In this document: in pieces, positions 1 to 64,000 of the stretch | Layout of the letters: each line of letters starts with the position of its first letter | Position numbering within the stretch: the first letter of the stretch is position 1 | Assembly: GCA_951813555.1 (NCBI GenBank) | Contig: OX638344.1 | Coordinates: 2,975,076-3,039,075, forward strand | Direction of reading: 5' to 3' | Length of the DNA stretch: 64,000 nucleotides | DNA from: an uncultured Acidimicrobiales bacterium | GTDB lineage: Bacteria > Actinomycetota > Acidimicrobiia > Acidimicrobiales > Bin134 | Notes under the pieces: generated by a model | The model's input: only the letters and a program-made list of their open reading frames with translations | Told to the model about the DNA's origin: nothing | Databases searched by the model: none | Program-made: the position numbers and the translations under genes

Positions 1-971
1 ATTTCGCCACCTGTTCCACTCCCAACGCGGCCATCGGCACGCACCTGGTGGTAGGACCGCTGTATCACGCCGGGCCGTTCGCGGCCACCCGCAACCTCAT
101 GGGGGGCGCTCCGGTGGTGGTGCTGGGCCGGTTCGACGCCGAGGCCACCCTGGCGGCCATCGACCGCTATCGGGTGAACGGGGTGTTCATGGTGCCCACG
201 CACTTCAGCCGGCTGCTGGCCCTGCCATCCGAAGTGCGACAGCGCTACCGAACCGACAGCTTGGTGTCGGTAACCCACAGCGGGGCCCCCTGCCCGGTGT
301 CGGTGAAGCGGGCCATCATCGACTGGCTCGGGCCCATCGTCTATGAGGGGTACGGCTCTACCGAAGTGGGCGGCTCGTGCCACATCAACTCCGAGGATTG
401 GCTGGCCCACCCCGGATCGGTGGGGCGGCCGGTTCTCCCGTTCGAAGTGCTGATCGTGGACGAGGACGGCAACGAACTGCCGCCAGGGCATGAGGGGCGG
501 GTGTATTTCGCCGATGGCAGCGGGCGAGGCATCCGCTATCGCAATGCGCCGAAGAAAACGGCGGCCGCCCACCTGCGACCGGGGGTGTTTACTTTGGGCG
601 AGATCGGCTACACCGACGATGACGGGTTCTTGTATCTGACCGACCGGTTTTCCGACATGGTGGTGTCGGGTGGGGTGAACATCTACCCCGCCGAGACTGA
701 ACTGGTGCTGGTGGACCATCCGGGGGTGGCCGACGTGGCCTGTATCGGCGTGCCCGACGAGGAGATGGGCGAGCAGCTCAAGGCCCTGATTGTGCCCGCC
801 GACCCAAGCCGGCTGCCAGAAGAAGCCGAGGTCATTGCCTTCTGCCGCGACCGCATTGCCCACTACAAGTGTCCTCGATCGGTGGAGTTCGTCAGCGAAG
901 AGCAACTAGGCCGCTCTGCCATGGGCAAGATCAACAAACAGGCGCTACGTGCCCCGTATTGGGAGGGCTAG
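1..971 (+). CDS. AMP-dependent acyl-CoA synthetase/ligase, C-terminal part (5' end outside the window)
   Basis: The frame is open to the window start. Adenylate-forming enzyme motifs are present: 'EGYGSTE', 'GEIGYTDDDGFLYLTDRFSDMVVSGGVNIYPAE' and the C-terminal 'GKINKQALR'. Confidence 0.85.
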   Translation, partial: FATCSTPNAAIGTHLVVGPLYHAGPFAATRNLMGGAPVVVLGRFDAEATLAAIDRYRVNGVFMVPTHFSRLLALPSEVRQRYRTDSLVSVTHSGAPCPVSVKRAIIDWLGPIVYEGYGSTEVGGSCHINSEDWLAHPGSVGRPVLPFEVLIVDEDGNELPPGHEGRVYFADGSGRGIRYRNAPKKTAAAHLRPGVFTLGEIGYTDDDGFLYLTDRFSDMVVSGGVNIYPAETELVLVDHPGVADVACIGVPDEEMGEQLKALIVPADPSRLPEEAEVIAFCRDRIAHYKCPRSVEFVSEEQLGRSAMGKINKQALRAPYWEG

Positions 972-1819
972 AGAGCCAGTCCGACCGTCAAAAGCGCTCC
1001 CAGAACAAGGTGCAGGCGGGCAGTGTGGTTCAGCAGGGGGGCTTTGGCCGCCGAAGACAAGGCGATACTGAAGGCGGGGACGGCCAACGAAAGTGAGGCC
1101 AAGGTGAGTGGTGCCCAGGGACGGGCCACCGCTAGAGAGGCCCCCACCCCGATTGCACCCAGGACCAAGCCCGCGTAGAGCCAGGCAGCCCTTCGGTCGC
1201 CCAATCGGACGGCCAGTGTCACCTTTCCTGATTCCCGGTCTTGGGGAATGTCCCGCAAATTGTTGGCCACTAGGAGTGCGGAGGCCATAAGGCCCACGGG
1301 CACCGCGGCAGCAACGGCCAGCGCGGTAACTTCCTCGATCTGTACGAAAGTCGTGCCGACGGTAGCGACCAGGCCGAAGAACACGAACACAAAAACCTCG
1401 CCAAAGCCGGCGTAGCCGTAGGGCCGCCGACCTCCGGTGTAATACCAAGCGGCGATCATGCAGGCCAGCCCCACCGCCACCAGCCAGAGCGCCACCGCAA
1501 TTGCTAGGGCCAGCCCGGCCGCTGCGGCTACCGCAAAGGCCCCGAACGCGGCCCGCCGCACCAGGGTGGGGGCCACTGCACCGCCGCCCACCAGCCGGGC
1601 CGGGCCCACCCGGTTGGCATCGGCGCCGCGAATTCCGTCGGAGTAGTCGTTGGCGTAGTTCACCCCAACTTGGAGGGCCACCGCCACCATCAGTGCGACC
1701 GCGGCCCGCCACCACACCACATCGGGAGCGGCTGCGGCAGTACCCACCGCCACCGGCACCAGCGCGGCGGGAAGCGTTCGGGGCCTCGCCCCCTGAATCC
1801 AGAGCCGAATCACCTTTAC
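968..1819 (-). CDS. menA: 1,4-dihydroxy-2-naphthoate polyprenyltransferase (UbiA superfamily, MenA-like)
   Basis: Multi-pass hydrophobic protein. The N-terminus '[17 protein letters not shown]' and the '[14 protein letters not shown]' motif are typical of MenA. I moved the start to GTG 1819 because the longer ORF overlaps the divergent neighbour. The start remains uncertain. Confidence 0.7.
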
Positions 1820-1858
1820 AAGTCTGGCCCATGGCTCCCATTCGTTAGTGTCGAAGCC

Positions 1859-3853
<1,995 letters not shown>

Positions 3854-3896
3854 GTCTGACGGCCAGACCATCGGAGAGCGGGCCGAGCCAGCAGTC

Positions 3897-5855
3897 ATGA
3901 CCCGGCACACGAACATGGGCAGGAGAATCTCTCTTGTGGTCCTGCTTTGCCTTGTTTCGACCGCCCTGCTCACCAGCGGGAAGCTGGTCGAGATAGCGGA
4001 GCGCCAGCCGCTGGGAGACAGCCGGGACCGCTGGGTGAGCGTCGCCGAGGCTGTGGACCGGGCCGCGAACTTCTTGTCGTTGAATCGGCCTTACGACTTG
4101 ATCGCCGACTGGCGGGGACTGGGACAAGACGTGGGAGAGCGATTGGACACCGTCGGCGAGGTGGTGGAGGCGCTTGAAGCCGACGGCCATGACCAAATCC
4201 CCCCGGCATTGGCTCAATCCACCGATCCCGTTGGCCGCGAGGAGCCGGAACCCACACAGGTCGCCATGGAGTTTGCGGTGGTTTCCCCCGACCAGCCTTT
4301 GCGTGTGCATGTGGCGGGCGACAGCCAGGCCGACGAAGTGGGACACACGCTGGAAGGAGTCTCCGGTGGCGTGTTCGACGTGACGGTCAACAGCCGGAAC
4401 TCGACCAGCCTGGCTCGGCCCGACTACTTCAATTGGCCGGCGGAGCTGTTGAAGGTGTCCATACGAGACGACCCCGACGTGGTGGTGCTGTTCCTCGGAG
4501 CCAGTGAATGGCAGAACATGGAGACCAGAGACGGCAGTCTGGTCGAACCGGGGACGCCGGAATGGCTGGAAGAGTGGTCTTGGCGCTTGAGCGTGGCGCT
4601 CGAAATACTCGCGGCCGACCATCGACTGATCGTTTGGGTCGGCCTTCCGCCGATGCGCCTCGCGTGGAGCGTGGCCGGGGTCCCGGCCATCAACGCGGCC
4701 GCCGCGGCCGTTGTCGCCGACTTCCCCCAGGCGGTGATGCTTGACATCTGGGATCTGTTCGGAGGGGAGCCATACGCGGAGAAAGTGGCGACGCCGGCCG
4801 GGGGGTCGCCTGTGCGAGTTCGCATGGACGACGGGGTACACCTGAACCGCACGGGCTCGTCTTGGGTGTCTGGCGGGGTGGTGGAAGCAGTTGCCGCGGT
4901 CTGGGAAGGCAGGTGCGGCCGCATCGATGAGGATGGCGGCATTTGCTGGAGGGCGCGGGGGGACGCCGGCCAAGACCGCGGAGAAGGCACCCCGGTACCG
5001 GAAACCTGTGCCGAGCTGCCCGGCGGGGATCTCGTCTGCTGGTCGAACGACCGGGCAGCACCGCTATTCCAGCCCCCGGGAGAGTATGCGTCGGTGTCGG
5101 CCAGCTGGAACCAGGTATGCGCCCTGAGGGCTGCTGATTCAACCGCGACATGCTGGGGCGACGACCTGGACGGTCGCGCCGACATACCGGGGGGTGCGTT
5201 CGAGTCGATTGTGGCCGGAGCGTGGCACGCGTGCGGGATCAGGCCGTCAGGGCAGGTGCAATGCTGGGGCACGCAGGTGGCGAACATGGCGGTTGCTCCG
5301 GCCGGAACCTATACCGAGGTCACGATCGGAGAGCGCCACTCCTGTGCCATCAAGGCCAATGGGCGTGTCGACTGCTGGGGCGACAACGAGCTCGACCGCA
5401 GCGCCGTGCCCGATATCGAGTTCACCATGGTCAGCGCGGGACGGTGGCATTCCTGCGGGATTGTTCCCGACCTGTCCGCGGTGTGCTGGGGAGACGATAC
5501 CCACGGCCAGGCAGATCCGCCCGGAGGGCAGTTCACCTCGCTGAGCGCGGGCGAGATCCATTCTTGCGGCCTGAGGGTCGACGGGACGGTTGAGTGCTGG
5601 GGAGCCAATCTGTACGGCGAAACCGAGGCGCCCGAAGGGGAGTTCGCCTCGGTAGCCACCGGGGAGCGGCACTCTTGCGGCTTGTTGACCAACGGTGAGG
5701 TTCGGTGCTGGGGCAACAATGACCATGGGAGAGCTGACCCCCCCGCTGGTGTGTTTCTGTCGCTGGACACTGGCGGGAACATCTCTTGCGGCCTGCGCCC
5801 CGACCAAAGCGTGGAGTGCTGGGGGCGGGAGCTGGCCGGCGAAGTTTCGCGCTAG
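3897..5855 (+). CDS. Membrane-anchored fusion protein: SGNH/GDSL-type hydrolase domain (DUF459-like) plus C-terminal RCC1-like repeat (beta-propeller) domain
   Basis: N-terminal TM segment 'ISLVVLLCLVSTALL'. SGNH block I 'VHVAGDSQADEVG' and block V 'MDDGVHLN'. The C-terminus has 8 occurrences of a C-W-G/S motif at about 37-38 aa spacing with 'HSCG/HACG' between them (for example 'HSCGLRVDGTVECWGAN'). Confidence 0.6.
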   Translation: MTRHTNMGRRISLVVLLCLVSTALLTSGKLVEIAERQPLGDSRDRWVSVAEAVDRAANFLSLNRPYDLIADWRGLGQDVGERLDTVGEVVEALEADGHDQIPPALAQSTDPVGREEPEPTQVAMEFAVVSPDQPLRVHVAGDSQADEVGHTLEGVSGGVFDVTVNSRNSTSLARPDYFNWPAELLKVSIRDDPDVVVLFLGASEWQNMETRDGSLVEPGTPEWLEEWSWRLSVALEILAADHRLIVWVGLPPMRLAWSVAGVPAINAAAAAVVADFPQAVMLDIWDLFGGEPYAEKVATPAGGSPVRVRMDDGVHLNRTGSSWVSGGVVEAVAAVWEGRCGRIDEDGGICWRARGDAGQDRGEGTPVPETCAELPGGDLVCWSNDRAAPLFQPPGEYASVSASWNQVCALRAADSTATCWGDDLDGRADIPGGAFESIVAGAWHACGIRPSGQVQCWGTQVANMAVAPAGTYTEVTIGERHSCAIKANGRVDCWGDNELDRSAVPDIEFTMVSAGRWHSCGIVPDLSAVCWGDDTHGQADPPGGQFTSLSAGEIHSCGLRVDGTVECWGANLYGETEAPEGEFASVATGERHSCGLLTNGEVRCWGNNDHGRADPPAGVFLSLDTGGNISCGLRPDQSVECWGRELAGEVSR

Positions 5856-5867
5856 CGGCGCGTCGCG

Positions 5868-7043
5868 CTAGCCGACGGGGGCGGGGGCGCAGAGACCGTC
5901 GAGCTCCACCACCTGGATCTTGTCGCGGTTCTCCCAGGTGATGGGCTGATCCGGATCGGGCCGCAGCCTGTACTCTCGAAACGACATCTCGCTGGCGTCG
6001 AATGCCAGCAGCCGGCCCACCAGGGTGTCGCCGTGGCCCAGGATCAGCTTGATGGCCTCCAGGGCCTGGATCGACCCAACGATGCCGGGCAGCACGCCCA
6101 GCACCCCGGCCTCGGCGCAGCTCGGGGCCATCTCGGCAGGCGGCGGCTCGGGGATCATGTCCCGGTACGTGGGGCCATTGCGGGGGTCGAACACGGTGAC
6201 TTGGCCCTCGAACCGGAAGATCGATCCGTGGACCACGGGGATGCCCAGCTTCACCGAGGCGTCGTTGAGCATGTAGCGCACCGGGAAGTTGTCGGCCCCG
6301 TCCACGATCACGTCGTAGTCGGCGATGATGTCCACGATGTTGTCAGCCCCCAGCCGCACATCGTAGGTCACCACGTTCACGTCGGGGTTTAGGGCATTGA
6401 GTGTCTTCTTGGCCGAGTCCACCTTGCGCTCCCCCACCCGGTCGAAGTTGTGGAGGATTTGGCGCTGGAGGTTGGAGGCGTCCACCACGTCCATGTCCAC
6501 GATACCCACGGTTCCCACCCCCGCGGCGGCCAAGTACAGGGCGGCGGGAGAGCCCAGCCCGCCGGCGCCCAGACACAACACTTTGGCCTCTAACAGCTTG
6601 AGCTGGCCCTCGGCGCCCACCTCAGGCAACAGCAGGTGGCGGTGGTAGCGGTTGCGCTGATCGGGCGTGAGGGTCACGGGCAGGGCCCAGTCGCGGCCCT
6701 CGTCCTTCCAGCGATTGAACCCGCCGTCCATCGAAACCACGTCGCCATAGCCCATCTCTTGGAGGGTCTGGGCCGCGAATGCCGATCGCACGCCACCCGC
6801 GCACATGACCACCACCGCGGCCTCCTTGTCGGGCAGGCGGTTCTCCACGTTGGGCTCAAGATTTCCCCTGGGGATGTGCACCGAGCCGGGTACGGCCCCC
6901 TGCTCGAATTCGTCGGGCTCTCTCACGTCGAGCAGCACTGCGCCCTCGGCCAGCATCGTGGCAGCCCCAGCCGGGTCGGTCTCCCGAATCTCAGACTTGG
7001 CTTCTCTGAGCAGATCTCTGAACGTGGACATGGCGACGGTCAC
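5868..7043 (-). CDS. MoeB/ThiF-type adenylyltransferase fused to a rhodanese domain (MoeZ-like sulfur-carrier activating enzyme). The rhodanese domain is N-terminal here.
   Basis: N-terminal rhodanese with active-site loop 'CAGGVRS' and 'LLDVREPDEF'. This is followed by 'RYHRHLLLPEVG...VLCLGAGGLGSPAALYLAAAGVGTVGIVDMDVVDASNLQRQILH' (ThiF/MoeB nucleotide fold) and 'PSCAEAGVLGV' (catalytic Cys loop). Confidence 0.8.
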   Translation of the reverse strand: MTVAMSTFRDLLREAKSEIRETDPAGAATMLAEGAVLLDVREPDEFEQGAVPGSVHIPRGNLEPNVENRLPDKEAAVVVMCAGGVRSAFAAQTLQEMGYGDVVSMDGGFNRWKDEGRDWALPVTLTPDQRNRYHRHLLLPEVGAEGQLKLLEAKVLCLGAGGLGSPAALYLAAAGVGTVGIVDMDVVDASNLQRQILHNFDRVGERKVDSAKKTLNALNPDVNVVTYDVRLGADNIVDIIADYDVIVDGADNFPVRYMLNDASVKLGIPVVHGSIFRFEGQVTVFDPRNGPTYRDMIPEPPPAEMAPSCAEAGVLGVLPGIVGSIQALEAIKLILGHGDTLVGRLLAFDASEMSFREYRLRPDPDQPITWENRDKIQVVELDGLCAPAPVG

Positions 7044-7115
7044 CTCAGTCTTGGCGGGACATCAGGTCAGGCGTTGGGAAGGATTTCCCATAAATCCTAC
7101 CGAGTTAGTCCGATT

Positions 7116-7895
7116 TTACCAATCCACCCCGATGGCCAACGGCAGGACTTCGCTGATCGAGGCCGGCAACACAACTGCGGCGAGGCCGTCAAACGGGGTC
7201 GGCTCGGCGTTCACGATCACTATCTGGGCGCCGGCCTGATGGGCAATCGGGACCATGTTGGCTATCGGGTACACGGTGAGGGTGGAGCCCACCGCCAGCA
7301 GCACATCACAGCCCATTGCGGCTTGCTCCGACCGGTGCAGGTCGGCCATCACCAGATTCTGCCCGAAGGAGATGGTGGCCGACTTCAAGATTCCGCCGCA
7401 GAGCCGACATGGAGGGTCGGCCTCCCCCGCCCTGACCCTCTCCAGCGCGAACTCCATCGGTGCAGTGTCTCCACAGTCGAGGCAGCGGACTTTGGACGTC
7501 GTGCCGTGGATCTCAACCAACCGCTCCTCAGAGGTGCCCGCCGCCCGATGGAGGCCGTCGACGTTCTGGGTGATCAGCGTGTGCAGCTTTCCCTGGCGCT
7601 CCAGCTCCACCAATGCACGATGGCCCGGGTTCGGCTCTCTTCCCTCCCACATCGACCCCTCAACCAGCCGTTGCCAGTTGCGCTTGCGCAGTCCATGGTC
7701 GGACACATAGGACGACAAAGTGGCCGTCTTCTCAGCCTCGGGGTTCTTGGTCCAAAGACCTTCCGGTCCCCGGAAATCGGGGATGCCGCTGTCGGTGGAT
7801 ATCCCCGCCCCGGTGAGCACGACCACTTTCTCGGCAATGCCCAGCACAGCCCGGGCCGCTTCAATCTCGTTGCCCAACTCTTCGATCGGCCGCAT
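7116..7895 (-). CDS. cobB: NAD-dependent protein deacylase, Sir2 family
   Basis: 'GAGISTDSGIPDFRGPEGLW', 'ITQNVDGLH' and a Zn ribbon 'C..C...C..CGG'. The start was moved to ATG 7895 ('MRPIEEL'). Confidence 0.85.
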   Translation of the reverse strand: MRPIEELGNEIEAARAVLGIAEKVVVLTGAGISTDSGIPDFRGPEGLWTKNPEAEKTATLSSYVSDHGLRKRNWQRLVEGSMWEGREPNPGHRALVELERQGKLHTLITQNVDGLHRAAGTSEERLVEIHGTTSKVRCLDCGDTAPMEFALERVRAGEADPPCRLCGGILKSATISFGQNLVMADLHRSEQAAMGCDVLLAVGSTLTVYPIANMVPIAHQAGAQIVIVNAEPTPFDGLAAVVLPASISEVLPLAIGVDW

Positions 7896-7917
7896 CAGAA
7901 TTACCCCGTTTGACCCC

Positions 7918-7947
7918 TTGACAGACTTACATAGAAATATACACAAT
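7918..7947 (+). promoter_or_regulatory. Candidate sigma-70-type promoter in an AT-rich divergent intergenic region
   Basis: Perfect TTGACA at 7918-7923, then an 18-nt spacer and CACAAT. This is the most AT-rich stretch of the neighbourhood, between divergent genes. It is a sequence match only. Confidence 0.25.
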
Positions 7948-7976
7948 ACATCTAAAGCTTCCCCTCTATATCGAGC

Positions 7977-8432
7977 TTGGCAGTTGCCAGCAGAAACGAT
8001 CCTTCCATGACAACCCCCTTCTTACATTCTTCCCTGTGGATTGAGCCGTGGCGCGACTTGATCACTGAAGAGAACGGACACGACCCCCGATCGAGATACG
8101 TGGAGCAGTTTTGGCTGGGGGTCATTGGCCCCACCGCCGCCTGGCTCATGCGCTATGTGGCCCACGAGTTCGACAACTCACCCGATGGATTCGAGCTTCC
8201 CGTGGCCGACATCGCCCTGCAACTGGGAGTCAGCCCCAAAGCCGGGCCCCGGGGCGGCCTCCATCGCACCTTGCAGCGGTTGGTGATGTTCCGGCTAGCC
8301 GCAGAGGGTCACGCCGGCTTCGTCGTCCGGCGCCGGCTGCCCCCGCTCAACCACGCCCAGCTCCGCCGCCTGCCCCAGCACCTCCAACGCTCCCACTCCT
8401 CGTACTACTCGCTTGCCGAGCCCGCGGCCTGA
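7977..8432 (+). CDS. Hypothetical protein (possible winged-helix/HTH-like)
   Basis: The ORF shows coding-like composition and faces away from the Sir2 gene. I recognise no motif. An alternative start is ATG 8007 ('MTTPFLH'). Confidence 0.45.
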   Translation: MAVASRNDPSMTTPFLHSSLWIEPWRDLITEENGHDPRSRYVEQFWLGVIGPTAAWLMRYVAHEFDNSPDGFELPVADIALQLGVSPKAGPRGGLHRTLQRLVMFRLAAEGHAGFVVRRRLPPLNHAQLRRLPQHLQRSHSSYYSLAEPAA

Positions 8433-8464
8433 AGGGGAGGTCGACCGCCGACTAGACATACAGC

Positions 8465-9649
8465 GTGGAAGATGACCTGAGGGATTCCTGGAACCGGCTG
8501 TGCGACTCCCTAAAGGAGTCGGTGGATTACATCTTCGACCCAAATTTGGGGATTGATGCCTCCGAACAGGCTGAAGGTCTGCGGTATCAACTTCGAATGC
8601 TGCACTTGGCCATCGACCGGACCCTGGAGAACTACGATCCCGAACGACCCGAGTTGGGCTGGGTGTACCCCTCCAAGATGGGCCAGGACAATCCCGACGC
8701 GCTGTATCAGTCGGCGCCAGTGGACTTGAGCCACAACTACCGGTTGACGGGGCGCCTCGACGCTGTGCGGTACCTGGGTTTCTCGCTCATGGATTTCTCA
8801 TTCGGCCGGGGCAACATCAACCAACTGCTGAACATCGGCACCCTTGAATTGACTGACATCGGCGGTGGCCGGTTCGAAGTTATCTTCAGCCCTGACCCGG
8901 ACCCCGGCGATCACGTGGGCAACTGGTACCAATTGGAGCCCGCTACCTGCCGCCTACTCGTGCGCCAGTTCTTCTCCGATTGGACGGTCGAGAACCACGC
9001 CGAGTTGTATCTGGAGTGTCTGGACTCCCCAGGACTGCCCACCCGACTCAACTCCGTTGCCACCGCAACCGCGCTTCAAGAGATCACCAAAGAGATCAAC
9101 GTCTTGCCCAAGTTCTGGACCGACTATGCACTGGGCTACCGCGACCGGGGCGAGATAAACACCTTCGCCCACGTTGAGGGGAAATACAGCGGCGAGGGCC
9201 TCGGCGGCAGCGACCAGCAGGCCTACGGAGGGTGCTGGTACGAGGTGGGCCCCGACGAGGCCCTGCTGTTCGAGGTGACCCCGCCGAACTGCCTCTACTG
9301 GAACATCCAGGTGGGCGACACCTGGTTCCAGAGCCTCGACTACGTGAACCTCCCCACCACCATGAACGACTCCCAGGCCCGCCTCGACCCCGACGGCGTG
9401 CTACGAGTGGTGGTCTCCCACCAAGACCCCGCTATCCAGAACTGGATCGCCCTTGGTGGCTGTCCCCAAGGAGCACTCACCTACCGGTGGAACAACGCCG
9501 ACTCCGCGCCGGTGCCCACCCTGCGGCTGATGCCGGCCTCAGAGATCGGCGGCTGCCTTCACCCCGACACCCCCCGGCTCAGCACCGACGAACGTGCCGA
9601 ACTTGACGCCGAACGTCGCCGCCACGCCCTGCGCCGATTCACTCGATAG
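8465..9649 (+). CDS. Conserved hypothetical protein, tandem paralog 1 (possibly DUF1214-like)
   Basis: GTG start. 394 aa. It aligns with the next gene and more distantly with 34718-35866. Shared motifs are 'GWVYP.K.GQDNPDA.Y..APVDLSH.YRLTGR' and 'YWNIQVGDTW.QSLDY'. The family name is a by-eye guess. Confidence 0.6.
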   Translation: MEDDLRDSWNRLCDSLKESVDYIFDPNLGIDASEQAEGLRYQLRMLHLAIDRTLENYDPERPELGWVYPSKMGQDNPDALYQSAPVDLSHNYRLTGRLDAVRYLGFSLMDFSFGRGNINQLLNIGTLELTDIGGGRFEVIFSPDPDPGDHVGNWYQLEPATCRLLVRQFFSDWTVENHAELYLECLDSPGLPTRLNSVATATALQEITKEINVLPKFWTDYALGYRDRGEINTFAHVEGKYSGEGLGGSDQQAYGGCWYEVGPDEALLFEVTPPNCLYWNIQVGDTWFQSLDYVNLPTTMNDSQARLDPDGVLRVVVSHQDPAIQNWIALGGCPQGALTYRWNNADSAPVPTLRLMPASEIGGCLHPDTPRLSTDERAELDAERRRHALRRFTR

Positions 9650-9701
9650 AACACCGGCCTTCGGTCTGCCCGTTTGGAGGAGTCGCGGCTAGACATAAGC
9701 C

Positions 9702-10889
9702 GTGGACAACGACCTGAGAGCATCCTGGAACCGGTTATGCGACACCCTCAAGGAGTCGGCCGACTACATCTTTGATCCAGCACGGGGGGCCGACGCATCC
9801 GAGCAGGCTGAGGGCCTGCGCCATCAGCTGCGGATGTTCTTTTGGGCCTACGACCGAATCGTGGAGAACAACGACCCCGACCACCCCGAGCTGGGCTGGG
9901 TGTACCCCTTCAAAGTGGGCCAGGACAACCCCGATGCGATGTACATGACCGCGCCGGTGGACCTGAGCCACTCCTACCGGCTGACCGGCCGGATCGACAC
10001 CCTGCGCTACCTGGGGTTGTCGTTGATGGACCACAGCTTCGGCCGAGGGCGTATCACTCAGCTCGTGGACGTGGGAAGTCCCGACCTGACCGACATCGGC
10101 GATGGCCGCATCGACGTGGTCTTCAGCCCCGACCCCGACCCCGGTGCCCACGTCGGCGACTGGTTCCAAGTCGAGCCGCACCCGTGCCGGCTGTTCGTGC
10201 GCCAGTTCTTCTCTGACTGGGCGTCGGAGGACCAGGCCGAACTGTACTTCGAATGCCTTGACCCGTCGGGGCCTCCCGGCCGGCTCGATCCGGTGCGGAC
10301 TTGCGAGCTGTTCGACGAGTTGGCCCGGGAGGTTGACACCGTGCCCGAGTTCTGGACCGACTTTGCCGGGGGTCAGCGCGACCGAGGCCAAATAAACTCT
10401 TTCGACCATGTTCCCCCCCACAAGGTGAGTCAGAGCGCCCAGGGGGGAAGCGAAAAGCAGTCGTACGGGCAGTGCTGGTACGAGGTGGGCCCTGAGGAGG
10501 CCCTTTTGTTCGAGGTGACCCCGCCCGACTGCCTGTACTGGAACATCCAGGTGGGCGACACCTGGTACCAGAGCCTCGACTACGTGAACCTCCCCACCAC
10601 CATGAACGACTCCCAGGCCCGCCTCGACCCCGACGGCGTGCTTAGGGTGGTGATCTCCCATGTAGACCCCGGCATCCAGAACTGGATCGCCCTGGGCGGC
10701 TGCCCCCAAGGGGCCATCACCTACCGGTGGAACAATGCCGACAGCGCCCCAGTGCCAACGCTTCGGTTGATGCCCGTATCCGAAATCGGCGACTGCCTCC
10801 ACCCCGAAACTCCCCGGCTCAGCGCCAACGACCGCGCCGCGCTCAACGCCGAGCGCCGCCGCCACGCCCTGCGCCGCTTCACGCGATAG
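9702..10889 (+). CDS. Conserved hypothetical protein, tandem paralog 2 (possibly DUF1214-like)
   Basis: GTG start. 395 aa. It is collinear with 8465-9649, and the C-terminal third is nearly identical. Confidence 0.6.
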   Translation: MDNDLRASWNRLCDTLKESADYIFDPARGADASEQAEGLRHQLRMFFWAYDRIVENNDPDHPELGWVYPFKVGQDNPDAMYMTAPVDLSHSYRLTGRIDTLRYLGLSLMDHSFGRGRITQLVDVGSPDLTDIGDGRIDVVFSPDPDPGAHVGDWFQVEPHPCRLFVRQFFSDWASEDQAELYFECLDPSGPPGRLDPVRTCELFDELAREVDTVPEFWTDFAGGQRDRGQINSFDHVPPHKVSQSAQGGSEKQSYGQCWYEVGPEEALLFEVTPPDCLYWNIQVGDTWYQSLDYVNLPTTMNDSQARLDPDGVLRVVISHVDPGIQNWIALGGCPQGAITYRWNNADSAPVPTLRLMPVSEIGDCLHPETPRLSANDRAALNAERRRHALRRFTR

Positions 10890-10892
10890 CCC

Positions 10893-11390
10893 ATGGAGTA
10901 CGTGGCCGCGGTTTATATGATGGCCGCGGTCTTGTTGGGTGCAGCCGGAGCGTCCAAAGCAATAACCCCCGAGCCGGCGTCCGCCGCCCTGGCCCGTCTC
11001 CAGCTGTACCACCGCCATTGGGCGGTGCGGCTGTTGGGATTGGCTGAACTTGTCGTTGCAGTCGGCGCGTTCATTGTGGGCGGCATAGTCCCGGCCACCG
11101 CCCTCGCCGCGCTCTATGCCGGATTCGCTGTGGTGGCCGCGGCCATGGTCCGCTCGGGCTCAGCGGAGCCCTGCGGCTGCTTCGGCCGAGTCGAGATGCC
11201 GGCAACCAGACGCCATGTGGCGGTGAACGTCCTAGCCGTGGTGGTCGGACTGGTGGCGGCCTCCAGGCCGGTCGAAGCCATCGACATGCTGTTCGACTCC
11301 CGCCAATGGTTGCTGGCCCCGTTCGCAGTGATCGTGGCGGCCGGGTCCTACGGAGCGTTTGCCTGGCTCAGCCGTCCGCCGAATCCGTAG
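10893..11390 (+). CDS. Small multi-pass membrane protein, MauE/DoxX-like
   Basis: About four hydrophobic segments and a 'EPCGCFG' motif, which I associate with the MauE family. It starts 4 nt after the stop of paralog 2. Confidence 0.45.
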   Translation: MEYVAAVYMMAAVLLGAAGASKAITPEPASAALARLQLYHRHWAVRLLGLAELVVAVGAFIVGGIVPATALAALYAGFAVVAAAMVRSGSAEPCGCFGRVEMPATRRHVAVNVLAVVVGLVAASRPVEAIDMLFDSRQWLLAPFAVIVAAGSYGAFAWLSRPPNP

Positions 11391-12837
11391 GCGGTTCGAA
11401 GTTGACTAGGGCGTCGAGGAGCATCCTCACGCCGAAGCCGGTACCCCCCTTGGTGGTTTCGCCGTCCTCGGTGTCGGTGAAGGCGGGACCGGCGATGTCG
11501 AGGTGGGCCCAGGGGATGCCGTCGTCCACGAAGTTGGACAAGAACAGTCCGGCGGTCAGCGCCCCGCCGTGGGGGCCGCCGATGTTCTTCATATCGGCCA
11601 CCGACGAGTCGAGCTGGGCCTTGTAGTCGTCGGGCAGCGGAAGCCGCCAGACCCGCTCACCGGTGCGCTCGGCGGCGTCGGCCAACTGGTCGATCCAGTC
11701 CTCGTTATTGCCCATGAGCCCGGCCACCTTGGGTCCCAGCGCCACCATGCACGCCCCGGTGAGGGTGGCCAGATCGACAATGGCATCAGGCTCGGCCCGG
11801 CAGGCTAATGACAAAGCGTCGGCTAGAACGAGGCGCCCCTCAGCGTCGGTGTTGAGCACCTCAACCGTCTTGCCGTTGGCCATGGTGAGCACATCGCCAG
11901 GCCGGGTGGCGTCGCCCCCCAGCATGTTGTCGGTCATGGGTACGTAGCCCGTGACCATCACCGGCGGTGCCACCGTGGAAATGGCCGCCATCACCCCCAG
12001 CACGGCCGCTCCCCCGCTCATGTCGCACTTCATGGTCATCATCCCGGCCCCCGACTTGATCGACAGCCCGCCGGAATCGAACGTGAGACCCTTGCCCACC
12101 AGCGCCACCGACCCGCGGCATTCGGCCTCCGGGGCGGGCGCGTAGGACACCTCCACGAACCGGGGCGGCTGCTCCGACCCCCGGTTGACTCCCAGCAGAC
12201 CGCCCAGTTCGGCCTCGCGGATGGCATCCAATTCGAGCACGGTGATGTCCAAGCCCTCCCGCTCGGCCATCTCCACGGCCATCTCCGCGAACCGGGTGGG
12301 AGTGAGCGACCCGCCAGGCTCGTTCACCAAGTCGCGCACAAAGCACACCGCCTCGGCCACCCGCCAGCCCTGCTCCAGCGCCTCGGTTACCGCCCGGCCC
12401 CCTGGGCCGATCACATGCACGTTCTCCAGCTTGTTGGGATTGTGCTCCGACTTGAGATCGCCGTAGGTGTAGGCCCCCAACGTCATACCCTCGGCCAAAG
12501 CCGCCAGCGCGTCGGCGCTGTCGATGCTGTCGGGCACGGCGTCGAGTACCGACACCGCGATGCGCTTCATCCGCTTGGCCGACCGGGCCAGCGATGCCGC
12601 CGACCGCCGGATCACCGCGGCGGTGATCTTGTCGGCTGGGCCCAACCCGACCACGGCAATCGGCCGGTCTTGCCCCGACACGATCTCCACTTGTCCGGGC
12701 TTGGCTTCGAACCCCCGGCCGTCGAGCACCTCCCAGTCCAGCTCGCTGGGCCGCTGGGCACCATTGCCTGGACACACCCCCACCGCGTGCAGTGCAGCGC
12801 TGGCCGGGATTTTCCTGCCGGTTCGAAACGCGATCAC
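11368..12837 (-). CDS. pepA: Leucyl aminopeptidase (M17)
   Basis: M17 signature 'NTDAEGRLVLADAL', 'VGKGLTFDSGGLSIK' and 'DMSGGAAV'. Confidence 0.9.
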   Translation of the reverse strand: MIAFRTGRKIPASAALHAVGVCPGNGAQRPSELDWEVLDGRGFEAKPGQVEIVSGQDRPIAVVGLGPADKITAAVIRRSAASLARSAKRMKRIAVSVLDAVPDSIDSADALAALAEGMTLGAYTYGDLKSEHNPNKLENVHVIGPGGRAVTEALEQGWRVAEAVCFVRDLVNEPGGSLTPTRFAEMAVEMAEREGLDITVLELDAIREAELGGLLGVNRGSEQPPRFVEVSYAPAPEAECRGSVALVGKGLTFDSGGLSIKSGAGMMTMKCDMSGGAAVLGVMAAISTVAPPVMVTGYVPMTDNMLGGDATRPGDVLTMANGKTVEVLNTDAEGRLVLADALSLACRAEPDAIVDLATLTGACMVALGPKVAGLMGNNEDWIDQLADAAERTGERVWRLPLPDDYKAQLDSSVADMKNIGGPHGGALTAGLFLSNFVDDGIPWAHLDIAGPAFTDTEDGETTKGGTGFGVRMLLDALVNFEPPTDSADG

Positions 12838-12919
12838 CTGGTCTCCTCGGATTGATTCAAGCCCCTGCGATGTTATCTGGCACGGGTTTGCCGCCCGATG
12901 CTTAGTAGCCTCGCTTTAC

Positions 12920-15900
12920 ATGGGTTCCTATGAGGATGCGGCCAAAGAGCGCGTCCTCATCTACGACGGCGCATTCGGCACCTATGTCCAAGAACAGCCG
13001 CTGAGCGCCGACGACTTCGGCGGCCCCGACTTGGAAGGCTGCAACGAGCTCCTGTGCTTGACTCGGCCCGAGCTCATCGCCGAGATGCACGATCTCTACC
13101 TGGGCCTCGGGGTAGACGCGGTGGAAACCGCCACCTTCGGGGCGTTCGCCGTGCCGTTGGCCGAGTACGGCATCGCCGATCAGGCCTATGAGATCAACTT
13201 GGCCGCGGCCCGCATCGCCAAGGAGGCAGCCCAGGGACATGCCTCAGGTGGGCGACCTCGCTGGGTGGCCGGATCGGTGGGCCCGGGTACCAAGCTGGCC
13301 TCGCTGGGCCAGATCCGCTACGCCGAGCTGCGCGACGCCTTTGAGGTGCAGGCCCGGGGTCTGCTGGACGGCGGGGTCGATCTGTTCATCATCGAAACCC
13401 AGTACGACCTGCTCGGGGCCAAGGCGGCCATCAATGGATGCCGCCGGGCCATGGCCGCGGCGGGGCGGGAGGTGCCACTGCAAGTGCAGGTCACCATCGA
13501 GATGACCGGCCGGATGCTGCCCGGCACCGAAATAGGCGCCGCACTGGCTGCGTTGTCACCCCTGGGTCCGGCGGCGTTCGGGCTGAATTGCGCCACCGGC
13601 CCGGCTGAGATGGGCGAGCACCTGAGGGTGCTGTCGGAGCAGTGTCCCGTGCCGGTGGCCTGCATCCCCAACGCCGGGCTCCCCCAAGTGGTGGACGGCC
13701 GCATGCACTACGACGTCGGCCCCGATGAGTTCGCCGACTACCTGGCCCGGTACGTCACCGATCTGGGGGTAAGCGTGATAGGCGGCTGCTGCGGAACCAC
13801 CCCCGATCACCTGCGGGCGGTGATCGACCGCTGCGCTCAGCTCACCCCAGGACCCCGGCCCGGCGAGCTGCCCCCTTCGGCCACCTCCATCTACACCGCG
13901 GTGCCCTTCGCCCAAGACACGTCGTTTCTCATCGTGGGCGAGCGCACCAACGCCAACGGCTCCCGCAAGTTCCGCGACGCCATGTTGGAGGCCGACTGGG
14001 ACGGCTGCCTCCAGATCGCCCGCGACCAGGTGGGCGAGGGAGCCCACCTGCTGGACCTGTGCGTGGACTACGTGGGCCGCGACGGCGCCGCCGACATGGA
14101 CGAGCTGGCCCGACGGTTCGCCACCGGTGTGGCCGCCCCTCTCGTGCTGGATTCCACCGAGCCCGACGTGATGCAGGCCGGGCTGGAGTGGATCGGCGGC
14201 CGCGCGGTGCTCAATTCGGCCAACCTGGAAGACGGTGAGGCTGACGGGTCGCGCCTTGACAGAGTGTTGTCGCTGGCCCGGGAATACGGCGCTGCGGTGG
14301 TGTGCCTGCTCATCGACGAAGAGGGCCAGGCCCGCGACCTGGAGTGGAAGATGCGGGTGGCCCACCGCCTCTACCGGCTGGCGACAGAGCGCTACGGGCT
14401 GGCCCCGTCCGATCTGATCTTCGACGCCTTGACCTTCCCGCTGTCCACCGGCGACGACGACCTACGCAAAGACGGCCTGGCCACCATCGAGGCCATCCGG
14501 CGCATCAAGGCCGAGCTGCCCGGCGCCTACACCACCCTGGGGGTTTCTAATGTGTCGTTCGGGCTGAAGCCCGCGGCCCGCCACGTGCTCAACTCCATGT
14601 TCTTGCATGAGTGCCTGGAGGCCGGATTGGACTCGGCCATTGTCCACGCCGGACGGATCATCCCGCTGAATCGAGTGGATCCCCATCATCGCGACGTGAG
14701 CTTGGACTTGATCTACGACCGGCGGGGCTCGGACGGAATTGCCTCGGAGGATCGAGACAACTACGACCCACTGACCGAGCTCCTGGCCGCGTTCGAGAAC
14801 GTGACCGCCACCGCTGCCGTCAAGGAGGATCGATCCGGGTGGCCGGTGGAGCAGCGACTGGAGCGGCGCATCATCGATGGCGAACGGGATGGGTTGGAAG
14901 GCGATCTGGACGAGGCCCTGGCTGCCACCCCGGCGCTGGAAATCGTCAACAACACGCTGCTGGCCGGGATGAAGGTGGTGGGCGAGCTGTTCGCCTCCGG
15001 TGAGATGCAGCTGCCGTTCGTGCTCCAATCGGCCGAGACCATGAAGACCGCGGTGTCGTATCTGGAACCGCACATGGAAAAGGCCGACGACACCGGCGGC
15101 AAAGGTCGGATCGTGCTGGCCACTGTGAAGGGCGATGTACACGACATCGGCAAAAACCTGGTGGACATCATCTTGACCAACAACGGCTATGAGGTTCACA
15201 ACCTGGGCATCAAGGTGTCCATCAGCGAAATGATCGACCGTGTCCAGGCGGTGGACGCCCACGCCATCGGCATGAGCGGGCTGCTGGTGAAGAGCACTTT
15301 GATCATGCGGGACAACCTGGAGGAGCTGAACACCAGAGACCTCCACCACCTCCCGGTACTGCTAGGCGGCGCGGCCCTGACCCGCACCTATGTGGAACGG
15401 GACATGCGGGAGACCTACCGGGGCCGAGTGTTCTACGGCAAGGACGCCTTCGAGGGCCTGGCGGTTATGGACCGGCTAGGCGAACTGCGCCGCACCGGCG
15501 TTGACGACCCCGAATTCGGTCGCCGCCCCGGAGGCCGCGACCTGCCCCGCCGTCCTCGCCGCGACGCGGCCGGAGCCGTGGGCGACGGCCTGCCCGAACG
15601 AGCGCCCTCAGTGGAATCCGACAACCCCGTGTTCAAACCTCCGTTTGTGGGCTCCCGGGTGGTCAAGGGCATCCCGGTGGCCGACATCGCTGAATACGTG
15701 AACGAGACCGCCCTGTTCCGCAACCAATGGCAGTTCCGCCCCATAGGCGGCGAGGACGACTCGGCTTTCAAAGAGCGCATTCGTCCCACCATGCGCGAGC
15801 AGCTCACCTCGGCCACCGCCCAGGGCCTGCTGGTGCCCCAAGTGGTGTACGGCTACTTCCCGGTCAACGGGAGCGGCGATGACTTGGTGGTGTGGGACAG

Positions 15901-16423
15901 CACGGACCAAAAAGCCGAAGTGTGCCGTTTCCGGTATCCCCGCCAGCCCAAGGAACCGTTCCTGTGCATCGCCGACTTCTTCCGCCCCGCCGACGGCGAT
16001 GAGGTGGACTACGCCGCCTTCCACATCGTGACCATGGGCGCCGAGGTATCCAAGGCCGCCGCCAAGCTGTTCGCCGACAACCGCTACCAGGACTATCTGC
16101 TGCTGCACGGCCTCGGTGTGGAGATGGCCGAGGCCCTGGCCGAGTATTGGCACCACCGCATCCGCACCGAGTGGGGCTTCGTCGACGAGGACGGCCCCAC
16201 ATTGACTGGACTATTCCGTCAGCAGTACCGAGGCGGCCGCTACTCCTGGGGCTACCCCGCCTGCCCCGACCTAGAGGACAATCTCACCGTGGCCCAACTC
16301 CTCGAAGCCCACCGCATCGGCATCCAAGTGGGCGAAGAGACCAGCTACCAGTACCAACCGGAGCAGACGACTTCGGCGCTCATCTGCCACCACCCCCAAG
16401 CCAAGTACTTCGTGGCGCGCTAA
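12920..16423 (+). CDS. metH: Cobalamin-dependent methionine synthase
   Basis: ATG at 12920 ('MGSYEDAAKERVLIYDGAFGT'). Hcy-binding 'GGCCGTTP', a pterin-binding module, the B12-binding 'GDVHDIGKNLV' (DxHxxG) and a C-terminal activation domain. About 1167 aa. Confidence 0.95.
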   Translation: MGSYEDAAKERVLIYDGAFGTYVQEQPLSADDFGGPDLEGCNELLCLTRPELIAEMHDLYLGLGVDAVETATFGAFAVPLAEYGIADQAYEINLAAARIAKEAAQGHASGGRPRWVAGSVGPGTKLASLGQIRYAELRDAFEVQARGLLDGGVDLFIIETQYDLLGAKAAINGCRRAMAAAGREVPLQVQVTIEMTGRMLPGTEIGAALAALSPLGPAAFGLNCATGPAEMGEHLRVLSEQCPVPVACIPNAGLPQVVDGRMHYDVGPDEFADYLARYVTDLGVSVIGGCCGTTPDHLRAVIDRCAQLTPGPRPGELPPSATSIYTAVPFAQDTSFLIVGERTNANGSRKFRDAMLEADWDGCLQIARDQVGEGAHLLDLCVDYVGRDGAADMDELARRFATGVAAPLVLDSTEPDVMQAGLEWIGGRAVLNSANLEDGEADGSRLDRVLSLAREYGAAVVCLLIDEEGQARDLEWKMRVAHRLYRLATERYGLAPSDLIFDALTFPLSTGDDDLRKDGLATIEAIRRIKAELPGAYTTLGVSNVSFGLKPAARHVLNSMFLHECLEAGLDSAIVHAGRIIPLNRVDPHHRDVSLDLIYDRRGSDGIASEDRDNYDPLTELLAAFENVTATAAVKEDRSGWPVEQRLERRIIDGERDGLEGDLDEALAATPALEIVNNTLLAGMKVVGELFASGEMQLPFVLQSAETMKTAVSYLEPHMEKADDTGGKGRIVLATVKGDVHDIGKNLVDIILTNNGYEVHNLGIKVSISEMIDRVQAVDAHAIGMSGLLVKSTLIMRDNLEELNTRDLHHLPVLLGGAALTRTYVERDMRETYRGRVFYGKDAFEGLAVMDRLGELRRTGVDDPEFGRRPGGRDLPRRPRRDAAGAVGDGLPERAPSVESDNPVFKPPFVGSRVVKGIPVADIAEYVNETALFRNQWQFRPIGGEDDSAFKERIRPTMREQLTSATAQGLLVPQVVYGYFPVNGSGDDLVVWDSTDQKAEVCRFRYPRQPKEPFLCIADFFRPADGDEVDYAAFHIVTMGAEVSKAAAKLFADNRYQDYLLLHGLGVEMAEALAEYWHHRIRTEWGFVDEDGPTLTGLFRQQYRGGRYSWGYPACPDLEDNLTVAQLLEAHRIGIQVGEETSYQYQPEQTTSALICHHPQAKYFVAR

Positions 16424-17277
16424 GTGGTGTCCAGTAAGACGCGGGCTACCAAGTCCATCCCAAATCCAGTCAGAATCCCCAGATATAAGAGCCCCGTGGC
16501 CGCCATCACCGCCGAGTAGAAGCGCTCGCGCAACGCGGCCCGAGCTAGCACGACCAAACCTGCCGTCGTCACCACGCATGCCACCCAGAACCAGCCCAGC
16601 AACCCGTTGTATCCGTCGTCGATACTTCCGTTGAGTACCGAGCCCATGCCGGTGGGCCACAGCATGACCACCAATTCGGGCAACCAGAGCAATCCGGTCC
16701 AGCGCACCAGTTCCAGCAATGGCCCCCGAGCCAAACCGGGCTGAACCAGGTACCAGTGGCCCAGCAGCATGGCATCGGTGACTGCCCCCAAGAAGAATGC
16801 CCCGATCACGGTGCGGGCCACGGCCAAAGCCGCCGGGTCGCCCGCGTCGAACCCGCCGGCCACCACCCCGATCAGGCCCACCGCGGGGGCAATCAGATCC
16901 AACACCGGTGGGAATTCCGGCAGGGCGCGATCGAACCGCTGCTCTGCCCGGTCGATCCCAGTCATCTCGGCGATCTCCGCGCTGCGCCGCTCTACCCGTT
17001 CCCGCTGACCGGTCACCCCGGCCCGGCGCCGGATGACCGACACCGCCAGAGCTAGGCCCGCAGCCGCGGCCGTGGCTGCCGCGGTCCAGTCCCGCAGCGC
17101 TAGCGGTTCGGTGGCGAACCCCAGCCAGGCCCCACCTGCGGCTACGAGGCCAAATATGCTTCGCATCAACCAGCCGTAGCCCAGCCCGGCCTCCCGCCGG
17201 CGGGTGGTGAGCCAGGTAAACGCCAGCCCCCCGACAGCCAATTGCAATAGGAGCGTGGCTGGCTGAAGGTCGATCAC
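16420..17277 (-). CDS. Multi-pass membrane protein of unknown function
   Basis: Hydrophobic segments run throughout. GTG 17277 overlaps the upstream stop as GTGA. The longer ORF would overlap the peptidase gene by about 100 nt. Confidence 0.5.
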   Translation of the reverse strand: MIDLQPATLLLQLAVGGLAFTWLTTRRREAGLGYGWLMRSIFGLVAAGGAWLGFATEPLALRDWTAAATAAAAGLALAVSVIRRRAGVTGQRERVERRSAEIAEMTGIDRAEQRFDRALPEFPPVLDLIAPAVGLIGVVAGGFDAGDPAALAVARTVIGAFFLGAVTDAMLLGHWYLVQPGLARGPLLELVRWTGLLWLPELVVMLWPTGMGSVLNGSIDDGYNGLLGWFWVACVVTTAGLVVLARAALRERFYSAVMAATGLLYLGILTGFGMDLVARVLLDTT

Positions 17278-18386
17278 GCGTCGATCACGGCCAGGCGGTG
17301 ATCGGTGGTGGTGAGGTTGTCGGGGCCATCGGAAGCAGCCACCACGATGTCCTCCAAGCGCAGCCCCCACCTGCCGGGCAGGTAGATGCCGGGCTCGATG
17401 GAGAAGGCGTGGCCGGGGCGCAACTCCAGACTGTTGCCTTCCACAATGTAGGGGTCCTCGTGGGCTTCGGTGCCGATGCCGTGGCCGGTACGGTGGATGA
17501 AGTTGTCGCCGAATCCGGCTTCGGCGATGATGGCCCGCCCCACCCGGTCGACCTCCTGGCAGGGCTGGCCGACTACGGCGGCGACCACCTGGGCGGCTTG
17601 GGCTTCGAAGAGTACGTCATAGGCCTCGACCAGGTCAGCAGGGGGCTCGCCCAGGTGGACGCATCGTGTGATGTCCGAGCAGTAGCCGACCCCGTCGGCA
17701 TCCATCTTCGTCCCTCCGAAATCGCACAGTACGATCTCGCCCGGTTTGATCAACCGCTCCCCCGGCTCGTGGTGGGGGCTGGCCGCGTTCTCCCCCGCGG
17801 CCACGATGGCGAAGTTCACCCGCTGATGGCCCTCAGCCAACAACCGACGGCCCAGTTCGGCCGACACCTCGGCCTCGGTCCGCCCTGCTAACTCGATATC
17901 GCCTGATCGAAGTTCGACAGCCACCCGGTCGGCGGCGGCCGCCGCGGCCCGCAACGACTCCACCTCAGCAGCGTCCTTCACTGAGCGCAGCGGACTGGTC
18001 ACCTCCGACGCCCGGCGGAACTCGACCGATGGCAACACCCTGGTCAGATCGACGAGGAACCCGGCCCAGGTGTGGTCACCGATGGCCGCGGTCGACGCCG
18101 GTCCGATCAGGGAGCGGACCAGGTCGATGGGGTCTTCGGTCTCGTCCCAGGGGACCGTCTGGAAGACGCCGGGGCGTTCCACCACCCGAGGGGCCTCCAG
18201 CCGGGGGACGATGAGGTGGGCATCGTCGTCGCGGGGCACCACCAGCATTGTCAACCGCTCCAGGGGCATGGCCTCGTAACCGCAGAAATACGGCAGGTCG
18301 GCACCAACGGAGAGCAACAGCACGTCTACCCGCTGTTCGGCCATTAGACGCCGTACTCGATCGATCCGCTGCTGGAACATCGGCAA
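17274..18386 (-). CDS. M24 family Xaa-Pro dipeptidase/aminopeptidase
   Basis: 'HRTGHGIGTEAHEDPYIV', 'CDFGG' and 'GYCSDITR' are metal-ligand motifs of the creatinase/prolidase fold. Confidence 0.85.
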   Translation of the reverse strand: MPMFQQRIDRVRRLMAEQRVDVLLLSVGADLPYFCGYEAMPLERLTMLVVPRDDDAHLIVPRLEAPRVVERPGVFQTVPWDETEDPIDLVRSLIGPASTAAIGDHTWAGFLVDLTRVLPSVEFRRASEVTSPLRSVKDAAEVESLRAAAAAADRVAVELRSGDIELAGRTEAEVSAELGRRLLAEGHQRVNFAIVAAGENAASPHHEPGERLIKPGEIVLCDFGGTKMDADGVGYCSDITRCVHLGEPPADLVEAYDVLFEAQAAQVVAAVVGQPCQEVDRVGRAIIAEAGFGDNFIHRTGHGIGTEAHEDPYIVEGNSLELRPGHAFSIEPGIYLPGRWGLRLEDIVVAASDGPDNLTTTDHRLAVIDA

Positions 18387-18390
18387 TAAA

Positions 18391-20064
18391 CTACCCCCCG
18401 GCGCTCACTCCTACTCCGACTGAAGACGACACCGCCTGGTCGTGGGCGTGTTGGGCGTGGTGGGAGCTGCGGGTTAGCGGGCTGGCCTCCACGTGGGCGA
18501 TGCCCAGAGAGCGGCCGAGTTCCCGGTAGTGCTCGAACTGGTCGGGCGGCACCCATCGGGCCACCGGCAGATGATTGGTGGTGGGCCGCAAATACTGCCC
18601 TACGGTCGCGATGTCGGTGCCCACCGCGGCGAGATCGGCCATGGTTTGGGCTACCTCGTCGTCGGTCTCCCCCATGCCAACGATGATCGACGACTTGGTG
18701 GTCAGCCCGGCGGCCTTGGCCCGGGCCAACACGGCCAAGCTGCGGGCATAGCCGGCGGATGGGCGCACCACCCGCTGGAGTCGGGCCACCGTCTCGATGT
18801 TGTGGTTCAACACGTCGGGCTGGGAGTCGAAGACCACCCGCAAAGCGTCGGGATCGCCCTTGCAGTCGGGAATCAGTACTTCCACACGTACCCCGGGAGT
18901 GCGGCGGCGGATGGCGGCAATGACCGCCGCGAACCCTGCGGCGCCCCCGTCGGGCAGATCGTCGCGGGCCACTGCGGTGATCACCGCATATTCCAACCCC
19001 ATTGCCTCCACTGCGTCGGCCACTCGCTCCGGCTCGGCCGGATCCAGGGGCTCGGGTTTGCGGGTGTCCACCAGGCAGAACCCGCAGGCCCGGGTGCAGC
19101 GCTGGCCGTTGATCATGAACGTGGCCGTGCCCTCGTTCCAGCACTCGTAGATGTTGGGGCAGCCGGCTTCCTCGCACACCGTCACCAAATCCCGGCTGTG
19201 CAATACCGACCGCAGCCGCCGGAACTCGGGGCCGGTGCGCAAGGACACCCGCATCCAATCCGGTTTGCGCCCATTGATGGCTAGCCCATCGGTCAGCCCA
19301 GCCTCGTCCATCCGCGATTGCAGTCGGACGGGCCGACCGGGCACATCGCCCGGTCCCATGCCTCGGCTGAAAGGGCTCAGATCCTCAGGCCGCTGGCGCC
19401 AGGCCACGTCGGCCCGATCCACTCCCCCGCCGCCCCAGCGTTCGACGGCCCGGGCGGCCACCGCGTCCACCACATCTTTCATGGCCGCCCACCGTCCCTC
19501 GGCCGCCAGCGAGGTCACCGCTTTGTCAGGAATACCGCAAGGCACGATTCGGCTGAACCAGTCCAAGTCGCAGTCCACGTTGAGCGCGAAGCCGTGCATG
19601 GAGCGGGTGCGGCTGAGGCGCACGCCAATGGCCGCGATCTTGCGGGGGTTCTGGCCGTCGGGCGACACCCAAACACCGGGATAGTCGGGCAGGCGACCGC
19701 AGTCGGGCAGCCCCAGGTCGCCCAGCGCATCGATCACCAACTGTTCCACCGAGTGCACGTAGGCCACCGTGTCGGCCATGCCTCCGCCCCGCTTGCCGGG
19801 CACAGTCATCACCGGATAGCCGACAAGCTGGCCGGGGCCGTGGTAGGTGACATCGCCGCCCCGGTCGGTGTGCACCACCTCCGCGCCCACTTCGGCCGGA
19901 TCCACCAGGATGTTGGCCTCGTCGCCCCGCAGCCCCAGAGTGAACACGTGGGGATGCTCCAGCAGCAGCAGGTAGTCGCCGCCTCGCTCGAACATGGCCT
20001 GCTGGCAGGCGTGGGCATCCCGATAGGACACCCGCCCCAGCCATCGAATGCGGAGCGGGCTCAT
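18391..20064 (-). CDS. Octanoyltransferase LipB fused in frame to lipoyl synthase LipA (one ORF)
   Basis: The N-terminal half has 'HPHVFTLG', 'TDRGGDVTYHGPGQLVGYP' and 'KIAAIGVR...HGFALNV' (LipB). The C-terminal half has 'CEEAGCPNIYECW' and 'CTRACGFC' (radical-SAM CxxxCxxC) of LipA. No stop codon separates them in this sequence. Start taken at ATG 20064 ('MSPLRIRWLG'). Confidence 0.8.
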   Translation of the reverse strand: MSPLRIRWLGRVSYRDAHACQQAMFERGGDYLLLLEHPHVFTLGLRGDEANILVDPAEVGAEVVHTDRGGDVTYHGPGQLVGYPVMTVPGKRGGGMADTVAYVHSVEQLVIDALGDLGLPDCGRLPDYPGVWVSPDGQNPRKIAAIGVRLSRTRSMHGFALNVDCDLDWFSRIVPCGIPDKAVTSLAAEGRWAAMKDVVDAVAARAVERWGGGGVDRADVAWRQRPEDLSPFSRGMGPGDVPGRPVRLQSRMDEAGLTDGLAINGRKPDWMRVSLRTGPEFRRLRSVLHSRDLVTVCEEAGCPNIYECWNEGTATFMINGQRCTRACGFCLVDTRKPEPLDPAEPERVADAVEAMGLEYAVITAVARDDLPDGGAAGFAAVIAAIRRRTPGVRVEVLIPDCKGDPDALRVVFDSQPDVLNHNIETVARLQRVVRPSAGYARSLAVLARAKAAGLTTKSSIIVGMGETDDEVAQTMADLAAVGTDIATVGQYLRPTTNHLPVARWVPPDQFEHYRELGRSLGIAHVEASPLTRSSHHAQHAHDQAVSSSVGVGVSAGG

Positions 20065-20071
20065 TGAAGGC

Positions 20072-21382
20072 TCATGGCATCTCGACGTGCCAGTCTCGGG
20101 TTTCGATGATCGACCGCACATGGTCCAAGAATGCAGCCACGTAGGCCCCGTCGAACGCCCGATGGTCCCAGGCCAGGGCCAGCACGCCCACCGAGTGGAT
20201 GGCGATGGCCTCGCTGCCGTCGGCCGCGGTGACCACCACCGGTCGGCGGCGTATCCCGTCGGTGGACAAGATGGCCACCTGGGGCTGGTTGATGATGGGG
20301 AACTGCATCATTGTGCCCCACTGGCCGGGGTTGGTGATGGTGAACGTGCCCCCGGAGATATCGTCGGCGTTCAATTTCTTGGTCCGGGCCCGCCTCGACA
20401 GGTCGGCCACCTCTTCGGCGATCGCCGTCAGACGTTTGCGGTCGGCGTCGACAACCACCGGGGCCAATAGGCCCTGAAAGTCCAGGTCGACAGCGATGGC
20501 CAGATTGACGTAGTTGTGTACCACCAGCTCTTCGTCGCCTACTGAGGCGTTGATGTGGGGATACTCGTGGATGGCGTCGCACACCGCCCGGGCAATGAAT
20601 GGCAGGTAGGTGAGGCTGAAGCCGTGCTCGGCTTTGAACTCCTCCCGGTGAGCTCGGCGCACCTGCTCCACCCCTTCGAAGTCCACCTCCACCGCGGTCA
20701 GTACATGGGGCGACACGGCTTTGGAGCGCACCATGTGCTCACCGGTGATGCGGCGGATGTTGGTGAGCGGAACGATGGTGTCCCGTCCTGAGGCTCGAGA
20801 CGGGGTGGGCGGCGGCGCGGCCGGCATGGGCCGGGAACCGGCGGCGCGATTCTGGGCGATGTACCCCTCCACGTCGGAACGGGTGATGCGACCGCCCTTG
20901 CCGGTACCGGAAACTTGCGAGGGGTCGAGCCCGTTCTCGGCGATGAGCCTCCGCACCACCGGCGACAACACAATGCTGCTGCCGACCGAGGCCGGGGCTT
21001 CGTCCGCAGAGGCCGGGGCGCTCACCTGTGGCTCGGGCGCGAGGGCAGGCCCGGGTGCAGGCGGCGGCGCAGGGGCAGGCTCGGGCGCAGGCGGCGGTGC
21101 CTCAACCGGAGCAGGCGCGGGGGCAGGCGCTGACACTACGCCAGTCCCGTCCTCGCTCAACACGGCGATCACCGCGCCCACCTCTACAATGTCGCCCTCG
21201 GCGGCCACAATCTCCACCAGCACCCCCGACATGGGCGACGGCACCTCGGAATCCACCTTGTCGGTGGACACCTCGAAGAGCGGCTCGTCTTCGGCCACCT
21301 CTTCGCCCACCTGCTTGAACCACTGGACGATGGTCCCCTCCATCACCGTCTCGCCCAACTGGGGCATCCTGACCTCAGACAT
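20072..21382 (-). CDS. dlaT: Dihydrolipoamide acyltransferase, E2 component of a 2-oxoacid dehydrogenase complex
   Basis: Lipoyl domain 'VSTDKVDSEVPSP', an Ala/Pro linker, an E3-binding domain 'SPVVRRLIAENGLD' and the catalytic 'DHRAFDG'. GGGAGG lies 4 nt upstream of ATG 21382. Confidence 0.9.
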   Translation of the reverse strand: MSEVRMPQLGETVMEGTIVQWFKQVGEEVAEDEPLFEVSTDKVDSEVPSPMSGVLVEIVAAEGDIVEVGAVIAVLSEDGTGVVSAPAPAPAPVEAPPPAPEPAPAPPPAPGPALAPEPQVSAPASADEAPASVGSSIVLSPVVRRLIAENGLDPSQVSGTGKGGRITRSDVEGYIAQNRAAGSRPMPAAPPPTPSRASGRDTIVPLTNIRRITGEHMVRSKAVSPHVLTAVEVDFEGVEQVRRAHREEFKAEHGFSLTYLPFIARAVCDAIHEYPHINASVGDEELVVHNYVNLAIAVDLDFQGLLAPVVVDADRKRLTAIAEEVADLSRRARTKKLNADDISGGTFTITNPGQWGTMMQFPIINQPQVAILSTDGIRRRPVVVTAADGSEAIAIHSVGVLALAWDHRAFDGAYVAAFLDHVRSIIETRDWHVEMP

Positions 21383-21458
21383 CGAGCCTCCCAAGCTCTC
21401 TCCGCCCCTCCGTCTCAGACATCAACGCTCCTCATTTGACTCTTTGAATTCTCTCCGC

Positions 21459-22856
21459 TCAGTGCAGGGCCCGGCCGGTGAGCGACAGCACCGTCTCACC
21501 GAACAGCTCGCTCATGGTGGGGTGAGGCTGGATGAACTCGGCCACCTCGGGCACCGTGGCTTCCCAATTCACCGCCAAATAGCCCTGCCCGAGCTGCTCG
21601 GTCACCCACGGACCCACCATGTGGACCCCGAGGATGCGCCCAGCAGTCCCATCGTCGCAGCGGTCGGCGATTACCTTGACCAGCCCGTCGGTGTCTCCCA
21701 CGATCATGGCCCGCCCGTTGCCGATGAAACGGTGCATCGAGGCAACCACTTCGAACCCGGCTTCCTTCGCCGACGCCTCGGTGTGGCCCACAAAGGCCAC
21801 CTCTGGATGGCAGTAGATGGCCCACGGAACATTGGCGTAGTCCATCGGCGAGGGCGACTCCCCCAGCAGGTGCTTCACCACCATGATGGCCTCGGCAAAG
21901 GCCACATGGGCCAGCTGCGGCGTGTTCACCACGTCGCCCACGGCATACACCCCCGGAGCAGTGGTTTCGCAGAACTCGTCGACGGCCACAAAGCCCCCAT
22001 CGTCCACTTTCACCCCAGCCGCATCCAGGCCCAGGCCGTCGGTGAACGGACGGCGGCCCACGCATACCACCACCGCGTCCACGCTCAGGGGGTCGGCACC
22101 TTCGATGGCCAACTCCACACCGTCGCCGTTGACGCGACAGCCGTTCACCACCACTCCGGTCCGAATCTCGATCTTGCGCTTCTTGAACGCCCGGGTGAGC
22201 ATATTCACCACGTCGTCGTCGGCCCCCAGCAGGATTCGGGGCAGTGCCTCCAGCACCGTCACTTCCGACCCCAGATCAGCCAGCATTGAGGCGAACTCCA
22301 AACCGATGGCCCCCCCGCCGATGATCGCCGCCCGCTCGGGCAGGTCGGTGATGGACAGCAGCTCGTCGCTAGTCAGCACCCGCTCGCCGTCCACCTCGAA
22401 TCCGGGCAGAATCCGGGGCACCGACCCGGTGGCCAAGATCACATGGTCGGCGGTCAGCTTCGCATCGCCCGATTCCCCGCCCGACACCGACACCGTCCGG
22501 TCAGACCCGAGCGAGCCCCACCCGTCGAGCACCGTGACCTTGCGGCCCTCCAGCAGCTTGCCCACTCCCTTGTGGAGCTGGTCCACGATCTTCTGCTTGC
22601 GGGCTTGGGCCGCCCCCATGTCCACCGTGGGCGATTCCGACGTGATGCCGAACTGATCGGCATGGGCCACAGTCCGGTATACCGAGGCCGTCTCCAGCAG
22701 CTCTTTGGCCGGGATACAGCCCACATGCAGGCAGGTCCCGCCCAGTTTGTGCTTCTCCACCAGGGCCACGTCGAGACCGGCGGCGGCACCGTACAGGGCG
22801 GCGGCGTAACCGCCGGGGCCGCCGCCCACTACCACCACGTCATGGCTGCTGCTCAT
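21459..22856 (-). CDS. lpd: Dihydrolipoyl dehydrogenase (E3)
   Basis: 'VVVVGGGPGGYAAA', the redox disulfide 'GGTCLHVGCIPAK' and the C-terminal 'HPTMSE'. Confidence 0.9.
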   Translation of the reverse strand: MSSSHDVVVVGGGPGGYAAALYGAAAGLDVALVEKHKLGGTCLHVGCIPAKELLETASVYRTVAHADQFGITSESPTVDMGAAQARKQKIVDQLHKGVGKLLEGRKVTVLDGWGSLGSDRTVSVSGGESGDAKLTADHVILATGSVPRILPGFEVDGERVLTSDELLSITDLPERAAIIGGGAIGLEFASMLADLGSEVTVLEALPRILLGADDDVVNMLTRAFKKRKIEIRTGVVVNGCRVNGDGVELAIEGADPLSVDAVVVCVGRRPFTDGLGLDAAGVKVDDGGFVAVDEFCETTAPGVYAVGDVVNTPQLAHVAFAEAIMVVKHLLGESPSPMDYANVPWAIYCHPEVAFVGHTEASAKEAGFEVVASMHRFIGNGRAMIVGDTDGLVKVIADRCDDGTAGRILGVHMVGPWVTEQLGQGYLAVNWEATVPEVAEFIQPHPTMSELFGETVLSLTGRALH

Positions 22857-22981
22857 GGCGTTCAGCCTACCGGTGCGTTGTTCAACGCAGGATGAGCACA
22901 GCCTGAACGGCGAACGCCACCAAGATGGCCACCCCGCACAGCAAGGACAGGAGAATCAACCGGCGCGTGCTCACTATGCCA

Positions 22982-23287
22982 TCAGCGGCTGCGCCGGCGG
23001 CTCCGACGGCCCATGTACCAGCCCACGATCTCGGTGCAGACCACCGACAGAACAATGGTGATGAGCAGTAGCAGGAATACCGGCAGGTCCCAGTCCCACC
23101 CCAAGAAGTTGACCCGGGTGTCATCGGTGTTCTGGGCGATGAAGACGATCAACGCCACCGCGGCCAGCGTGCCCAACACCATCCGGGCGTTGATCTGCCG
23201 GAGCACATCCATGAACGACCGAGATTTTGGCTCTACCCTCTCGGTGCCCTGATGATCAAAGGGAGGTCTCGCTTCGGGCTCAGACAT
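22982..23287 (-). CDS. Small membrane protein (DUF1049/LapA-like)
   Basis: Two TM helices around 'TRVNFLGWDWDLPVFLLLL', with a basic C-terminus. Confidence 0.5.
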   Translation of the reverse strand: MSEPEARPPFDHQGTERVEPKSRSFMDVLRQINARMVLGTLAAVALIVFIAQNTDDTRVNFLGWDWDLPVFLLLLITIVLSVVCTEIVGWYMGRRSRRRSR

Positions 23288-23357
23288 GGCACAACGCTAC
23301 TCGCGCCGTGAGGCCCGAGGGAGCGTGACAGAGCCGAACTGACCGTACACTGGCCTC

Positions 23358-24254
23358 ATGAGAGTGGCTGTTGCCGGAGCATCGGGGCTGATCGGTACAG
23401 CGCTGGTCAGCCACCTCGAATCTTGGGGCCACCAGGTGGTCCGTCTGGTACGCGATCGCGCATCCCGCGCCGACGACACCCGATATTGGAATCCGGCTAC
23501 GGGCGACATCGACGACGATGCCTTCGACGGCATCGAAGGGGTGGTAAACCTGGCCGGCGCGGGAATCGGCGACCGCCGCTGGAGCGAGCGCCGCAAACGG
23601 GAGCTGCGCCTCAGCCGGGTGGACTCTACCGAGCTGTTGGTCGAGGCCATTGCCGCGGCCGCGGCCCCGCCCTCAGTGCTGGTGGCCGGCTCCGCAGTCG
23701 GCTTCTACGGCGACCGAGGAGACGAGGTGCTAGACGAGCAGTCGGGGCCTGGCACCGGATTCCTGGCCACCCTGACCGCAGACTGGGAGGCTGCCGCCCT
23801 AGGGGCTGAGAGCGCCGGAATCCGGGTGGCCCTGGCCCGCACCGGGTTGGTTGTGTCCGACAATGCCCCCTTCCTCACCCGAATGCTGCCTCTGTTCAAG
23901 CTGGGCCTAGGCGGCCCGTTGGGCAATGGCCGGCAGTGGTGGCCGTGGATCGCCCTCGAAGATGAGGTGCGAGCCTTGGCCTTCTTGCTGGAGGCTGAAG
24001 TCTCCGGTCCGGTCAACCTCTGCGCCCCCAACCCAGTCACCAACAAAGAGTTCACCCAGACGCTGGCCTCTATACTCCACCGCCCCGCAGCCCTAGCAGT
24101 CCCCCGCTTGGGCCCTCGACTGCTTCTGGGCAAGGAACTGGCCGACGGACTCCTTTTTTCCAGCACCAAAGCCCATCCCCTAGCGTTGGACAATGCGGGC
24201 TTTGAGTTCCGCCACCCCGACTTGCATCCCGTCTTGGAGGAAGCCCTGTCATGA
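23358..24254 (+). CDS. NAD-dependent epimerase/dehydratase-like protein (TIGR01777/YfcH-type, DUF1731 C-terminus)
   Basis: 'MRVAVAGASGLIGTAL' Rossmann N-terminus, 'NLAGAGIGDRRWS' and 'GNGRQWWPWI'. Confidence 0.75.
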   Translation: MRVAVAGASGLIGTALVSHLESWGHQVVRLVRDRASRADDTRYWNPATGDIDDDAFDGIEGVVNLAGAGIGDRRWSERRKRELRLSRVDSTELLVEAIAAAAAPPSVLVAGSAVGFYGDRGDEVLDEQSGPGTGFLATLTADWEAAALGAESAGIRVALARTGLVVSDNAPFLTRMLPLFKLGLGGPLGNGRQWWPWIALEDEVRALAFLLEAEVSGPVNLCAPNPVTNKEFTQTLASILHRPAALAVPRLGPRLLLGKELADGLLFSSTKAHPLALDNAGFEFRHPDLHPVLEEALS

Positions 24255-24685
24255 CGCCGCGATTGATTAGTGACAGCCGAGTGGTCCCCGCTCCTCCTGG
24301 GGAGATCTTCGCCCTGTTGGCCGATCCGTCCCGCCATCCCGAAATAGACGGCTCGGGAACGGTCCAGCAGCTCTTGTCCGACCCGGGTCCGATGCAACTG
24401 GGATCGGAGTTCAAGATGGCTATGAAAATCTTCGGCTACCCCTACAAAATGACCAACACAGTGGTGGAGTTCGAGGAGAACCGCCTGATTGCCTGGCGCC
24501 ACTGGGGCAGACACCGCTGGCGCTACGAGCTCGAGCCGACAGAGGGCGGCACCCTGGTAATCGAAACTGCGGATTACAGCAGGACCCGCCTGCGCCAGCT
24601 CGTCATGATCGTGCACACCCCCAAACGCCTGAAGGCCAGCATCGCCGCTACTCTTGACAACCTCGTCAAGAGATACTCACCTTGA
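24251..24685 (+). CDS. SRPBCC (START/polyketide cyclase-like) family protein
   Basis: 144 aa. ATGA overlap with the upstream gene. 'LADPSRHPEIDGSG' is typical of the family. By-eye assignment. Confidence 0.55.
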   Translation: MTPRLISDSRVVPAPPGEIFALLADPSRHPEIDGSGTVQQLLSDPGPMQLGSEFKMAMKIFGYPYKMTNTVVEFEENRLIAWRHWGRHRWRYELEPTEGGTLVIETADYSRTRLRQLVMIVHTPKRLKASIAATLDNLVKRYSP

Positions 24686-24695
24686 TTCCTCAACC

Positions 24696-25169
24696 TCAGA
24701 ACAGTCGTTGCTCCTCAACCACATCTTGCCCAGTCACATCTTGGCCGTCGGCCGCTTCGGTGGCCAGGCGGTCGGCCTCGTCGTTCCAGGGGTCACCGGC
24801 GTGGCCCTTCACCCAGACGAAGTCGATCTCACGGCCAAGCACGAGCTCAATCAACGGCTCCCATAGGTCGCGGTTGGCCACCGGCTTTTTCTGACTGTTG
24901 CGCCACCCCCGGCGGATCCACCCCTCCCACCACCGGTCCCGGAAGCAGTTGACCACATAGGTGGAATCGCTATACACCTCCAAAGGGCCCTCCAGCGCTC
25001 GTACCGCCTCCAACACCGCAGTCAGCTCCATCCGCTGGTTGGTGGTCTGCGGTGCCCCACCCGAATCCCGCTGTCCTCCTGGCACGACCCAGCCCCATCC
25101 CCCTGGACCAGGGTTCCCTCGGCAAGCACCGTCGGTGTACACCACCGTGGGCTGTTGGCTGTCGGTCAC
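24696..25169 (-). CDS. rnhA: Ribonuclease HI
   Basis: 'VYTDGACRGNPGPGGWG', 'TNQRMEL', 'SDSTYV' and 'WVKGHAGDPWNDEADRLA'. Confidence 0.9.
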   Translation of the reverse strand: MTDSQQPTVVYTDGACRGNPGPGGWGWVVPGGQRDSGGAPQTTNQRMELTAVLEAVRALEGPLEVYSDSTYVVNCFRDRWWEGWIRRGWRNSQKKPVANRDLWEPLIELVLGREIDFVWVKGHAGDPWNDEADRLATEAADGQDVTGQDVVEEQRLF

Positions 25170-25214
25170 CGTCTCATGGTGGCACGATCACCCCAGAGTT
25201 GAAAGCATGGTGGC

Positions 25215-27911
25215 GTGGCCGTGAATTTCTCACACCAACTGCCCGACACCGATCCGGAAGAAACCCGGGAGTGGCTCGACAGTCTCGATGCGGTGGTCAG
25301 CGCCTCTGGCGGACAGCGGAGCCGGTACCTGCTGCGCCGCCTCCTCGACCGGGCCGACGAGTTGGGCGTAGGCCTGTCGGGCACGGTGCAGACGCCGTAT
25401 GTGAACACCATCCCCACTGCCGACCAGCCGTTCTTCCCCGGCGACGAGAACATCGAGCGCCGGATCCGGGCCTTCATCCGGTGGAACGCCGCCGTAATGG
25501 TGGTCAAGGCCAACAAGCGGGCTGACGGCATCGGCGGCCACCTGTCCACCTTCGCCTCGTCGGCCTCCCTTTACGAGGTGGGGTTCAACCACTTCTTCCG
25601 AGGCAAAGAGGACGGCCTACCCGGCGATGCCGTCTACATCCAGGGCCACGCCGCACCAGGGATTTACGCTCGGGCCTTCCTTGAAGGACGCTTGAACGAG
25701 GAGCAATTGGACAATTTCCGGATGGAGATTGGCGGCAACGGGCTGTCCAGCTATCCCCATCCCCGGCTCATGCCCGACTTCTGGGAGTACCCCACGGTGT
25801 CTATGGGCCTGGGAGCAATCAACTCCATCTACCACGCCCGGTTCTACCGCTATCTCCACGACCGCCGAATCGAGGACACCAGCGAGTCGAAGGTGTGGTG
25901 CTTCGTGGGCGACGGCGAGTGCGATGAGCCCGAGACGCTGGGGTCGATCTCGCTGGCCGGCCGGGCCAAGCTGAGCAACCTCATCTGGGTAGTAAATTGC
26001 AACCTCCAACGCCTCGACGGCCCGGTAAGGGGCAACGGCAAGATCATCCAGGAGTTGGAGGGCAACTTCCGGGGCTCGGGCTGGAACGTGATCAAGGTGA
26101 TCTGGGGCTCGCGCTGGGACGAGCTGCTGGCCGCCGACGTCGACGGTGTGCTGCTGGAGAAGATGAGGACCACCGTCGACGGCGAGTACCAGCGCTACGC
26201 CACCGAGTCCGGCGCCTACATCCGGGAGAACTTCTTCGGACCCGATCCCCGTCTGCGCAAGATGGTGGCCCACCTGAGCGACCGAGAGCTGGAAGACCTG
26301 CCCCGCGGCGGCCACGACTACCTGAAACTCCATGCCGCCTACAAAGCCGCGATAGAGGCCACCGACCGGCCCACGGTAATCTTGGCCAAGACCATCAAGG
26401 GCTGGACACTGGGCGAGGGGCTGGAGGCCCGCAACGCCACGCACCAGATCAAGAAGATGACCACCGACCAGCTCATGGACCTGCGCTCTCGGCTCCACTT
26501 GGAGGAAGAGATCCCTGCGGAGGCCCTCCAAGACGACGCCAACCCCCCGTACTACAACCCTCCGGCCGACTCCCCCGAGCACCAATATCTGATGGCCCGC
26601 CGCCGGGAGCTGGACGGCCCGCTCCCCACCCGGGTGGTCAACATCCGCCGGCCCATCAAGCTGCCCGACGACAAGCTGTTCACCGACTACGACGAAGGTT
26701 CTGATGGCCGCGAGGTGTCCACCACCATGGTGTTCACCCAGATGCTGCGCAACATGATGCGAGACGAGGATTTCGGGGCCCGGGTTGTACCCATCGTCCC
26801 CGACGAAGCCCGCACCTTCGGCATGGACTCCCTCTTCCGGGAGTTCAAGATCTACGCCTCCGAGGGTCAGCTTTATGAGCCGGTGGACCACGACCTCTTG
26901 CTGTCCTACGCCGAGGGTCAAGACGGTCAGCTTCTGGAAGAGGGCATCACCGAGGCGGGATCATTGGCCTCGTGGACGGCGGCAGCCACCAGCTTCGCCA
27001 CCATGGGCGTGCCGATGGTGCCGTTCTACTCCTTCTACTCGATGTTCGGATTCCAACGGGTGGGCGACCTGATCTGGTCGGCGGCCGATTCCCGGGCCCG
27101 GGGATTCTTGATGGGGGCTACCGCGGGGCGCACCACGCTCATGGGTGAGGGGTTGCAGCACCAAGACGGCCACAGCCACTTGCTGGCTTCCACCGTGCCG
27201 GCCTGCTGCGCATATGACCCGGCGTTCGCCTACGAGCTGGGGGCCATAGTGCGCTCGGGGCTGAACCGGATGTACGGCAACGGCGGCGGGGAGGACGTCT
27301 TCTACTACATCACTATCTATAACGAGAACTACCGCCAGCCCCGCAGGGCCGATTTCATCAGCGACGGGCACATCTTGTCGGGGCTGTACCAATGGAACCA
27401 GGCGCTGGACGGTACCGATCAGCAGGCCTCGATCATCTTCTCCGGAACCGCCCACCAGGCCGCCCGCGACGCCCAAGCCGAATTGGCCGAGCGCTACGGC
27501 ATCGGTGTGGACATGCTTAGTGCAACTTCTTTCAAGACAGCCAGGGAGGAAGCGCTCGCCGTTGAGCGCTGGAACCGCCTGCACCCCGAAGATGAGCCCC
27601 AGGTGCCTATGGTCACCCAACGGTTGAGCGGGGGCCGCGGGCCGGTGGTGGCGGTCACCGACTACATGACAATGGTCCCCGACCAGATCGCCCGGTGGGT
27701 CCCCCGCCGATTCGTCCCGCTGGGCACCGACGGCTTCGGCCGGTCAGACACCCGCGAGTCGCTGCGCCGGTTCTTCGAGACCGACGCCCACAGCGTGATC
27801 TCCACGGTCTTGAGTGCCCTAGCCGCCGACGGCGATCTCGACCCCGCGGTGGCCAAAGACGCCATCGCCCGCTACGACCTCCGCCACCCCCGCTTCGACC
27901 CCACCGGGTAA
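25215..27911 (+). CDS. aceE: Pyruvate dehydrogenase E1 component, homodimeric type
   Basis: 898 aa. N-terminus 'DTDPEETREWLDSL', 'GGHLSTFASSA' and the ThDP motif 'GDGECDEPE...NLIWVVNCNLQRLDG'. GTG start. Confidence 0.95.
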   Translation: MAVNFSHQLPDTDPEETREWLDSLDAVVSASGGQRSRYLLRRLLDRADELGVGLSGTVQTPYVNTIPTADQPFFPGDENIERRIRAFIRWNAAVMVVKANKRADGIGGHLSTFASSASLYEVGFNHFFRGKEDGLPGDAVYIQGHAAPGIYARAFLEGRLNEEQLDNFRMEIGGNGLSSYPHPRLMPDFWEYPTVSMGLGAINSIYHARFYRYLHDRRIEDTSESKVWCFVGDGECDEPETLGSISLAGRAKLSNLIWVVNCNLQRLDGPVRGNGKIIQELEGNFRGSGWNVIKVIWGSRWDELLAADVDGVLLEKMRTTVDGEYQRYATESGAYIRENFFGPDPRLRKMVAHLSDRELEDLPRGGHDYLKLHAAYKAAIEATDRPTVILAKTIKGWTLGEGLEARNATHQIKKMTTDQLMDLRSRLHLEEEIPAEALQDDANPPYYNPPADSPEHQYLMARRRELDGPLPTRVVNIRRPIKLPDDKLFTDYDEGSDGREVSTTMVFTQMLRNMMRDEDFGARVVPIVPDEARTFGMDSLFREFKIYASEGQLYEPVDHDLLLSYAEGQDGQLLEEGITEAGSLASWTAAATSFATMGVPMVPFYSFYSMFGFQRVGDLIWSAADSRARGFLMGATAGRTTLMGEGLQHQDGHSHLLASTVPACCAYDPAFAYELGAIVRSGLNRMYGNGGGEDVFYYITIYNENYRQPRRADFISDGHILSGLYQWNQALDGTDQQASIIFSGTAHQAARDAQAELAERYGIGVDMLSATSFKTAREEALAVERWNRLHPEDEPQVPMVTQRLSGGRGPVVAVTDYMTMVPDQIARWVPRRFVPLGTDGFGRSDTRESLRRFFETDAHSVISTVLSALAADGDLDPAVAKDAIARYDLRHPRFDPTG

Positions 27912-27931
27912 GCGGGGGTGTCGCGGCCTCG

Positions 27932-29155
27932 TCAGGCCGGTTGCAGCTGGTTCAGCTCGGTGACGTTGTCGAGGAGGATCTTCCTCTTGGTGGCGTCGTC
28001 GAAGCCCTTGTCTTTGAGTTCCACCAGGTAGTCCAGCGGCTGGGGCATGCCCTCGATGTGGGGCCAGTCGCTGCCGAATATCACCCGGTCGGCCCCCATG
28101 TAGTGCACCACCTCGGCTACGTCGTCCTCCCAGAAGGGGTTGATCCACACGTGTTGGCGGAACAGCTCCGAAGGGTCTTCTTTGAACCAGCCGATGCTCT
28201 TGTGGGTGGCTTGGCCCAGTTTGCGGAACATGTCGCCCAAGAACTGCGAGCCGTTCTCCACCGAGGCGATCCGCAGGTTGGTGAACCGCTCGAACAGCTT
28301 CTCCAGCGCCAGGGTGATCAGGTAGTCGTAGGCGGCCCGCTCGATGTTGTAGGCCTTGATACTGGGCTTGTACTTGCGCCTCTGTCCAATTCCCGCCGAG
28401 GCGAATCCGTCCACGTCGTAGCCGTGCGTGGTGTAGCCGCTGTCGCCGGCGTGGACCACCGCGCAGATGCCGGACTCGTTGACCCGGGCCCAGAACGGGT
28501 CGAAGTGCTCGTCGGCCGGTGACATGAAGCCATCTGCGGTCCACACCGCGGCTGGGCGCATGACGATGGTGCGGGCGCCCTTGTCAATGGCCCACTCCAA
28601 CTCGTGGCAGGCCCAGTCGACATCGCCCAGGGGAATGTAGGGAGCGGCAAAGACGGTGTCGCGGTAGGCGAAACCCCACTGCTCTTCCAGCCAGCGGTTG
28701 AACCCTCCGAACAGGGCGCACACCGCTTCGATGTCCTCTTTGATGAGCTCCTCGTAGAGCACGCCCAGGGTGGGGAATAGCCAAACCGACTGAAGTCCCT
28801 GCTGGTGTACCTTGTCGACCCTGGCGTCCCGGTCGTCCACGTAGTAGCGAGGCAGCTTCTCCCGCTTGCTCAACATGTCGGCGGGATTGCGGCCCTCGGG
28901 GTTGCCCCGGAAGTAATCGTGCATGGCGCCGGGGAGGGCGATTGGATCCCAGGTGGGGTTCACCACCGCATGGCTGATCTTGCCGCCCACCAGGTGGTAA
29001 CGACGGCCGTTCACCTCGGCCCACTGCACGCATCGGGCGTGCAATGCCGGGTCCACATGGCGGGTGAAGGCGTCCTCCGCCTCGTAGTAATGGTTGTCGC
29101 AGTCGAATGGGATGTAACCGAGCTCGTCCACGAAAACCAGGGTATCGCTGAGCAA
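27932..29155 (-). CDS. Amidohydrolase-2 family metal-dependent hydrolase/decarboxylase
   Basis: 'FDCDNHYYE' near the N-terminus and 'VIFGSDWPHIEG' near the C-terminus are typical metal-ligand motifs. Confidence 0.75.
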   Translation of the reverse strand: MLSDTLVFVDELGYIPFDCDNHYYEAEDAFTRHVDPALHARCVQWAEVNGRRYHLVGGKISHAVVNPTWDPIALPGAMHDYFRGNPEGRNPADMLSKREKLPRYYVDDRDARVDKVHQQGLQSVWLFPTLGVLYEELIKEDIEAVCALFGGFNRWLEEQWGFAYRDTVFAAPYIPLGDVDWACHELEWAIDKGARTIVMRPAAVWTADGFMSPADEHFDPFWARVNESGICAVVHAGDSGYTTHGYDVDGFASAGIGQRRKYKPSIKAYNIERAAYDYLITLALEKLFERFTNLRIASVENGSQFLGDMFRKLGQATHKSIGWFKEDPSELFRQHVWINPFWEDDVAEVVHYMGADRVIFGSDWPHIEGMPQPLDYLVELKDKGFDDATKRKILLDNVTELNQLQPA

Positions 29156-29216
29156 TGGGCGGTGTCTGCTTGGACGGCGGTCTCAAGCCCTAGTTGGCCG
29201 CGCTACCGTCAGCCCC

Positions 29217-30038
29217 GTGCCAGAAGCCCCAAGAACCGAGATCGCCATCTTTGCCGAGGACCGGGAGCGGGTGCGCTACATCACTTTGAACCGCCCTGAA
29301 CGGCGCAACGCCTTGACAATGGCCCAGCTTGGACAGCTCTTCGACACGCTGGCCGACGCCGATGCCGCTCCCGATGTCGGCGCCATCGTGATTCAGGGGG
29401 CGGGCGGGGCGTTCTGCTCGGGCATCGACCTCGACCCCGACGAGATCGACTTGGACTACGACTCCCGCTCCTTCGAGCAGGAGTTGGCCCTGGTGGCACC
29501 GTTTCGGAGGTTCGAGGAGATGTGGCGGCTGCGCACCCCGGTCATCGCCTCAGTCCACGGCTACTGCCTGGCGGTGGGCACCGACATCGCCTTTCACGCC
29601 GACATGACCGTCTGTGCCACCGACGCCCAATTCGGGTACCCCATCGTGCGGTCGATGGCCTCGCCATCCACCCACATGTGGACCTATCTGGCCGGACCGC
29701 AGTGGGCCAAGCGCCTGCTACTCACCGGCGACATGATCGACGGCGCCACCGCAGCCCGCGCCGGGTTCGTGCTTGAGGCCGTGCCCGCCGACAAGCTAGC
29801 CGAGTACACCCACGCCCTGGCCCGCCGGGTGGCCACCGTGCCCAGCGACATCTCCGCCGCCAACAAGGCCATCTGCAACAGGGTCCTCGAGCTGATGGGC
29901 TACGCCATGGCCCAGGAGCTGGCCCGCGAGCACAACGTGGTCGCCCACCAGTCCCCCGCGGCCCAAGAATTTGGCCGCATTATTCGAACCGAAGGCTTCA
30001 AAGCCGCCCTCGCCTGGCAAACCGAGCAGTTTGGCTAG
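29217..30038 (+). CDS. Enoyl-CoA hydratase/isomerase (crotonase) family protein
   Basis: 'ITLNRPERRNAL' and 'GAGGAFCSGIDL'. Confidence 0.8.
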   Translation: MPEAPRTEIAIFAEDRERVRYITLNRPERRNALTMAQLGQLFDTLADADAAPDVGAIVIQGAGGAFCSGIDLDPDEIDLDYDSRSFEQELALVAPFRRFEEMWRLRTPVIASVHGYCLAVGTDIAFHADMTVCATDAQFGYPIVRSMASPSTHMWTYLAGPQWAKRLLLTGDMIDGATAARAGFVLEAVPADKLAEYTHALARRVATVPSDISAANKAICNRVLELMGYAMAQELAREHNVVAHQSPAAQEFGRIIRTEGFKAALAWQTEQFG

Positions 30039-30079
30039 CAGCCTCCTCGCGTCGATATCTGCGACTTCAGCATCACGCT

Positions 30080-31216
30080 CTACGAGAGCAGCTGGTCCAG
30101 CGCTTGGTGGAAGTGGATTAGGGCTACTTCGTGGCGGCCGACGAGGGTCTCGGTGACCAGGCCGGAGGCCAGGGATTGCTGAATTTTGACCGCTTGGGGA
30201 AAGTCCTCGCTGGCGCCGACTCGCTGGTGCAGCTCCAGGGTGCGCTCGTAGTGGGGGCGGGTGCGGTCGGTGACCGACTCGGGGGTGTAGAGAGTCATGG
30301 TGATGTCGGTGTGGTCGACGGCGGTGGGGAGAAACTGATACACCGCGAAGTGGTCCACGCTGTGGCTCAAGATTGTGTTGGGGGCGATCAGATACTCCAC
30401 GGTGGCCCGACTGAGCAGCTCCCACTCTTCCTCGGGCGCCTCGCCCAGCTCCAGGATCGACTTCTGGCAGGTCTGGAATCGGAGGTTGGGGCCGTACCCC
30501 CTGTAGGTCATGGGCTGGGACAGGTAGTAGCGGCCCACCGTAGTGCGGTGCAGCGAGAACACGTGGTAGGACTCCAAGAACGTGTCCACCAGCAGCTTCC
30601 AGTTGCAGGGCCAGCTCGACTCCCACCGGTCGAACGGGACATAGCCGCCCACGGCAAAGTCGTTGAGATCTTGGGAGGCATCGCCGACGAGCTCGGCCGC
30701 GTCCACCGGCTCTTCGCCCTCGGCCCGCACGAACACAACTCCGTAGGACTCCCCTACCGGCACCGGCGCCAAACCGAGCTCCGACTCGTGGGTCCCGCAG
30801 AACCCCTCCCCCGCCTGGGGACGGGCCAGCAGCGACCCGTCCAGCCGGTAGGTCCAGGCGTGGAACGGGCACCGAAGCGATGTCGCCCCCGACCCGCAGT
30901 CGCTCACCACCGAAGATGCCCGGTGGCGGCACACATTGCGGAACCCCCGCAGCACCCCGTCGCCGCCCCGCACCACCACCACCGGCACCCCGCCCACGGT
31001 GAGCGACACGTAGTCGCCCGCCGACGCCACCGCTCCCGACAGACAAGCCACCACCGGCCGGCAGCGGAATAGCGCCACCCGCTCGGCCTGCCAGTGGGAC
31101 TCGCTGGTGTAGACATCAGCAGGCAGCGTCAGCACGTTGTCGGCCAGCTGCGTGGTGCCTGCGGCGTGGTGGGCCAGAAGTTCCCGTATCAGCTCCAACT
31201 GGGTCTCGCGGCGCAT
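30080..31216 (-). CDS. Rieske [2Fe-2S] aromatic-ring-hydroxylating oxygenase, alpha subunit
   Basis: Rieske motif 'CRHRASS...CPFHAWTY', followed by a catalytic domain with 'ESYHVFSLH'. Confidence 0.8.
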   Translation of the reverse strand: MRRETQLELIRELLAHHAAGTTQLADNVLTLPADVYTSESHWQAERVALFRCRPVVACLSGAVASAGDYVSLTVGGVPVVVVRGGDGVLRGFRNVCRHRASSVVSDCGSGATSLRCPFHAWTYRLDGSLLARPQAGEGFCGTHESELGLAPVPVGESYGVVFVRAEGEEPVDAAELVGDASQDLNDFAVGGYVPFDRWESSWPCNWKLLVDTFLESYHVFSLHRTTVGRYYLSQPMTYRGYGPNLRFQTCQKSILELGEAPEEEWELLSRATVEYLIAPNTILSHSVDHFAVYQFLPTAVDHTDITMTLYTPESVTDRTRPHYERTLELHQRVGASEDFPQAVKIQQSLASGLVTETLVGRHEVALIHFHQALDQLLS

Positions 31217-31293
31217 CCCTGGAGCCTACGCCGGTAACGTCGGCGGGTGATGTTCCGGAACAGACGCCCCACCACTTGGTCTGGAGGCCCAGT

Positions 31294-32061
31294 ATGAACC
31301 GCGACCTGTACCTCTACGAGGTGGTCGACGTCATCGGGCAGGGCCAGTACGACTACATGGAGCACCTGTGGCAAGACCCGGTGCTGCGCATGCCGGAGAT
31401 GTTCGGGCTCCAGGGCGCGTTCTACATCTTGGGCGCGGGCGGTGGGCGCTGGCCCCAGGTCATCAACATCTGGGACATCGGCTCAGAGGGCTGGAAGGGC
31501 CTGGCCAAGAACCTCGACCGGCTCAACCTGAAGCGGCGCAAAGCGTTCTACGGAGACTGGTGGGACGAGGCCGCCCAGTGGCGCTCCGGCGGCTTCGACC
31601 GGTTGTGCGGGGGCGTGCCCGGCAGCCCGAGCACCACTGAGATCGCCGAGGCCGGCATCACCGGCACCCTGTTCGTGAACGAGATCCTCACTGTGCGGCC
31701 TGGCATGCCTCTGGAGTTTCTGGCCGCGGTAGTCCAAGAGCGGGTTCCCCTTATGGCCGACTACGGCCACAGTCCCACTGGGCTGTATGAGGTGCTCAAC
31801 AACCAGCACGAGGTGGTGATGGTGTGGGCCGCCGACATCGCCTCCCACATGACCTACCGCCAAAACCGGGACACCACCCGAGGCCTGTGCGATGAGGGAA
31901 CCATCGACGATCGGATCACCGCCTGGGAACAGCGCTCGGCCGAGTACGTCACCGGCGGCGACACCCACTTGATGACCCCGCTGCCCCTCACGGTGTATGG
32001 CCCTGATGATTGGGAGGAGGCCAGCCTGGAAAATTGGCTGGCTGCCCAGGAGCAGGATTGA
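31294..32061 (+). CDS. Hypothetical protein (possibly a tandem NIPSNAP/dimeric alpha-beta-barrel type)
   Basis: ATG 31294 is preceded by GGAGG at -12 to -8. Coding-like composition. The family guess is weak. Confidence 0.5.
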   Translation: MNRDLYLYEVVDVIGQGQYDYMEHLWQDPVLRMPEMFGLQGAFYILGAGGGRWPQVINIWDIGSEGWKGLAKNLDRLNLKRRKAFYGDWWDEAAQWRSGGFDRLCGGVPGSPSTTEIAEAGITGTLFVNEILTVRPGMPLEFLAAVVQERVPLMADYGHSPTGLYEVLNNQHEVVMVWAADIASHMTYRQNRDTTRGLCDEGTIDDRITAWEQRSAEYVTGGDTHLMTPLPLTVYGPDDWEEASLENWLAAQEQD

Positions 32062-32065
32062 CCCC

Positions 32066-32830
32066 GTGACGGACAACTTCGACCTGACCGGGCGGGTGGC
32101 CATCGTCACCGGGGCCTCCCGGGGCATCGGCCAGGCCCTGGCCCTGGGGCTGGCTGAGGCCGGGGCCAAGATTGTGGCCGCCAGCCGCACGCTGGGTGCC
32201 TGCCAGACACTGGCCGACCAAATCACCGCCGCGGGTGGAGAGGCCATGGGAGCCGAACTCGACGTCGGCCAGCTGAACCAGCATCAGCCGCTGCTCGAGG
32301 CCACCATAAGCCGCTTCGGCCGTCTCGACGTGCTGGTGAACAACGCCGGAGTGCTGCGGCCCCACGTGACCACCCGGGTCACCCCCGAGGAGCTAGACGA
32401 CATCTTGGCCGTGAACCTCAAGGGCCCGCTGTTCTTATCGCAGGCCGCGCTCGACCACCTGGCCGACGACGGGGGCGGATCGATCATCAACATCGGCGCC
32501 CTGGGGGCCTTTCAGCCCATGGAGGGCATCGGCGCGTACTGTGCAGTAAAGGCGGCCATGGCCAACTGGACAACCACCATGGCCCGCGAGTGGGCCAGCC
32601 GTGGCGTGCGGGTGAACCTGCTGGTGCCCGGCCCGGTGGCCACCGACATGATCTTGCCCCGCGACCCCGACGCCCGGGCCCGCTTCGAGGAGGAGGTGGC
32701 CTCGGAGACCATCTTTGGGCGCCTCGGCGTTCCCGAAGATCTCGTGGGCGCCGCGGTGTTCCTGGCCAGCGACGCCTCGGCATTCATGAGCGGCCGCCCG
32801 GTGTTCGTCGACGGCGGAATGCTCCGCTGA
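32066..32830 (+). CDS. Short-chain dehydrogenase/reductase (FabG-like)
   Basis: 'VAIVTGASRGIG', 'NNAG' and 'YCAVKAA'. The start was moved to GTG 32066, just after the upstream stop. Confidence 0.85.
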   Translation: MTDNFDLTGRVAIVTGASRGIGQALALGLAEAGAKIVAASRTLGACQTLADQITAAGGEAMGAELDVGQLNQHQPLLEATISRFGRLDVLVNNAGVLRPHVTTRVTPEELDDILAVNLKGPLFLSQAALDHLADDGGGSIINIGALGAFQPMEGIGAYCAVKAAMANWTTTMAREWASRGVRVNLLVPGPVATDMILPRDPDARARFEEEVASETIFGRLGVPEDLVGAAVFLASDASAFMSGRPVFVDGGMLR

Positions 32831-32896
32831 ACTGGGAAGTCGGCCTAGGCGGCAAAGGTGCGCCTATTGCGGACCGGCACCGGGTAGGGTCGGGGC

Positions 32897-33568
32897 ATGG
32901 CCTCTGAGGTCTTGATCGCGCCTTCAGTGCTGCCCGCTGACTTCGCCCGATTGGGCGAGGAGTGCATCGGTTTGGAAAAGGCCGGAGCCGACCGCATCCA
33001 CTGGGATGTGATGGACGGGCGGTTTGTGCCCAACCTCACCTTCGGACCCGATGTCATCGCCTCGATCCGGTCCCTGGTGTCGTTGCCGTTCGAGGCCCAC
33101 CTGATGGTGGAGGAGCCCCATGAGCTGGCCCCCCGCTACGCCGAAGCCGGCTGCGAGCTGCTCACCGTCCACGCCGAAGCCTGCCCTCACTTGCACCGCA
33201 CCTTGGGGGCCATCCGAGAACTGGGCATGGATGCTGGCGTGGCATTGAATCCGGCCACCCCGGCCTCGGCCGTGGCGCATGTGCTCGACCTGTGCCAGCT
33301 GGTGCTGGTGATGACCGTCAACCCCGGTTGGGGTGGTCAGTCCTACATCGCGTCGATGGAGTCCAAGGTGGCCGAGCTGCGGGCGATGATCGACAAGAGC
33401 GGCTACGAGGTGGAGGTAGAGGTGGACGGCGGTATCGGCCCGGCCACTATCGCCGCCGCGGCCGGGGCGGGCGCAGAGGTGTTTGTGGCCGGCAGCGCAG
33501 TGTTCTCCGACGATTTGGGGTTCAACCACGCGATCAGCCAATTGCGAGAAGCGGCCGCCGCCCGCTGA
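32897..33568 (+). CDS. rpe: Ribulose-phosphate 3-epimerase
   Basis: 'IAPSVLPADFARLGEE', 'IHWDVMDGRFVPNLTFG', 'VLVMTVNPGWGGQ' and 'VEVDGG'. Confidence 0.9.
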   Translation: MASEVLIAPSVLPADFARLGEECIGLEKAGADRIHWDVMDGRFVPNLTFGPDVIASIRSLVSLPFEAHLMVEEPHELAPRYAEAGCELLTVHAEACPHLHRTLGAIRELGMDAGVALNPATPASAVAHVLDLCQLVLVMTVNPGWGGQSYIASMESKVAELRAMIDKSGYEVEVEVDGGIGPATIAAAAGAGAEVFVAGSAVFSDDLGFNHAISQLREAAAAR

Positions 33569-33570
33569 CC

Positions 33571-34074
33571 ATGCGAGTGGTCCGCCGCCGACTGCCGATT
33601 GTGGCGGTGCTGTTGCCAGCGGTTGCCGCGTTTGTCCTGGCCGTCGCGGCAATCGGCGCGTGCGGAGGCGAAAACCAGCCTGACCTGTCTGCTTTCTGCG
33701 AGAAGCTCCGCGTCGCGTCTGGACCCGAGGGAGCGCTGGCCTCGCTCGCACCCAACGACCCCGATGCCGCCGAAGTGGCTGCCGAAGAACTGGACAGCCT
33801 GCACCGAGCCGCCCCGTTGGAAGTCAAACCGTCGTTGGCCGTGATCAACAGCACCGTAGGCCTCGTTCTGACCGCCTTGAGCGGCTCGGAGGTCGCTGGC
33901 CAGGATTCCTTGCAGAAGATGAAAGGCGAGATGGCCGCCTATTCCGAGGCCGCCATTGAGTTGGCCCGATTTGCCGCCGACCATTGCGGCTTGGATCTGA
34001 ACCCCGAGACTCCCGCCATCATCTTCGATGCAGACCGGATTACCGGCGAAGTGCAGTTGGACGTGGCGGGCTGA
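33571..34074 (+). CDS. Putative lipoprotein
   Basis: ATG 33571. Signal peptide 'RRRLPIVAVLLPAVAAFVLAVAAIGACGG' with a lipobox-like Cys. No other motif. Confidence 0.55.
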   Translation: MRVVRRRLPIVAVLLPAVAAFVLAVAAIGACGGENQPDLSAFCEKLRVASGPEGALASLAPNDPDAAEVAAEELDSLHRAAPLEVKPSLAVINSTVGLVLTALSGSEVAGQDSLQKMKGEMAAYSEAAIELARFAADHCGLDLNPETPAIIFDADRITGEVQLDVAG

Positions 34075-34108
34075 TCCCTGCCGGCCGGGATTCGATTATC
34101 AGAAGAGG

Positions 34109-34699
34109 TCAGATCATCTCACCGCGCTTGACGATGACGTGGTCGATGATGCCGTACCGCTTGGCCTCTTCGGCGGTGAACCAGCGGTCGCGATCGGAGT
34201 CGGCCTCCACCTGCTCTACCGACTGGCCCGTGTGGGTGGCAATGCGTTCGGCCAACAGAGTCTTGACGTAGGCGTGCTGCTCGGCCTGAATGGCGATGTC
34301 GGTGGCTTGGCCCCGAACGCCACCGGAGGGCTGATGCATCATGATCCGGGCATGGGGCAGTGCATAGCGCTTGCCCGGCGCGCCGGCGCACAGCAGGAAC
34401 TGGCCCATAGAGGCGCCTAGGCCCATGCAGATGGTCCCCACATCGGGGGCGATGAACTGCATGGTGTCGTAGATGGCCATGCCCGAGGTGACCGATCCAC
34501 CCGGCGAGTTGACGTACAGCCAGATGTCCTTCTCGGGATCCTCGCCTTCCAGGTACAGGAGCTGGGCCGTGATGTAGTTGGCGATGTCGTCGTCCACGGC
34601 AGTTCCCAAGAACACGATGCGGTTCTTCAACAGCCGGTTGTAGATCTCGAACGCGCCGCGCTCAGGGCTGCCCGGCTCGAACAGGACGGGGTTTGTCAT
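34109..34699 (-). CDS. clpP: ATP-dependent Clp protease proteolytic subunit
   Basis: 'RIVFLG', the catalytic Ser context '[11 protein letters not shown]', the His context 'RIMMHQP' and the Asp context '[13 protein letters not shown]'. Confidence 0.9.
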
Positions 34700-34717
34700 G
34701 GCCCCAATCGTACCGGC

Positions 34718-35866
34718 CTACGGCCCTCCACCGGCCACCCGATCCGCCGGCATCACGGTGCACACCGGGGCCTCAGGTGGTTCGGAGGGCAGCATGAACC
34801 GCCAGAACACCGCGGCCCGATGCTCACCGCAGGTGTCCAGCCAGTTAGGCACACCGGGGTCGCGGTGAGAAATGACCACCCGATAACGGCGGTCTGCACC
34901 TACCTCCATCTGGGTGTCGTTGAGCGACACGGTGCGTTCCAGGTAGTTGGCCGTTTGGCCCAACTCGTTCCAGATCACCACGTTGGTGAACAGGCCCTCG
35001 GGCAGCCGACCCTCCATCACTAGGGCCTCATCGGGGGCCAACTCGTACTCTCCGGCCGAGTAGGCGATGTCCACCGCTCCCCATCCGCCACCGTTGCTGT
35101 CGCTCCAGTCAACCGGCGGGCCCATTTGGTTGGGCACCTCGGAGTACCAACTCGGGCGGCGCCGGGGCTGCGGGCCGAGCATCTGCCCGCCGAACTTCGA
35201 GCGCACCCACGCCTCCACCCTCTTCAGGCGACGGGCCACCGAAGCATCGTCTGGTACCGGGGCCTGCCCGGGTCCATCGACTGATTCGATGCGCAGATCG
35301 GGTACCAATTCGATTTGGGCCGAGGCGGCTTCGGCCTCGCTGAAGTAGAACCGGACCACCACAGAGCCGGCGTCCTCCTCCAATGGCATCCAGTTGCCGC
35401 CTTGAGAGTCCGGCGACAGCACCACTTCGAAGCGGCCGTCGCCATCGAACACCATTTCATCCATGTTGAGCTCGGCCACGACCCGGGTTGGCCAGTGGCC
35501 GTCGCGGTCGCCGCCGTGCACGGTGAGCGACAGATAAACTTCCTGCCCCCGGCGTCCCTGCACTCGATACGAGCGGTCGCCCCGCAGCGGTGCGAAGAAG
35601 TAGATGGCGTCGGGGTTGTCGCCCCACTTCCGGTAGGGAGAGATGAGTCGCACGAAGTGGGGTTGCTCAGGTTCGTTCTCAAGATAGAGGTCCAACGCCC
35701 CCCACAGAGCCATAGCCAGGCCCCGAATGCCCAGGTGCTCTCTACCGGGGGCCAGGCCCCGCTGAGGCCCAATCCAGTCGGCGTCTATCTCCGACAGGGC
35801 GCTGAGCAAGTCCTGCCAAGCGCGCCGGGCCTCGCTGTCCGGCCCACTTTGCGGTCCCTCGCTCAC
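34718..35866 (-). CDS. Conserved hypothetical protein, distant third paralog of the 8465/9702 family
   Basis: It shares 'KWGDNPDAIYFFAPLRGDRSYRVQGR', a 'RVV.SH.DPG..NW' block and the overall length (382 aa). Confidence 0.55.
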   Translation of the reverse strand: MSEGPQSGPDSEARRAWQDLLSALSEIDADWIGPQRGLAPGREHLGIRGLAMALWGALDLYLENEPEQPHFVRLISPYRKWGDNPDAIYFFAPLRGDRSYRVQGRRGQEVYLSLTVHGGDRDGHWPTRVVAELNMDEMVFDGDGRFEVVLSPDSQGGNWMPLEEDAGSVVVRFYFSEAEAASAQIELVPDLRIESVDGPGQAPVPDDASVARRLKRVEAWVRSKFGGQMLGPQPRRRPSWYSEVPNQMGPPVDWSDSNGGGWGAVDIAYSAGEYELAPDEALVMEGRLPEGLFTNVVIWNELGQTANYLERTVSLNDTQMEVGADRRYRVVISHRDPGVPNWLDTCGEHRAAVFWRFMLPSEPPEAPVCTVMPADRVAGGGP

Positions 35867-36390
35867 AGCGCCTCCGGGCCCACCGGGTTCGCGGCCAGGG
35901 TGGCCTCGTCAGCGTCGAAGAGCACGGCCAGAAACGTGGTGGGCCGGTCGGTGCGGTTGCGCCAGGCGTGGACCGTCCCCCGCTGCACTACGCAGTCCCC
36001 GGCCCGGAGATGGACATCCTCATCGCCTTCCAATACCAGCCACAGCTCTCCCTCCAGCACGCAGATAAAATCCACTGTGGCGGTGCGGTGGAGATACTCT
36101 TCGTCGGCCACCAGCCGGGGGCAGCCGTCGGTGTCCACGTAGATCACCGAATCGGGCGGCAACTTGTTGCGGATTATGTTCACCCCGCCGGGCGGCGGCG
36201 ACAGCTGGAAGCCGTCTCGGTCTCCGGGAGCGGTGTAGCTAGTTGGAAGCTGATCTACCGCCCAGATCGCCGTAAGAAACTGGTCGGGATGGCGGGGACT
36301 GATCACCACCGGCGGCGGACCATCGATGTCCACCACCGAGTGGCCATCGCTGTTTACCGCGGTCACGATGCGTCGAAAGTCGTCGGTCAT
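35863..36390 (-). CDS. Cupin-domain protein
   Basis: 'GELWLVLEGDEDVHLRAGDCVVQRGTVHAWRN' is a cupin motif-2-like beta-barrel segment. 4-nt overlap with the downstream gene. ATG 36390 lies only 2 nt from the tRNA 3' end, so the true start may be further in. Confidence 0.6.
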   Translation of the reverse strand: MTDDFRRIVTAVNSDGHSVVDIDGPPPVVISPRHPDQFLTAIWAVDQLPTSYTAPGDRDGFQLSPPPGGVNIIRNKLPPDSVIYVDTDGCPRLVADEEYLHRTATVDFICVLEGELWLVLEGDEDVHLRAGDCVVQRGTVHAWRNRTDRPTTFLAVLFDADEATLAANPVGPEAL

Positions 36391-36391
36391 G

Positions 36392-36476
36392 TGCGCCAGG
36401 TGGGATTTGAACCCACACGGGCTTGCGCCCACAGGGACCTAAACCCTGCGCGTCTGCCAAGTTCCGCCACTGGCGC
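36392..36476 (-). tRNA. tRNA-Leu (anticodon UAG), type II with long variable arm, CCA not encoded
   Basis: Folded by hand from the reverse complement: acceptor GCGCCAG/CTGGCGC, D-arm GCG-GAACTTGGCAGA-CGC, anticodon stem CAGGG/CCCTG with loop TTTAGGT, variable arm GGGCGCAAGCCCGT, T-arm GTGGG-TTCAAAT-CCCAC, discriminator A. Confidence 0.9.
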
Positions 36477-36488
36477 GGCGGAACCAGG

Positions 36489-37085
36489 CTACCGGCCCAG
36501 TTGCTCGGCCAAAGCCTGGAATGCCCGCCCTCGGTGGGAGACAGCGTTCTTCTCGTCGGCCGACATCTCGGCAAAGGTGCGGCCGTCTCCCCCATCGGGT
36601 ACGAACACCGGGTCGTAGCCAAATCCCTGATTGTCCCGGGGAGCCTCGGCAATGGTGCCGGCGGCCATGCCCTCGGCCAGCAACTCGCGACCGTCGGGGA
36701 ATGCCACTACCGCCACGGTGCGGAAGCAAGCCGAGCGGTCGGCGGCCGCCTCCATCTCGGCCAGAAGCCGGCGGCGGTTGTCGGAGTCGTCGGCGTGCTC
36801 GCCGGCATAGCGGGCCGATCGTACTCCTGGCGCTCCCCCCAAAGCGGCCACCTCCAAACCGGTGTCGTCGGCCACTGCGGGCTGACCGGTGTGGCTGCAC
36901 ACTGCGGTGGCCTTCAGGCGGGCGTTGGCCTCAAGGGTGTCGCCGTCCTCTGTGATCTCGCCCAGGTCGGCGGGCCGGGGCAGCAACTCAACCGCCGATC
37001 CCAAGATGGCTGCGATCTCGGCCAGCTTGTGCGGGTTGGCGGTTGCCGCCACCAACCGCGGCGTTTCCTCTGGGGCGAAGCTCAA
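36489..37085 (-). CDS. rdgB: Non-canonical purine NTP pyrophosphatase (RdgB/HAM1)
   Basis: '[11 protein letters not shown]', '[20 protein letters not shown]', 'GFGYDPVF' and 'KN..SHRGRA'. Confidence 0.9.
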
Positions 37086-37813
37086 CGGGGCGGGGGCGGA
37101 TCGGCCAGCAGCAGCTTCTGCCGCTTGATGATCTGCTCGATACCCGATGTGGCCAAATCCAACAGCTCATCGAGATGGTCTCGGCTGAACGGCTGGCCCT
37201 CGGCGGTTCCCTGCACCTCAACGAAGCGGCCCGACTCGGTCATGACCACGTTCATGTCCACCTCGGCGGCCACATCCTCCTCGTAGGGGAGATCCAGCGA
37301 TGGGATGCCGTCGATGACCCCAACCGACACCGCAGCGCAGGCCTCGATCATCGGGTGCTGATCGATATGGCCAGCGGCCACCAGGCGGGTGAAGGCGTCG
37401 TGCAGCGCCACATAGGCGCCGGTGATGGCGGCGGTGCGGGTGCCCCCGTCGGCTTGCAGCACGTCGCAGTCGCAAATCACCTGGCGCTCGCCGAGCTTGG
37501 CGGAATCGGTCACCGCCCGCAGCGAGCGCCCGATCAGCCGCTGTATCTCTTGGGTGCGGCCCGACTGGCGGCCCCGGGCCGCCTCCCGGTTGACCCGCTC
37601 CGGTGACGACCCTGGAAGCATGGAGTACTCGGCGGTGACCCAACCTCTTCCCCGGCCCTTCATCCACCGAGGAACATCGGGATCTACCGATGCAGTGCAC
37701 AGCACTCGGGTGCGCCCGAACGAGACCAAGACCGAGCCGTCGGCCATCTCGGTGAAATCCCGCTTGAAGCTGATGGACCGCAGCTCGTCCGCCGCCCGGC
37801 CGTCGCTTCTCAT
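37082..37813 (-). CDS. rph: Ribonuclease PH
   Basis: 'R.DGR...LR', '[13 protein letters not shown]', '[15 protein letters not shown]' and '[13 protein letters not shown]'. 4-nt overlap with rdgB. Confidence 0.95.
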
Positions 37814-37848
37814 ATCGCTGCGCCCATACTTCTACTCCGCATCAAGAG

Positions 37849-37907
37849 GAACGGCCTCGACTCTGGCGGGATGAGTCGAGGCCGTTCGGCTGGAGCTGTG
37901 CTCCAGC
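37849..37907 (-). terminator. Two consecutive GC-rich hairpins downstream of cysM (candidate intrinsic terminator or RNA structure)
   Basis: Perfect 15-bp inverted repeat GAACGGCCTCGACTC / GAGTCGAGGCCGTTC (37849-37863 / 37873-37887, 9-nt loop). It is directly followed by an 8-bp stem GCTGGAGC/GCTCCAGC (37889-37907). No clear U-tract follows on either strand. Confidence 0.4.
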
Positions 37908-38010
37908 GTGGTGGTGTGGTTTGGGTGTATTAACTTTAGCAGCGCGGGGGGCTTATAGCACATCAAGGAACAGAAAACCTGTCTGAGTAGCAATTTTCTG
38001 AAATCCAGGT

Positions 38011-38961
38011 TCAGAAGTAGATGATCGACTCGGCTCGGGCCGTCACCTGGTCGATCGGATCGGTCCACGCCCCAGTAGAAAGGTACTTCCACCCACCGTC
38101 AGCCGACACCACCACCACCGCGCCCTCGTCGGTCCGCTCGGCCACTCGGGCCGCTCCGGCGAGCGCCGCGCCGGTGGAGATGCCGGCGAAGATGCCCGTT
38201 TCCTCGGCGAGGCGCCGGGTCCACTCAATCGACTCCCGGGGCCTCACTATGCGCTTGCCGTCCAATAGCTGGTCGCCGCCCCACTTCTCATACACCGGGG
38301 GGATGAACCCGTCGTCCAAGCTCCGGAGGCCGTCAACCATCTCTCCCGCGGGAGGTTCCACTGCCAGCACCCGCACAAAGGCCTTCCGCTCTTTGAGGTA
38401 GGCCCCCACCCCCATGAGGGTGCCGCTGGTGCCCAAACCCGACACGAAGTGGGTGATTTGAGGGCAGTCGGCGTAGATCTCCGGGCCGGTTGTGTTGTAG
38501 TGGGCCCGAGGGTTGGCCTCGTTGCCGTACTGGTAGAGGAAAGCCCACTCCGGGTTTTCCTCGGCCAGCTTCTGGGCCATCCGCACGGCACCGTTGGATC
38601 CCTCGGCGCCGGACGACCAGATGATTTCAGCGCCGAACACCTCGAGGAGCTGGCGTCGCTCAGCCGAGACGTTTTCGGGCATGACGATCTTGATCGGATA
38701 CCCCCGGAGCCGAGCGATCATGGCTAGGGCAATCCCGGTGTTGCCCGACGACGGCTCGATTATGGTGCGACCCGGTTCCAGCGTGCCGTCGGCCTCGGCT
38801 TCGAGGATCATCTCTCGGGCCACTCGATCTTTGACCGAACCGGCCGGGTTCACTCCCTCCAGCTTGACATGGATGGCCACCGACGGGTTCGGCGACAGCA
38901 CGGTGACGTCCACCATCGGGGTGTTCCCGATGAGATCGATCACCGATTTGTACATTGCCAC
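38011..38961 (-). CDS. cysM: Cysteine synthase, CysM type (closest by eye to the thiocarboxylate-dependent O-phosphoserine sulfhydrylase of mycobacteria)
   Basis: PLP-enzyme motifs 'NPAGSVKDR' and 'SSGNTGIALA'. Also 'VMPENVSAERRQLLEVFGAEI' and 'GGWKYLSTGAW', which I recall as very similar to M. tuberculosis CysM. Confidence 0.8.
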   Translation of the reverse strand: MAMYKSVIDLIGNTPMVDVTVLSPNPSVAIHVKLEGVNPAGSVKDRVAREMILEAEADGTLEPGRTIIEPSSGNTGIALAMIARLRGYPIKIVMPENVSAERRQLLEVFGAEIIWSSGAEGSNGAVRMAQKLAEENPEWAFLYQYGNEANPRAHYNTTGPEIYADCPQITHFVSGLGTSGTLMGVGAYLKERKAFVRVLAVEPPAGEMVDGLRSLDDGFIPPVYEKWGGDQLLDGKRIVRPRESIEWTRRLAEETGIFAGISTGAALAGAARVAERTDEGAVVVVSADGGWKYLSTGAWTDPIDQVTARAESIIYF

Positions 38962-38971
38962 AGGTTCCAGG

Positions 38972-39388
38972 CTACCCCTCGACAGACACCGGCTCTTCGG
39001 TAATCTCGCCGTCGAGAATGCGGTAGCAGCGCAGCGAGGGTTCGGGATCCTTCAGCGAAACGATCACATAAAGCAGCGCCCCGAAGGGGTCAAAGGCCGA
39101 GGCGTCGCGTACATCGGTGGGCGATGGAAAGGCCGTGGTGTGGGTGTGAGAGTGCATCACCGCCACCAGGGCCAACCCCTCGTCATCGGCAGTGCGCTCC
39201 ACTTGGAGGTACTCGGAGTCGTCCAACCGGTAGATCTGGCTCGACTCCGCCGCGTTGCGCACCGGAAAGAACCGGTCTACCTGCTCTACCCCACCCCGAG
39301 CAGCCAACAGCCCGCAGGCCTCGTTGGGCAAGCCCGAAAGCGCATGAGCAATGACCTCCGAGTAAACCTCACCACTCAACCGCAGCAC
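38972..39388 (-). CDS. mec: JAMM/MPN+ metalloprotease (Mec-like)
   Basis: 'NEACG' (Glu), 'HSHTHTTAFPSPTD' (the HxH...S..D JAMM motif). 138 aa. It sits 10 nt upstream of cysM. Confidence 0.8.
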   Translation of the reverse strand: MLRLSGEVYSEVIAHALSGLPNEACGLLAARGGVEQVDRFFPVRNAAESSQIYRLDDSEYLQVERTADDEGLALVAVMHSHTHTTAFPSPTDVRDASAFDPFGALLYVIVSLKDPEPSLRCYRILDGEITEEPVSVEG

Positions 39389-39409
39389 CCGCTCACCCTA
39401 TCTGGCCCT

Positions 39410-40111
39410 TCAGCCGCCCTTTCTGTTACAGCGCTCCTCGGGGGTGAGGCCGGACAAAGCAATGACGGGGTTTGGCGGGCTGGAATCGGCGGTAAGGTCA
39501 GCGGAAGCAAATGGGGACCCAAAGCGGGTGACCACGGGCACCACCCCCGCCCACCATGGGCCGGCGATGTCCTGAGGCTCGTCGACGGGGTCGCCATTGC
39601 GGATCTTGGCCGACGCCTCGGTCAGCGGCACCTCCAGCACCAGGGTCTTGCGCAGGTCCGACGGGGACGGAGGTCGACCGCTGTCCCAGTTCTCAACCAC
39701 ATGGTCGGTCACCAGTTTGAGGGCATAGCCTTTGCGCTCATCTTCGTCGACACGCCGGGCTGTTCCCCTGATCAACGCCGAGCGGTAGTTCATCGAGTTG
39801 TGGAAGGGCGTTCGGGCCATCACCAACCCATCCAGACATGTGACGGTGACGCAAACCTCCTGGCCGGCACCGGTACCGAGTAGGTGGTTCGCCACCGCAC
39901 CGTGGAGAAAAAGGCATTCGCCGTCATGCCCGTAGGCCATGGGCAGCACCAGCGGCCCATCGGAAGTGGACACCCCCACATGGGCGATCAATCCAGCATC
40001 GAGAATGCTTAGTACGTCCTCCTTGGCATACCGTGCTCGGCCAGCCCCCCGACGCACCCTTACACGCTCCGACGGTGCCGCTGTTTGGCCATCTAGTCCC
40101 GGATCACCCAT
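39410..40111 (-). CDS. Pyridoxamine 5'-phosphate oxidase-like FMN-binding family protein
   Basis: 'ILDAGLIAHVGVSTSDGPLVLPMAYGHDGECLFLHGA' is typical of the split-barrel PNPOx-like family (by eye). It sits 21 nt upstream of mec. Confidence 0.6.
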   Translation of the reverse strand: MGDPGLDGQTAAPSERVRVRRGAGRARYAKEDVLSILDAGLIAHVGVSTSDGPLVLPMAYGHDGECLFLHGAVANHLLGTGAGQEVCVTVTCLDGLVMARTPFHNSMNYRSALIRGTARRVDEDERKGYALKLVTDHVVENWDSGRPPSPSDLRKTLVLEVPLTEASAKIRNGDPVDEPQDIAGPWWAGVVPVVTRFGSPFASADLTADSSPPNPVIALSGLTPEERCNRKGG

Positions 40112-40376
40112 GGCCTGCGAAACTATCGGGGTGCACCTGCTCTTCTCCGCCGAATTTCTATGCCGGGTGTCGTCCCCGGCCGAAGAGATGGAGGATCAGA
40201 GAACCCAACCCTCTTCTGGTCGGTGGCCTACCCTTGCATATGCCCTTTCTGACTGCAATGAGTCAATATGACATCAGATGCGAGTAGCGGAATCGCTATA
40301 TCGAGCTGCCGATTGGCACTTATGAAAAACACCCGGTGACACTCTTAGACCTGGACCGCACAGGACGGCGGACACA

Positions 40377-41000
40377 ATGCTGACTGTAGAAACGGACCAT
40401 GCTGTCGAAGCGATCCAACAAGTAACCAAAACTCCTGCTGTGTCGTTCTCGATTGAAGGGTCCAAGATGCTAGGTGCGTTTGAACTCCTCCCTGATGAGC
40501 ATGAGAGACGGCAACGAGTTGGTGTCGGCGCAATCACCTCGAAGGCCCTCCTACACGGCCTTTGGTTACTGCCCCTCGGGGGCTTCGTGCCGAGTGGAGC
40601 CTTACCCGACTTGAAAGTACAGCAACTTCGCGAGGCTCCATACTCGGCCATCGAAACCAATCTTGGCTTCTGGCGAACTTACGATCCACCAGGGATTCTG
40701 CGATCAGTTGCATTCAGCAGCAACAACGTCGCACAGGCCGTTCAACGAGCTGTCAAGTTCACACCGATCTTTCAGCGGTTCGTTCTAACCAATGAAACGT
40801 GTGGCCCTGTTCCCTGGCCAGTCGAATGCCTAGCGCGCGAGTGGGGTATTGGCATCATCACCTTAAGCGAGCATGCTGACCCTCAGGTTGTAGTTCCGGC
40901 CAGTCCTCCCGAAATCGGGGTCCCGAGTGTCTACCGGTGGTGGGTAGCCGAATTGGCTTACCAGCGCTTCCTTTACAAAAGAGCCCAGCTTGTCAGCTGA
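40377..41000 (+). CDS. Hypothetical protein, 207 aa, no recognisable motif
   Basis: ATG-started ORF within the low-GC islet. The amino-acid composition looks protein-like, unlike the antisense frame. It is convergent with 40973-41995 and overlaps it by 28 nt. Confidence 0.45.
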   Translation: MLTVETDHAVEAIQQVTKTPAVSFSIEGSKMLGAFELLPDEHERRQRVGVGAITSKALLHGLWLLPLGGFVPSGALPDLKVQQLREAPYSAIETNLGFWRTYDPPGILRSVAFSSNNVAQAVQRAVKFTPIFQRFVLTNETCGPVPWPVECLAREWGIGIITLSEHADPQVVVPASPPEIGVPSVYRWWVAELAYQRFLYKRAQLVS

Positions 41001-41995
41001 GCCTTAGGATTCTCTGGACCCTGAATCCCAGCGAGGCCATACGACGTGACGGCGTCTCGACAGGCGTTGCGAAATATAGCAATCCGGTCAGCAGGCTCTG
41101 CATTGAGGATGTAGTCCGCGAAGTCTGCGAGGGCGTTCATGTTGTGCCATCTCGCATCGAGATCTGGGTCCAGGAACCGACCGAGCGAAGCTCCATGACA
41201 GCAAGCGAGAGGACAGACTACGTTGCTTCCGGCTGCCGTCCAGCCTGCGATGTCGTCGACCAGGAACCAGTCGAGCAATGGCCGTACAAAGAGCCGTGGC
41301 GAAGACCCGGGGCGACGACGAGGGCGCATCACCGCTGTTGCAAAATGACGAGTAGTGGTAGTAAGGCCGATTGAAGCATGCTCTGCGCCGAACACAACCG
41401 ATCCAAATGCTCCATGGTCACTACGAAGTTGGAATAAAGAGTCAATCCTGGATGCGATGCGCTGCATACCCTCGACCGCGCCCCCCTCAGACAGTGGATC
41501 CGCCCGGTGAGCAAGAACGAGAGCTACAGGCTGGCCAGTGGATTGCAGAGCATCAACTACCAATTCCGTTCGCTTAGCCACCCACCTAACGTCGAGTGCA
41601 AGCAGAATCATCGCTTCCAGGTCCTCGGCGATGCGACCTTGTTCTCTAACAGTCTGCTTTAGGGCTGCATCCGAGTCTCTGTCCCAATGGATGAAGGCCC
41701 CTGGAAGCAGAAGGCGAGCCGCTCCAACAATGACCTGCTGTTGAATCCATTGCTCAGGCCCAGGGACATTCTCAACTGCATATCCAGTCCCATCGAAGAT
41801 GAATGGACCTTCTAGACCAGCATCACGCAGCCGCTTTGCCGTTTCTGGCCCTTTCGGACCCGCAATTGTGATTGCATCAGCAAGCTCGACTGCAGACCTG
41901 GCCAATTCAGGATTTGTTTTGCAGGCATGGGCGGTGAGGTAGAAGGAGAACGAAACGGGACGTCTATCTACCTTCCATTCAGCCCGTGCGGTCAT
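40973..41995 (-). CDS. Hypothetical protein, 340 aa, alternating beta/alpha pattern with a C-terminal Cys/His cluster. Translationally coupled to the HTH-peptidase gene.
   Basis: The ATG overlaps the upstream stop as ATGA (41992-41995). No TM segment. Cys/His cluster 'VVCPLACCHG...ARWHNMNAL'. I cannot place it in a family. Confidence 0.65.
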   Translation of the reverse strand: MTARAEWKVDRRPVSFSFYLTAHACKTNPELARSAVELADAITIAGPKGPETAKRLRDAGLEGPFIFDGTGYAVENVPGPEQWIQQQVIVGAARLLLPGAFIHWDRDSDAALKQTVREQGRIAEDLEAMILLALDVRWVAKRTELVVDALQSTGQPVALVLAHRADPLSEGGAVEGMQRIASRIDSLFQLRSDHGAFGSVVFGAEHASIGLTTTTRHFATAVMRPRRRPGSSPRLFVRPLLDWFLVDDIAGWTAAGSNVVCPLACCHGASLGRFLDPDLDARWHNMNALADFADYILNAEPADRIAIFRNACRDAVTSYGLAGIQGPENPKAQLTSWALL

Positions 41996-43083
41996 GAGAA
42001 AAGCCCTGCGTCATGAAGGTCGGGACGCACCTTAGGAAGCTGGTTGCGATGCAGGCTGAACCTCTTAGTTTCGTACTGGATATTTCCGATGACCACGCTC
42101 GGATGCACGTTGTACTGCGACGCTGCTTGAAGGATTGCTGGCACGGATGCCGACGTGAATTCGAAACCGCCTGGAAAGAGCCATTCAGTGGCCTGGTCGT
42201 TTGCCGCTATTTCATCTGGATCACTTTGAGGCCCCATGAGGTCGTCATCGAGGATCGCACCGGACTGCGCGGTGATATGGCCCAGTGTCAGGTGGGCACA
42301 TTCGTGAAGCAGCGCGAAGAGCAGACTGTCGAACCGGTTGTTTCGCGTGGTCAGCCCGATCACGGGCCGCCCATCCGTTAGAAAAGTCACCGCGCCGTCG
42401 AGCTTGCCCCCCCGTAGCCCCTCTGCAAACACCAGGGAGACACCACGCTCTCCGAGCAGAAGTGGCAGCTTGGACAGTTCACTGGGTCCATCCTTGAGGA
42501 TCCGGGGAAGGCTCTTTGCGAGGTGCCCCAGCCCATCAATATCGAACGCCGCGACGCCTTGGGTGTCCGCTACCTTCCGGATATACGCAAGCCAAGCAAC
42601 CTGCTCGATTGTTATTGGATCAGCAGAATTGGAGCGCTTCGCCGCCATAGCAAACTGAGGACTGTCATCCAGGTTGCTGATTTCCAGTAGATCGCACACG
42701 GCCGACTCAGTGGCATCAAGGTCATCGGTCTCAGGGATCCACCCCCGAGACCGCACCTGGGCCAGCGGAATCCTCTGGCGTAGTCGAGCTCGCCGAGCAA
42801 CAGGGGTGCGTTCATCTTGGCTTGTAACTGAGCGCTGTTCGTACAAGCGATATGCAGTCTGGAGGTTCAACCAAAGCTCAGGTGTGGTGCCGAGCGCCTC
42901 CGAGAAGGAAATCGCAGTCTCGGTGGTGATCTCCTTCTTTCCGTTCAGAATCTCGGAAACTGCCTGAATGGGCCGATCGATGATCTCTGCGAACTCAGTG
43001 ACAGTCCACTCGCGCTCGTCCAACTCATCACGGAGATACTCACCTGCCGGAAAAACCTCAGCAGGAGTGTAGGTTCTAGCCAT
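41992..43083 (-). CDS. HigA-family XRE helix-turn-helix antitoxin fused to an ImmA/IrrE (COG2856/DUF955-type) zinc metallopeptidase domain
   Basis: N-terminus 'PAGEYLRDELDEREWTVTEFAEIIDRPIQAVSEILNGKKEITTETAISFSEALGTTPELWLNLQ' matches the HigA/VapI antidote pattern. The C-terminal half has HExxH ('LLHECAHLTLGH'). GGGAGGAG lies upstream of the ATG. Confidence 0.75.
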   Translation of the reverse strand: MARTYTPAEVFPAGEYLRDELDEREWTVTEFAEIIDRPIQAVSEILNGKKEITTETAISFSEALGTTPELWLNLQTAYRLYEQRSVTSQDERTPVARRARLRQRIPLAQVRSRGWIPETDDLDATESAVCDLLEISNLDDSPQFAMAAKRSNSADPITIEQVAWLAYIRKVADTQGVAAFDIDGLGHLAKSLPRILKDGPSELSKLPLLLGERGVSLVFAEGLRGGKLDGAVTFLTDGRPVIGLTTRNNRFDSLLFALLHECAHLTLGHITAQSGAILDDDLMGPQSDPDEIAANDQATEWLFPGGFEFTSASVPAILQAASQYNVHPSVVIGNIQYETKRFSLHRNQLPKVRPDLHDAGLFS

Positions 43084-43100
43084 AGTGACGAATCTCCTCC

Positions 43101-43400
43101 CTAGTGGTAATCAACGACTTCGACGATGACCAGGAAGCGGCCTTCGGCATCGGTCTCAACCCGCAAGATGAGCCTCCACCGACGATTGAGCCGGATCGAA
43201 TGCTGGCCAGCACGCCCCCCTTGGAGCTTCTCAAAGTGCAGCGCCTTGTAGTTCCGAAGATCGACCTCGGACTCCGCCTGCGCGAGAAATCCCACCTTCT
43301 TCCGAAAGGCCTTCACAACATCCGAGCTGAGGCTGGGCAGCACGAAGTCGCGTTCCTCGTACAGTCGCCGCAGATTGTCGTCCTCGAATTCCAGCCTCAT
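43101..43400 (-). CDS. higB: HigB-like (RelE-superfamily, plasmid maintenance system killer) toxin
   Basis: 99 aa. 'AFRKKV..L......DL.....LHFEKLQGGRAGQHSIRLNRRWRLILRVE' matches the HigB-family pattern. It sits 17 nt upstream of the HigA-like gene, in toxin-first order as in higBA. Confidence 0.7.
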   Translation of the reverse strand: MRLEFEDDNLRRLYEERDFVLPSLSSDVVKAFRKKVGFLAQAESEVDLRNYKALHFEKLQGGRAGQHSIRLNRRWRLILRVETDAEGRFLVIVEVVDYH

Positions 43401-43410
43401 GCTTCATGCC

Positions 43411-43427
43411 TTCACCCTAGAGGTGAA
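43411..43427. promoter_or_regulatory. Inverted repeat immediately upstream of the higB-like start (candidate operator or SD-occluding hairpin)
   Basis: TTCACC-CTAGA-GGTGAA lies 10 nt upstream of the start codon and overlaps the likely Shine-Dalgarno sequence (GGTGAAGG on the coding strand). Confidence 0.3.
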
Positions 43428-43563
43428 AACCCTATCACGCAAGTACCATTTTCGGGTTCATCCCGTGACGAAGCCGAACCCAATGATGAACCAACCTATT
43501 CCCTCTGCTGGCAAGCTTGACGAATACAACGATCGCCGTGATCTTCGCACCCTCCCTGCACTG

Positions 43564-44067
43564 ATGGCTCGGCTGTTTTTGGCGGTATTTCCGCCGACTG
43601 ATGTCATAGATCGGCTAGGCGGGTTGGAGCGACCCGCGGTTGACGGGCTGCGGTGGACGGGGCGGGTGCAGTGGCACGTAACACTGAGGTTTCTGGGGGA
43701 GGCGGAGTCTGGAGAGGTGAAAAGCAGCTTGCGTGGGTTTCAGGGTTCGGCGTCAACGGTGCGGCTCGGACCAGCTAGCAGGCGGCTGGGGTCACGGGTA
43801 CTGGTGTTGCCGGCGGGTGGGCTGGGGCAGTTGGCGGCTGAAGTGCGGGCCCGGACCGAGGACATCGGACAGCCACCGGACCGACGAGGTTTCACCGGTC
43901 ACCTGACGCTGGCCCGAGCTCGCAAGCGGATACCGGCCACGGTTGTCGGGCTGCCATTCGAGGCTGAGTTCCAGGCCGCCGAGCTGTGGCTGGTGTCCAG
44001 CGAGCTGCACCCCGACGGAGCCCGCTACAACCGACTCAGCCAGTGGCCACTGACGGCAGGGATCTGA
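43564..44067 (+). CDS. thpR: RNA 2',3'-cyclic phosphodiesterase (2H phosphoesterase, ThpR/LigT family)
   Basis: ATG 43564 ('MARLFLAVFPP'). Two HxT/Sx motifs, 'HVTLRFLG' and 'HLTLAR'. About 167 aa. Confidence 0.8.
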   Translation: MARLFLAVFPPTDVIDRLGGLERPAVDGLRWTGRVQWHVTLRFLGEAESGEVKSSLRGFQGSASTVRLGPASRRLGSRVLVLPAGGLGQLAAEVRARTEDIGQPPDRRGFTGHLTLARARKRIPATVVGLPFEAEFQAAELWLVSSELHPDGARYNRLSQWPLTAGI

Positions 44068-44091
44068 GAGGAGTCTTGATCAAGACTCCTC
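44068..44091. terminator. Perfect 24-nt palindrome between convergent thpR and pcm (candidate bidirectional terminator hairpin)
   Basis: GAGGAGTCTTGATCAAGACTCCTC equals its own reverse complement. It starts 1 nt after the thpR stop and includes the last codons and stop of pcm. Confidence 0.45.
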
Positions 44092-44730
44092 GACGAGGGG
44101 GACGAATCTCACGGGACAGAACCGCTTGGAGGTGGTCTCCTCCCCCATTCGGGTTATAAGGGTCAGATTCTGGGACTGTGACGGCGACCCCAAGGGAATC
44201 ACCAGCCTTCCGCCGTCAGCCAGCTGGTCTACCAGCGCGGGCGGGATGCTGGATGCGGCCGCGGTCACCACCACTGCGTCATAGGGGGCGCCGGGTAGGT
44301 GGCCCTGTGAACCGTCGGCGCACACCACAGTGGTGTTGGCGTACTCCAGCTTGGACAGCACGCGGGCCGCGGCGTCGGCCAGCTTCCTGTGGCGCTCCAC
44401 CGAAACCACTGAGCTAGCCAGTTCGGCCAGCACGGCGGCCCCGTACCCTGAGCCGGTGCCCACTTCCAGCACCCGGTCGTCGGGGCCGATGGCTGCGGCC
44501 TCGGCCATGAGGGCCACTATGTAGGGCTGCGAGATGGTCTGGCCCGCGGGGATGGGCAACGGGTGGTCTTTGTAGGCGTCGCTGGCCAGTGATCGGGACA
44601 CGAAACGGTGGCGGGGAACCGTTCTCATGGCCTCCAGGACCCGCGGGTCGCAAACCCCCCGCCCCTCGATCTGGCGGCGCACCATGGCCAACCGCCGTTC
44701 TCGATGCCGGTCTTCCGCAGCCCCGGCCAT
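44080..44730 (-). CDS. pcm: Protein-L-isoaspartate O-methyltransferase
   Basis: 'TISQPYIVALM', 'VLEVGTGSGYGAAVLAEL' and 'LVDQLADGGRLVIP'. Confidence 0.9.
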   Translation of the reverse strand: MAGAAEDRHRERRLAMVRRQIEGRGVCDPRVLEAMRTVPRHRFVSRSLASDAYKDHPLPIPAGQTISQPYIVALMAEAAAIGPDDRVLEVGTGSGYGAAVLAELASSVVSVERHRKLADAAARVLSKLEYANTTVVCADGSQGHLPGAPYDAVVVTAAASSIPPALVDQLADGGRLVIPLGSPSQSQNLTLITRMGEETTSKRFCPVRFVPLVEES

Positions 44731-44775
44731 GTCTAATGATGCTTCAACCGCACCGACCCAGGGGCGGAGAATGGC

Positions 44776-45225
44776 CTACGAACGCGCCTGTGACTGCATG
44801 GCTGGGTAAACGCCGGTTTCCTCGAACACTGCTTGCAAGGCATCGGCATCGCGGGTGAAGTCTCTGTCATGCTGGGCGGTGGCCTGCTCGGCGGTGGCAT
44901 CCCAGGGCGGTGCCGGAGCCCACCAGGGGGGCATCTCGGAACCTCCGTCGGCGGTCTCCTCGGGGATGAAGGCCAAGCACCATTGCCAAGAGCCCATCTG
45001 TTCTGGGTCGCTGGTGTCAGGATGGCCCCCGGGTGGAACCAGGGCATAGGTGAAACCCGGGCCGGGACCCGACGTCTCAACCTGGCGAGACGGGATTTGG
45101 CGAGAGCGCGGCAACCGGGCGGCCATAAACGGCAAGGACAGCAGCAACAAAACGATTATCGAAGTCACTACCGTGGTTAGGTTTAAATCGGGCATATCAG
45201 GTGTCTCCGTCGAGAGCAGAGCCAT
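44776..45225 (-). CDS. Hypothetical single-pass membrane protein
   Basis: N-terminal TM 'VVTSIIVLLLLSLPFMAA', then a Pro/Trp-rich segment. No known motif. Confidence 0.4.
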   Translation of the reverse strand: MALLSTETPDMPDLNLTTVVTSIIVLLLLSLPFMAARLPRSRQIPSRQVETSGPGPGFTYALVPPGGHPDTSDPEQMGSWQWCLAFIPEETADGGSEMPPWWAPAPPWDATAEQATAQHDRDFTRDADALQAVFEETGVYPAMQSQARS

Positions 45226-45334
45226 GATCTACTCAAGCAACACAGGCCCCTTGAACCCCACCCGCAACAACAAAGGTTAGCCACCCGTTCCGAAAACGTC
45301 AATCGGTAATCTTGTCCGCGGAATACAGGAAAAC

Positions 45335-46417
45335 TCAGATCACCACTACTGAGCGGAGCACCTCTCCCCGCTCCATAGCGTGAAACGCCTCCTCAACGTC
45401 CTCCAGTGCGATGGTCTCCGACACGAACCGCTCCAGGTTCAGCCGCCCCTGGAGATACAGGTCGATCAGCATGGGGAAGTCCCGAGATGGCAGGCAGTCG
45501 CCGTACCACGACGATTTGAGGACGCCGCCCCGGCCGAAGACCTCGATCATCGGCAGTTCAATGCGCATCTCCGGATTGGGCACCCCTACCAGCACTACGA
45601 CCCCGGCCAGATCCCGGGCGTAGAAGGCCTGCTCGTAAGTCAGGGGCAGGCCGATGGCCTCGATGGCCACATCCACCCCGTGCCCGCCGGTCAGTTCCCG
45701 GATCCGCTCCACCGGATCCTCCCGGCTGGAATTGACCGTGTGGGTGGCGCCGAACTCCTTGGCCCACTTCAGCTTGGTGTCGTCGATGTCCACTCCGATG
45801 ATGGTGTGGGCTCCGGCCAGCCGGGATCCCTCAATGGCCGCGTCGCCCACGCCACCGCAGCCGAACACGGCCACTGAGTCGCCCCGGCCGACGCCGCCGG
45901 TGTTCATGGCCGCGCCCAGCCCGGCCATGACCCCGCAGCCGATAAGGCCGGCCACTTCCGGGCGGGCCTTGAGATTGACCTTGGTGGCCTGGCCGGCGGC
46001 TATCAGCGTCTTTTCGGCGAAGGCCCCGATGCCCAGCGCGGGCGACAGCTCCTGGCCGTCCAGCGTCATCTTCTGGGTGGCGTTATGGGTGGCGAAGCAG
46101 TACCACGGCCGGCCCCGAAGGCACGATCGGCAATTGCCGCACACAGCCCGCCAATTGAGGATCACGAAGTCACCGGGGGCCACATTGGTCACGCCCTCTC
46201 CCACCGACTCCACCACTCCGGCCGCCTCATGGCCTAACAGGAACGGGAACTCGTCGTTGATGGCCCCCTCCCGATAGTGCAGATCGGTGTGGCAGACCCC
46301 GCAGGCCTGCACAGCTACCAGGGCCTCGCCCGGTCCGGGGTCGGGCACCTCGATGACTTCGATGCTGACCGGTTCGCCCTTGGCCTTGGCGACTACGGCT
46401 CGAACCTGCTGGGCCAT
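45335..46417 (-). CDS. Zn-dependent class III alcohol dehydrogenase (S-(hydroxymethyl)mycothiol/glutathione dehydrogenase-like)
   Basis: '[10 protein letters not shown]', '[15 protein letters not shown]' and 'GCGGVG'. AAGGAG lies upstream of ATG 46417. Confidence 0.85.
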
Positions 46418-46533
46418 CTGCTGCTCCTTTCGACCCGCCACCGGCTACTAAAGCCGAGGCCATCTGCCGCGAACCTACTACGCCCCGAGAAAGCCAGGTG
46501 TCCAAGAAGTGCCGAGGAGGAGGGGTCAGCCTG

Positions 46534-47427
46534 TCAGGCGTCCAAAAAGCGGCTCACCGCGATCCCAGAGCCCACCGTGCCCACGATCGCGCCTAGCCCC
46601 ACCATCTGGAAGCCCAGCGTCCAGACCCGTGAGGGATCGACGGTGAAGCCCCGTAGCAGTTCCAGCGAGACATCGTCGTTGATAACGCTGAAGAAGTTAT
46701 TGGTTAGCCATATAAGCGGGATGGCGATCACCCCGCCGATCAGCCCCTGAACAAGCCCTTCGAACATGAACGGCACTCGGATGAACCAGTTGGTGGCACC
46801 AACCAGTTTCATAACTTCGATATCCCGACGGCGGGAGAACAGCGCCATTCGGATGGTGTTCAAGATCAGCACCGCGGCGGCCACCAGCAAGACGATGGCA
46901 ATGATGATCACTCTCTGGCGCAGCCCGCTGGACAGATCCTCGATAGCCCGGATGGTTTCGCTGGCGGTGACCACTTTGGCCACCCCCGGCTGGGCCCGGA
47001 AAACGGCGGCCAGCTCGTCCACCCGCTCCGGGAGGGTGTCAGTGGGCTTGACCCGGAATGACGCCGGCAGCCGCTCGGGGGTGATGACGTCCACCAGTTC
47101 TGGGGAGTCGCCCAACAGATCCTGCACCTCGGCGTAGGCCTCGTCTTTGTCGATGTAGGTGAACCCGCTGACCTCGGGAGAGCCCTCGAGTTGGCGGCGG
47201 ACATCGGACTCCAGCTCCGGGCTGATATCGGGTTCCATGAACACGATGAACTCCACCCCGTCCTTCCAGCGGACGGTGGCGTTGTCCACCGCGTCGCCGA
47301 ACAGCAGTGCGGCGCCCAGAAGCGTCAGCGAGATCGTGACGGTGATGACGGTGGCCAGCGTGAGGGTGATATTGCGGCGGAAGTTGCTGGCCGTCTCCCG
47401 CAGGACGTAGTCCAACCTGAGGCTCAT
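46534..47427 (-). CDS. ftsX: Cell-division ABC transporter permease-like protein FtsX
   Basis: 'LRETASNFRRNITLTLATVITV', a large extracytoplasmic loop and a C-terminal 3-TM bundle. It follows ftsE. An alternative start is 47469. Confidence 0.85.
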   Translation of the reverse strand: MSLRLDYVLRETASNFRRNITLTLATVITVTISLTLLGAALLFGDAVDNATVRWKDGVEFIVFMEPDISPELESDVRRQLEGSPEVSGFTYIDKDEAYAEVQDLLGDSPELVDVITPERLPASFRVKPTDTLPERVDELAAVFRAQPGVAKVVTASETIRAIEDLSSGLRQRVIIIAIVLLVAAAVLILNTIRMALFSRRRDIEVMKLVGATNWFIRVPFMFEGLVQGLIGGVIAIPLIWLTNNFFSVINDDVSLELLRGFTVDPSRVWTLGFQMVGLGAIVGTVGSGIAVSRFLDA

Positions 47428-47480
47428 CGGCTCGCGTCCACCGATCGGCCCCCGCCGCCGGGATCCCACCAGCCCATCGG

Positions 47481-48158
47481 CTATTCGTACACGCCCCGGG
47501 ACTGGTCCCGGACGATCTGGCCCCGGTCCAGCTCCACAACCCGGCGGCGCATTTTGTCGACGATGCTCCGGTCATGGGTGGCCATGACCACCGTGGTACC
47601 GGTGCGGTTGATGCGGTCCAGCAGGGTCATGATGCCCAGCGAGGTATTGGGATCGAGGTTCCCGGTGGGCTCATCGGCCAACAGAATCAGCGGCCGGTTC
47701 ACGAAGGCCCGGGCGATGGACACCCGCTGCTGCTCTCCGCCCGACAGCTCGTCGGGATAGTTGTGCATCTTCTTGGACAGCCCCACCAGCTCCAAAATGG
47801 CCGGCACCTTGGACTTGATCACACTGCGGGGGCGGCCGATCACCTCTAGGGCGAAGGCCACGTTTTGGACCACGGTCTTGTTGGGCAGCAACTTGAAGTC
47901 TTGGAAGACGCAGCCGATGTTGCGCCGCAAAAAAGGCACCTTCCAACTCGGCAGCTCGCCGATGTCCCGACCGGCTACGAACACCCGGCCCCGATCGGGC
48001 CTCTCCTCTTTGTTCAGAAGGCGCATGAACGTGGACTTGCCCGAACCCGATGGACCCACCAAAAAGACAAACTCCCCCCGCTGCACATCGCAGGTGGCGT
48101 TCTGAAGGGCGAGCACCTCGCCCTTGTACACCTTGGTGACGTTCTCCATTCTGATCAT
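47481..48158 (-). CDS. ftsE: Cell-division ATP-binding protein FtsE
   Basis: '[11 protein letters not shown]', Walker A 'GPSGSGKST', the signature 'LSGGEQQRV' and Walker B '[12 protein letters not shown]'. Confidence 0.9.
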
Positions 48159-48282
48159 GCGATGTGAACTCCGAAATGCGGGCTCGGCGCGAATCCCGCC
48201 GCGGCGGTCCGGCAAGCCCGACCTACGCTATCACCGGCCCAAGACGGCGTACGCGCACCCCTCCCATTGAGAGCGACAATGC

Positions 48283-49383
48283 TCACGACATCCGCCTCCA
48301 GCGGAGGTAGGCCTCGATCAGTTCGTCTAGGTTGCCGGCCAGCACACCCTCCACGTTGCCGATGGAAACGCCGGTGCGGTCGTCTTTTACTTGTTGGTAG
48401 GGGTGCAGGACGTAGGAGCGGATCTGGCTGCCCCACTCTGCTTTCTGGTAGTCGCCGGCCAGGCCGGCGATCTCGGCTTCCCGCTCGGCCCGTTTGAGGT
48501 CGGCGAGGCGGGCGGCCAGGATCTGCATGGCTCGGTCTTTGTTCTGGTGCTGGCTGCGCTCGTTTTGGCACGACACCACTACGCCGGTCGGTATATGGGT
48601 GATCCTCACGGCCGAGTCAGTCACGTTTACGTGCTGGCCGCCTGCCCCTGACGATCGGAAGGTGTCGATCCGCAGGTCCTTGTCGTCGATGTCCACCTCG
48701 TCAGACACCTCGTCGAAGAACGGGACCACCTTGAATTGGGCAAATGCGGTGTGGCGGCGGGCGTCGGAGTCGAACGGGGATATGCGCACCAGCCGGTGCA
48801 CTCCCCGCTCCGACTGCAACAGGCCGTAGGCGTTGCGCCCTGAGATGGTGAAGTCGGCCGAGGAGATGCCCGCACCCTGGCCCGCCGACACGGAGTCCAC
48901 TTTGAAGTCGAAGCCGCGGCTCTCGGCCCAGCCCTGGTACATCCCCAGCAGCATCTCGGCCCAGTCCTGGGCGTCGGTGCCTCCTGCCCCGCTGTGCAGC
49001 TCGCACACCGCATCGGAGCTGTCGTGCTCGCCGCCCAGCAGCGAGCGCAGCTCCAGGTCGTCTACTTTGGCGGTCAGAGATTCCAGCATTTGGGAGATCT
49101 CCGGGGTCAGCGACTCGTCGCCTTCCTCCACAGCAAGCTGGTGCAGCGTGTCGGCGTCTTCCAACGCGGCTTCCAGCCCGGCGAACAGCTCCACGTCCTC
49201 GGTCAGCTCGGCTAGCTCTCTGGTCACCTTGCGGGCCCGGTCGGGATCGTCCCACAGGCCGGGGTCGACGGCGGCCTTCTCCAGGTCGGGGCGGCGGGCT
49301 ATCAGGTCGTCGATGTGCAGGTAGCGCCGGGCTTCGTCGAGTTTGGATCGGAGCAGGGCGAGGTCGCCGGTGAAGTCGGGCAC
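48283..49383 (-). CDS. prfB: Peptide chain release factor 2 (single uninterrupted frame)
   Basis: 'SPF' tripeptide ('RISPFDS') and 'SGAGGQHVN' (GGQ). 366 aa. Confidence 0.9.
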   Translation of the reverse strand: MPDFTGDLALLRSKLDEARRYLHIDDLIARRPDLEKAAVDPGLWDDPDRARKVTRELAELTEDVELFAGLEAALEDADTLHQLAVEEGDESLTPEISQMLESLTAKVDDLELRSLLGGEHDSSDAVCELHSGAGGTDAQDWAEMLLGMYQGWAESRGFDFKVDSVSAGQGAGISSADFTISGRNAYGLLQSERGVHRLVRISPFDSDARRHTAFAQFKVVPFFDEVSDEVDIDDKDLRIDTFRSSGAGGQHVNVTDSAVRITHIPTGVVVSCQNERSQHQNKDRAMQILAARLADLKRAEREAEIAGLAGDYQKAEWGSQIRSYVLHPYQQVKDDRTGVSIGNVEGVLAGNLDELIEAYLRWRRMS

Positions 49384-49405
49384 AGGGCTTTTGGGAGTTG
49401 AGCGG

Positions 49406-52105
49406 TCAGCGCCCGTGGCACTGCTTGAATTTGCGGCCCGACCCGCATGGACAGGGGGCGTTGCGGGGGGTCTTCTCCAATTCCGATTTCACCACCGGCA
49501 CCTTCGAGGCGGGGGCCGATTCCTGGACCACCTCGGGTGCGGCTGAAGCACGGGCCAGCGAGGACTGCGTGGACGGGTCGGCCGGACCCGACTCTGTGAT
49601 GTTGCTGGTGCCGGTGTCGTCGGCGCGAGCTGGGGCCTCCACGTTGATCTCCACGTGCATGATGTAGGTGACGAAGTCCCGTGCCACCCCGGCCATCATC
49701 TGGCCGAACATCTCGAACCCTTCCCGCTGCCACTCGGTGAGGGGGTCCTTTTGGCCGAGAGCCCGCAGGTTGATGCCCTCCTTGAGGTAGTCCATCTCGT
49801 AGAGGTGCTCGCGCCAGCGCTGGTCGATGATGCGCAGCATGATCTGGCGCTCCACCTCCCGCATGGACTCGGCGCCGACTTCTTCCTCCCGCTGCTCGTA
49901 GTGGGCCACCGCCTCGCCCACCAGCAGGTCGTAGAGATCGTCGGTGGAAGTGGCGGAGGCCAATTCGTCGATGCCCAGCTGGGTGGGCCACAGCACCCGG
50001 ATCTCGGTTTCCAGTTGCTCCAGGTCCCAATCAGCGGGATCCTCCGACGTGCACTGCCCGCCGATCACCGCGTCGACCGCCTCACCCAAGTGCTCGAGGG
50101 CGTCGGCCCTCAGGTCTTCGCCTGACAGAATCTGGGCCCGTCGCTTGTAGATCACCTTGCGCTGCTCGTTGAGGACCTCGTCGTACTTGAGCACGTTCTT
50201 GCGGGCTTCGGCGTTCTTCTGCTCGACGGTGCCCTGGGCCCGCTCGATGGCCTTGGTGACCATCTTGGCCTCGATGGGCACGTCCTCAGGAAGGGCCTTT
50301 TCCATGACCCAGTTCATGGCACCGGTGGCGAAGATCCGCATGAGATCGTCTTCCAGCGACAAGTAGAACCGGCTCTCGCCGGGATCGCCCTGGCGACCGG
50401 AGCGGCCCCGGAGCTGGTTGTCGATGCGGCGGCTGTCGTGGCGCTCGGTGCCCAGCACATAGAGGCCGCCCAACTCCCGAACCTTCTCGCCCTCGGCCCC
50501 GCACTCAGCCTCGTATTTCTCCAGCAGCTCGGCTGCCCTGGCCTGGCCCTCGTCGCTGGCGGGGTCGAGTCCCTCGGCGACCGCGTCCCGGCGGGCCATG
50601 GCATCGGGGTTGCCCCCCAGCACGATGTCCACCCCTCGTCCGGCCATGTTGGTGGCCACGGTGATGGCGTGCAGCCGACCGGCCTGGGCCACGATCTCGG
50701 CCTCCCGGAAGTGCTGCTTGGCGTTGAGCACCTCATGGGGTATGCCCCGCTTGTTCAACACATCGGCCAGCTTCTCGGAGCTCTCCACCGAGACGGTGCC
50801 CACCAGCACCGGCTGGCCCCTCTCATAGCGCTCCACCAGATCGCCGACCAAGGCGTCGAACTTGCCCTTCTCGCTCTTGTAGATGAGGTCGCCCTCGTCG
50901 GCCCGGATCACCGGCAGATTGGTGGGAATGGGGACCACGTGCAGGCCGTAGGTGCTGAACAGCTCGTTGGCCTCGCTCACCGCGGTGCCGGTCATGCCGG
51001 CCAGCTTGTCGTAGAGCCGGAAGTAGTTCTGGAGGGTGATGGTGGCCAGCGTCTGGTTCTCCTCTTTGATCTTCACCCCCTCTTTGGCCTCCACTGCCTG
51101 GTGCAGGCCCTCAGACCAGCGGCGCCCGTCCAGGATCCGCCCGGTGAACTCGTCGACGATCTTCACCTCGCCCCGCTGCACGATGTAGTCCTTGTCGCGG
51201 TGGTAGAGCTCCTTGGCCCGCAGCGCGGCCTGTAGCTGGTGGACCAAATTGGCGCTGACCGAGTCGTAGAGGTTTTCCACCCCCAGCGCCCGCTCCACGG
51301 CGTGGACCCCTTCCTCAGTAGGGGCCACTATGCGCTTCTCCTCGTCCACGTCGTAGTGGACGTCGCGCCGCAGTCCCCGCACGACGCTGGCGAACTTGTA
51401 GTACGTCTTGGCGGCGTCGGCCAAGCGCCCGCTGATGATCAGCGGAGTCCGGGCTTCGTCTATGAGGATGGAGTCGATCTCGTCCACGATGCAGTAGCTG
51501 TGGCCTCGCTGGACCCGCCGGTCGGCCGACATGGCCATGTTGTCCCTGAGGTAGTCGAAGCCCAACTCGTTGTTGGTTCCGTAAGTGATGTCGCAGCCGT
51601 ACTGCTCGCGTTTGAACTCGGACCCTCGCTCGCCGGGGACCACTAGCCCGACGGTTAGGCCCAGCCAACGGTGGATCGCCCCCATCCAGTCGGCGTCGCG
51701 TGCGGCCAGGTAGTCGTTCACCGTGACCACGTGCACGCCCTTGCCGCCCAAGCCGTTCAGGTACACGGGAAGGGTGGACACCAGGGTCTTGCCCTCGCCA
51801 GTGCGCATCTCGGCCGCCCAGCCGAAGTGGAGGGCCGCGCCCCCCATCAGCTGCACGTCGTAATGGCGTTGGCCGATTACCCGCCAGGCTGCCTCCCGCA
51901 CCACCGCGAAGGCCTCGATAAGCAGGTCGTGGAGGTCCTCCCCGTTTTCCAAGCGTTGGCGGAACTCCCCGGTGCGGGCCCGCAGCGCATCATCGGACAG
52001 CGCCTTGGTCTCCGGTTCGAGCGCGTTGATGTCGGGCACCAGATCTTCCAGTGCCTTGAGCTTCTTGCCCTCTCCAGTGTTCAGGATCTTCTTGAACACA
52101 CTCAT
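49406..52105 (-). CDS. secA: Preprotein translocase ATPase SecA
   Basis: 'MRTGEGKTL', 'DEIDSILIDEARTPLIISG' and the C-terminal Zn finger 'CPCGSGRKFKQCHG'. 899 aa. Confidence 0.95.
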   Translation of the reverse strand: MSVFKKILNTGEGKKLKALEDLVPDINALEPETKALSDDALRARTGEFRQRLENGEDLHDLLIEAFAVVREAAWRVIGQRHYDVQLMGGAALHFGWAAEMRTGEGKTLVSTLPVYLNGLGGKGVHVVTVNDYLAARDADWMGAIHRWLGLTVGLVVPGERGSEFKREQYGCDITYGTNNELGFDYLRDNMAMSADRRVQRGHSYCIVDEIDSILIDEARTPLIISGRLADAAKTYYKFASVVRGLRRDVHYDVDEEKRIVAPTEEGVHAVERALGVENLYDSVSANLVHQLQAALRAKELYHRDKDYIVQRGEVKIVDEFTGRILDGRRWSEGLHQAVEAKEGVKIKEENQTLATITLQNYFRLYDKLAGMTGTAVSEANELFSTYGLHVVPIPTNLPVIRADEGDLIYKSEKGKFDALVGDLVERYERGQPVLVGTVSVESSEKLADVLNKRGIPHEVLNAKQHFREAEIVAQAGRLHAITVATNMAGRGVDIVLGGNPDAMARRDAVAEGLDPASDEGQARAAELLEKYEAECGAEGEKVRELGGLYVLGTERHDSRRIDNQLRGRSGRQGDPGESRFYLSLEDDLMRIFATGAMNWVMEKALPEDVPIEAKMVTKAIERAQGTVEQKNAEARKNVLKYDEVLNEQRKVIYKRRAQILSGEDLRADALEHLGEAVDAVIGGQCTSEDPADWDLEQLETEIRVLWPTQLGIDELASATSTDDLYDLLVGEAVAHYEQREEEVGAESMREVERQIMLRIIDQRWREHLYEMDYLKEGINLRALGQKDPLTEWQREGFEMFGQMMAGVARDFVTYIMHVEINVEAPARADDTGTSNITESGPADPSTQSSLARASAAPEVVQESAPASKVPVVKSELEKTPRNAPCPCGSGRKFKQCHGR

Positions 52106-52223
52106 GCCAGCCCCACTTTACCGCCAAGCCCCATCTATCTAGTCAGCGGAGATGGGTCGGAATACGCGTCGCGTGCTGCCGTCTGCGGGCGCGATGATGT
52201 GCTGTGTGTCGCCTGCGCTGGGC

Positions 52224-52556
52224 TCAGCTGGCCCGGCGCTCGCGGGAGTGGTGCTGGCGGTCTATCCGGCGGGTCTTGGTGCGGCGGAGCTGGCGCTCCA
52301 GCTTGGCGATGGCCCGGTCGAGAGCGGCGAACGGCGTAGGCCCGTTGACCCGGCTGCGGATATGATAGCCGTGACCCTCCAGGGTGATCTCGCAGATGTC
52401 GGGCTCGGCGATGCGGGGATTCTTCTCCTCGCTGAACCGGACCGTGGCATGATCGATTCCCGACAGGTAGCGGCTTAGCCTGCCCACCTTTGTTCGGGTG
52501 GTCTCCCCCAGTCGCTGCGACACCTGCATCCCGCTGCTGCTGATGGTCACGTCCAT
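52224..52556 (-). CDS. hpf: Ribosome hibernation/modulation factor (HPF/RaiA S30EA family, short form)
   Basis: 110 aa. 'GMQVSQRLGETTRTKVGRLSRYL' and '...ALDRAIAKLERQLRR' fit the family. It has the conserved position between comF and secA. Confidence 0.7.
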   Translation of the reverse strand: MDVTISSSGMQVSQRLGETTRTKVGRLSRYLSGIDHATVRFSEEKNPRIAEPDICEITLEGHGYHIRSRVNGPTPFAALDRAIAKLERQLRRTKTRRIDRQHHSRERRAS

Positions 52557-53209
52557 GGCGGTTCCCTTTCGGCTGGGGTTGTGTTGTGGGCTCTCATGGT
52601 AGCCACACCGGGCGGCTGTTGTGAGGAGGGCAGCGGCGTTGCCCCGGCCACCACTGCTTTCACGTGCCGGGCACCGACCCGGATCAAAGCAGAGGCTGCG
52701 GCTTGGAGGGTGGCTCCGGTGGTGACCACATCGTCAACCACCAGCACCGCAGAATGCAAAGGACGACGGGGGGCGAAAACCGGGGCACAGCAACGCTGAC
52801 TGCGGGTCCGGCCGGTCTGGCCCGCGGCGTCAACTCTCCTCAGCAAAGAGACGACGGGAAGACCGGTCTCCCGCCCCAACTCCCGGGCCAACAGCTCGGC
52901 CTGATCAAAACCCCGACGTCGTCGGCGCTGGGAAGATGTCGGCGCCCACGTCACTGTGTCCACAGCCAGGCCCGAGGGCAGGGCATTGGCCATGGCCGAC
53001 GCCACCCAGCGCACACACGACCGCTGATTGCGATATTTGAGCCGGGCCAGCAACTCCCGGCCCGCACCCGTATAGGCGAAAGCAGCCCACAACCCAGCCA
53101 ATGGCTCAGGCGGGGGCATCTCCCCCACTGCCCGCATACCAGCCCGGCACCGCCCGCACGGCGACGGCCCCGGCCCTCCACATCCTGCGCAAACCCGCAT
53201 CAACAACAT
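52547..53209 (-). CDS. ComF-family phosphoribosyltransferase-domain protein
   Basis: N-terminal Cys-rich 'CAGCGG...CGRC' and the PRTase motif 'VLVVDDVVTTGATL'. Confidence 0.75.
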   Translation of the reverse strand: MLLMRVCAGCGGPGPSPCGRCRAGMRAVGEMPPPEPLAGLWAAFAYTGAGRELLARLKYRNQRSCVRWVASAMANALPSGLAVDTVTWAPTSSQRRRRRGFDQAELLARELGRETGLPVVSLLRRVDAAGQTGRTRSQRCCAPVFAPRRPLHSAVLVVDDVVTTGATLQAAASALIRVGARHVKAVVAGATPLPSSQQPPGVATMRAHNTTPAEREPPWT

Positions 53210-53272
53210 GGCCGCACCCTAAACACGACCAGTGACACATCCCCCTCAGGCCACGACCAGGCCAAATGGGCA

Positions 53273-54256
53273 TCAACGAATGCGGTCGCTGACGCCTTCT
53301 TCGGTGATGTAGCCCGTGACCAGCTCTGCGGGGGTGACGTCGAAGGCCCAGTTCTGCGCGGCCATGCCCTCGGGGGCCAGCCGCACGCCGCCCACCTCGA
53401 CCACCTCGGTGCCGGGGCGCTGCTCTACCACGATGTCCGACCCCGCAGCGGTGGCCGGGTCGATGGTGGATGTGGGGGCGGCCACGTAGAAGGGGATGTC
53501 GTGGTGCCGGGCCAGCACGGCCAGCGAATAGGTACCGATTTTGTTGGCCACATCCCCGTTGGCCGCGATGCGGTCGGCGCCCACGATGGCCAGATCCACC
53601 TCTCCGGCAGCCATCAGCGAGCCAGCCATGGAGTCCACCACCAGGGTGGCGGGAATGCCGAGCTGTTGGAGTTCCCAGGCGGTGAGCCGGGCACCCTGGA
53701 GCACTGGTCGGGTCTCGTCCACCCATACCGACGGCCGTCGCCCGGCCTCATGGGATGAGCGGATGACTCTCAGCGCGGTCCCCCAACCCACACAGGCCAG
53801 CGATCCGGTGTTGCAATGGGTGAGCACCCGGGACTTATCGGGAACCACCGCGGTGCCGTGGGCCCCGATGGCCTGGTTGACGGCCACATCGTGAGCCGCG
53901 ATTCGCACCGCCTCGGCCACCGGGTCGGCCGCGGCCCGCGCTCGGTCCACCCCCCAGGCCAAGTTCACCGCCGTTGGGCGAGTGGCCTTGAGCAGCGAGG
54001 CCACTCCTCCCAGTTCACGGCCCTGCAACGAGGCCAGGGCCACTCCCATGGCACCGGCTGCGCCCAGCGCGGGCGCGCCCCGGATGGCCAACGCGAAGAT
54101 GAGCTCGCATAGCTTCTCGATGCTGTGCACCTCCACCAGTACCAACTCGTCGGGCAGCCGCCGCTGGTCGATTAGCCGGATGTGGTCGCCCATCCACTCA
54201 ATGGTGGGCGGAATGGGAGATTCCTCATGCGGCGGCGACGGCATTGCTCGAACCAC
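53273..54256 (-). CDS. mtnA: S-methyl-5-thioribose-1-phosphate isomerase (eIF-2B alpha/beta/delta-like)
   Basis: 'IRGAPALGAAGA', 'TRPTAVNL', 'THCNTGSLA', 'VDETRPVLQGARLTAWEL', 'GADRIAANGDVANKIGTY' and 'FYVAAPTSTID'. Confidence 0.85.
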   Translation of the reverse strand: MVRAMPSPPHEESPIPPTIEWMGDHIRLIDQRRLPDELVLVEVHSIEKLCELIFALAIRGAPALGAAGAMGVALASLQGRELGGVASLLKATRPTAVNLAWGVDRARAAADPVAEAVRIAAHDVAVNQAIGAHGTAVVPDKSRVLTHCNTGSLACVGWGTALRVIRSSHEAGRRPSVWVDETRPVLQGARLTAWELQQLGIPATLVVDSMAGSLMAAGEVDLAIVGADRIAANGDVANKIGTYSLAVLARHHDIPFYVAAPTSTIDPATAAGSDIVVEQRPGTEVVEVGGVRLAPEGMAAQNWAFDVTPAELVTGYITEEGVSDRIR

Positions 54257-54261
54257 CCGGA

Positions 54262-55749
54262 TTAGTACCGGTAGTGGTCGGCCTTGAACGGCCCCCCGGT
54301 CGACACCCCCATGTAGTCGGCCTGGGCTGGGGTGAGGGTGGTGAGGCGCACGCCGAGGGCGTCAAGGTGCAGCCGGGCCACCATTTCATCCAACTCTTTG
54401 GGCAGCGTGGCCACATCGGTGCCGTAGGATTCGGCGTTGGCATGCAGCTCTAACTGGGCCAGCACCTGATTGGTGAAGCTGCACGACATCACAAAACTGG
54501 GATGACCGGTGGCGTTGCCCAGATTCAGCAGGCGCCCCTCCGACAAGATGATCACCGAGTGGCCGTCGGGGAAGACGTACTCGTCCACCTGGGGTTTGAT
54601 GTTGATCCGCTGGACATCGGACAGCGCATTGAGCCCGGCTATGTCGATCTCATTGTCGAAGTGGCCGATGTTGCCCACCACGGCCTGGTGCTTCATCCGC
54701 CCCAGGTGCTCGGCGCTGATCACGTCCCGGCAGCCGGTGGCGGTTACGAACAAATCCGCGGTCTCCAGCACATCCTCGAGCCGCTGCACCTCGAAGCCCT
54801 CCATAGCCGCTTGCAGCGCGCAGATGGGGTCGACCTCGGTGATCACCACCCGGGCGCCCTGGCCCTGCAGCGATTGGGCGCATCCCTTGCCCACATCGCC
54901 GTAGCCGCAGACCACGGCCAGCTTGCCGCCGATCATCATGTCGGTTCCCCGGTTGAGCCCGTCGATCAGCGAATGACGGCAGCCGTAGAGGTTGTCGAAC
55001 TTCTGCTTGGTCACCGAGTTGTTGACGTCGATGGCCGGGAAGCGCAGCGTGCCGTCGGCCTTCATCCGATAGAGCCGGTGGACACCGGTGGTGGTCTCCT
55101 CCGACACCCCCCGAATCCCCCCGGCGATGGCGGTCCACAGCCCGGGTTCGTCGTCCAGCGTGCGCCCCAGCAGCCGGCGGATCTCAGCCAAATCCTCGGA
55201 ATCGGCCTCATCGGGGTCGCCGGCGTTGCCTGCAGCCTCAGCGTCGGCCCCCATGTGGACCAACAGGGTGGCGTCGCCGCCGTCGTCCAAGATGAGATTG
55301 GGGCCCGTGCCGTCGGGCCAGCGCAGCACTTTCTCGGTACACCACCAGTACTCCTTCAGGGTCTCGCCTTTCCAGGCATAGACCGGAACTCCTTGGGGGT
55401 CATCGGGCGTGCCACTGGCGCCGACGGCCACGGCGGCGGCGGCGGGATCCTGGGTGGAGAAGATGTTGCACGATGCCCAGCGCACTTGGGCGCCGAGGGC
55501 GGTGAGGGTCTCGATGAGCACCGCGGTCTGCACGGTCATGTGGAGCGAGCCGGTGATGCGAGCCCCGGCCAGGGGCTGGTCGTCGAAGTGCCGGGCTCTC
55601 AGGGCCATCAGCCCGGGCATCTCGTGTTCGGCCAGGCGGATCTCCTTGCGGCCGGCCTCAGCCAAGGCCAAGTCGGCTACTTTGAAATCGTGCTCCAGGG
55701 TCACAGCGACCCTCCCTTGCTGTCTAGGTTTCCTTGCAGGGGTTCCCAT
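54262..55749 (-). CDS. ahcY: Adenosylhomocysteinase
   Basis: '[27 protein letters not shown]', 'CNIFSTQD', '[10 protein letters not shown]' and the C-terminal '[10 protein letters not shown]'. Confidence 0.95.
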
Positions 55750-55780
55750 CTGAATCTATGGAATGGCCCCGCCGAAGCCC

Positions 55781-56812
55781 TCATCGGGTGCGACCGGCCA
55801 GCGCCTGTCGAGCGGCCACGACGGCCGGCACCGGACCGGGGTCGAGGCCCACCGCAGCGGCCATCTCCAACGATGTGATCGATCCCTGGTATATGAGGTC
55901 GAAGATCTGGGCCACCGGGCCCTCTCCGGCCGCCTCCACGGTATGGATTGCGGCCACCACCTCGTCCATCAGGTCGATCATGACGTCGAAGCCCCGCATC
56001 ACCTCGGGATGCTCGTGATCGTGGCGCAGCACCACCATGCTGAACACCTGCCGGGTCAGATCGCCGTGCTGGCCCCACCCGGCGATCTCGTTGTGCAGCA
56101 GGTCGGGCACTCCGGCGCTGAACGCCGGGGCCTTGGCGCTGGTGTTGATCATGTTCTTCCAGTGCCGGGCGGCCACCGAGCCGAGCCCTCCCCCGCCGTA
56201 GATCAGCGGCACTGTGCCGGCGAGGCGGCGGGCCAGGGAGGCGGCCGGTGCCCGAGCCGCATCCCGGCGGTTGCGAATCTGCTCCACGGCAAAGCGCACC
56301 CATTGGGAGGCGCCGGGGAACAGGCCCATATGCTCGAGGATGATCATGGGGGCCACGGTGAGCACGCTCAGCCCGGCCCTCGGCGGGTACAGCATGGGAT
56401 CCACTTCGACCAGCGGGGCACCCCAATTGCCGGCCATCTGGGCCAGTTGGCCGCCTCCGGTCACCGCCACCACTCGACCCCCGGCTTCGGCGGCCTGGGC
56501 CGCGGCTTGGACGATCTCCGGTGTGTCGCCGCCGGCGGAGAGGGCGAACACCAGGGTCTGCTCGTCCACGTACGAAGGCGGCTGATAGCTCTTGACCACC
56601 ACGATGGGCAGGGGCATGAACGGCCCCGCCGTCACTGCCAGGAGGTCGCCGGCAAAACCGCCCGGTCCCATTCCCAGCACGAGCACATTGGTGATCTCCG
56701 AGCGATCGGGCAGCCCGCGCAGATCCCCCGTTCGATCCAGCGCGTCCAGCATCTGCTCGGGCAGCCGATTGACCGCCGGCCACATCCCCAGCGTGTCCAC
56801 CCGCTCGCTCAT
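55781..56812 (-). CDS. SIS-domain bifunctional phosphoglucose/phosphomannose isomerase-like protein
   Basis: The start was moved to ATG 56812 ('MSERVDTLGMW'), after the Trm112-like gene. 'VLGMGPGGFAGDLL' and 'SAGGDTPE' are SIS-type motifs. It lies in the conserved actinobacterial position between manA and ahcY. Confidence 0.7.
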   Translation of the reverse strand: MSERVDTLGMWPAVNRLPEQMLDALDRTGDLRGLPDRSEITNVLVLGMGPGGFAGDLLAVTAGPFMPLPIVVVKSYQPPSYVDEQTLVFALSAGGDTPEIVQAAAQAAEAGGRVVAVTGGGQLAQMAGNWGAPLVEVDPMLYPPRAGLSVLTVAPMIILEHMGLFPGASQWVRFAVEQIRNRRDAARAPAASLARRLAGTVPLIYGGGGLGSVAARHWKNMINTSAKAPAFSAGVPDLLHNEIAGWGQHGDLTRQVFSMVVLRHDHEHPEVMRGFDVMIDLMDEVVAAIHTVEAAGEGPVAQIFDLIYQGSITSLEMAAAVGLDPGPVPAVVAARQALAGRTR

Positions 56813-56846
56813 CAGCGGCTCCGACCTTCGATGCGCGCCGTGCTGC

Positions 56847-57089
56847 TCACGGGGTAAAAGTGAAGGGAATGGACTCAGACTCAGCTCTGGCCACCAGGCG
56901 CTCGTGCTCGGGCTCGTCCACGGTGTCGGCCTCGTCGATGAGCATGTTGGGGATGTCGTCTTCCACCAGATAGCGGCGGTGCAGGCGCGGGTTGTAGAGC
57001 GCGTCCTCGTCGGGGAAATACAGCAGCGGCCCCTTGTCGTCGGGGCAGGCCAAGATCTCAAGCAGTCGGGGGTCCAGCGCCATGGCCAC
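56847..57089 (-). CDS. Trm112-family small protein (DUF343/UPF0434)
   Basis: 80 aa. 'LLEILACPDDKGPL' and 'YLVEDDIPNMLIDEA'. Confidence 0.7.
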   Translation of the reverse strand: MAMALDPRLLEILACPDDKGPLLYFPDEDALYNPRLHRRYLVEDDIPNMLIDEADTVDEPEHERLVARAESESIPFTFTP

Positions 57090-57118
57090 AGTCTTACCTA
57101 TGGGCTGCCCCCCCTGCC

Positions 57119-58279
57119 CTATTCCAGCTGGTTGGTTCGGGCTCGGAACACCAGCCCGGTTCCAGAGATGGCGTACTCACCGGTCCCCGCCGGCAGCCAC
57201 ATTGCCCCACCGCCGGTGACCTCACAGCCGGCCGCGCTGACCTCGCCTGATGCGCACAGCACGATCTCCGGACCGACGGGCTGACAGCGAGTCTCTCCGT
57301 CCACGTGGATTCGGGTGAGGCAGAAATCGGGAACCGGGGGGCGAAATGTGAAAAAAGGACCATCGGGGGTTGTCACCGGTACTTCGTGAACCCGAAAGTC
57401 CACCACCTCCAAGAGGGCGGGAACATCCACGTGCTTGGGGGTGAGCCCGCCCCTCAGCACGTTGTCGCTGTTGGCCATGATCTCCACGGCCACCCCCTGC
57501 AAGTAGACGTGCAGATTGCCCGCCCCCAGATAAAGGGCTTGTCCCGGGCTGAGCTCCACCAGGTTCAGCATCAGTGCGATGGCCACTCCGATGTCACCGG
57601 GATGCTGCTGCCCGATTCGCACCGCCCACCGCCGCTCATTAGGAAACGAGCCCGGCTTAGCGCAGGCAGCCGCCACGTCGTGGGCGATTTCCGCGCCGGC
57701 CGACGGAGGGCGCTCCAGCAGCCAGCGGAGCGCCTGTTCGGCCTTGGCCTCCCGCAAGAAGCCGATTGCCGGAGACAGATCCGGGACATTGAGCGAGTCG
57801 AGCAGCTCTGCCGCAGTGCTCGGCGGCCGGAACCCGCAAAATGCGGTGAACGGCTCCAGCGCGCAGACCAGTTCGGGCTTGTGGTTGCGGTCGCGATACG
57901 AGCGATGGTCGGCATCGACGGGGATACCTCGCTCATCTTCGACGTCGAACCCCGCCTGGGCCTGTTGGCGGTTGGGGTGGGCCTGGAGCGAGAGTGGCTG
58001 GTCCACGGCCAAGATCTTGAGCAGAAAGGGCAGCTCACCGCCGAACAACCGAGCGGTTTCTGCCCCCAATTCGCCCACCGGGTCGCGGGCGATCACCTCG
58101 TCGAGCGGACTGTCCCCGCCGCCGCGCCGCAGCATCGACGGCCCCCGGGGGTGGGCGCCCAGCCACAGCTCGGCTTGGGGCTCGCCGGTGGGCGGCACGC
58201 CCATAATCCTGGGCAGGGCCTCCCGCGACCCCCACGCGTAGGGCTGCACCGTCCCGCGCAGCACGCTCGGCTTGCTCAC
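57119..58279 (-). CDS. manA: Mannose-6-phosphate isomerase, class I
   Basis: 'VQPYAWGS', 'ELWLGAHP', 'LPFLLKILAVDQPLSLQAHP' and 'EIMANSDNVLRGGLTPKHVDV'. Confidence 0.9.
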   Translation of the reverse strand: MSKPSVLRGTVQPYAWGSREALPRIMGVPPTGEPQAELWLGAHPRGPSMLRRGGGDSPLDEVIARDPVGELGAETARLFGGELPFLLKILAVDQPLSLQAHPNRQQAQAGFDVEDERGIPVDADHRSYRDRNHKPELVCALEPFTAFCGFRPPSTAAELLDSLNVPDLSPAIGFLREAKAEQALRWLLERPPSAGAEIAHDVAAACAKPGSFPNERRWAVRIGQQHPGDIGVAIALMLNLVELSPGQALYLGAGNLHVYLQGVAVEIMANSDNVLRGGLTPKHVDVPALLEVVDFRVHEVPVTTPDGPFFTFRPPVPDFCLTRIHVDGETRCQPVGPEIVLCASGEVSAAGCEVTGGGAMWLPAGTGEYAISGTGLVFRARTNQLE

Positions 58280-58316
58280 ATCCTCAAAGTAAGCACAAAG
58301 AACTCAACGGTGCCCC

Positions 58317-59099
58317 TCAAGCCAGCCAGATCAGGTTGATCACCGCGATCAGATTGAAGCCCACATGGGCCCAGATGGCCGGTCCCAGCCGCTGGTAGCG
58401 CCTTACCAGCAGGGCGGCGATGATCCCAAAGGCCATCAGCGCGGGGAACTGGAGGAGTTGGAGGTGCACTGCGCCGAACAGCGCCGAGGAGGCCAGCACC
58501 CCTATGATCGTCCCCCATTTCCGCTCGAACGCCCGCAACACCAGACCACGGAAGAAGAGCTCTTCGAAAATGGGCGCCCCCACCACCACCCCCAGCATCA
58601 CCAAGGCGATGTCGCTCCCGGTTGCGGCCCGGTCGGTGATCTGTCGGGCGGCCTCGCTAACGTCGAAGTCGAAGAACTGTTGGAACGGCGCATAGATGAG
58701 CCAAACCACCGCGATTTGGGCGAACACGCCGACCAATAGCCCGACGGGCACATCCGATGCCTTCACCGACAACCCGAAGTCGCGCCGCAGTCCTCTCCCT
58801 CTCAGTGTGCCAGCTACCAGCGTGGTCAGAGCGAACCCGCCCCACAGCCCGATCTGCCCCACCGGGAGGGTCCAAAGGGGAAGCGCGGGATCGCTGCGCC
58901 CCTGGCCCATGGCATCGCTCAGCCCGTATCGCCCCGCATACGACCCGGTGCCGGTCTCACCCCCGGTATCCAGCCCGACCGCGGCCAGCACAACGAAGAA
59001 AACCACCACCGCGGCCACCCACGACACCACCACACCGATGAATACATCGGGCAAACCCCAGCGGATCTCCCGTGCTCTTGTCCGCTCAGTTGCTGCCAC
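58317..59099 (-). CDS. CPBP-family intramembrane glutamic endopeptidase (CAAX protease/Abi-like)
   Basis: Multi-pass membrane protein with 'APIFEELFFRG' (EExxxR) and 'FGAVH'. Confidence 0.8.
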   Translation of the reverse strand: MAATERTRAREIRWGLPDVFIGVVVSWVAAVVVFFVVLAAVGLDTGGETGTGSYAGRYGLSDAMGQGRSDPALPLWTLPVGQIGLWGGFALTTLVAGTLRGRGLRRDFGLSVKASDVPVGLLVGVFAQIAVVWLIYAPFQQFFDFDVSEAARQITDRAATGSDIALVMLGVVVGAPIFEELFFRGLVLRAFERKWGTIIGVLASSALFGAVHLQLLQFPALMAFGIIAALLVRRYQRLGPAIWAHVGFNLIAVINLIWLA

Positions 59100-59151
59100 C
59101 GGTTCGCAGCGTAATGGTGAATTTGTCGCTGGCCGCTCGTAGAATTGCCCA

Positions 59152-61173
59152 ATGGCCTCCCCGCCCCCACCGCCGCCTCCTCCGCCCGAGCGGCGCGACC
59201 CCGAGCGCGGGCCGGGTCAGCAGCCCGCCACGCAGGGCCGGATGCCTCGCTGGGTGTGGTTCATCGTGCTGGGTCTCTTGGCCGCACTGCTGTTCTCCAA
59301 CGTGTTCCGCAGCGAGGACAAAGGCGAAGAAATCTCCTTTCGGGCCTTCGTCGACTCGGCGGAGACCAATCAGATCGAGGAAGCGGAATACAACAACAAC
59401 ACCGGCGAAATTAAAGGCACGCTGGTGGATGGCTCCAAGTTCCATACCACCGGGCCGGTCCCGCTGAGCGAGCAAGTCGAAGCCGACTTGCGGGGCAGAA
59501 TCCCCACGTTTGAATTCCACACACCCCGCAGCAGCATCTGGGCCAGTATCCTGCCGCTGCTCATCCCAGTGGGGCTGATCTTCTTGATCTTCTGGTGGTT
59601 CCAGCGCCGCGCGCAGGGCCAGATGAGCGGGATCATGTCCATAGGCCGGTCCAAGGCCAAGACCTACACCACCGAGCGGCCCGGAACCACCTTCGAAGAC
59701 GTGGCCGGTTACGAGGGGGTCAAGAAGGAGATCGTCGAGGTTGTCGACTTCCTCAAGCACCCCGACAAGTTCGCCCAGATCGGGGCCCGCATCCCCAAGG
59801 GAGTGCTGCTCGTGGGGCCGCCGGGCACCGGCAAGACGCTTATCGCCCGGGCGGTAGCGGGAGAGGCCGGCGTGCCGTTCCTGTCGGTCACCGGTTCGGA
59901 TTTCATGGAGATGTTCGTGGGGGTGGGTGCCAGCCGGGTGCGAGACTTGTTCCAATCGGCTCGCAAGATGGGGCGGGCCATCATCTTCATCGACGAGATC
60001 GACTCCATCGGCCGCAAGCGGGGTGCCGGGCTGGGCGGCGGCCACGACGAGCGAGAGCAGACCCTCAATCAGATGCTGGCCGAGATGGACGGCTTCGAGG
60101 CCACCGAGGGCATCGTGATGATGGCCGCCACCAACCGGCCCGACATCTTGGATCCGGCGCTCTTGCGACCCGGTCGGTTCGACCGCCAGGTGGTAGTTCC
60201 GCTGCCGGAGGCCGACGACCGGCTGCAAATTCTCAACGTCCACGTTCGGTCCAAGAAGATCGCCGCCGATGTGGACCTCCCGCTGATCGCCCGGGGGTCG
60301 CCGGGAATGAGCGGCGCCGACCTCGCCAACCTGGTGAACGAGGCTGCACTGTTCGCCGTGCGCAGCGAATCCGATCAAATCCGCATGACCCATTTCGAGA
60401 ACGCTCGCGACCGAATGCTGATGGGCCAGCGGCGGGAATCCATGGTCATGTCCGAGGAGGAGCGGCAGATAACCGCCTACCACGAGGCCGGCCACGCGGT
60501 GTGCGCCGCGGTCCTGCCCCACGCCGACCCCTTGCACAAGGTGACCATCATTCCCCGGGGCATGGCCTTGGGGGTGACCATGACCCTCCCCGAAGAAGAC
60601 CGCCACACTCTGCGGCGCAACTACCTGGACGACATGCTGGTCATGCGCATGGGCGGGCGCATTGCTGAGGAGTTGGTATTCGGCGTGTCGTCCAGCGGCG
60701 CGGCCGACGACCTGGCCGGGGCCACTGAGTTCGCCCGGCGCATGGTGCGGGAGTGGGGTATGAGCGACCGCATCGGGCCGATGGCCTGGCGCAGCGCGGG
60801 ACAGGTGTTCTTGGGCGATGACATGATGACCAGCCGCGAGTACAGCGATGAGACCGCCCGGGTGATCGACGAAGAAGTGTCTGAGATTTTGCGAACTCAG
60901 GAGAACCGGTGCCGAGAGGTGCTCTCAAAGCACCGCAACGGCCTGGATTTGGTGGCTCGGGCCCTGCTGGAGCACGAGACCATCTCTGGCGAAGAGGTCG
61001 GCCGGTTGGTAGAACTGGGCGCCGAAGGCCCCATTGGAGATCCCCGAGATGTGATCGGCGCTGCTCTGGGCTCTCGAAGCACGGGGGGAACGCTGGGCTC
61101 GGCTGCGACCACCATTGCTTCAGCGGCCGACCTGGAGGAGCCTGACGCCCCGGAGTCGTGGCCCGCACCCTGA
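59152..61173 (+). CDS. ftsH: ATP-dependent zinc metalloprotease FtsH
   Basis: Walker A 'GPPGTGKT', 'IIFIDEIDS', the SRH '[20 protein letters not shown]' and the Zn site 'HEAGHAV'. The Pro-rich N-terminus makes the start uncertain (alternative ATG 59242). Confidence 0.95.
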
Positions 61174-61568
61174 TCGCCCTGGGGGTCATTGCCGGTGCAC
61201 TGGCAGTGGCCTGGCTCTATCGGCGCTATCGCCCCTCGAACCCGACTGCACCGACTTATTCGGTGCCCGCTCGACTGGAACGCTGGGATTTCGCCCAGCC
61301 CAATGCCGACTGGCTTCTGGCCGTGTTCACCTCCAAGACCTGCTCAACCTGTGCTGCGGTGGTCGATGCGGCAGAGGGGCTGGCCGACGACACGCTGGCA
61401 GTACAGGAGGTGGAGCATCGCCGCCACGGCGAACTCCACCGCCGCTATGACGTCGACGCCGTACCTTTGGCGGTGCTGGCCGACCAGACCGGAGCGGTCT
61501 GCGCCTCTCTGGCCGGCCCGGCCACCTCGGCCGAGCTCTCCGCCCTCATCGCCTCGGTCCGCCAATAA
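61158..61568 (+). CDS. Membrane-anchored thioredoxin-like protein
   Basis: GTG start, overlapping the ftsH 3' end by 16 nt. N-terminal TM '[16 protein letters not shown]' and a CxxC motif in 'FTSKTCSTCAAV'. Confidence 0.5.
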   Translation: MARTLIALGVIAGALAVAWLYRRYRPSNPTAPTYSVPARLERWDFAQPNADWLLAVFTSKTCSTCAAVVDAAEGLADDTLAVQEVEHRRHGELHRRYDVDAVPLAVLADQTGAVCASLAGPATSAELSALIASVRQ

Positions 61569-61629
61569 CCTGTCGCCTGATGGGTGCTTTCTCTTGGAAA
61601 CCAGACGATTTGACGGGGAATTCGAACTG

Positions 61630-62241
61630 ATGGGCCTGTCTCGGGATTTGGCGCAGACCCGGGAGTTCTTTACTTCCCGGGCGGCCGGCTGGGAAGACCG
61701 CCACGCCGACGACGATGTCCTGTTCGACTGGGCGGTGTCCCAGCTAGGGCTGTCCCCCGGCGACGTTGCCATCGACGCCGGCTGCGGGTCCGGCCGGGCG
61801 CTGACGCCGATGCGTGCCGCGGTCGGGCCCCAAGGAGCGGTCCTCGGCATAGACGCCACCCCGGCCATGCTCCACGAAGCCGCCCGCCTGGGGCGGCAGG
61901 CGATTTCGGCTTGCGCGCTGGGAGACGTGGGGCGGCTCCCGGTGCGGGACGGCTGCGCAGCCGGAATCCTGGCCGCCGGGCTGCTCCCTCATCTGCCCGA
62001 CCCGGTGGGAACGCTGCGAGAGCTGGCCCGGGCCGCTCAGCCCGGCGCCCGGCTGGGCGTGTTCCACCCGGTCGGCCGGCTCACCCTGGCAGCCCGCCAT
62101 CGAGAGCGAGGAGCCGACGCCCACGACATGAACATCGACCCGGACCGCATCGAACCGCTGCTGGTCGAAGGGGGCTGGGCGCTGGAGTTCTTGGACGACG
62201 CTGACGACCACTACATGGCCCTGGCGGTGCGCGATGGCTGA
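61630..62241 (+). CDS. Class I SAM-dependent methyltransferase
   Basis: ATG 61630. Motif I 'VAIDAGCGSGR' and post-I 'VLGIDATPAML'. Confidence 0.75.
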   Translation: MGLSRDLAQTREFFTSRAAGWEDRHADDDVLFDWAVSQLGLSPGDVAIDAGCGSGRALTPMRAAVGPQGAVLGIDATPAMLHEAARLGRQAISACALGDVGRLPVRDGCAAGILAAGLLPHLPDPVGTLRELARAAQPGARLGVFHPVGRLTLAARHRERGADAHDMNIDPDRIEPLLVEGGWALEFLDDADDHYMALAVRDG

Positions 62242-63013
62242 CCAACCTGCCGACGATGCGGTCGTGTACGAGGTCGCCGATGGGGTGGCTTGGGTGACCA
62301 TCAACCGCCCCGAGGCCCGCAACGCCGTCAACCAGGCGGTATCAGAGGGCTTGGCTGCCGCGTGGGACCGGGTGGAGTCCGACGATCACATCGCGGTGGC
62401 CGTATTGACCGGCGCGGGAGAGGCCGCCTTCTCGGCCGGAGCCGACCTCAAGGAGATGGCTGCCCGAGCCGAGCGGGGGCTGCCCTCCCACTTCGTCGGA
62501 GGCCGCCTGGCCGAGGGCGGAGTTACCAAGCCGGTTATCGCCGCGGTGAACGGTGTGGCCTACGCCTTCGGCTTCAACCTGGTCATGCAGTGCGACCTGT
62601 GTGTGGCCGCCGACCACGCCCGCTTCGGCATCCTGGAGGCCAAGGTGGGCCGGGGCTCGCCGTGGGCCGCCCAGTTGGGCTGGCTGATCCCGCCCCGAGC
62701 GGCCATCGAACTGTTGTGCACCGCCGAGCCGATTTCTGCCCAACGGGCCTACGAACTCGGCTTGGTGAATCGGGTTGTGCCCTCGGCTCAACTGAAGTCG
62801 GCAACCGCCGAACTCGCTGCGGCAATTGCCGCCAACGCACCGCTCACCGTGCGCGCCGGCAAAGCCATGGTCGGGGCCACCGCCGGACTGTCCCCGGCCG
62901 ACGCGGCGGCAGTGGCCGACGAGATATATGAGCCGGTCTATGCGAGCGACGACGCCCAGGAGGGCCCCCGGGCGTTCGTCGAAAAACGCCCACCCCGCTG
63001 GCAGGGCCGCTAG
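62234..63013 (+). CDS. Enoyl-CoA hydratase/isomerase (crotonase) family protein
   Basis: 'VTINRPEARNAV', 'GAGEAAFSAGADLKE' and 'EGPRAFVEKRPPRW'. Confidence 0.85.
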   Translation: MADQPADDAVVYEVADGVAWVTINRPEARNAVNQAVSEGLAAAWDRVESDDHIAVAVLTGAGEAAFSAGADLKEMAARAERGLPSHFVGGRLAEGGVTKPVIAAVNGVAYAFGFNLVMQCDLCVAADHARFGILEAKVGRGSPWAAQLGWLIPPRAAIELLCTAEPISAQRAYELGLVNRVVPSAQLKSATAELAAAIAANAPLTVRAGKAMVGATAGLSPADAAAVADEIYEPVYASDDAQEGPRAFVEKRPPRWQGR

Positions 63014-64000
63014 CCCAGCGCTTTCAGTAGCTCATCCAGATTCTGGGGGCCGGTGGCTCTGGCACCGGATTCGATCTCACTCACCATCTTGTAAACCGCG
63101 TCGTTGACCGGGGTGGGGATGCCCAAGCGCAATCCCTCCTGGCTGACGAACCCGCTGAACGAGTCGATCTCGGTCCTGCGGCCTCGCTCGATGTCGGTGG
63201 GCATTGACCCCTTGACTTCGCCCAATCCGGCCGCGGTGGCCTCCCAATCGGCGGCCAGCTCATCTGCCCCCGACCCTCCTGCACCACCTACCAAGATGCG
63301 CTCGGCATCGATGCCGCTGACCGGTTCGATCTGGTGGCCCCGCGCCCGCCCGACCGCCACTGCTTCGGACCCGCAGGCCAGGCTCACCCTCCGGGGACCG
63401 GGTTGCTCCCGGCAATCCCGAGCCCTGCCTCCAAGCACCGCGTTGACCGGGTTGCTCATGCAGTTCATCACCAGCTTCGACCAGATGGCCCCCCAGATGT
63501 TGTCGCTTACCGCAACGTCAATACCGCGGCACAGCGCCGACGACAACTGCTCCAGGCGAAAGGTGCGAGTTCCGTCGAGCTCGCCGATCTGGAGGGTGGG
63601 TTGCCCGTCAAGCCTCACCTGACCCGGCCCGACTGCCTCAGCGGGAAATAGCACCACCGTGCCGATCACCCGCTCCGGTCCCAGCAACTCGGCCAGCAGT
63701 GGCTCGTTGACCCCGTTCTGGGCCGAGATCACCGTGGCACCTTCGGCCAACCGAGGGGCCAACAGCGGGGCCAGCCATCGGTTGTCGAATGCCTTGGCCG
63801 CGATAACCAGAACGTCTATCGGGGCCAGCCGCCGCCACTCATCTATGTGCCATGCGGGAAGCTCCGCCGTCCGCTCCCCGGACGGACTTGGGCCTACGAG
63901 GCGCAGGCCCTCGGCCCGGATGGCCTCGACATGGTCGGCCCAGGCGTCGATCACGCTCACTTCCCCGCCGCCGAGGGCCACCTCACCGGCGATTGCGCCG
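63010..64000 (-). CDS. panE: 2-dehydropantoate 2-reductase (ketopantoate reductase, ApbA/PanE family), N-terminus outside the window
   Basis: 'AAKAFD', 'ISAQNGV' and the C-terminal domain 'SMPTDIERGRRTEIDSFSGFV' and 'GIPTPVNDAVY'. The Rossmann N-terminus is missing, so the ORF should continue past 64000. Confidence 0.7.
   Translation of the reverse strand, partial: GAIAGEVALGGGEVSVIDAWADHVEAIRAEGLRLVGPSPSGERTAELPAWHIDEWRRLAPIDVLVIAAKAFDNRWLAPLLAPRLAEGATVISAQNGVNEPLLAELLGPERVIGTVVLFPAEAVGPGQVRLDGQPTLQIGELDGTRTFRLEQLSSALCRGIDVAVSDNIWGAIWSKLVMNCMSNPVNAVLGGRARDCREQPGPRRVSLACGSEAVAVGRARGHQIEPVSGIDAERILVGGAGGSGADELAADWEATAAGLGEVKGSMPTDIERGRRTEIDSFSGFVSQEGLRLGIPTPVNDAVYKMVSEIESGARATGPQNLDELLKALG

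Follow-up and report, generated by a model that had tools for sequence, protein, structure and literature searches.

The 64-kb window analysed here (64,000 nucleotides of DNA from an Acidimicrobiia-type high-GC bacterium) carries, between thpR and the PNPOx-mec-cysM genes, a region of lower GC content with four genes unrelated to the flanking ones. This raises the question of whether the region was inserted as a unit, whether its genes belong together and what they might do. Three related genomes devoid of these genes keep the order ADH-pcm-thpR followed by PNPOx-mec-cysM-rph-rdgB, with about 20 nt separating the thpR ATG from the PNPOx ATG. The same synteny around such a short spacer therefore indicates a true insertion, at about 40159-43563, with the following boundary features:

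40159..43563, no strand: the whole inserted cassette, about 3.4 kb, 56.3% GC, supported by the empty sites in the three related genomes (L038-L040) and by the GC minimum.
40130..40158, no strand: degenerate copy of the thpR 5' end (19/29 nt) at the PNPOx-side junction, from blastn of L038-L040 against the window.
40227..40244, plus strand: conserved block CCTACCCT(T/G)G..(T/A)ATGCC, close to where the cassette ends on the O207 side (alignment A4).

Similarity to the empty sites ends at 43563/43564, the thpR ATG being at 43564-43566, and restarts at 40158; by this comparison the limits given in the original prediction (40112-43563) were essentially exact. In blastn comparisons of the L038-L040 loci with the window, one ~29-nt stretch of the empty site matches at each of the two junctions, and an imperfect direct repeat (40130-40158 and 43563-43591) flanks the insertion. 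Among 606 sliding 3.4-kb windows (mean 65.3%, SD 2.2), none has a lower GC content than the cassette (56.3%), the window as a whole having 65.4% GC. Values in 400-nt windows were 54-60% inside and 62-70% outside, and GC3 was 0.52-0.62 in three cassette genes and 0.76 in higB, against 0.72-0.84 in the flanking genes. The predicted compositional drop is thus real by windowed GC and GC3, although the 45-52% GC first proposed was about 8 points too low. Judged from its sequence context, the cassette is foreign DNA, horizontally acquired between two housekeeping genes. As anticipated, the ORF list holds no integrase or transposase inside the insertion. The block at 40227..40244, common to cassettes in unrelated genomic contexts (alignment A4, of the sequences that precede O207 in 10 loci), is probably the end of the mobile unit. 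No relatives were found in viral contigs, and in the present genome the cassette lies between housekeeping genes, outside any defence island; both points speak against the conflict reading favoured below.

The four genes of the cassette are all intact, exactly as first described:

43101..43400, minus strand: HigB-like toxin of the RelE fold (99 aa), with D97-Y98-H99 as its last residues (PF05015, 3.7e-12).
41992..43083, minus strand: HTH-peptidase, 363 aa, a HigA/Xre HTH joined to a metallopeptidase of the ImmA/IrrE (M78) type.
40973..41995, minus strand: P340, 340 aa, a (beta/alpha)8 TIM barrel plus a C-terminal Cys3His cluster.
40377..41000, plus strand: O207, 207 aa, the convergent partner of P340, conserved beside it in 18/18 close loci.

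The 17-nt gap between the first two genes and the ATGA overlap between the second and third were verified; the convergent O207 and P340 genes overlap by 28 nt at their 3' ends (40973-41000). In the 18 close loci, which include one MAG each from Burkholderiales, Planctomycetota and Actinomycetes, the four genes stay together as far as each contig extends. The 207-aa ORF, taken at first for an orphan beside a tripartite operon, accompanies the other three in every close locus, with the overlapping convergent arrangement in 18/18, and its family partners P340 in distant loci. We consequently describe the unit as four genes in two modules, higB plus the HTH-peptidase (module 1) and P340 plus O207 (module 2).

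Module 1 was identified as predicted, by matches to PF05015, TIGR02607 and PD-Lambda-2_B. The catalytic residues of Proteus HigB are Asp90-Tyr91-His92 (PMC5027501); they correspond by sequence to D97-Y98-H99 of the present toxin, whose catalytic end is intact, and 10/11 loci retain D-Y-H at the C-terminus. The N-terminal HTH of the HTH-peptidase spans residues ~13-82 (TIGR02607 3e-15, above cut-off; PF01381 3e-7), and the HExxH motif of the peptidase part, H260-E-C-A-H264, is unchanged in 11/11 loci. The protein matches the PADLOC PD-Lambda-2_B model at 1e-33 over residues 41-349 and the RmrA models weakly (1.4e-5). Canonical HigBA likewise has the toxin first, a RelE-fold HigB with D-Y-H, a HigA-type HTH (TIGR02607) and a palindromic operator, putative here, at the promoter/ribosome-binding site. 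It differs in that the cassette antitoxin bears a 280-residue metallopeptidase extension and the operon continues into P340. The earlier view that the locus goes beyond a simple type II toxin-antitoxin (TA) pair is supported.

Among the closest known counterparts is PD-lambda-2 of E. coli ECOR42 (Vassallo et al. 2022), a validated abortive-infection, anti-phage system (PMC9519451) in which a HigB-like toxin, an Xre-HTH plus ImmA/IrrE peptidase and a third gene product of ~350 aa are likewise encoded in one operon and in this same order. There, B alone is toxic, A neutralises B and C is required for defence while being dispensable for toxin neutralisation (PMC9519451), so that, unlike in canonical HigBA, the "antitoxin" is itself the toxic partner. 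'Three-component' systems of RelE/PIN plus Xre-COG2856 were predicted in 2009, with a LexA-like protease/repressor logic (PMC2701414). The layout of HigB, HTH-peptidase and third gene is accordingly not novel, since it is already that of PD-lambda-2 (PMC9519451) and of the 2009 prediction (PMC2701414). By its sequence matches, module 1 is of the PD-lambda-2 A/B type, and the cassette, like that system, is likely to be abortive-infection or TA-like. The two differ in several respects: the host is E. coli in one case and an Acidimicrobiia-type bacterium in the other; the PADLOC PD-Lambda-2_A model gave no match to HigB, leaving B alone to tie the cassette to PD-lambda-2; P340 is not detectably related to PD-lambda-2C; and O207, a fourth, convergent gene, is absent from PD-lambda-2 as described.

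TA pairs commonly stabilise mobile DNA. One may therefore ask whether higB and the HTH-peptidase merely keep a selfish islet in place, with P340 and O207 as unrelated cargo devoid of a defence role. In favour of such a reading, conservation within the cassette is highest for HigB and the HTH part, and in this genome the cassette sits without a recombinase between housekeeping genes. We nevertheless consider it decidedly improbable: four-gene synteny is strict across phyla and contexts, the ATGA overlap joins the peptidase and P340 genes, P340/O207 recur with three other regulator types where HigB is absent, and the cassette lies within defence islands in other genomes.

The regulatory signals of the cassette comprise:

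43411..43427, no strand: TTCACC-N5-GGTGAA, a perfect palindrome located 10-26 nt ahead of the higB start codon and overlapping the ribosome-binding site.
43428..43563, minus strand: leader/promoter region of the higB operon, extending to the junction on the thpR side (alignment A3).
40311..40346, plus strand: conserved promoter-like block upstream of O207, GATTGGCAC ... GGTGACACTCT (alignment A4).
40982..41003, minus strand: terminator-like hairpin, a 9-bp stem followed by CTTTTGTAAA, within the P340/O207 3' overlap.

The palindrome is unchanged in 11/11 aligned loci while the flanking DNA diverges, is present in a single perfect copy in the 64-kb window and is probably the operator bound by the HTH domain. 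No copy was found upstream of O207, and co-regulation of O207 is therefore only putative. The leader is conserved among closest-clade cassettes, including those in other genomic contexts (alignment A3); spurious tblastn matches to thpR in two loci (L001 and L003) fall in this region. The block at 40311..40346, which a G-rich ribosome-binding site separates from the O207 ATG at 40377, would be the O207 promoter; a sigma-70 consensus scan detected no sigma-70-like promoter and did not recognise the block. Terminator-like sites in the region do not exceed the chance number, and only the position of the hairpin is notable.

Profile searches and Foldseek, which might have placed the 340-aa and 207-aa proteins in characterised families, gave no family for either. 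None of 46 diverse P340-family members matched Pfam, NCBIfam or PADLOC, neither P340 nor these members matched PD-Lambda-2_C, and P340 had no match in PHROGs or the PDB. The best Foldseek neighbours of P340 were OMP decarboxylase, IGPS, tagatose-bisphosphate aldolase and ribulose-phosphate epimerase. Since these are phosphate-binding metabolic TIM barrels, P340 could be conceived as an ordinary metabolic enzyme with O207 as accessory and an Xre-type regulator. This appears highly improbable, as the matches are generic (TM <=0.43, 9-16% identity), close relatives have empty sites, a metabolic gene neighbourhood is absent, the association with toxin/peptidase regulators is constant and the family is patchily distributed and mobile, occurring on plasmids, as Tn7-like TniQ cargo and in integrase-flanked elements. 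Conserved residues (D68, D135/R137, D166-P167, R191-x-D193-H194, R216-H217) lie at the C-terminal strand ends, and the C-terminal cluster consists of C261, C265, C266 and H284. With 595 clusters at 50% identity, P340 founds a large uncatalogued TIM-barrel family with a Cys3His cluster, not PD-lambda-2C-like. P340 is also the fastest-evolving gene of the cassette, and an allele swap spans the peptidase C-terminus together with P340; both resemble an arms-race signature, which we count in favour of a conflict role.

O207 had no Pfam, NCBIfam, PADLOC or PHROG family, and its confident model (pLDDT 91) found no significant match in the PDB. Its invariant residues include E41-x2-R44-R45, K80, R100, Y102, R134, Y186-R-W-W and E192. 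Overlapping convergent pairs of the two families occur in 8/9 distant architectures (L021, L024, L026-L031), with hhalign probabilities of 98.4% for P340 homology and of 98.2% (E 3e-14) and 97.4% for the partners against O207. Exceptions are P340-like genes without O207 in L032 and L033 and an O207-like gene without P340 in L034. P340-family genes devoid of any peptidase (L024, L026, L029-L031) are still almost always accompanied by O207, which makes O207 rather than the peptidase their constant partner. The regulators beside module 2 vary: PD-Lambda-2_B-type in the window and L032, RmrA-type in L021 (3e-47) and L027 (8e-56), split CapP/CapH-like in L028 (6e-10) and a small CapH-like HTH in L026 (2e-7). 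In other genomes, the unit has as neighbours type I restriction-modification (R-M) systems, ArdA, AAA_15 ATPases, a Schlafen/AlbA_2 protein, IS elements and a second HTH-M78 gene. Given such defence-type neighbours and horizontal acquisition, "small defence islet" was a fair description. P340 and O207 thus appear as an undescribed, widespread two-gene unit in the place of PD-lambda-2C.

The RmrA-type regulators recall RosmerTA (RmrT/RmrA; Millman et al. 2022; NetFlax node D25), in which an HTH plus M78 (ImmA) protease lies beside variable toxins. P340 might then be another toxin, an "RmrT" neutralised by the HTH-ImmA antitoxin, with HigB as a second toxin and O207 as an accessory or second antidote. 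ImmA-type protease-HTH proteins are hub antitoxins or regulators in RosmerTA and related systems and have numerous unrelated toxins as partners, the toxin gene coming either first or second (PMC10440598); P340-like genes directly follow bona fide RmrA-type proteins in L021 and L027, and the peptidase C-terminus and P340 swap as one, as expected of a cognate interacting pair. We hold this to be unlikely, because the RmrT models match none of the 46 P340-family members and it is the peptidase, not O207, that is missing from several P340 loci. RosmerTA also has two genes where the cassette has four, and no RmrT model matches O207 or HigB.

The distant loci also suggest an R-M-like logic. In convergent R-M systems such as Esp1396I, the controller (C) protein gene lies upstream of R. 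L024, L026, L030 and L031 mirror this organisation, with an enzyme gene facing a ~200-aa gene preceded by a small HTH gene overlapping it by 4 nt. P340 would protect by nucleic-acid modification (e.g. a very divergent TGT/DpdA-type base exchange), O207 would attack unmodified targets and the HTH proteins would act as delaying C proteins. The P340-family consensus, CxCxxC...H after a TIM barrel, resembles that of tRNA-guanine transglycosylase/DpdA, and one family member weakly matches DpdA models in two libraries (E 0.004 and 0.17). In addition, the HTH of the L027 regulator matches PADLOC 'Control_protein' (9.5e-6), an O207 homolog lies within a DNA-methyltransferase operon of a Streptomyces plasmid, and O207 residues 78-139 run alpha-beta-beta-beta-alpha-beta, an order like the PD-(D/E)xK core. 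However, hhalign of the P340 profile with E. coli Tgt gave a probability of 0.2-0.8%, Foldseek in PDB or BFVD ranked TGT/DpdA no higher than generic TIM barrels, and the window protein has C-x3-CC instead of CxCxxC. The cassette has no methyltransferase domain or sign of DNA modification; O207 has no invariant D...(D/E)xK, E41 and E192 being its sole invariant acidic residues, and lacks a significant PDB match; and the window regulator stands on the enzyme side, not the O207 side. This reading is doubtful.

Taken together, these results favour, with a probability of about 55%, a composite, horizontally acquired conflict (defence or addiction) unit in which a PD-lambda-2 A/B-type pair is joined to P340/O207. 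We infer its function, trigger and substrate, and the sensor and effector roles of its proteins, by analogy, and the role of P340/O207 from their neighbours because PADLOC, Pfam, NCBIfam, PHROGs and the PDB gave no match. At rest, the HTH domain would sit on TTCACC-N5-GGTGAA over the higB ribosome-binding site and hold down expression of the higB-peptidase-P340 operon, the HTH-peptidase and HigB (a ribosome-dependent mRNA endonuclease) restraining each other, and O207 would be expressed from its own opposite-strand promoter. In ImmR/ImmA (ICEBs1), IrrE/DdrO (Deinococcus) and CapH/CapP (CBASS), which share the M78 peptidase plus Xre-HTH repressor logic, repressor proteolysis triggered by damage or infection turns on the operon of a mobile element or of a defence system; split CapH/CapP-like pairs or small CapH-like HTHs are also present in distant P340/O207 loci. 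The cassette differs from these systems by its fused HTH and peptidase and the toxin gene ahead of them, and the genes under its control, P340/O207, are neither CBASS nor integrase nor repair genes. The M78 peptidase might similarly be activated by phage infection or DNA damage; acting in cis or in trans, it would cleave the HTH part, derepress the operon and free HigB, leading to translation arrest. P340 would then rise, and read-through of the 28-nt 3' overlap into O207 could shift the P340:O207 ratio. P340 may be a Zn-containing TIM-barrel enzyme, probably acting on a nucleotide, nucleic-acid or sugar-phosphate substrate, and with O207 it would supply the specificity or effector function given by PD-lambda-2C in E. 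coli. The architecture of module 1 is already known; what is new is the P340 family with its O207 partner, and this makes the cassette a good candidate for a novel immune module of bacteria.

The ORF call placed four genes between thpR and PNPOx, and it returned exactly the coordinates of the original prediction, together with the 17-nt gap between the first two genes and the ATGA start/stop overlap between the second and the third.

Genes of the cassette (ORF call).
43101-43400, minus strand, HigB-like gene
41992-43083, minus strand, HTH-peptidase gene
40973-41995, minus strand, P340 gene, encoding a protein of 340 aa
40377-41000, plus strand, O207 gene, encoding a protein of 207 aa

O207 is convergent on P340 and the 3' ends overlap by 28 nt, with a terminator-like hairpin at 41003-40982 lying within the overlap. 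Three related genomes with a cassette-less syntenic site (L038, L039 and L040) share the order ADH, pcm, thpR / PNPOx, mec (JAB), cysM (PALP), rph, rdgB, the start codons of thpR and PNPOx being only ~20 nt apart. Homology between these empty sites and the window stops at 43563/43564 (the thpR ATG is at 43564-43566) and restarts at 40158, so that the islet originally drawn at 40112-43563 corresponds to a true insertion of ~3.4 kb. The thpR 5' end recurs in degenerate form (19/29) at 40130-40158, which together with 43563-43591 makes up a 29-nt duplication flanking the insertion. Apart from this degenerate duplication, no perfect terminal or flanking repeats or IS ends were found around the insertion, the ORF call gave no recombinase gene within it, and the region 39500-44200 contained no Rfam match. 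The thpR/PNPOx-mec neighbourhood is variable among relatives and may represent an insertion hotspot.

The predicted drop in GC content was real and milder than estimated. The cassette, at 56.3% against 65.4% for the window, has the lowest GC among 606 sliding 3.4-kb windows (mean 65.3%, SD 2.2), and values in 400-nt windows were 54-60% within the cassette versus 62-70% outside. GC3 was 0.52-0.62 for the O207, P340 and peptidase genes, 0.76 for higB and 0.72-0.84 for the flanking genes. Some comparison loci showed peculiarities of their own: L005 carries additional DNA between O207 and PNPOx and also between PNPOx and mec (7619-12186), thpR is missing and PNPOx truncated in L004 (1-4354), and in the cassette-less L038 PNPOx and mec are separated by an unknown gene of 554 aa (7623-9287).

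The first gene product matches the Pfam HigB-like_toxin family (PF05015) at 3.7e-12. Its C-terminal D97-Y98-H99, kept in 10/11 loci, corresponds to Asp90-Tyr91-His92 of Proteus HigB, which are critical for mRNA cleavage (PMC5027501). The second protein (363 aa) carries in its N-terminal 80 residues a HigA-type HTH (TIGR02607, 3e-15, 55.7 bits for a cut-off of 47.7) fused to a peptidase, whose motif H260-E-C-A-H264 is invariant in the alignment of 11 loci. Residues 41-349 match the PADLOC model PD-Lambda-2_B (PDLC03982) at 1e-33, and the RmrA models are matched weakly (1.4e-5 to 1e-3). The PADLOC PD-Lambda-2_A model gave no match to the window HigB. The HigB of a Paraburkholderia locus whose B protein scores 1.6e-45 escapes it too, so the A model is narrow. 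The HigB + HTH-peptidase pair is common on plasmids (83 records), where unrelated genes, or none, come after it; the window HigB is 48% identical to that of one such pair, from Paraburkholderia. The cassette shows this front end to be a portable regulator-toxin unit able to drive quite dissimilar back ends. About 2 kb upstream of its complete cassette, L007 has part of another HTH-peptidase gene copy (2348-2647), with 70% identity in the first 100 residues.

Upstream of higB, a perfect palindrome TTCACC-N5-GGTGAA (43411-43427), 10-26 nt before the ATG, is invariant in 11/11 aligned loci while the surrounding DNA diverges, and occurs as a single perfect copy in the window. These features fit a candidate operator for the HTH domain. 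The palindrome search of the window revealed no second operator upstream of O207, and no sigma-70 promoter passed the promoter scan. When up to 2 mismatches were allowed, 14 sites were counted in the window versus 2.2 expected, only that at 43411-43427 being perfect; one degenerate site, at 47839-47855 (ATCACCTCTAGGGCGAA), has the same TCTAGGG centre. Codon composition, and not additional operators, may account for this excess of near-palindromes. The cassette resembles HigBA by its RelE-fold HigB ending in D-Y-H and differs from it by the lack of a stand-alone HigA of ~100 aa, the HTH being fused to the peptidase; HigBA is autoregulated through a palindromic promoter operator, a part that the invariant palindrome may play here.

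The closest known layout is that of PD-lambda-2, found by functional selection in E. coli, in which A is HigB-like, B is a HigA-HTH with a peptidase and C is described as "related to a P4 phage antitoxin"; B is toxic alone and neutralised by A, C is needed against lambda-vir, and defence proceeds by abortive infection (PMC9519451). RelE/PIN toxins encoded beside Xre-COG2856 fusions had been predicted in 2009 as "three-component" systems with a LexA-like protease/repressor logic (PMC2701414), and ImmA-type protease-HTH proteins are now regarded as a promiscuous hub (RosmerTA; PMC10440598). The tripartite arrangement, presented as unusual in the original prediction, is only partly new, since this layout was already known; the novelty lies in the third gene, P340, and its partner. 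The cassette shares with PD-lambda-2 the B protein and a HigB-like gene immediately upstream, and differs from it by its third gene, since P340 gave no match to the PADLOC C model at E<=1, nor did 46 diverse members of its family, this model being the sole comparison. The ECOR42 PD-lambda-2 system spans 2,625 bp, from which PD-lambda-2C (RCO93355.1) would be similar in size to P340 (about 350-370 aa). The E. coli and Klebsiella plasmid matches obtained when looking for authentic PD-lambda-2 were plain HigA, and no mechanistic follow-up of PD-lambda-2 was found in the literature searched.

P340 had no match in Pfam, NCBIfam, PADLOC, PHROGs or PDB sequences. It has at least 153 close homologs, and an exhaustive profile search delineated a family of 595 clusters at 50% identity with E <= 1e-3, 423 of them at <= 1e-10; none of the 46 diverse members (0/46) matched Pfam. 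The AlphaFold model is a (beta/alpha)8 barrel (pLDDT 83, pTM 0.83) in which the residues conserved family-wide (D68, Q87, D166-P167, R191, D193, R216-H217) are positioned at or just past the C-terminal ends of the strands. This is the usual active-site face of TIM barrels. The barrel is followed by a Cys/His cluster, with the family consensus CxCxxC...H and C261-x3-C265-C266...H284 in the window protein. Foldseek retrieved only generic TIM barrels (TM <= 0.43). The third gene belongs to a large TIM-barrel/Zn family covered by no library.

The metal motif of the family resembles that of the tRNA-guanine transglycosylase (TGT)/DpdA enzymes, in which a CxCxxC...H zinc site follows a TIM barrel, and one of the 46 family members weakly matched DpdA models (E 0.004 in PADLOC, 0.17 in NCBIfam). 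No significant similarity to PF01702 or NF041059 was detected among the 46 members, hhalign against E. coli Tgt gave 0.2-0.8%, and Foldseek showed no TGT preference in PDB or BFVD. Because a single member matches, and weakly, the TGT/DpdA identity is kept as an unconfirmed lead and not as a finding. A phage origin was not retained either, as no P340 relative was found among IMG/VR viral contigs and PHROGs matches within the cassette were confined to genes 1 and 2. Two copies are decaying: L012 (6001-6834) retains P340 residues 5-216 only and a 66-aa O207 remnant, and the P340 frame extracted from L010 (6001-7017) has a stop codon.

For O207, at least 101 homologs were collected, the most distant sharing 35% identity, and residues E41-x2-R44-R45, K80, R100, Y102, R134, Y186-R-W-W and E192 are invariant. 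Its model is very confident (pLDDT 91), and a fold search of the PDB gave nothing significant (best E 0.16). A PD-(D/E)xK nuclease was considered, the strand order being compatible, and rejected for want of a catalytic motif, an invariant D...(D/E)xK or a fold match. The initial view of this gene as an orphan ORF has to be abandoned. Among 18 loci containing P340 relatives, all four genes were present wherever the contig reaches, with unchanged order, spacing and convergent overlap. These loci come mostly from Acidimicrobiia MAGs, the others including single MAGs of Burkholderiales, Planctomycetota and Actinomycetes, and in most of the loci the genomic context is unrelated to that of the window. 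O207 is the constant convergent, 3'-overlapping partner of P340. The cassette might be regarded as an addiction module only, with the remainder as cargo, an idea against which the constancy of the four genes speaks and which we consider improbable.

Distant P340-family genes were examined on plasmids and metagenomic contigs (21-30% identity, hhalign 98.4%). In 8/9 distinct architectures, the P340-like gene is convergent on a gene encoding 187-218 aa, with a 3' overlap of 4-46 nt or 3' ends within ~30 nt of each other, and profile-profile comparison groups the partner genes with O207 in a single family (98.2%, E 3e-14; 97.4% for L026 alone). The associated regulators differed from one locus to another.

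Regulators found with distant P340-family genes.
L021 (Arthrobacter plasmid) and L027: RmrA-type HTH-M78 gene upstream of P340 (PADLOC, 3e-47 and 8e-56)
L028: split HTH + M78 pair, CapP-like, divergent (6e-10)
L032/L033: HigB-like + PD-Lambda-2_B-type pair, divergent; no O207 partner, integrase follows
L026, L030, L031 and L024: small CapH-like Xre or AbrB/MazE-like gene without peptidase, upstream of and overlapping the O207-like gene

The convergent P340/O207 pair is the deep core and the regulators are interchangeable; that one pair combines with four or more types of regulator, all familiar from defence systems, is new. In L027, an unknown 237-aa gene precedes the RmrA-type gene. The module of L024, a Tsukamurella plasmid (931-5968), lies directly downstream of a TniQ/AAA-ATPase gene pair (Tn7-like) and beside mer/ars resistance genes, and that of L032 (5248-6812) adjoins a phage-type integrase and an excisionase-like HTH_17 gene. 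On the plasmid of Streptomyces sp. NBC_00989 (L034, 2244-5420), a true O207 homolog (hhalign 98.5%) occurs without P340 in a co-directional operon comprising a DNA methyltransferase, DUF4326, the O207-like gene and DUF5131 (Gp37/Gp68), the latter matching the PADLOC candidate systems PDC-M30B/M41B at 7e-56. The neighbouring proteins of L020 (336 aa), L032 (330 aa) and L034 (DUF5131) were considered as P340 relatives and all proved unrelated.

Two other explanations bear on these associations. P340 could be a Rosmer-type toxin of the peptidase hub, the RmrA models being matched strongly by regulators of distant P340/O207 loci and weakly by the window peptidase; no recognised RmrT stands beside the latter, the RmrT models matching none of HigB, P340, O207 and the 46 family members. 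We judge this unlikely. To the same degree, we doubt a logic similar to restriction-modification, in which P340 would be protective and O207 harmful: the small HTH gene placed before O207 in some loci suggests such an organisation, yet, at variance with type II systems with a C protein, none of the cassette proteins matched MTase or REase families in Pfam, NCBIfam and PADLOC.

Elsewhere, the four-gene cassette sits among typical defence and mobile genes. Its neighbours are HsdM, three IS transposases, an AAA_15/AAA_21 ATPase, an HsdR-like helicase and a Schlafen/AlbA_2 protein in L035, ArdA and a complete type I R-M system in L036, and an AAA_15/SMC_N ATPase, a ResIII helicase, DprA-LDcluster4 and a second HTH-M78 gene in L037. 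A role in ordinary metabolism, for which the generic TIM-barrel matches of P340 might be invoked, appears very improbable. Conservation across 11 loci decreased in the order HigB > HTH part > peptidase part > O207 ~ P340. Comparison of window 40950-42350 with its closest relative, L002 (6001-7650), revealed a mosaic: DNA identity was 98-100% over higB and the first ~260 peptidase codons, 91-97% over O207 and only 65-81% over the peptidase C-terminus and the entire P340 gene, the housekeeping flanks (79-93%) being below both higB with the 5' part of the peptidase gene and O207. The mosaic is a recombinational allele replacement, which couples P340 to the catalytic half of the peptidase and not to O207.

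Taken together, these data favour, with a probability of roughly 0.55, a composite conflict system of the PD-lambda-2-like abortive-infection or toxin-antitoxin type, whose third component would have been swapped for P340/O207; we are far less confident about what P340 or O207 individually does. In such a system, the palindrome would be the site at which the HTH domain represses the operon, and HigB and the HTH-peptidase would be mutually inactivating. The M78 domain would be switched on by infection or DNA damage, as happens with ImmA, IrrE and CapP, and cleavage of the repressor part would free HigB, leading to translation arrest, and raise P340. Read-through of the 3' overlap, past the hairpin, would shift the P340:O207 ratio, and the pair would provide specificity or an enzymatic effector function.

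More tentatively, a new and widespread family of prokaryotic conflict (defence) systems could be built around the convergent pair as its core, a proposal we hold to be less likely than not. Convergent transcription overlapping at the 3' ends would set the P340:O207 balance, P340 being a putative Zn-containing TIM-barrel enzyme and O207 a protein with no recognisable fold, and the pair would plug interchangeably into regulators that sense infection or damage, of at least four kinds: HigB/HTH-M78 (PD-lambda-2), RmrA, CapH/CapP and AbrB/MazE. In the strongest form of this proposal, P340 would be a new nucleic-acid- or nucleotide-modifying activity used in immunity.

PD-lambda-2 is a validated anti-phage system whose third component is required for defence. 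The P340/O207 back end is common in metagenomes and MAGs and absent from every family library tested. The precisely mapped insertion, with its empty sites and allele-swap boundary, is also new, and both comparisons offer ready-made experimental constructs. Should the pair prove to be an effector or sensor module, bacterial immunity would gain a new enzyme class, and the natural regulator swaps of the pair would allow infection sensing by ImmA/IrrE-type proteases to be probed.

Follow-up and report, generated by a model that had tools for sequence, protein, structure and literature searches.

The questions raised by this stretch of DNA, a 64,000-nucleotide segment from an uncultured Acidimicrobiales bacterium that is referred to below as the window, are what the 340-amino acid product of a minus-strand open reading frame at positions 40973–41995 might be, and to what kind of system its gene belongs. 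A first-pass annotation had described the protein, here called T340, as a member of no known family in effector position behind an HTH-peptidase gene, and had ventured a fold of the tRNA-guanine transglycosylase (TGT)/DpdA type. The open reading frame is real and not a chance occurrence: conserved homologues were found, and the overlap with the HTH-peptidase gene was confirmed. At that junction (41992–41995), the minus strand reads directly as ...TTC TCA TGA / ATG ACC..., the T340 start thus overlapping the upstream stop as ATGA. The same 4-nucleotide overlap is kept in loci L001–L011, L054, and L067, among which there are two different architectures, and the co-expression of the two genes that had been suggested is, through this conservation, consistent with the data. 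One search yielded 153 T340 homologues at E <= 1e-3, and an exhaustive search placed the family at 446 representative clusters at 50% identity. T340 has no match in Pfam at E <= 1; NCBIfam, PADLOC, and PHROGs were likewise empty, and sequence and profile searches of the PDB returned only noise and no TGT. T340 therefore does belong to a conserved family without annotation. Using the open reading frame, an AlphaFold2 model, and Foldseek, we describe it as a TIM-barrel protein that resembles TGT and bears a Cys/His knuckle.

T340 is encoded within a four-gene cassette that occupies a compositionally distinct, lower-GC islet (40112–43400; GC 0.56–0.59 versus about 0.66), flanked in the window by a PNPOx-like gene and by thpR/ligT. 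The first gene of the operon (43101–43400, minus strand) specifies a 99-amino acid HigB-like toxin of RelE fold, which matches PF05015 (HigB-like_toxin, E 4e-12) and phrog_3066 (“toxin of TA system”, E 2e-12) and, at E <= 1, does not match PADLOC's PD-Lambda-2_A model. It is followed by the HTH-peptidase gene (41992–43083, minus strand), whose 363-amino acid product is a HigA-type HTH domain fused to an M78 (ImmA/IrrE) metallopeptidase; the protein matches HTH_3 (E 3e-7), TIGR02607 HigA (E 3e-15) and, over residues 41–349, PADLOC PD-Lambda-2_B (E 1e-33), of which it is a homologue, and a HECAH motif is visible in the translation. T340 comes next, and facing it on the plus strand is a gene for a protein of 207 amino acids (40377–41000), shown by the contexts of homologues to be the constant companion of the T340 family. 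This convergent partner gene was absent from the first-pass annotation. According to their coordinates, the two coding regions overlap tail to tail by 28 nucleotides (40973–41000); the overlap is also 28 nucleotides in most of the close clade, and it ranges from 4 to 53 nucleotides over all loci examined. The partner is present in every examined locus where intact DNA reaches the 3' end of T340: complete copies were found in 20 of 22 genome loci, L015 containing a fragment only, and it recurs in the distant loci L054–L060, L066–L069, and L074. In total, 101 partner homologues were detected. A hairpin at 40982–41003, in the region of the overlap, might have been a bidirectional terminator or a regulatory RNA; that idea was rejected, as the hairpin is not conserved in homologous loci. 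No sigma-70-type promoters were found in the islet, a result that is uninformative for an actinobacterium, and no direct repeats were found at its edges (seed 9, length >= 14).

The explanation that we favor, with moderate confidence, is that T340 belongs to a previously undescribed zinc-knuckle branch of the TGT/DpdA structural superfamily, and that with its partner it constitutes the back end of a mobile cassette for conflict, either anti-phage or addiction, of the PD-lambda-2 or P4 gop-beta-cII type, where it occupies the slot of Beta (“TIM-B”). A defense role for the cassette is suggested by the homology of a single gene, the HTH-peptidase (component B), together with the gene neighborhood.

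The fold provides the first line of evidence. The AlphaFold2 model of T340 (pLDDT 90.4, pTM 0.89) is a (beta/alpha)8 barrel, with strands assigned by DSSP at residues 15–21, 41–45, 65–68, 100–102, 129–135, 157–162, 187–192, and 206–210; all eight hydrophobic stretches that had been picked out as strands by eye coincide with these. Strand 8 is followed by a short helix, a beta-hairpin (234–237/242–245), a helix, the Cys knuckle, a His that starts the last barrel helix, and terminal helices, so that the predicted C-terminal Cys/His subdomain of zinc type and the “HN” helix were also borne out in the model. This is the published order of elements in the Ins8/Zn-site region of DpdA and TGT (PMC10164549). 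The top Foldseek match is the Thermotoga maritima TGT (2ash_A; E 1e-5, TMq 0.53, 365 columns, rmsd 6.6 A), and it is the sole match that is near full length, the sole one with TMq > 0.5, and one that includes the C-terminal subdomain. As the closest solved structure is thus a TGT, the original idea of a TGT/DpdA-type fold was largely right, and we grade the resemblance of the predicted model to TGT as moderate. Generic TIM barrels reach a TMq of at most 0.40, but their E-values begin at 2e-5, close to that of TGT, and only such generic barrels were obtained from a viral structure library. Many of these barrels differ less than tenfold from TGT in E-value and no sequence family was matched, as would be expected if T340 were a TIM-barrel hydrolase or metabolic enzyme of an ordinary metal-dependent kind, with no relation to TGT and only incidentally placed beside toxin-antitoxin-like genes. 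We consider that scarcely credible, however: TGT alone aligns over the whole length, a TGT-type zinc motif and HN helix are present, the distribution of the family is rare and patchy, and the partner and the HTH-M78 fronts stay linked to T340, with 4-nucleotide overlaps, in different phyla and on a plasmid.

The Cys/His knuckle is a second TGT-like feature. Its codons, C261-x3-C265-C266 ... H284-N285 (41144–41215, minus strand), were identified by conservation and hhalign as a predicted zinc site. C261, C265, C266, and H284 are invariant among 44 close homologues; across 66 sequences of the wide family, C261 and H284 remain invariant, C266 is found in 63/66, and the “HN” pair is found in 44/66, so the cluster is present and conserved at both depths. 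The knuckle itself is CxCxxC in 31/66 and CxxxCC in 25/66, the protein of the window being among the latter. The published zinc site of DpdA and TGT reads CXCX2CX22H, its His lying in the final helix of the barrel (PMC10164549), and hhalign places the knuckle of the T340 family on the CxCxxC of TGT and its HN on the TGT “HN”. From these sequence comparisons, the CxxxCC of the window's clade may be a compensatory variant of the TGT/DpdA motif CxCxxC...H, and the knuckle of T340 probably binds zinc.

Residue D68 (codon 41792–41794, minus strand), the strand-3 Asp of an “FDGxGY” motif, is conserved in 62/66 family members and was aligned by hhalign with the Asp of the TGT motif “TDSGG(F/Y)Q”. That alignment, of the T340 family with 30 actinobacterial TGTs, is local (P 31%, E 5e-4), and the signal is weak yet reproducible, as three different alignments of the T340 family match collinear TGT motifs; a genuine DpdA family scored lower in the same set-up (P 7.5%). 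A separate, canonical tgt gene is present in the genome from which the window derives. The segment from D193, which follows strand 7, to R216-H217, which follow strand 8 (41345–41419, minus strand), carries invariant polar residues on the catalytic face, as judged from conservation and the strands of the AlphaFold2 model: D193 and R216 are found in 66/66 sequences, and R191 and H217 each in 64/66. Q87 and D166 are also nearly invariant over these 66 very divergent sequences. Conserved acidic residues at strand ends, D193 and D68 among them, are thus present, and a catalytic role for D193..R216-H217 seems probable. By barrel topology, however, the position of the strand-8 nucleophile Asp of TGT (“DMFDC”) is G210 in T340, which is Gly in 65/66, and that of the strand-4 base-binding Asp (“LDEC”) is G99 or Ser in the family. 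The strand-8 position was assigned by strand order with a “PTR”/“TTR216” anchor chosen by eye; an alternative, low-confidence alignment puts D242 at the nucleophile position, but D242 is conserved in just 20/66. Of the three catalytic or base-binding Asp positions of TGT, only that on strand 3 is therefore retained and, because an essentially invariant Gly and G99/Ser stand at the other two, transglycosylase chemistry should not be assumed for T340.

Nor is T340 a member of the TGT or DpdA families at the level of sequence. PF01702 (TGT) was matched at E <= 0.1 by 0/66 family members, the phage 9g DpdA family gave no signal with hhalign (P 0.1%), and there was no PADLOC match of any kind; a DpdA model, if PADLOC contains one, did not match. 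In summary, T340 resembles TGT and DpdA (PF01702; DpdA PDB 7UI4, PMC10164549) in its (beta/alpha)8 barrel with a helix and hairpin inserted after strand 8, in the “HN” motif and the CxCxxC...H site of its family, whose His belongs to the final barrel helix, in the strand-3 Asp within a D-x-x-G-(Y/F) motif, and in its best PDB structural match. It differs in that it falls below every sequence-model threshold, in the CxxxCC of the window's clade, and in the loss of the strand-4 and strand-8 Asp, with D166, R191, D193, R216, and H217 conserved instead.

A DpdA-type fold with a zinc site, a convergent gene order that resembles many restriction-modification systems, and the presence of restriction-modification and BREX genes beside some loci might together suggest that T340 is a DpdA-like DNA modifier that inserts 7-deazaguanine, with the partner as a modification-dependent or modification-sensitive restriction component. 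The window's genome, a single contig of 94.7% completeness, yielded no QueC, and a full-length QueC match was found in only one of six other carrier genomes tested (G422); insertion of preQ0 in the manner of DpdA is therefore unlikely. No DpdB- or DpdC-like gene lies near T340. The partner, although confidently modelled (pLDDT 91.9, pTM 0.86), has neither a Pfam match nor a conserved D...ExK motif, its best PDB match is not significant (E 0.17), and no nuclease fold was matched. Together with the lack of profile similarity to phage DpdA, and a locus (L068) in which a broken T340 gene accompanies an intact partner, these observations make a restriction-modification-like pair very improbable. 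A phage-borne, DpdA-like anti-restriction role for T340 was also considered and was dropped, as phage and viral collections contain no relatives.

The distribution of the cassette is patchy and island-like, and the cassette is mobile. The block of four genes recurs in 22 genome loci, one of them in a Burkholderiales MAG, and its flanks differ in other genomes. Carriers of the T340 family make up 5/401 genomes of the phylum and 6/25 genomes of the genus, plus remnants; presence, absence, and deletion remnants all occur at the same site among genomes of the genus. Some loci adjoin BREX genes, HsdR, an integrase, or RES and zeta toxins. The back-end pair of T340 and partner and the front pair of toxin and peptidase are separable modules. 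In the window's clade, the back end follows the HigB-like toxin and HTH-M78 peptidase, but it stands without an HTH-peptidase in loci L055–L059 and L066; conversely, T340 and partner were jointly lost or degraded in three independent deletion variants (L015, L071, and L072), in which HigB and the HTH-peptidase remain intact. Two front modules, HigB plus HTH-M78 and DUF6932 plus HTH-M78, precede either Beta/cII or T340/partner.

This independence is what would be expected if T340 and its partner were a self-contained toxin/immunity or toxin-antitoxin pair, T340 being a nucleic-acid-damaging protein, e.g., one that excises bases from tRNA or DNA, that is neutralized by the separately promoted partner, and the HigB/HTH-peptidase module no more than an attached regulator or second toxin. 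The copy on an Arthrobacter plasmid stands among RES and zeta toxins, and a frameshifted T340 gene beside an intact partner, as in L068, would be tolerable were T340 the dangerous component; that lone frameshift may, however, be an assembly error in a MAG. Convergent, overlapping gene order is unusual in type II toxin-antitoxin pairs, and between the window and L002 the T340 gene is about 70% identical in DNA sequence but the partner is 91–97% identical, which is unexpected for a tightly co-evolving interface. On balance, we regard a toxin/immunity pair as unlikely.

The same comparison with L002 reveals that T340 and the last ~100 codons of the peptidase gene form one hypervariable, co-swapped segment of 65–75% DNA identity, the rest of the cassette being 91–100% identical, a pattern typical of recognition modules. 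T340 might then be a non-catalytic binding module derived from TGT, a sensor or adaptor that recognizes a protein, a modified base, or nucleic acid of phage origin and relays the signal to the partner or to the peptidase/HigB module. A sensor would be compatible with the lack of conservation at two of the three Asp positions that TGT uses for catalysis or base binding, and with PD-lambda-2, the third gene of which is required for defense and not for neutralizing toxicity (PMC9519451). Nevertheless, the invariant D193 and R216, and the nearly invariant D68, Q87, D166, R191, and H217, lie at strand ends as they would in an active site or ligand pocket; a pure scaffold has no need of such residues, whereas a ligand-binding sensor might, and a purely non-catalytic T340 is in our judgment doubtful.

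Returning to the favored reading, of a TGT/DpdA-related protein in the Beta slot of a conflict cassette, the following sequence of events can be proposed. By analogy with CapH/CapP and IrrE/DdrO, the HTH-peptidase would repress the operon and, when cued by infection or DNA damage, release it proteolytically. With the two genes transcribed toward each other through their 3' overlap, expression of T340 and of the partner might be mutually antagonistic. T340 would use the zinc subdomain and the face of the barrel to bind a macromolecule, be it tRNA, DNA, or a protein, and would either perform N-glycosidic or nucleobase-transfer chemistry or make or sense a nucleobase-derived signal, using D68, D166, R191, D193, R216, and H217 as a remodelled active site that lacks the canonical strand-8 nucleophile. 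The outcome would be growth arrest or abortive infection, as in PD-lambda-2 and gop-beta-cII. A bolder version, possible but improbable, is that T340 and partner are an autonomous, mobile two-gene conflict module, in which T340 is a zinc-bearing, TGT-derived transglycosylase with its catalytic Asp relocated (D193, on strand 7 rather than strand 8) that excises or exchanges bases in tRNA or DNA or tags proteins with nucleobases; the family would then connect, in evolutionary terms, housekeeping TGT/DpdA with the zinc-less TIM-B (P4 Beta). If so, the whole defense class would descend from a nucleic-acid base-exchange enzyme whose chemistry is still in use.

The T340/partner pair is what is new in an otherwise known type of cassette. 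Beta/TIM-B, the common third protein of PD-lambda-2 and gop-beta-cII, has only recently been proposed to be TGT-like, with TIM-B reported as TGT-related (bioRxiv 10.64898/2026.10.19.760177), and a family that sits in the slot of Beta but keeps the zinc knuckle, HN helix, and strand-3 Asp that Beta has lost provides independent support for a TGT origin of these systems. Its motifs are recognizable and mutable, and T340 may be the more tractable enzyme for testing base-transfer chemistry in this class of immunity. Since PADLOC, Pfam, and NCBIfam miss both core genes, the most that they would at present report for such a cassette is an orphan HigB/HigA-peptidase pair.

Both systems with which the cassette is best compared are anti-phage by experiment, PD-lambda-2 (Vassallo et al. 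2022, PMC9519451) and gop-beta-cII (Rousset et al. 2022, PMC9122126), and growth arrest or abortive infection has been measured for both. Like PD-lambda-2, the cassette includes three co-directional genes, for a HigB-like toxin, a HigA-HTH::M78 peptidase, and a third protein of ~350 amino acids, with tight or overlapping junctions and an island or mobile context; in PD-lambda-2, the HTH-peptidase fusion is itself toxic and is neutralized by the HigB-like protein (PMC9519451). It is unlike PD-lambda-2 in that its 99-amino acid HigB escapes the PADLOC A model, its T340 matches neither PD-Lambda-2_C nor Beta_protein (PF14350), and its convergent fourth gene is not cII-like. In the literature, Beta figures as a required third component or a regulator rather than as a proven effector; as T340 occupies this slot, its earlier placing in “effector position” was too simple, T340 and partner forming the universal core and the HigB/HTH-peptidase pair an exchangeable front module.

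The likeness to gop-beta-cII/TIM-B systems lies in a TGT-related TIM barrel that follows a variable toxin, often with an HTH-metallopeptidase, and that faces a convergent gene for ~190–265 amino acids, an architecture that we verified in P4 and plasmid loci. In the reference loci, Beta matches PD-Lambda-2_C (E 1e-41 to 2e-54), the convergent, overlapping partner matches cII, and the fronts are DUF6932 or XRE-M78, as in T340 loci; note that Beta and cII are 27 nucleotides apart in the P4 record, but that their 3' ends overlap in those plasmid and genome loci that were examined. T340 also has the features by which TIM-B was described (bioRxiv 10.64898/2026.10.19.760177), namely the hairpin and helices, a fold closest to TGT, and HigB or DUF6932 plus HTH-M78 upstream. 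The sequences themselves tell the two apart: the T340 family has no profile similarity to nine Beta proteins (hhalign, P 0.1%) and is nearer to bona fide TGT, and the Cys/His knuckle that it keeps is present in 0/9 of the Beta proteins aligned. Similarly, the partner differs from the cII/sce7726 PD-(D/E)xK nucleases in lacking both their motif and any similarity to seven of these proteins (hhalign, P 0.1%; no PADLOC “cll” match). Finally, the front of the cassette recalls CapH/CapP and IrrE/DdrO, in which an XRE-type HTH and an M78 peptidase lie directly upstream of co-transcribed defense genes (bioRxiv 10.1101/2022.04.27.489752; PMC13228613; PMC12828697), and a capP model also matches the related PD-Lambda-2_B proteins. 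In the window, the HTH and peptidase are instead fused and paired with a HigB-like toxin, and regulation by cleavage is an analogy, but one that, from the position of the HTH and M78 domains upstream of and co-transcribed with defense genes, offers a mechanism for signal-dependent derepression.

T340 is encoded on the minus strand at 40973..41995 and has 340 residues. Upstream of it lie the gene for the HTH-peptidase (41992..43083), a 363-aa HigA-type HTH fused to an M78 peptidase, and then a HigB-like gene of 99 aa (43101..43400); a plus-strand ORF of 207 aa (40377..41000), the partner, converges on T340 from the other side. The ATGA coupling proposed in the first-pass annotation can be read straight from the sequence, as the ATG of T340 overlaps the stop codon of the HTH-peptidase gene. 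The G+C content across the four-gene cassette is 0.56-0.59, as compared with ~0.66. Within the 28-nt overlap of T340 and the partner is an imperfect 22-nt palindrome (40982-41003; 9-bp stem including one G-T pair), where both proteins terminate in AQL(T/V)S from opposite strands; the hairpin folds well in the window (z -3.5) and is not conserved among homologous loci.

Searches of Pfam, NCBIfam, PADLOC and PHROGs gave no match for T340. That it is a real gene is nonetheless clear: a word-indexed search found 153 homologues, and an exhaustive search gave 446 representative clusters at 50% identity, none of them named. The Cys/His cluster that had caught the eye initially is invariant in 44 close homologues (C261, C265, C266, and H284), as are D68, Y72, Q87, D135, D166-P167, R191, D193-H194-G195, R216-H217, and W337. 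Across a wider set of 66 divergent members, reaching down to about 20% identity, D193, R216, C261, H284, and W337 are invariant, and D68, Q87, P167, R191, G210, H217, and C266 nearly so.

An AlphaFold2 model built from the 44-homologue alignment is confident (pLDDT 90.4, pTM 0.89), and its eight barrel strands coincide exactly with the eight hydrophobic stretches from which a TIM-barrel-like pattern had been predicted. Strand 8 (residues 206-210) is followed by a short helix, a beta-hairpin (234-237/242-245), and a further helix, after which come the Cys knuckle (261-266) and, downstream, a helix opening with H284-N285. The top Foldseek match in the PDB is the Thermotoga maritima tRNA-guanine transglycosylase (TGT; 2ash_A, E 1e-5), the only near-full-length match (365 columns, TMq 0.53), the others being generic TIM barrels with TMq <=0.40. 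The rmsd to 2ash_A is 6.6 A and the margin in E-value over generic barrels is small, and taken alone this match of a predicted model is suggestive only.

TGT and the DNA transglycosylase DpdA share the zinc signature CxCxxC...H. C-x-C-x-x-C, with H(N) about 17 residues further on, occurs in 31 of the 66 family members, and a further 25, T340 included, have C-x3-C-C instead; in these, one predicted ligand is shifted and the total of three Cys and one His is kept. In the DpdA structure, strand 8 is followed by an insertion, made up of a helix and a small hairpin, that a CXCX2CX22H zinc site fastens to the barrel; the His of this site sits on the terminal barrel helix (PMC10164549), and the construction of T340 after strand 8 is the same.

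Profile comparison was made with 30 actinobacterial TGTs taken from whole genomes. The wide T340 family gave a local hhalign match (P 31%, E 5e-4) that places D68-x-x-G-Y72 on the catalytic Asp of the TGT motif TDSGG(F/Y)Q and aligns Q87 with the next conserved Gln. The close-clade alignment is collinear with TGT over residues 44 to 314, the Cys knuckle falling on CxCxxC and HN on HN, and a third sub-alignment matches CxCxxC alone. The genuine DpdA family of phage 9g and relatives, used as a yardstick against the identical TGT alignment, scores lower (P 7.5%, E 5e-3). By sequence, then, the T340 family resembles TGT no less than an established superfamily member does; its profile did not match that of phage 9g DpdA. 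The phage 9g-type DpdA proteins (L070:3007-3960, P0369-P0488) carry neither a precomputed Pfam domain nor, in their consensus, CxCxxC; a protein that lacks a PF01702 match or the zinc motif may therefore still belong to the transglycosylase superfamily. By strand order, the position of the TGT strand-8 nucleophile is the near-invariant G210, and that of the strand-4 base-binding Asp is Gly or Ser in the family. Canonical transglycosylase chemistry cannot be assumed. The observation made in the first-pass annotation is confirmed, and most of its weak TGT/DpdA fold hypothesis stands, with the barrel, the Cys/His subdomain, and the HN helix all found.

The host has a separate canonical tgt outside the window (G000:C1:2505726-2506793, L051; PF01702 E 5e-127). 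Its product lacks all three zinc cysteines ('...DPQFPASPIARYSRAY...') and retains the HN helix; CxCxxC is present in 28 of the 29 other actinobacterial TGTs compared. QueC was not found in the host genome, and only one of six other T340 carriers tested has a full-length match; a preQ0-inserting, DpdA-like role of T340 is therefore disfavoured, and host queuosine, if made, must depend on salvage.

The partner model is also confident (pLDDT 91.9), with an N-terminal alpha-beta-beta-alpha unit, a possible winged-helix region, an alpha/beta domain, and a long C-terminal helix. It belongs to no Pfam family and has no significant PDB neighbour in Foldseek (best E 0.17; weak YaeQ and Card1-type matches only). 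The predicted structure may be a new fold combination. Partners are homologous to one another and have in common the motifs E-H-x-R-R, G-x-G, and R-W-W-x-x-E-x-x-Y.

The four-gene block is conserved in 22 loci of GTDB representative genomes, mostly Acidimicrobiia plus one Burkholderiales MAG, with variable flanking genes and with incomplete copies at contig ends or in degraded cassettes. Distant members (20-30% identity), found by exact-protein look-up, whole-genome search, and in a plasmid collection, always have a convergent partner of ~190-215 aa with a 3' overlap of 4-53 nt. On the Arthrobacter agilis plasmid pAAG24-80 (NZ_CP117872.1, L069), the partner is an unannotated 203-aa ORF (6837-7448) with the family's C-terminal motif and a 4-nt convergent overlap; the pair lies downstream of an ImmA/IrrE peptidase gene, amid RES and zeta toxin genes. 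Three architectures occur: HigB, HTH-M78 (about 365 aa), T340-like, and partner genes, as in the window; DUF6932, coiled-coil-HTH-M78 (about 475 aa), T340-like, and partner genes (L054, L067); and the last two alone (L055-L059, L066). Neighbours of these loci include BrxE/BrxA, HsdR, integrase, and RES and zeta toxins.

With 5/401 genomes of the phylum and 6/25 of the genus, the distribution of the family is sparse and patchy. Two same-genus genomes (L071 in G414, L072 in G410) carry independent deletion remnants at the identical chromosomal site (window 39600-43400). In both, HigB and the HTH-peptidase remain undamaged, T340 breaks off at residue 112 or 43, nothing is left of the partner gene, and a PNPOx-like gene has lost its N-terminal ~160 codons. 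It follows that the front pair can stand alone and that T340 and partner behave as a single separable unit.

Comparison with a related cassette, L002, gives DNA identities of 97-100% for HigB and for two thirds of the HTH-peptidase, counted from its N-terminus, and of 91-97% for the partner gene, all above the 80-90% of flanking core genes; for T340 and the ~100 C-terminal codons of the peptidase the figure is just 65-75%. The cassette is thus mosaic, and T340 with the peptidase C-terminus (window 41000-42300) is a swapped, hypervariable segment, a sequence pattern that would fit a role in recognition or in an arms race, and also contact between the two.

The HTH-peptidase matches PADLOC PD-Lambda-2_B (E 1e-33). 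In PD-lambda-2, the HigB-like A neutralises B, the HTH-peptidase, which is toxic alone, and C, 'related to a P4 antitoxin', is needed for defence (PMC9519451). In P4, gop and beta are accompanied by a convergent cII, and the gop-beta-cII system confers protection from lambda and P1 (PMC9122126). Reference plasmid and genome loci combine DUF6932 or some other small gene with genes for an XRE-M78 protein (PD-Lambda-2_B, E 2e-77 to 4e-129) and a Beta protein (PF14350; PD-Lambda-2_C, E 1e-41 to 2e-54), and also have an sce7726/cII gene, convergent and overlapping (PADLOC 'cll', E about 1e-27); thus, the same pair of front modules is found ahead of either Beta/cII or T340/partner, in equal geometry. 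DUF6932 (PF22014), for which no publication was found in the literature searched, recurs as first gene ahead of HTH-M78 peptidases in HigB's place (L054, L067, L084, L087) and is common to both kinds of cassette.

Neither T340 and Beta nor partner and cII have profile similarity (hhalign, P about 0.1% in each case). By eye only, T340 and Beta have a parallel motif order (Asp-Leu-Gly after a strand, a hairpin, then W...HN versus W...NHH), which as a possible sign of kinship is a lead, not a test. For each of TGT, DpdA, Beta, and PD-lambda-2 proper, some of the defining features looked for are missing, and T340 and its cassette do not qualify as members. A preprint from October 2026 places Beta ('TIM-B') in one group with the deazaguanine transglycosylase TIM barrel. 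It describes effectors that include HigB and Pol-beta-type proteins, a metallopeptidase in between that may or may not have an HTH, and a convergent overlapping nuclease, and it predicts nucleobase-transfer chemistry in a regulator role (bioRxiv 10.64898/2026.10.19.760177). For T340, we infer either base transfer or excision, or binding only, and for the cassette a read-out in defence or addiction. The description that suits T340 best is that of a TGT-superfamily protein with a zinc knuckle, occupying the TIM-B slot of a mobile cassette of the PD-lambda-2 / gop-beta-cII type, and its companion there is a previously unrecognised partner.
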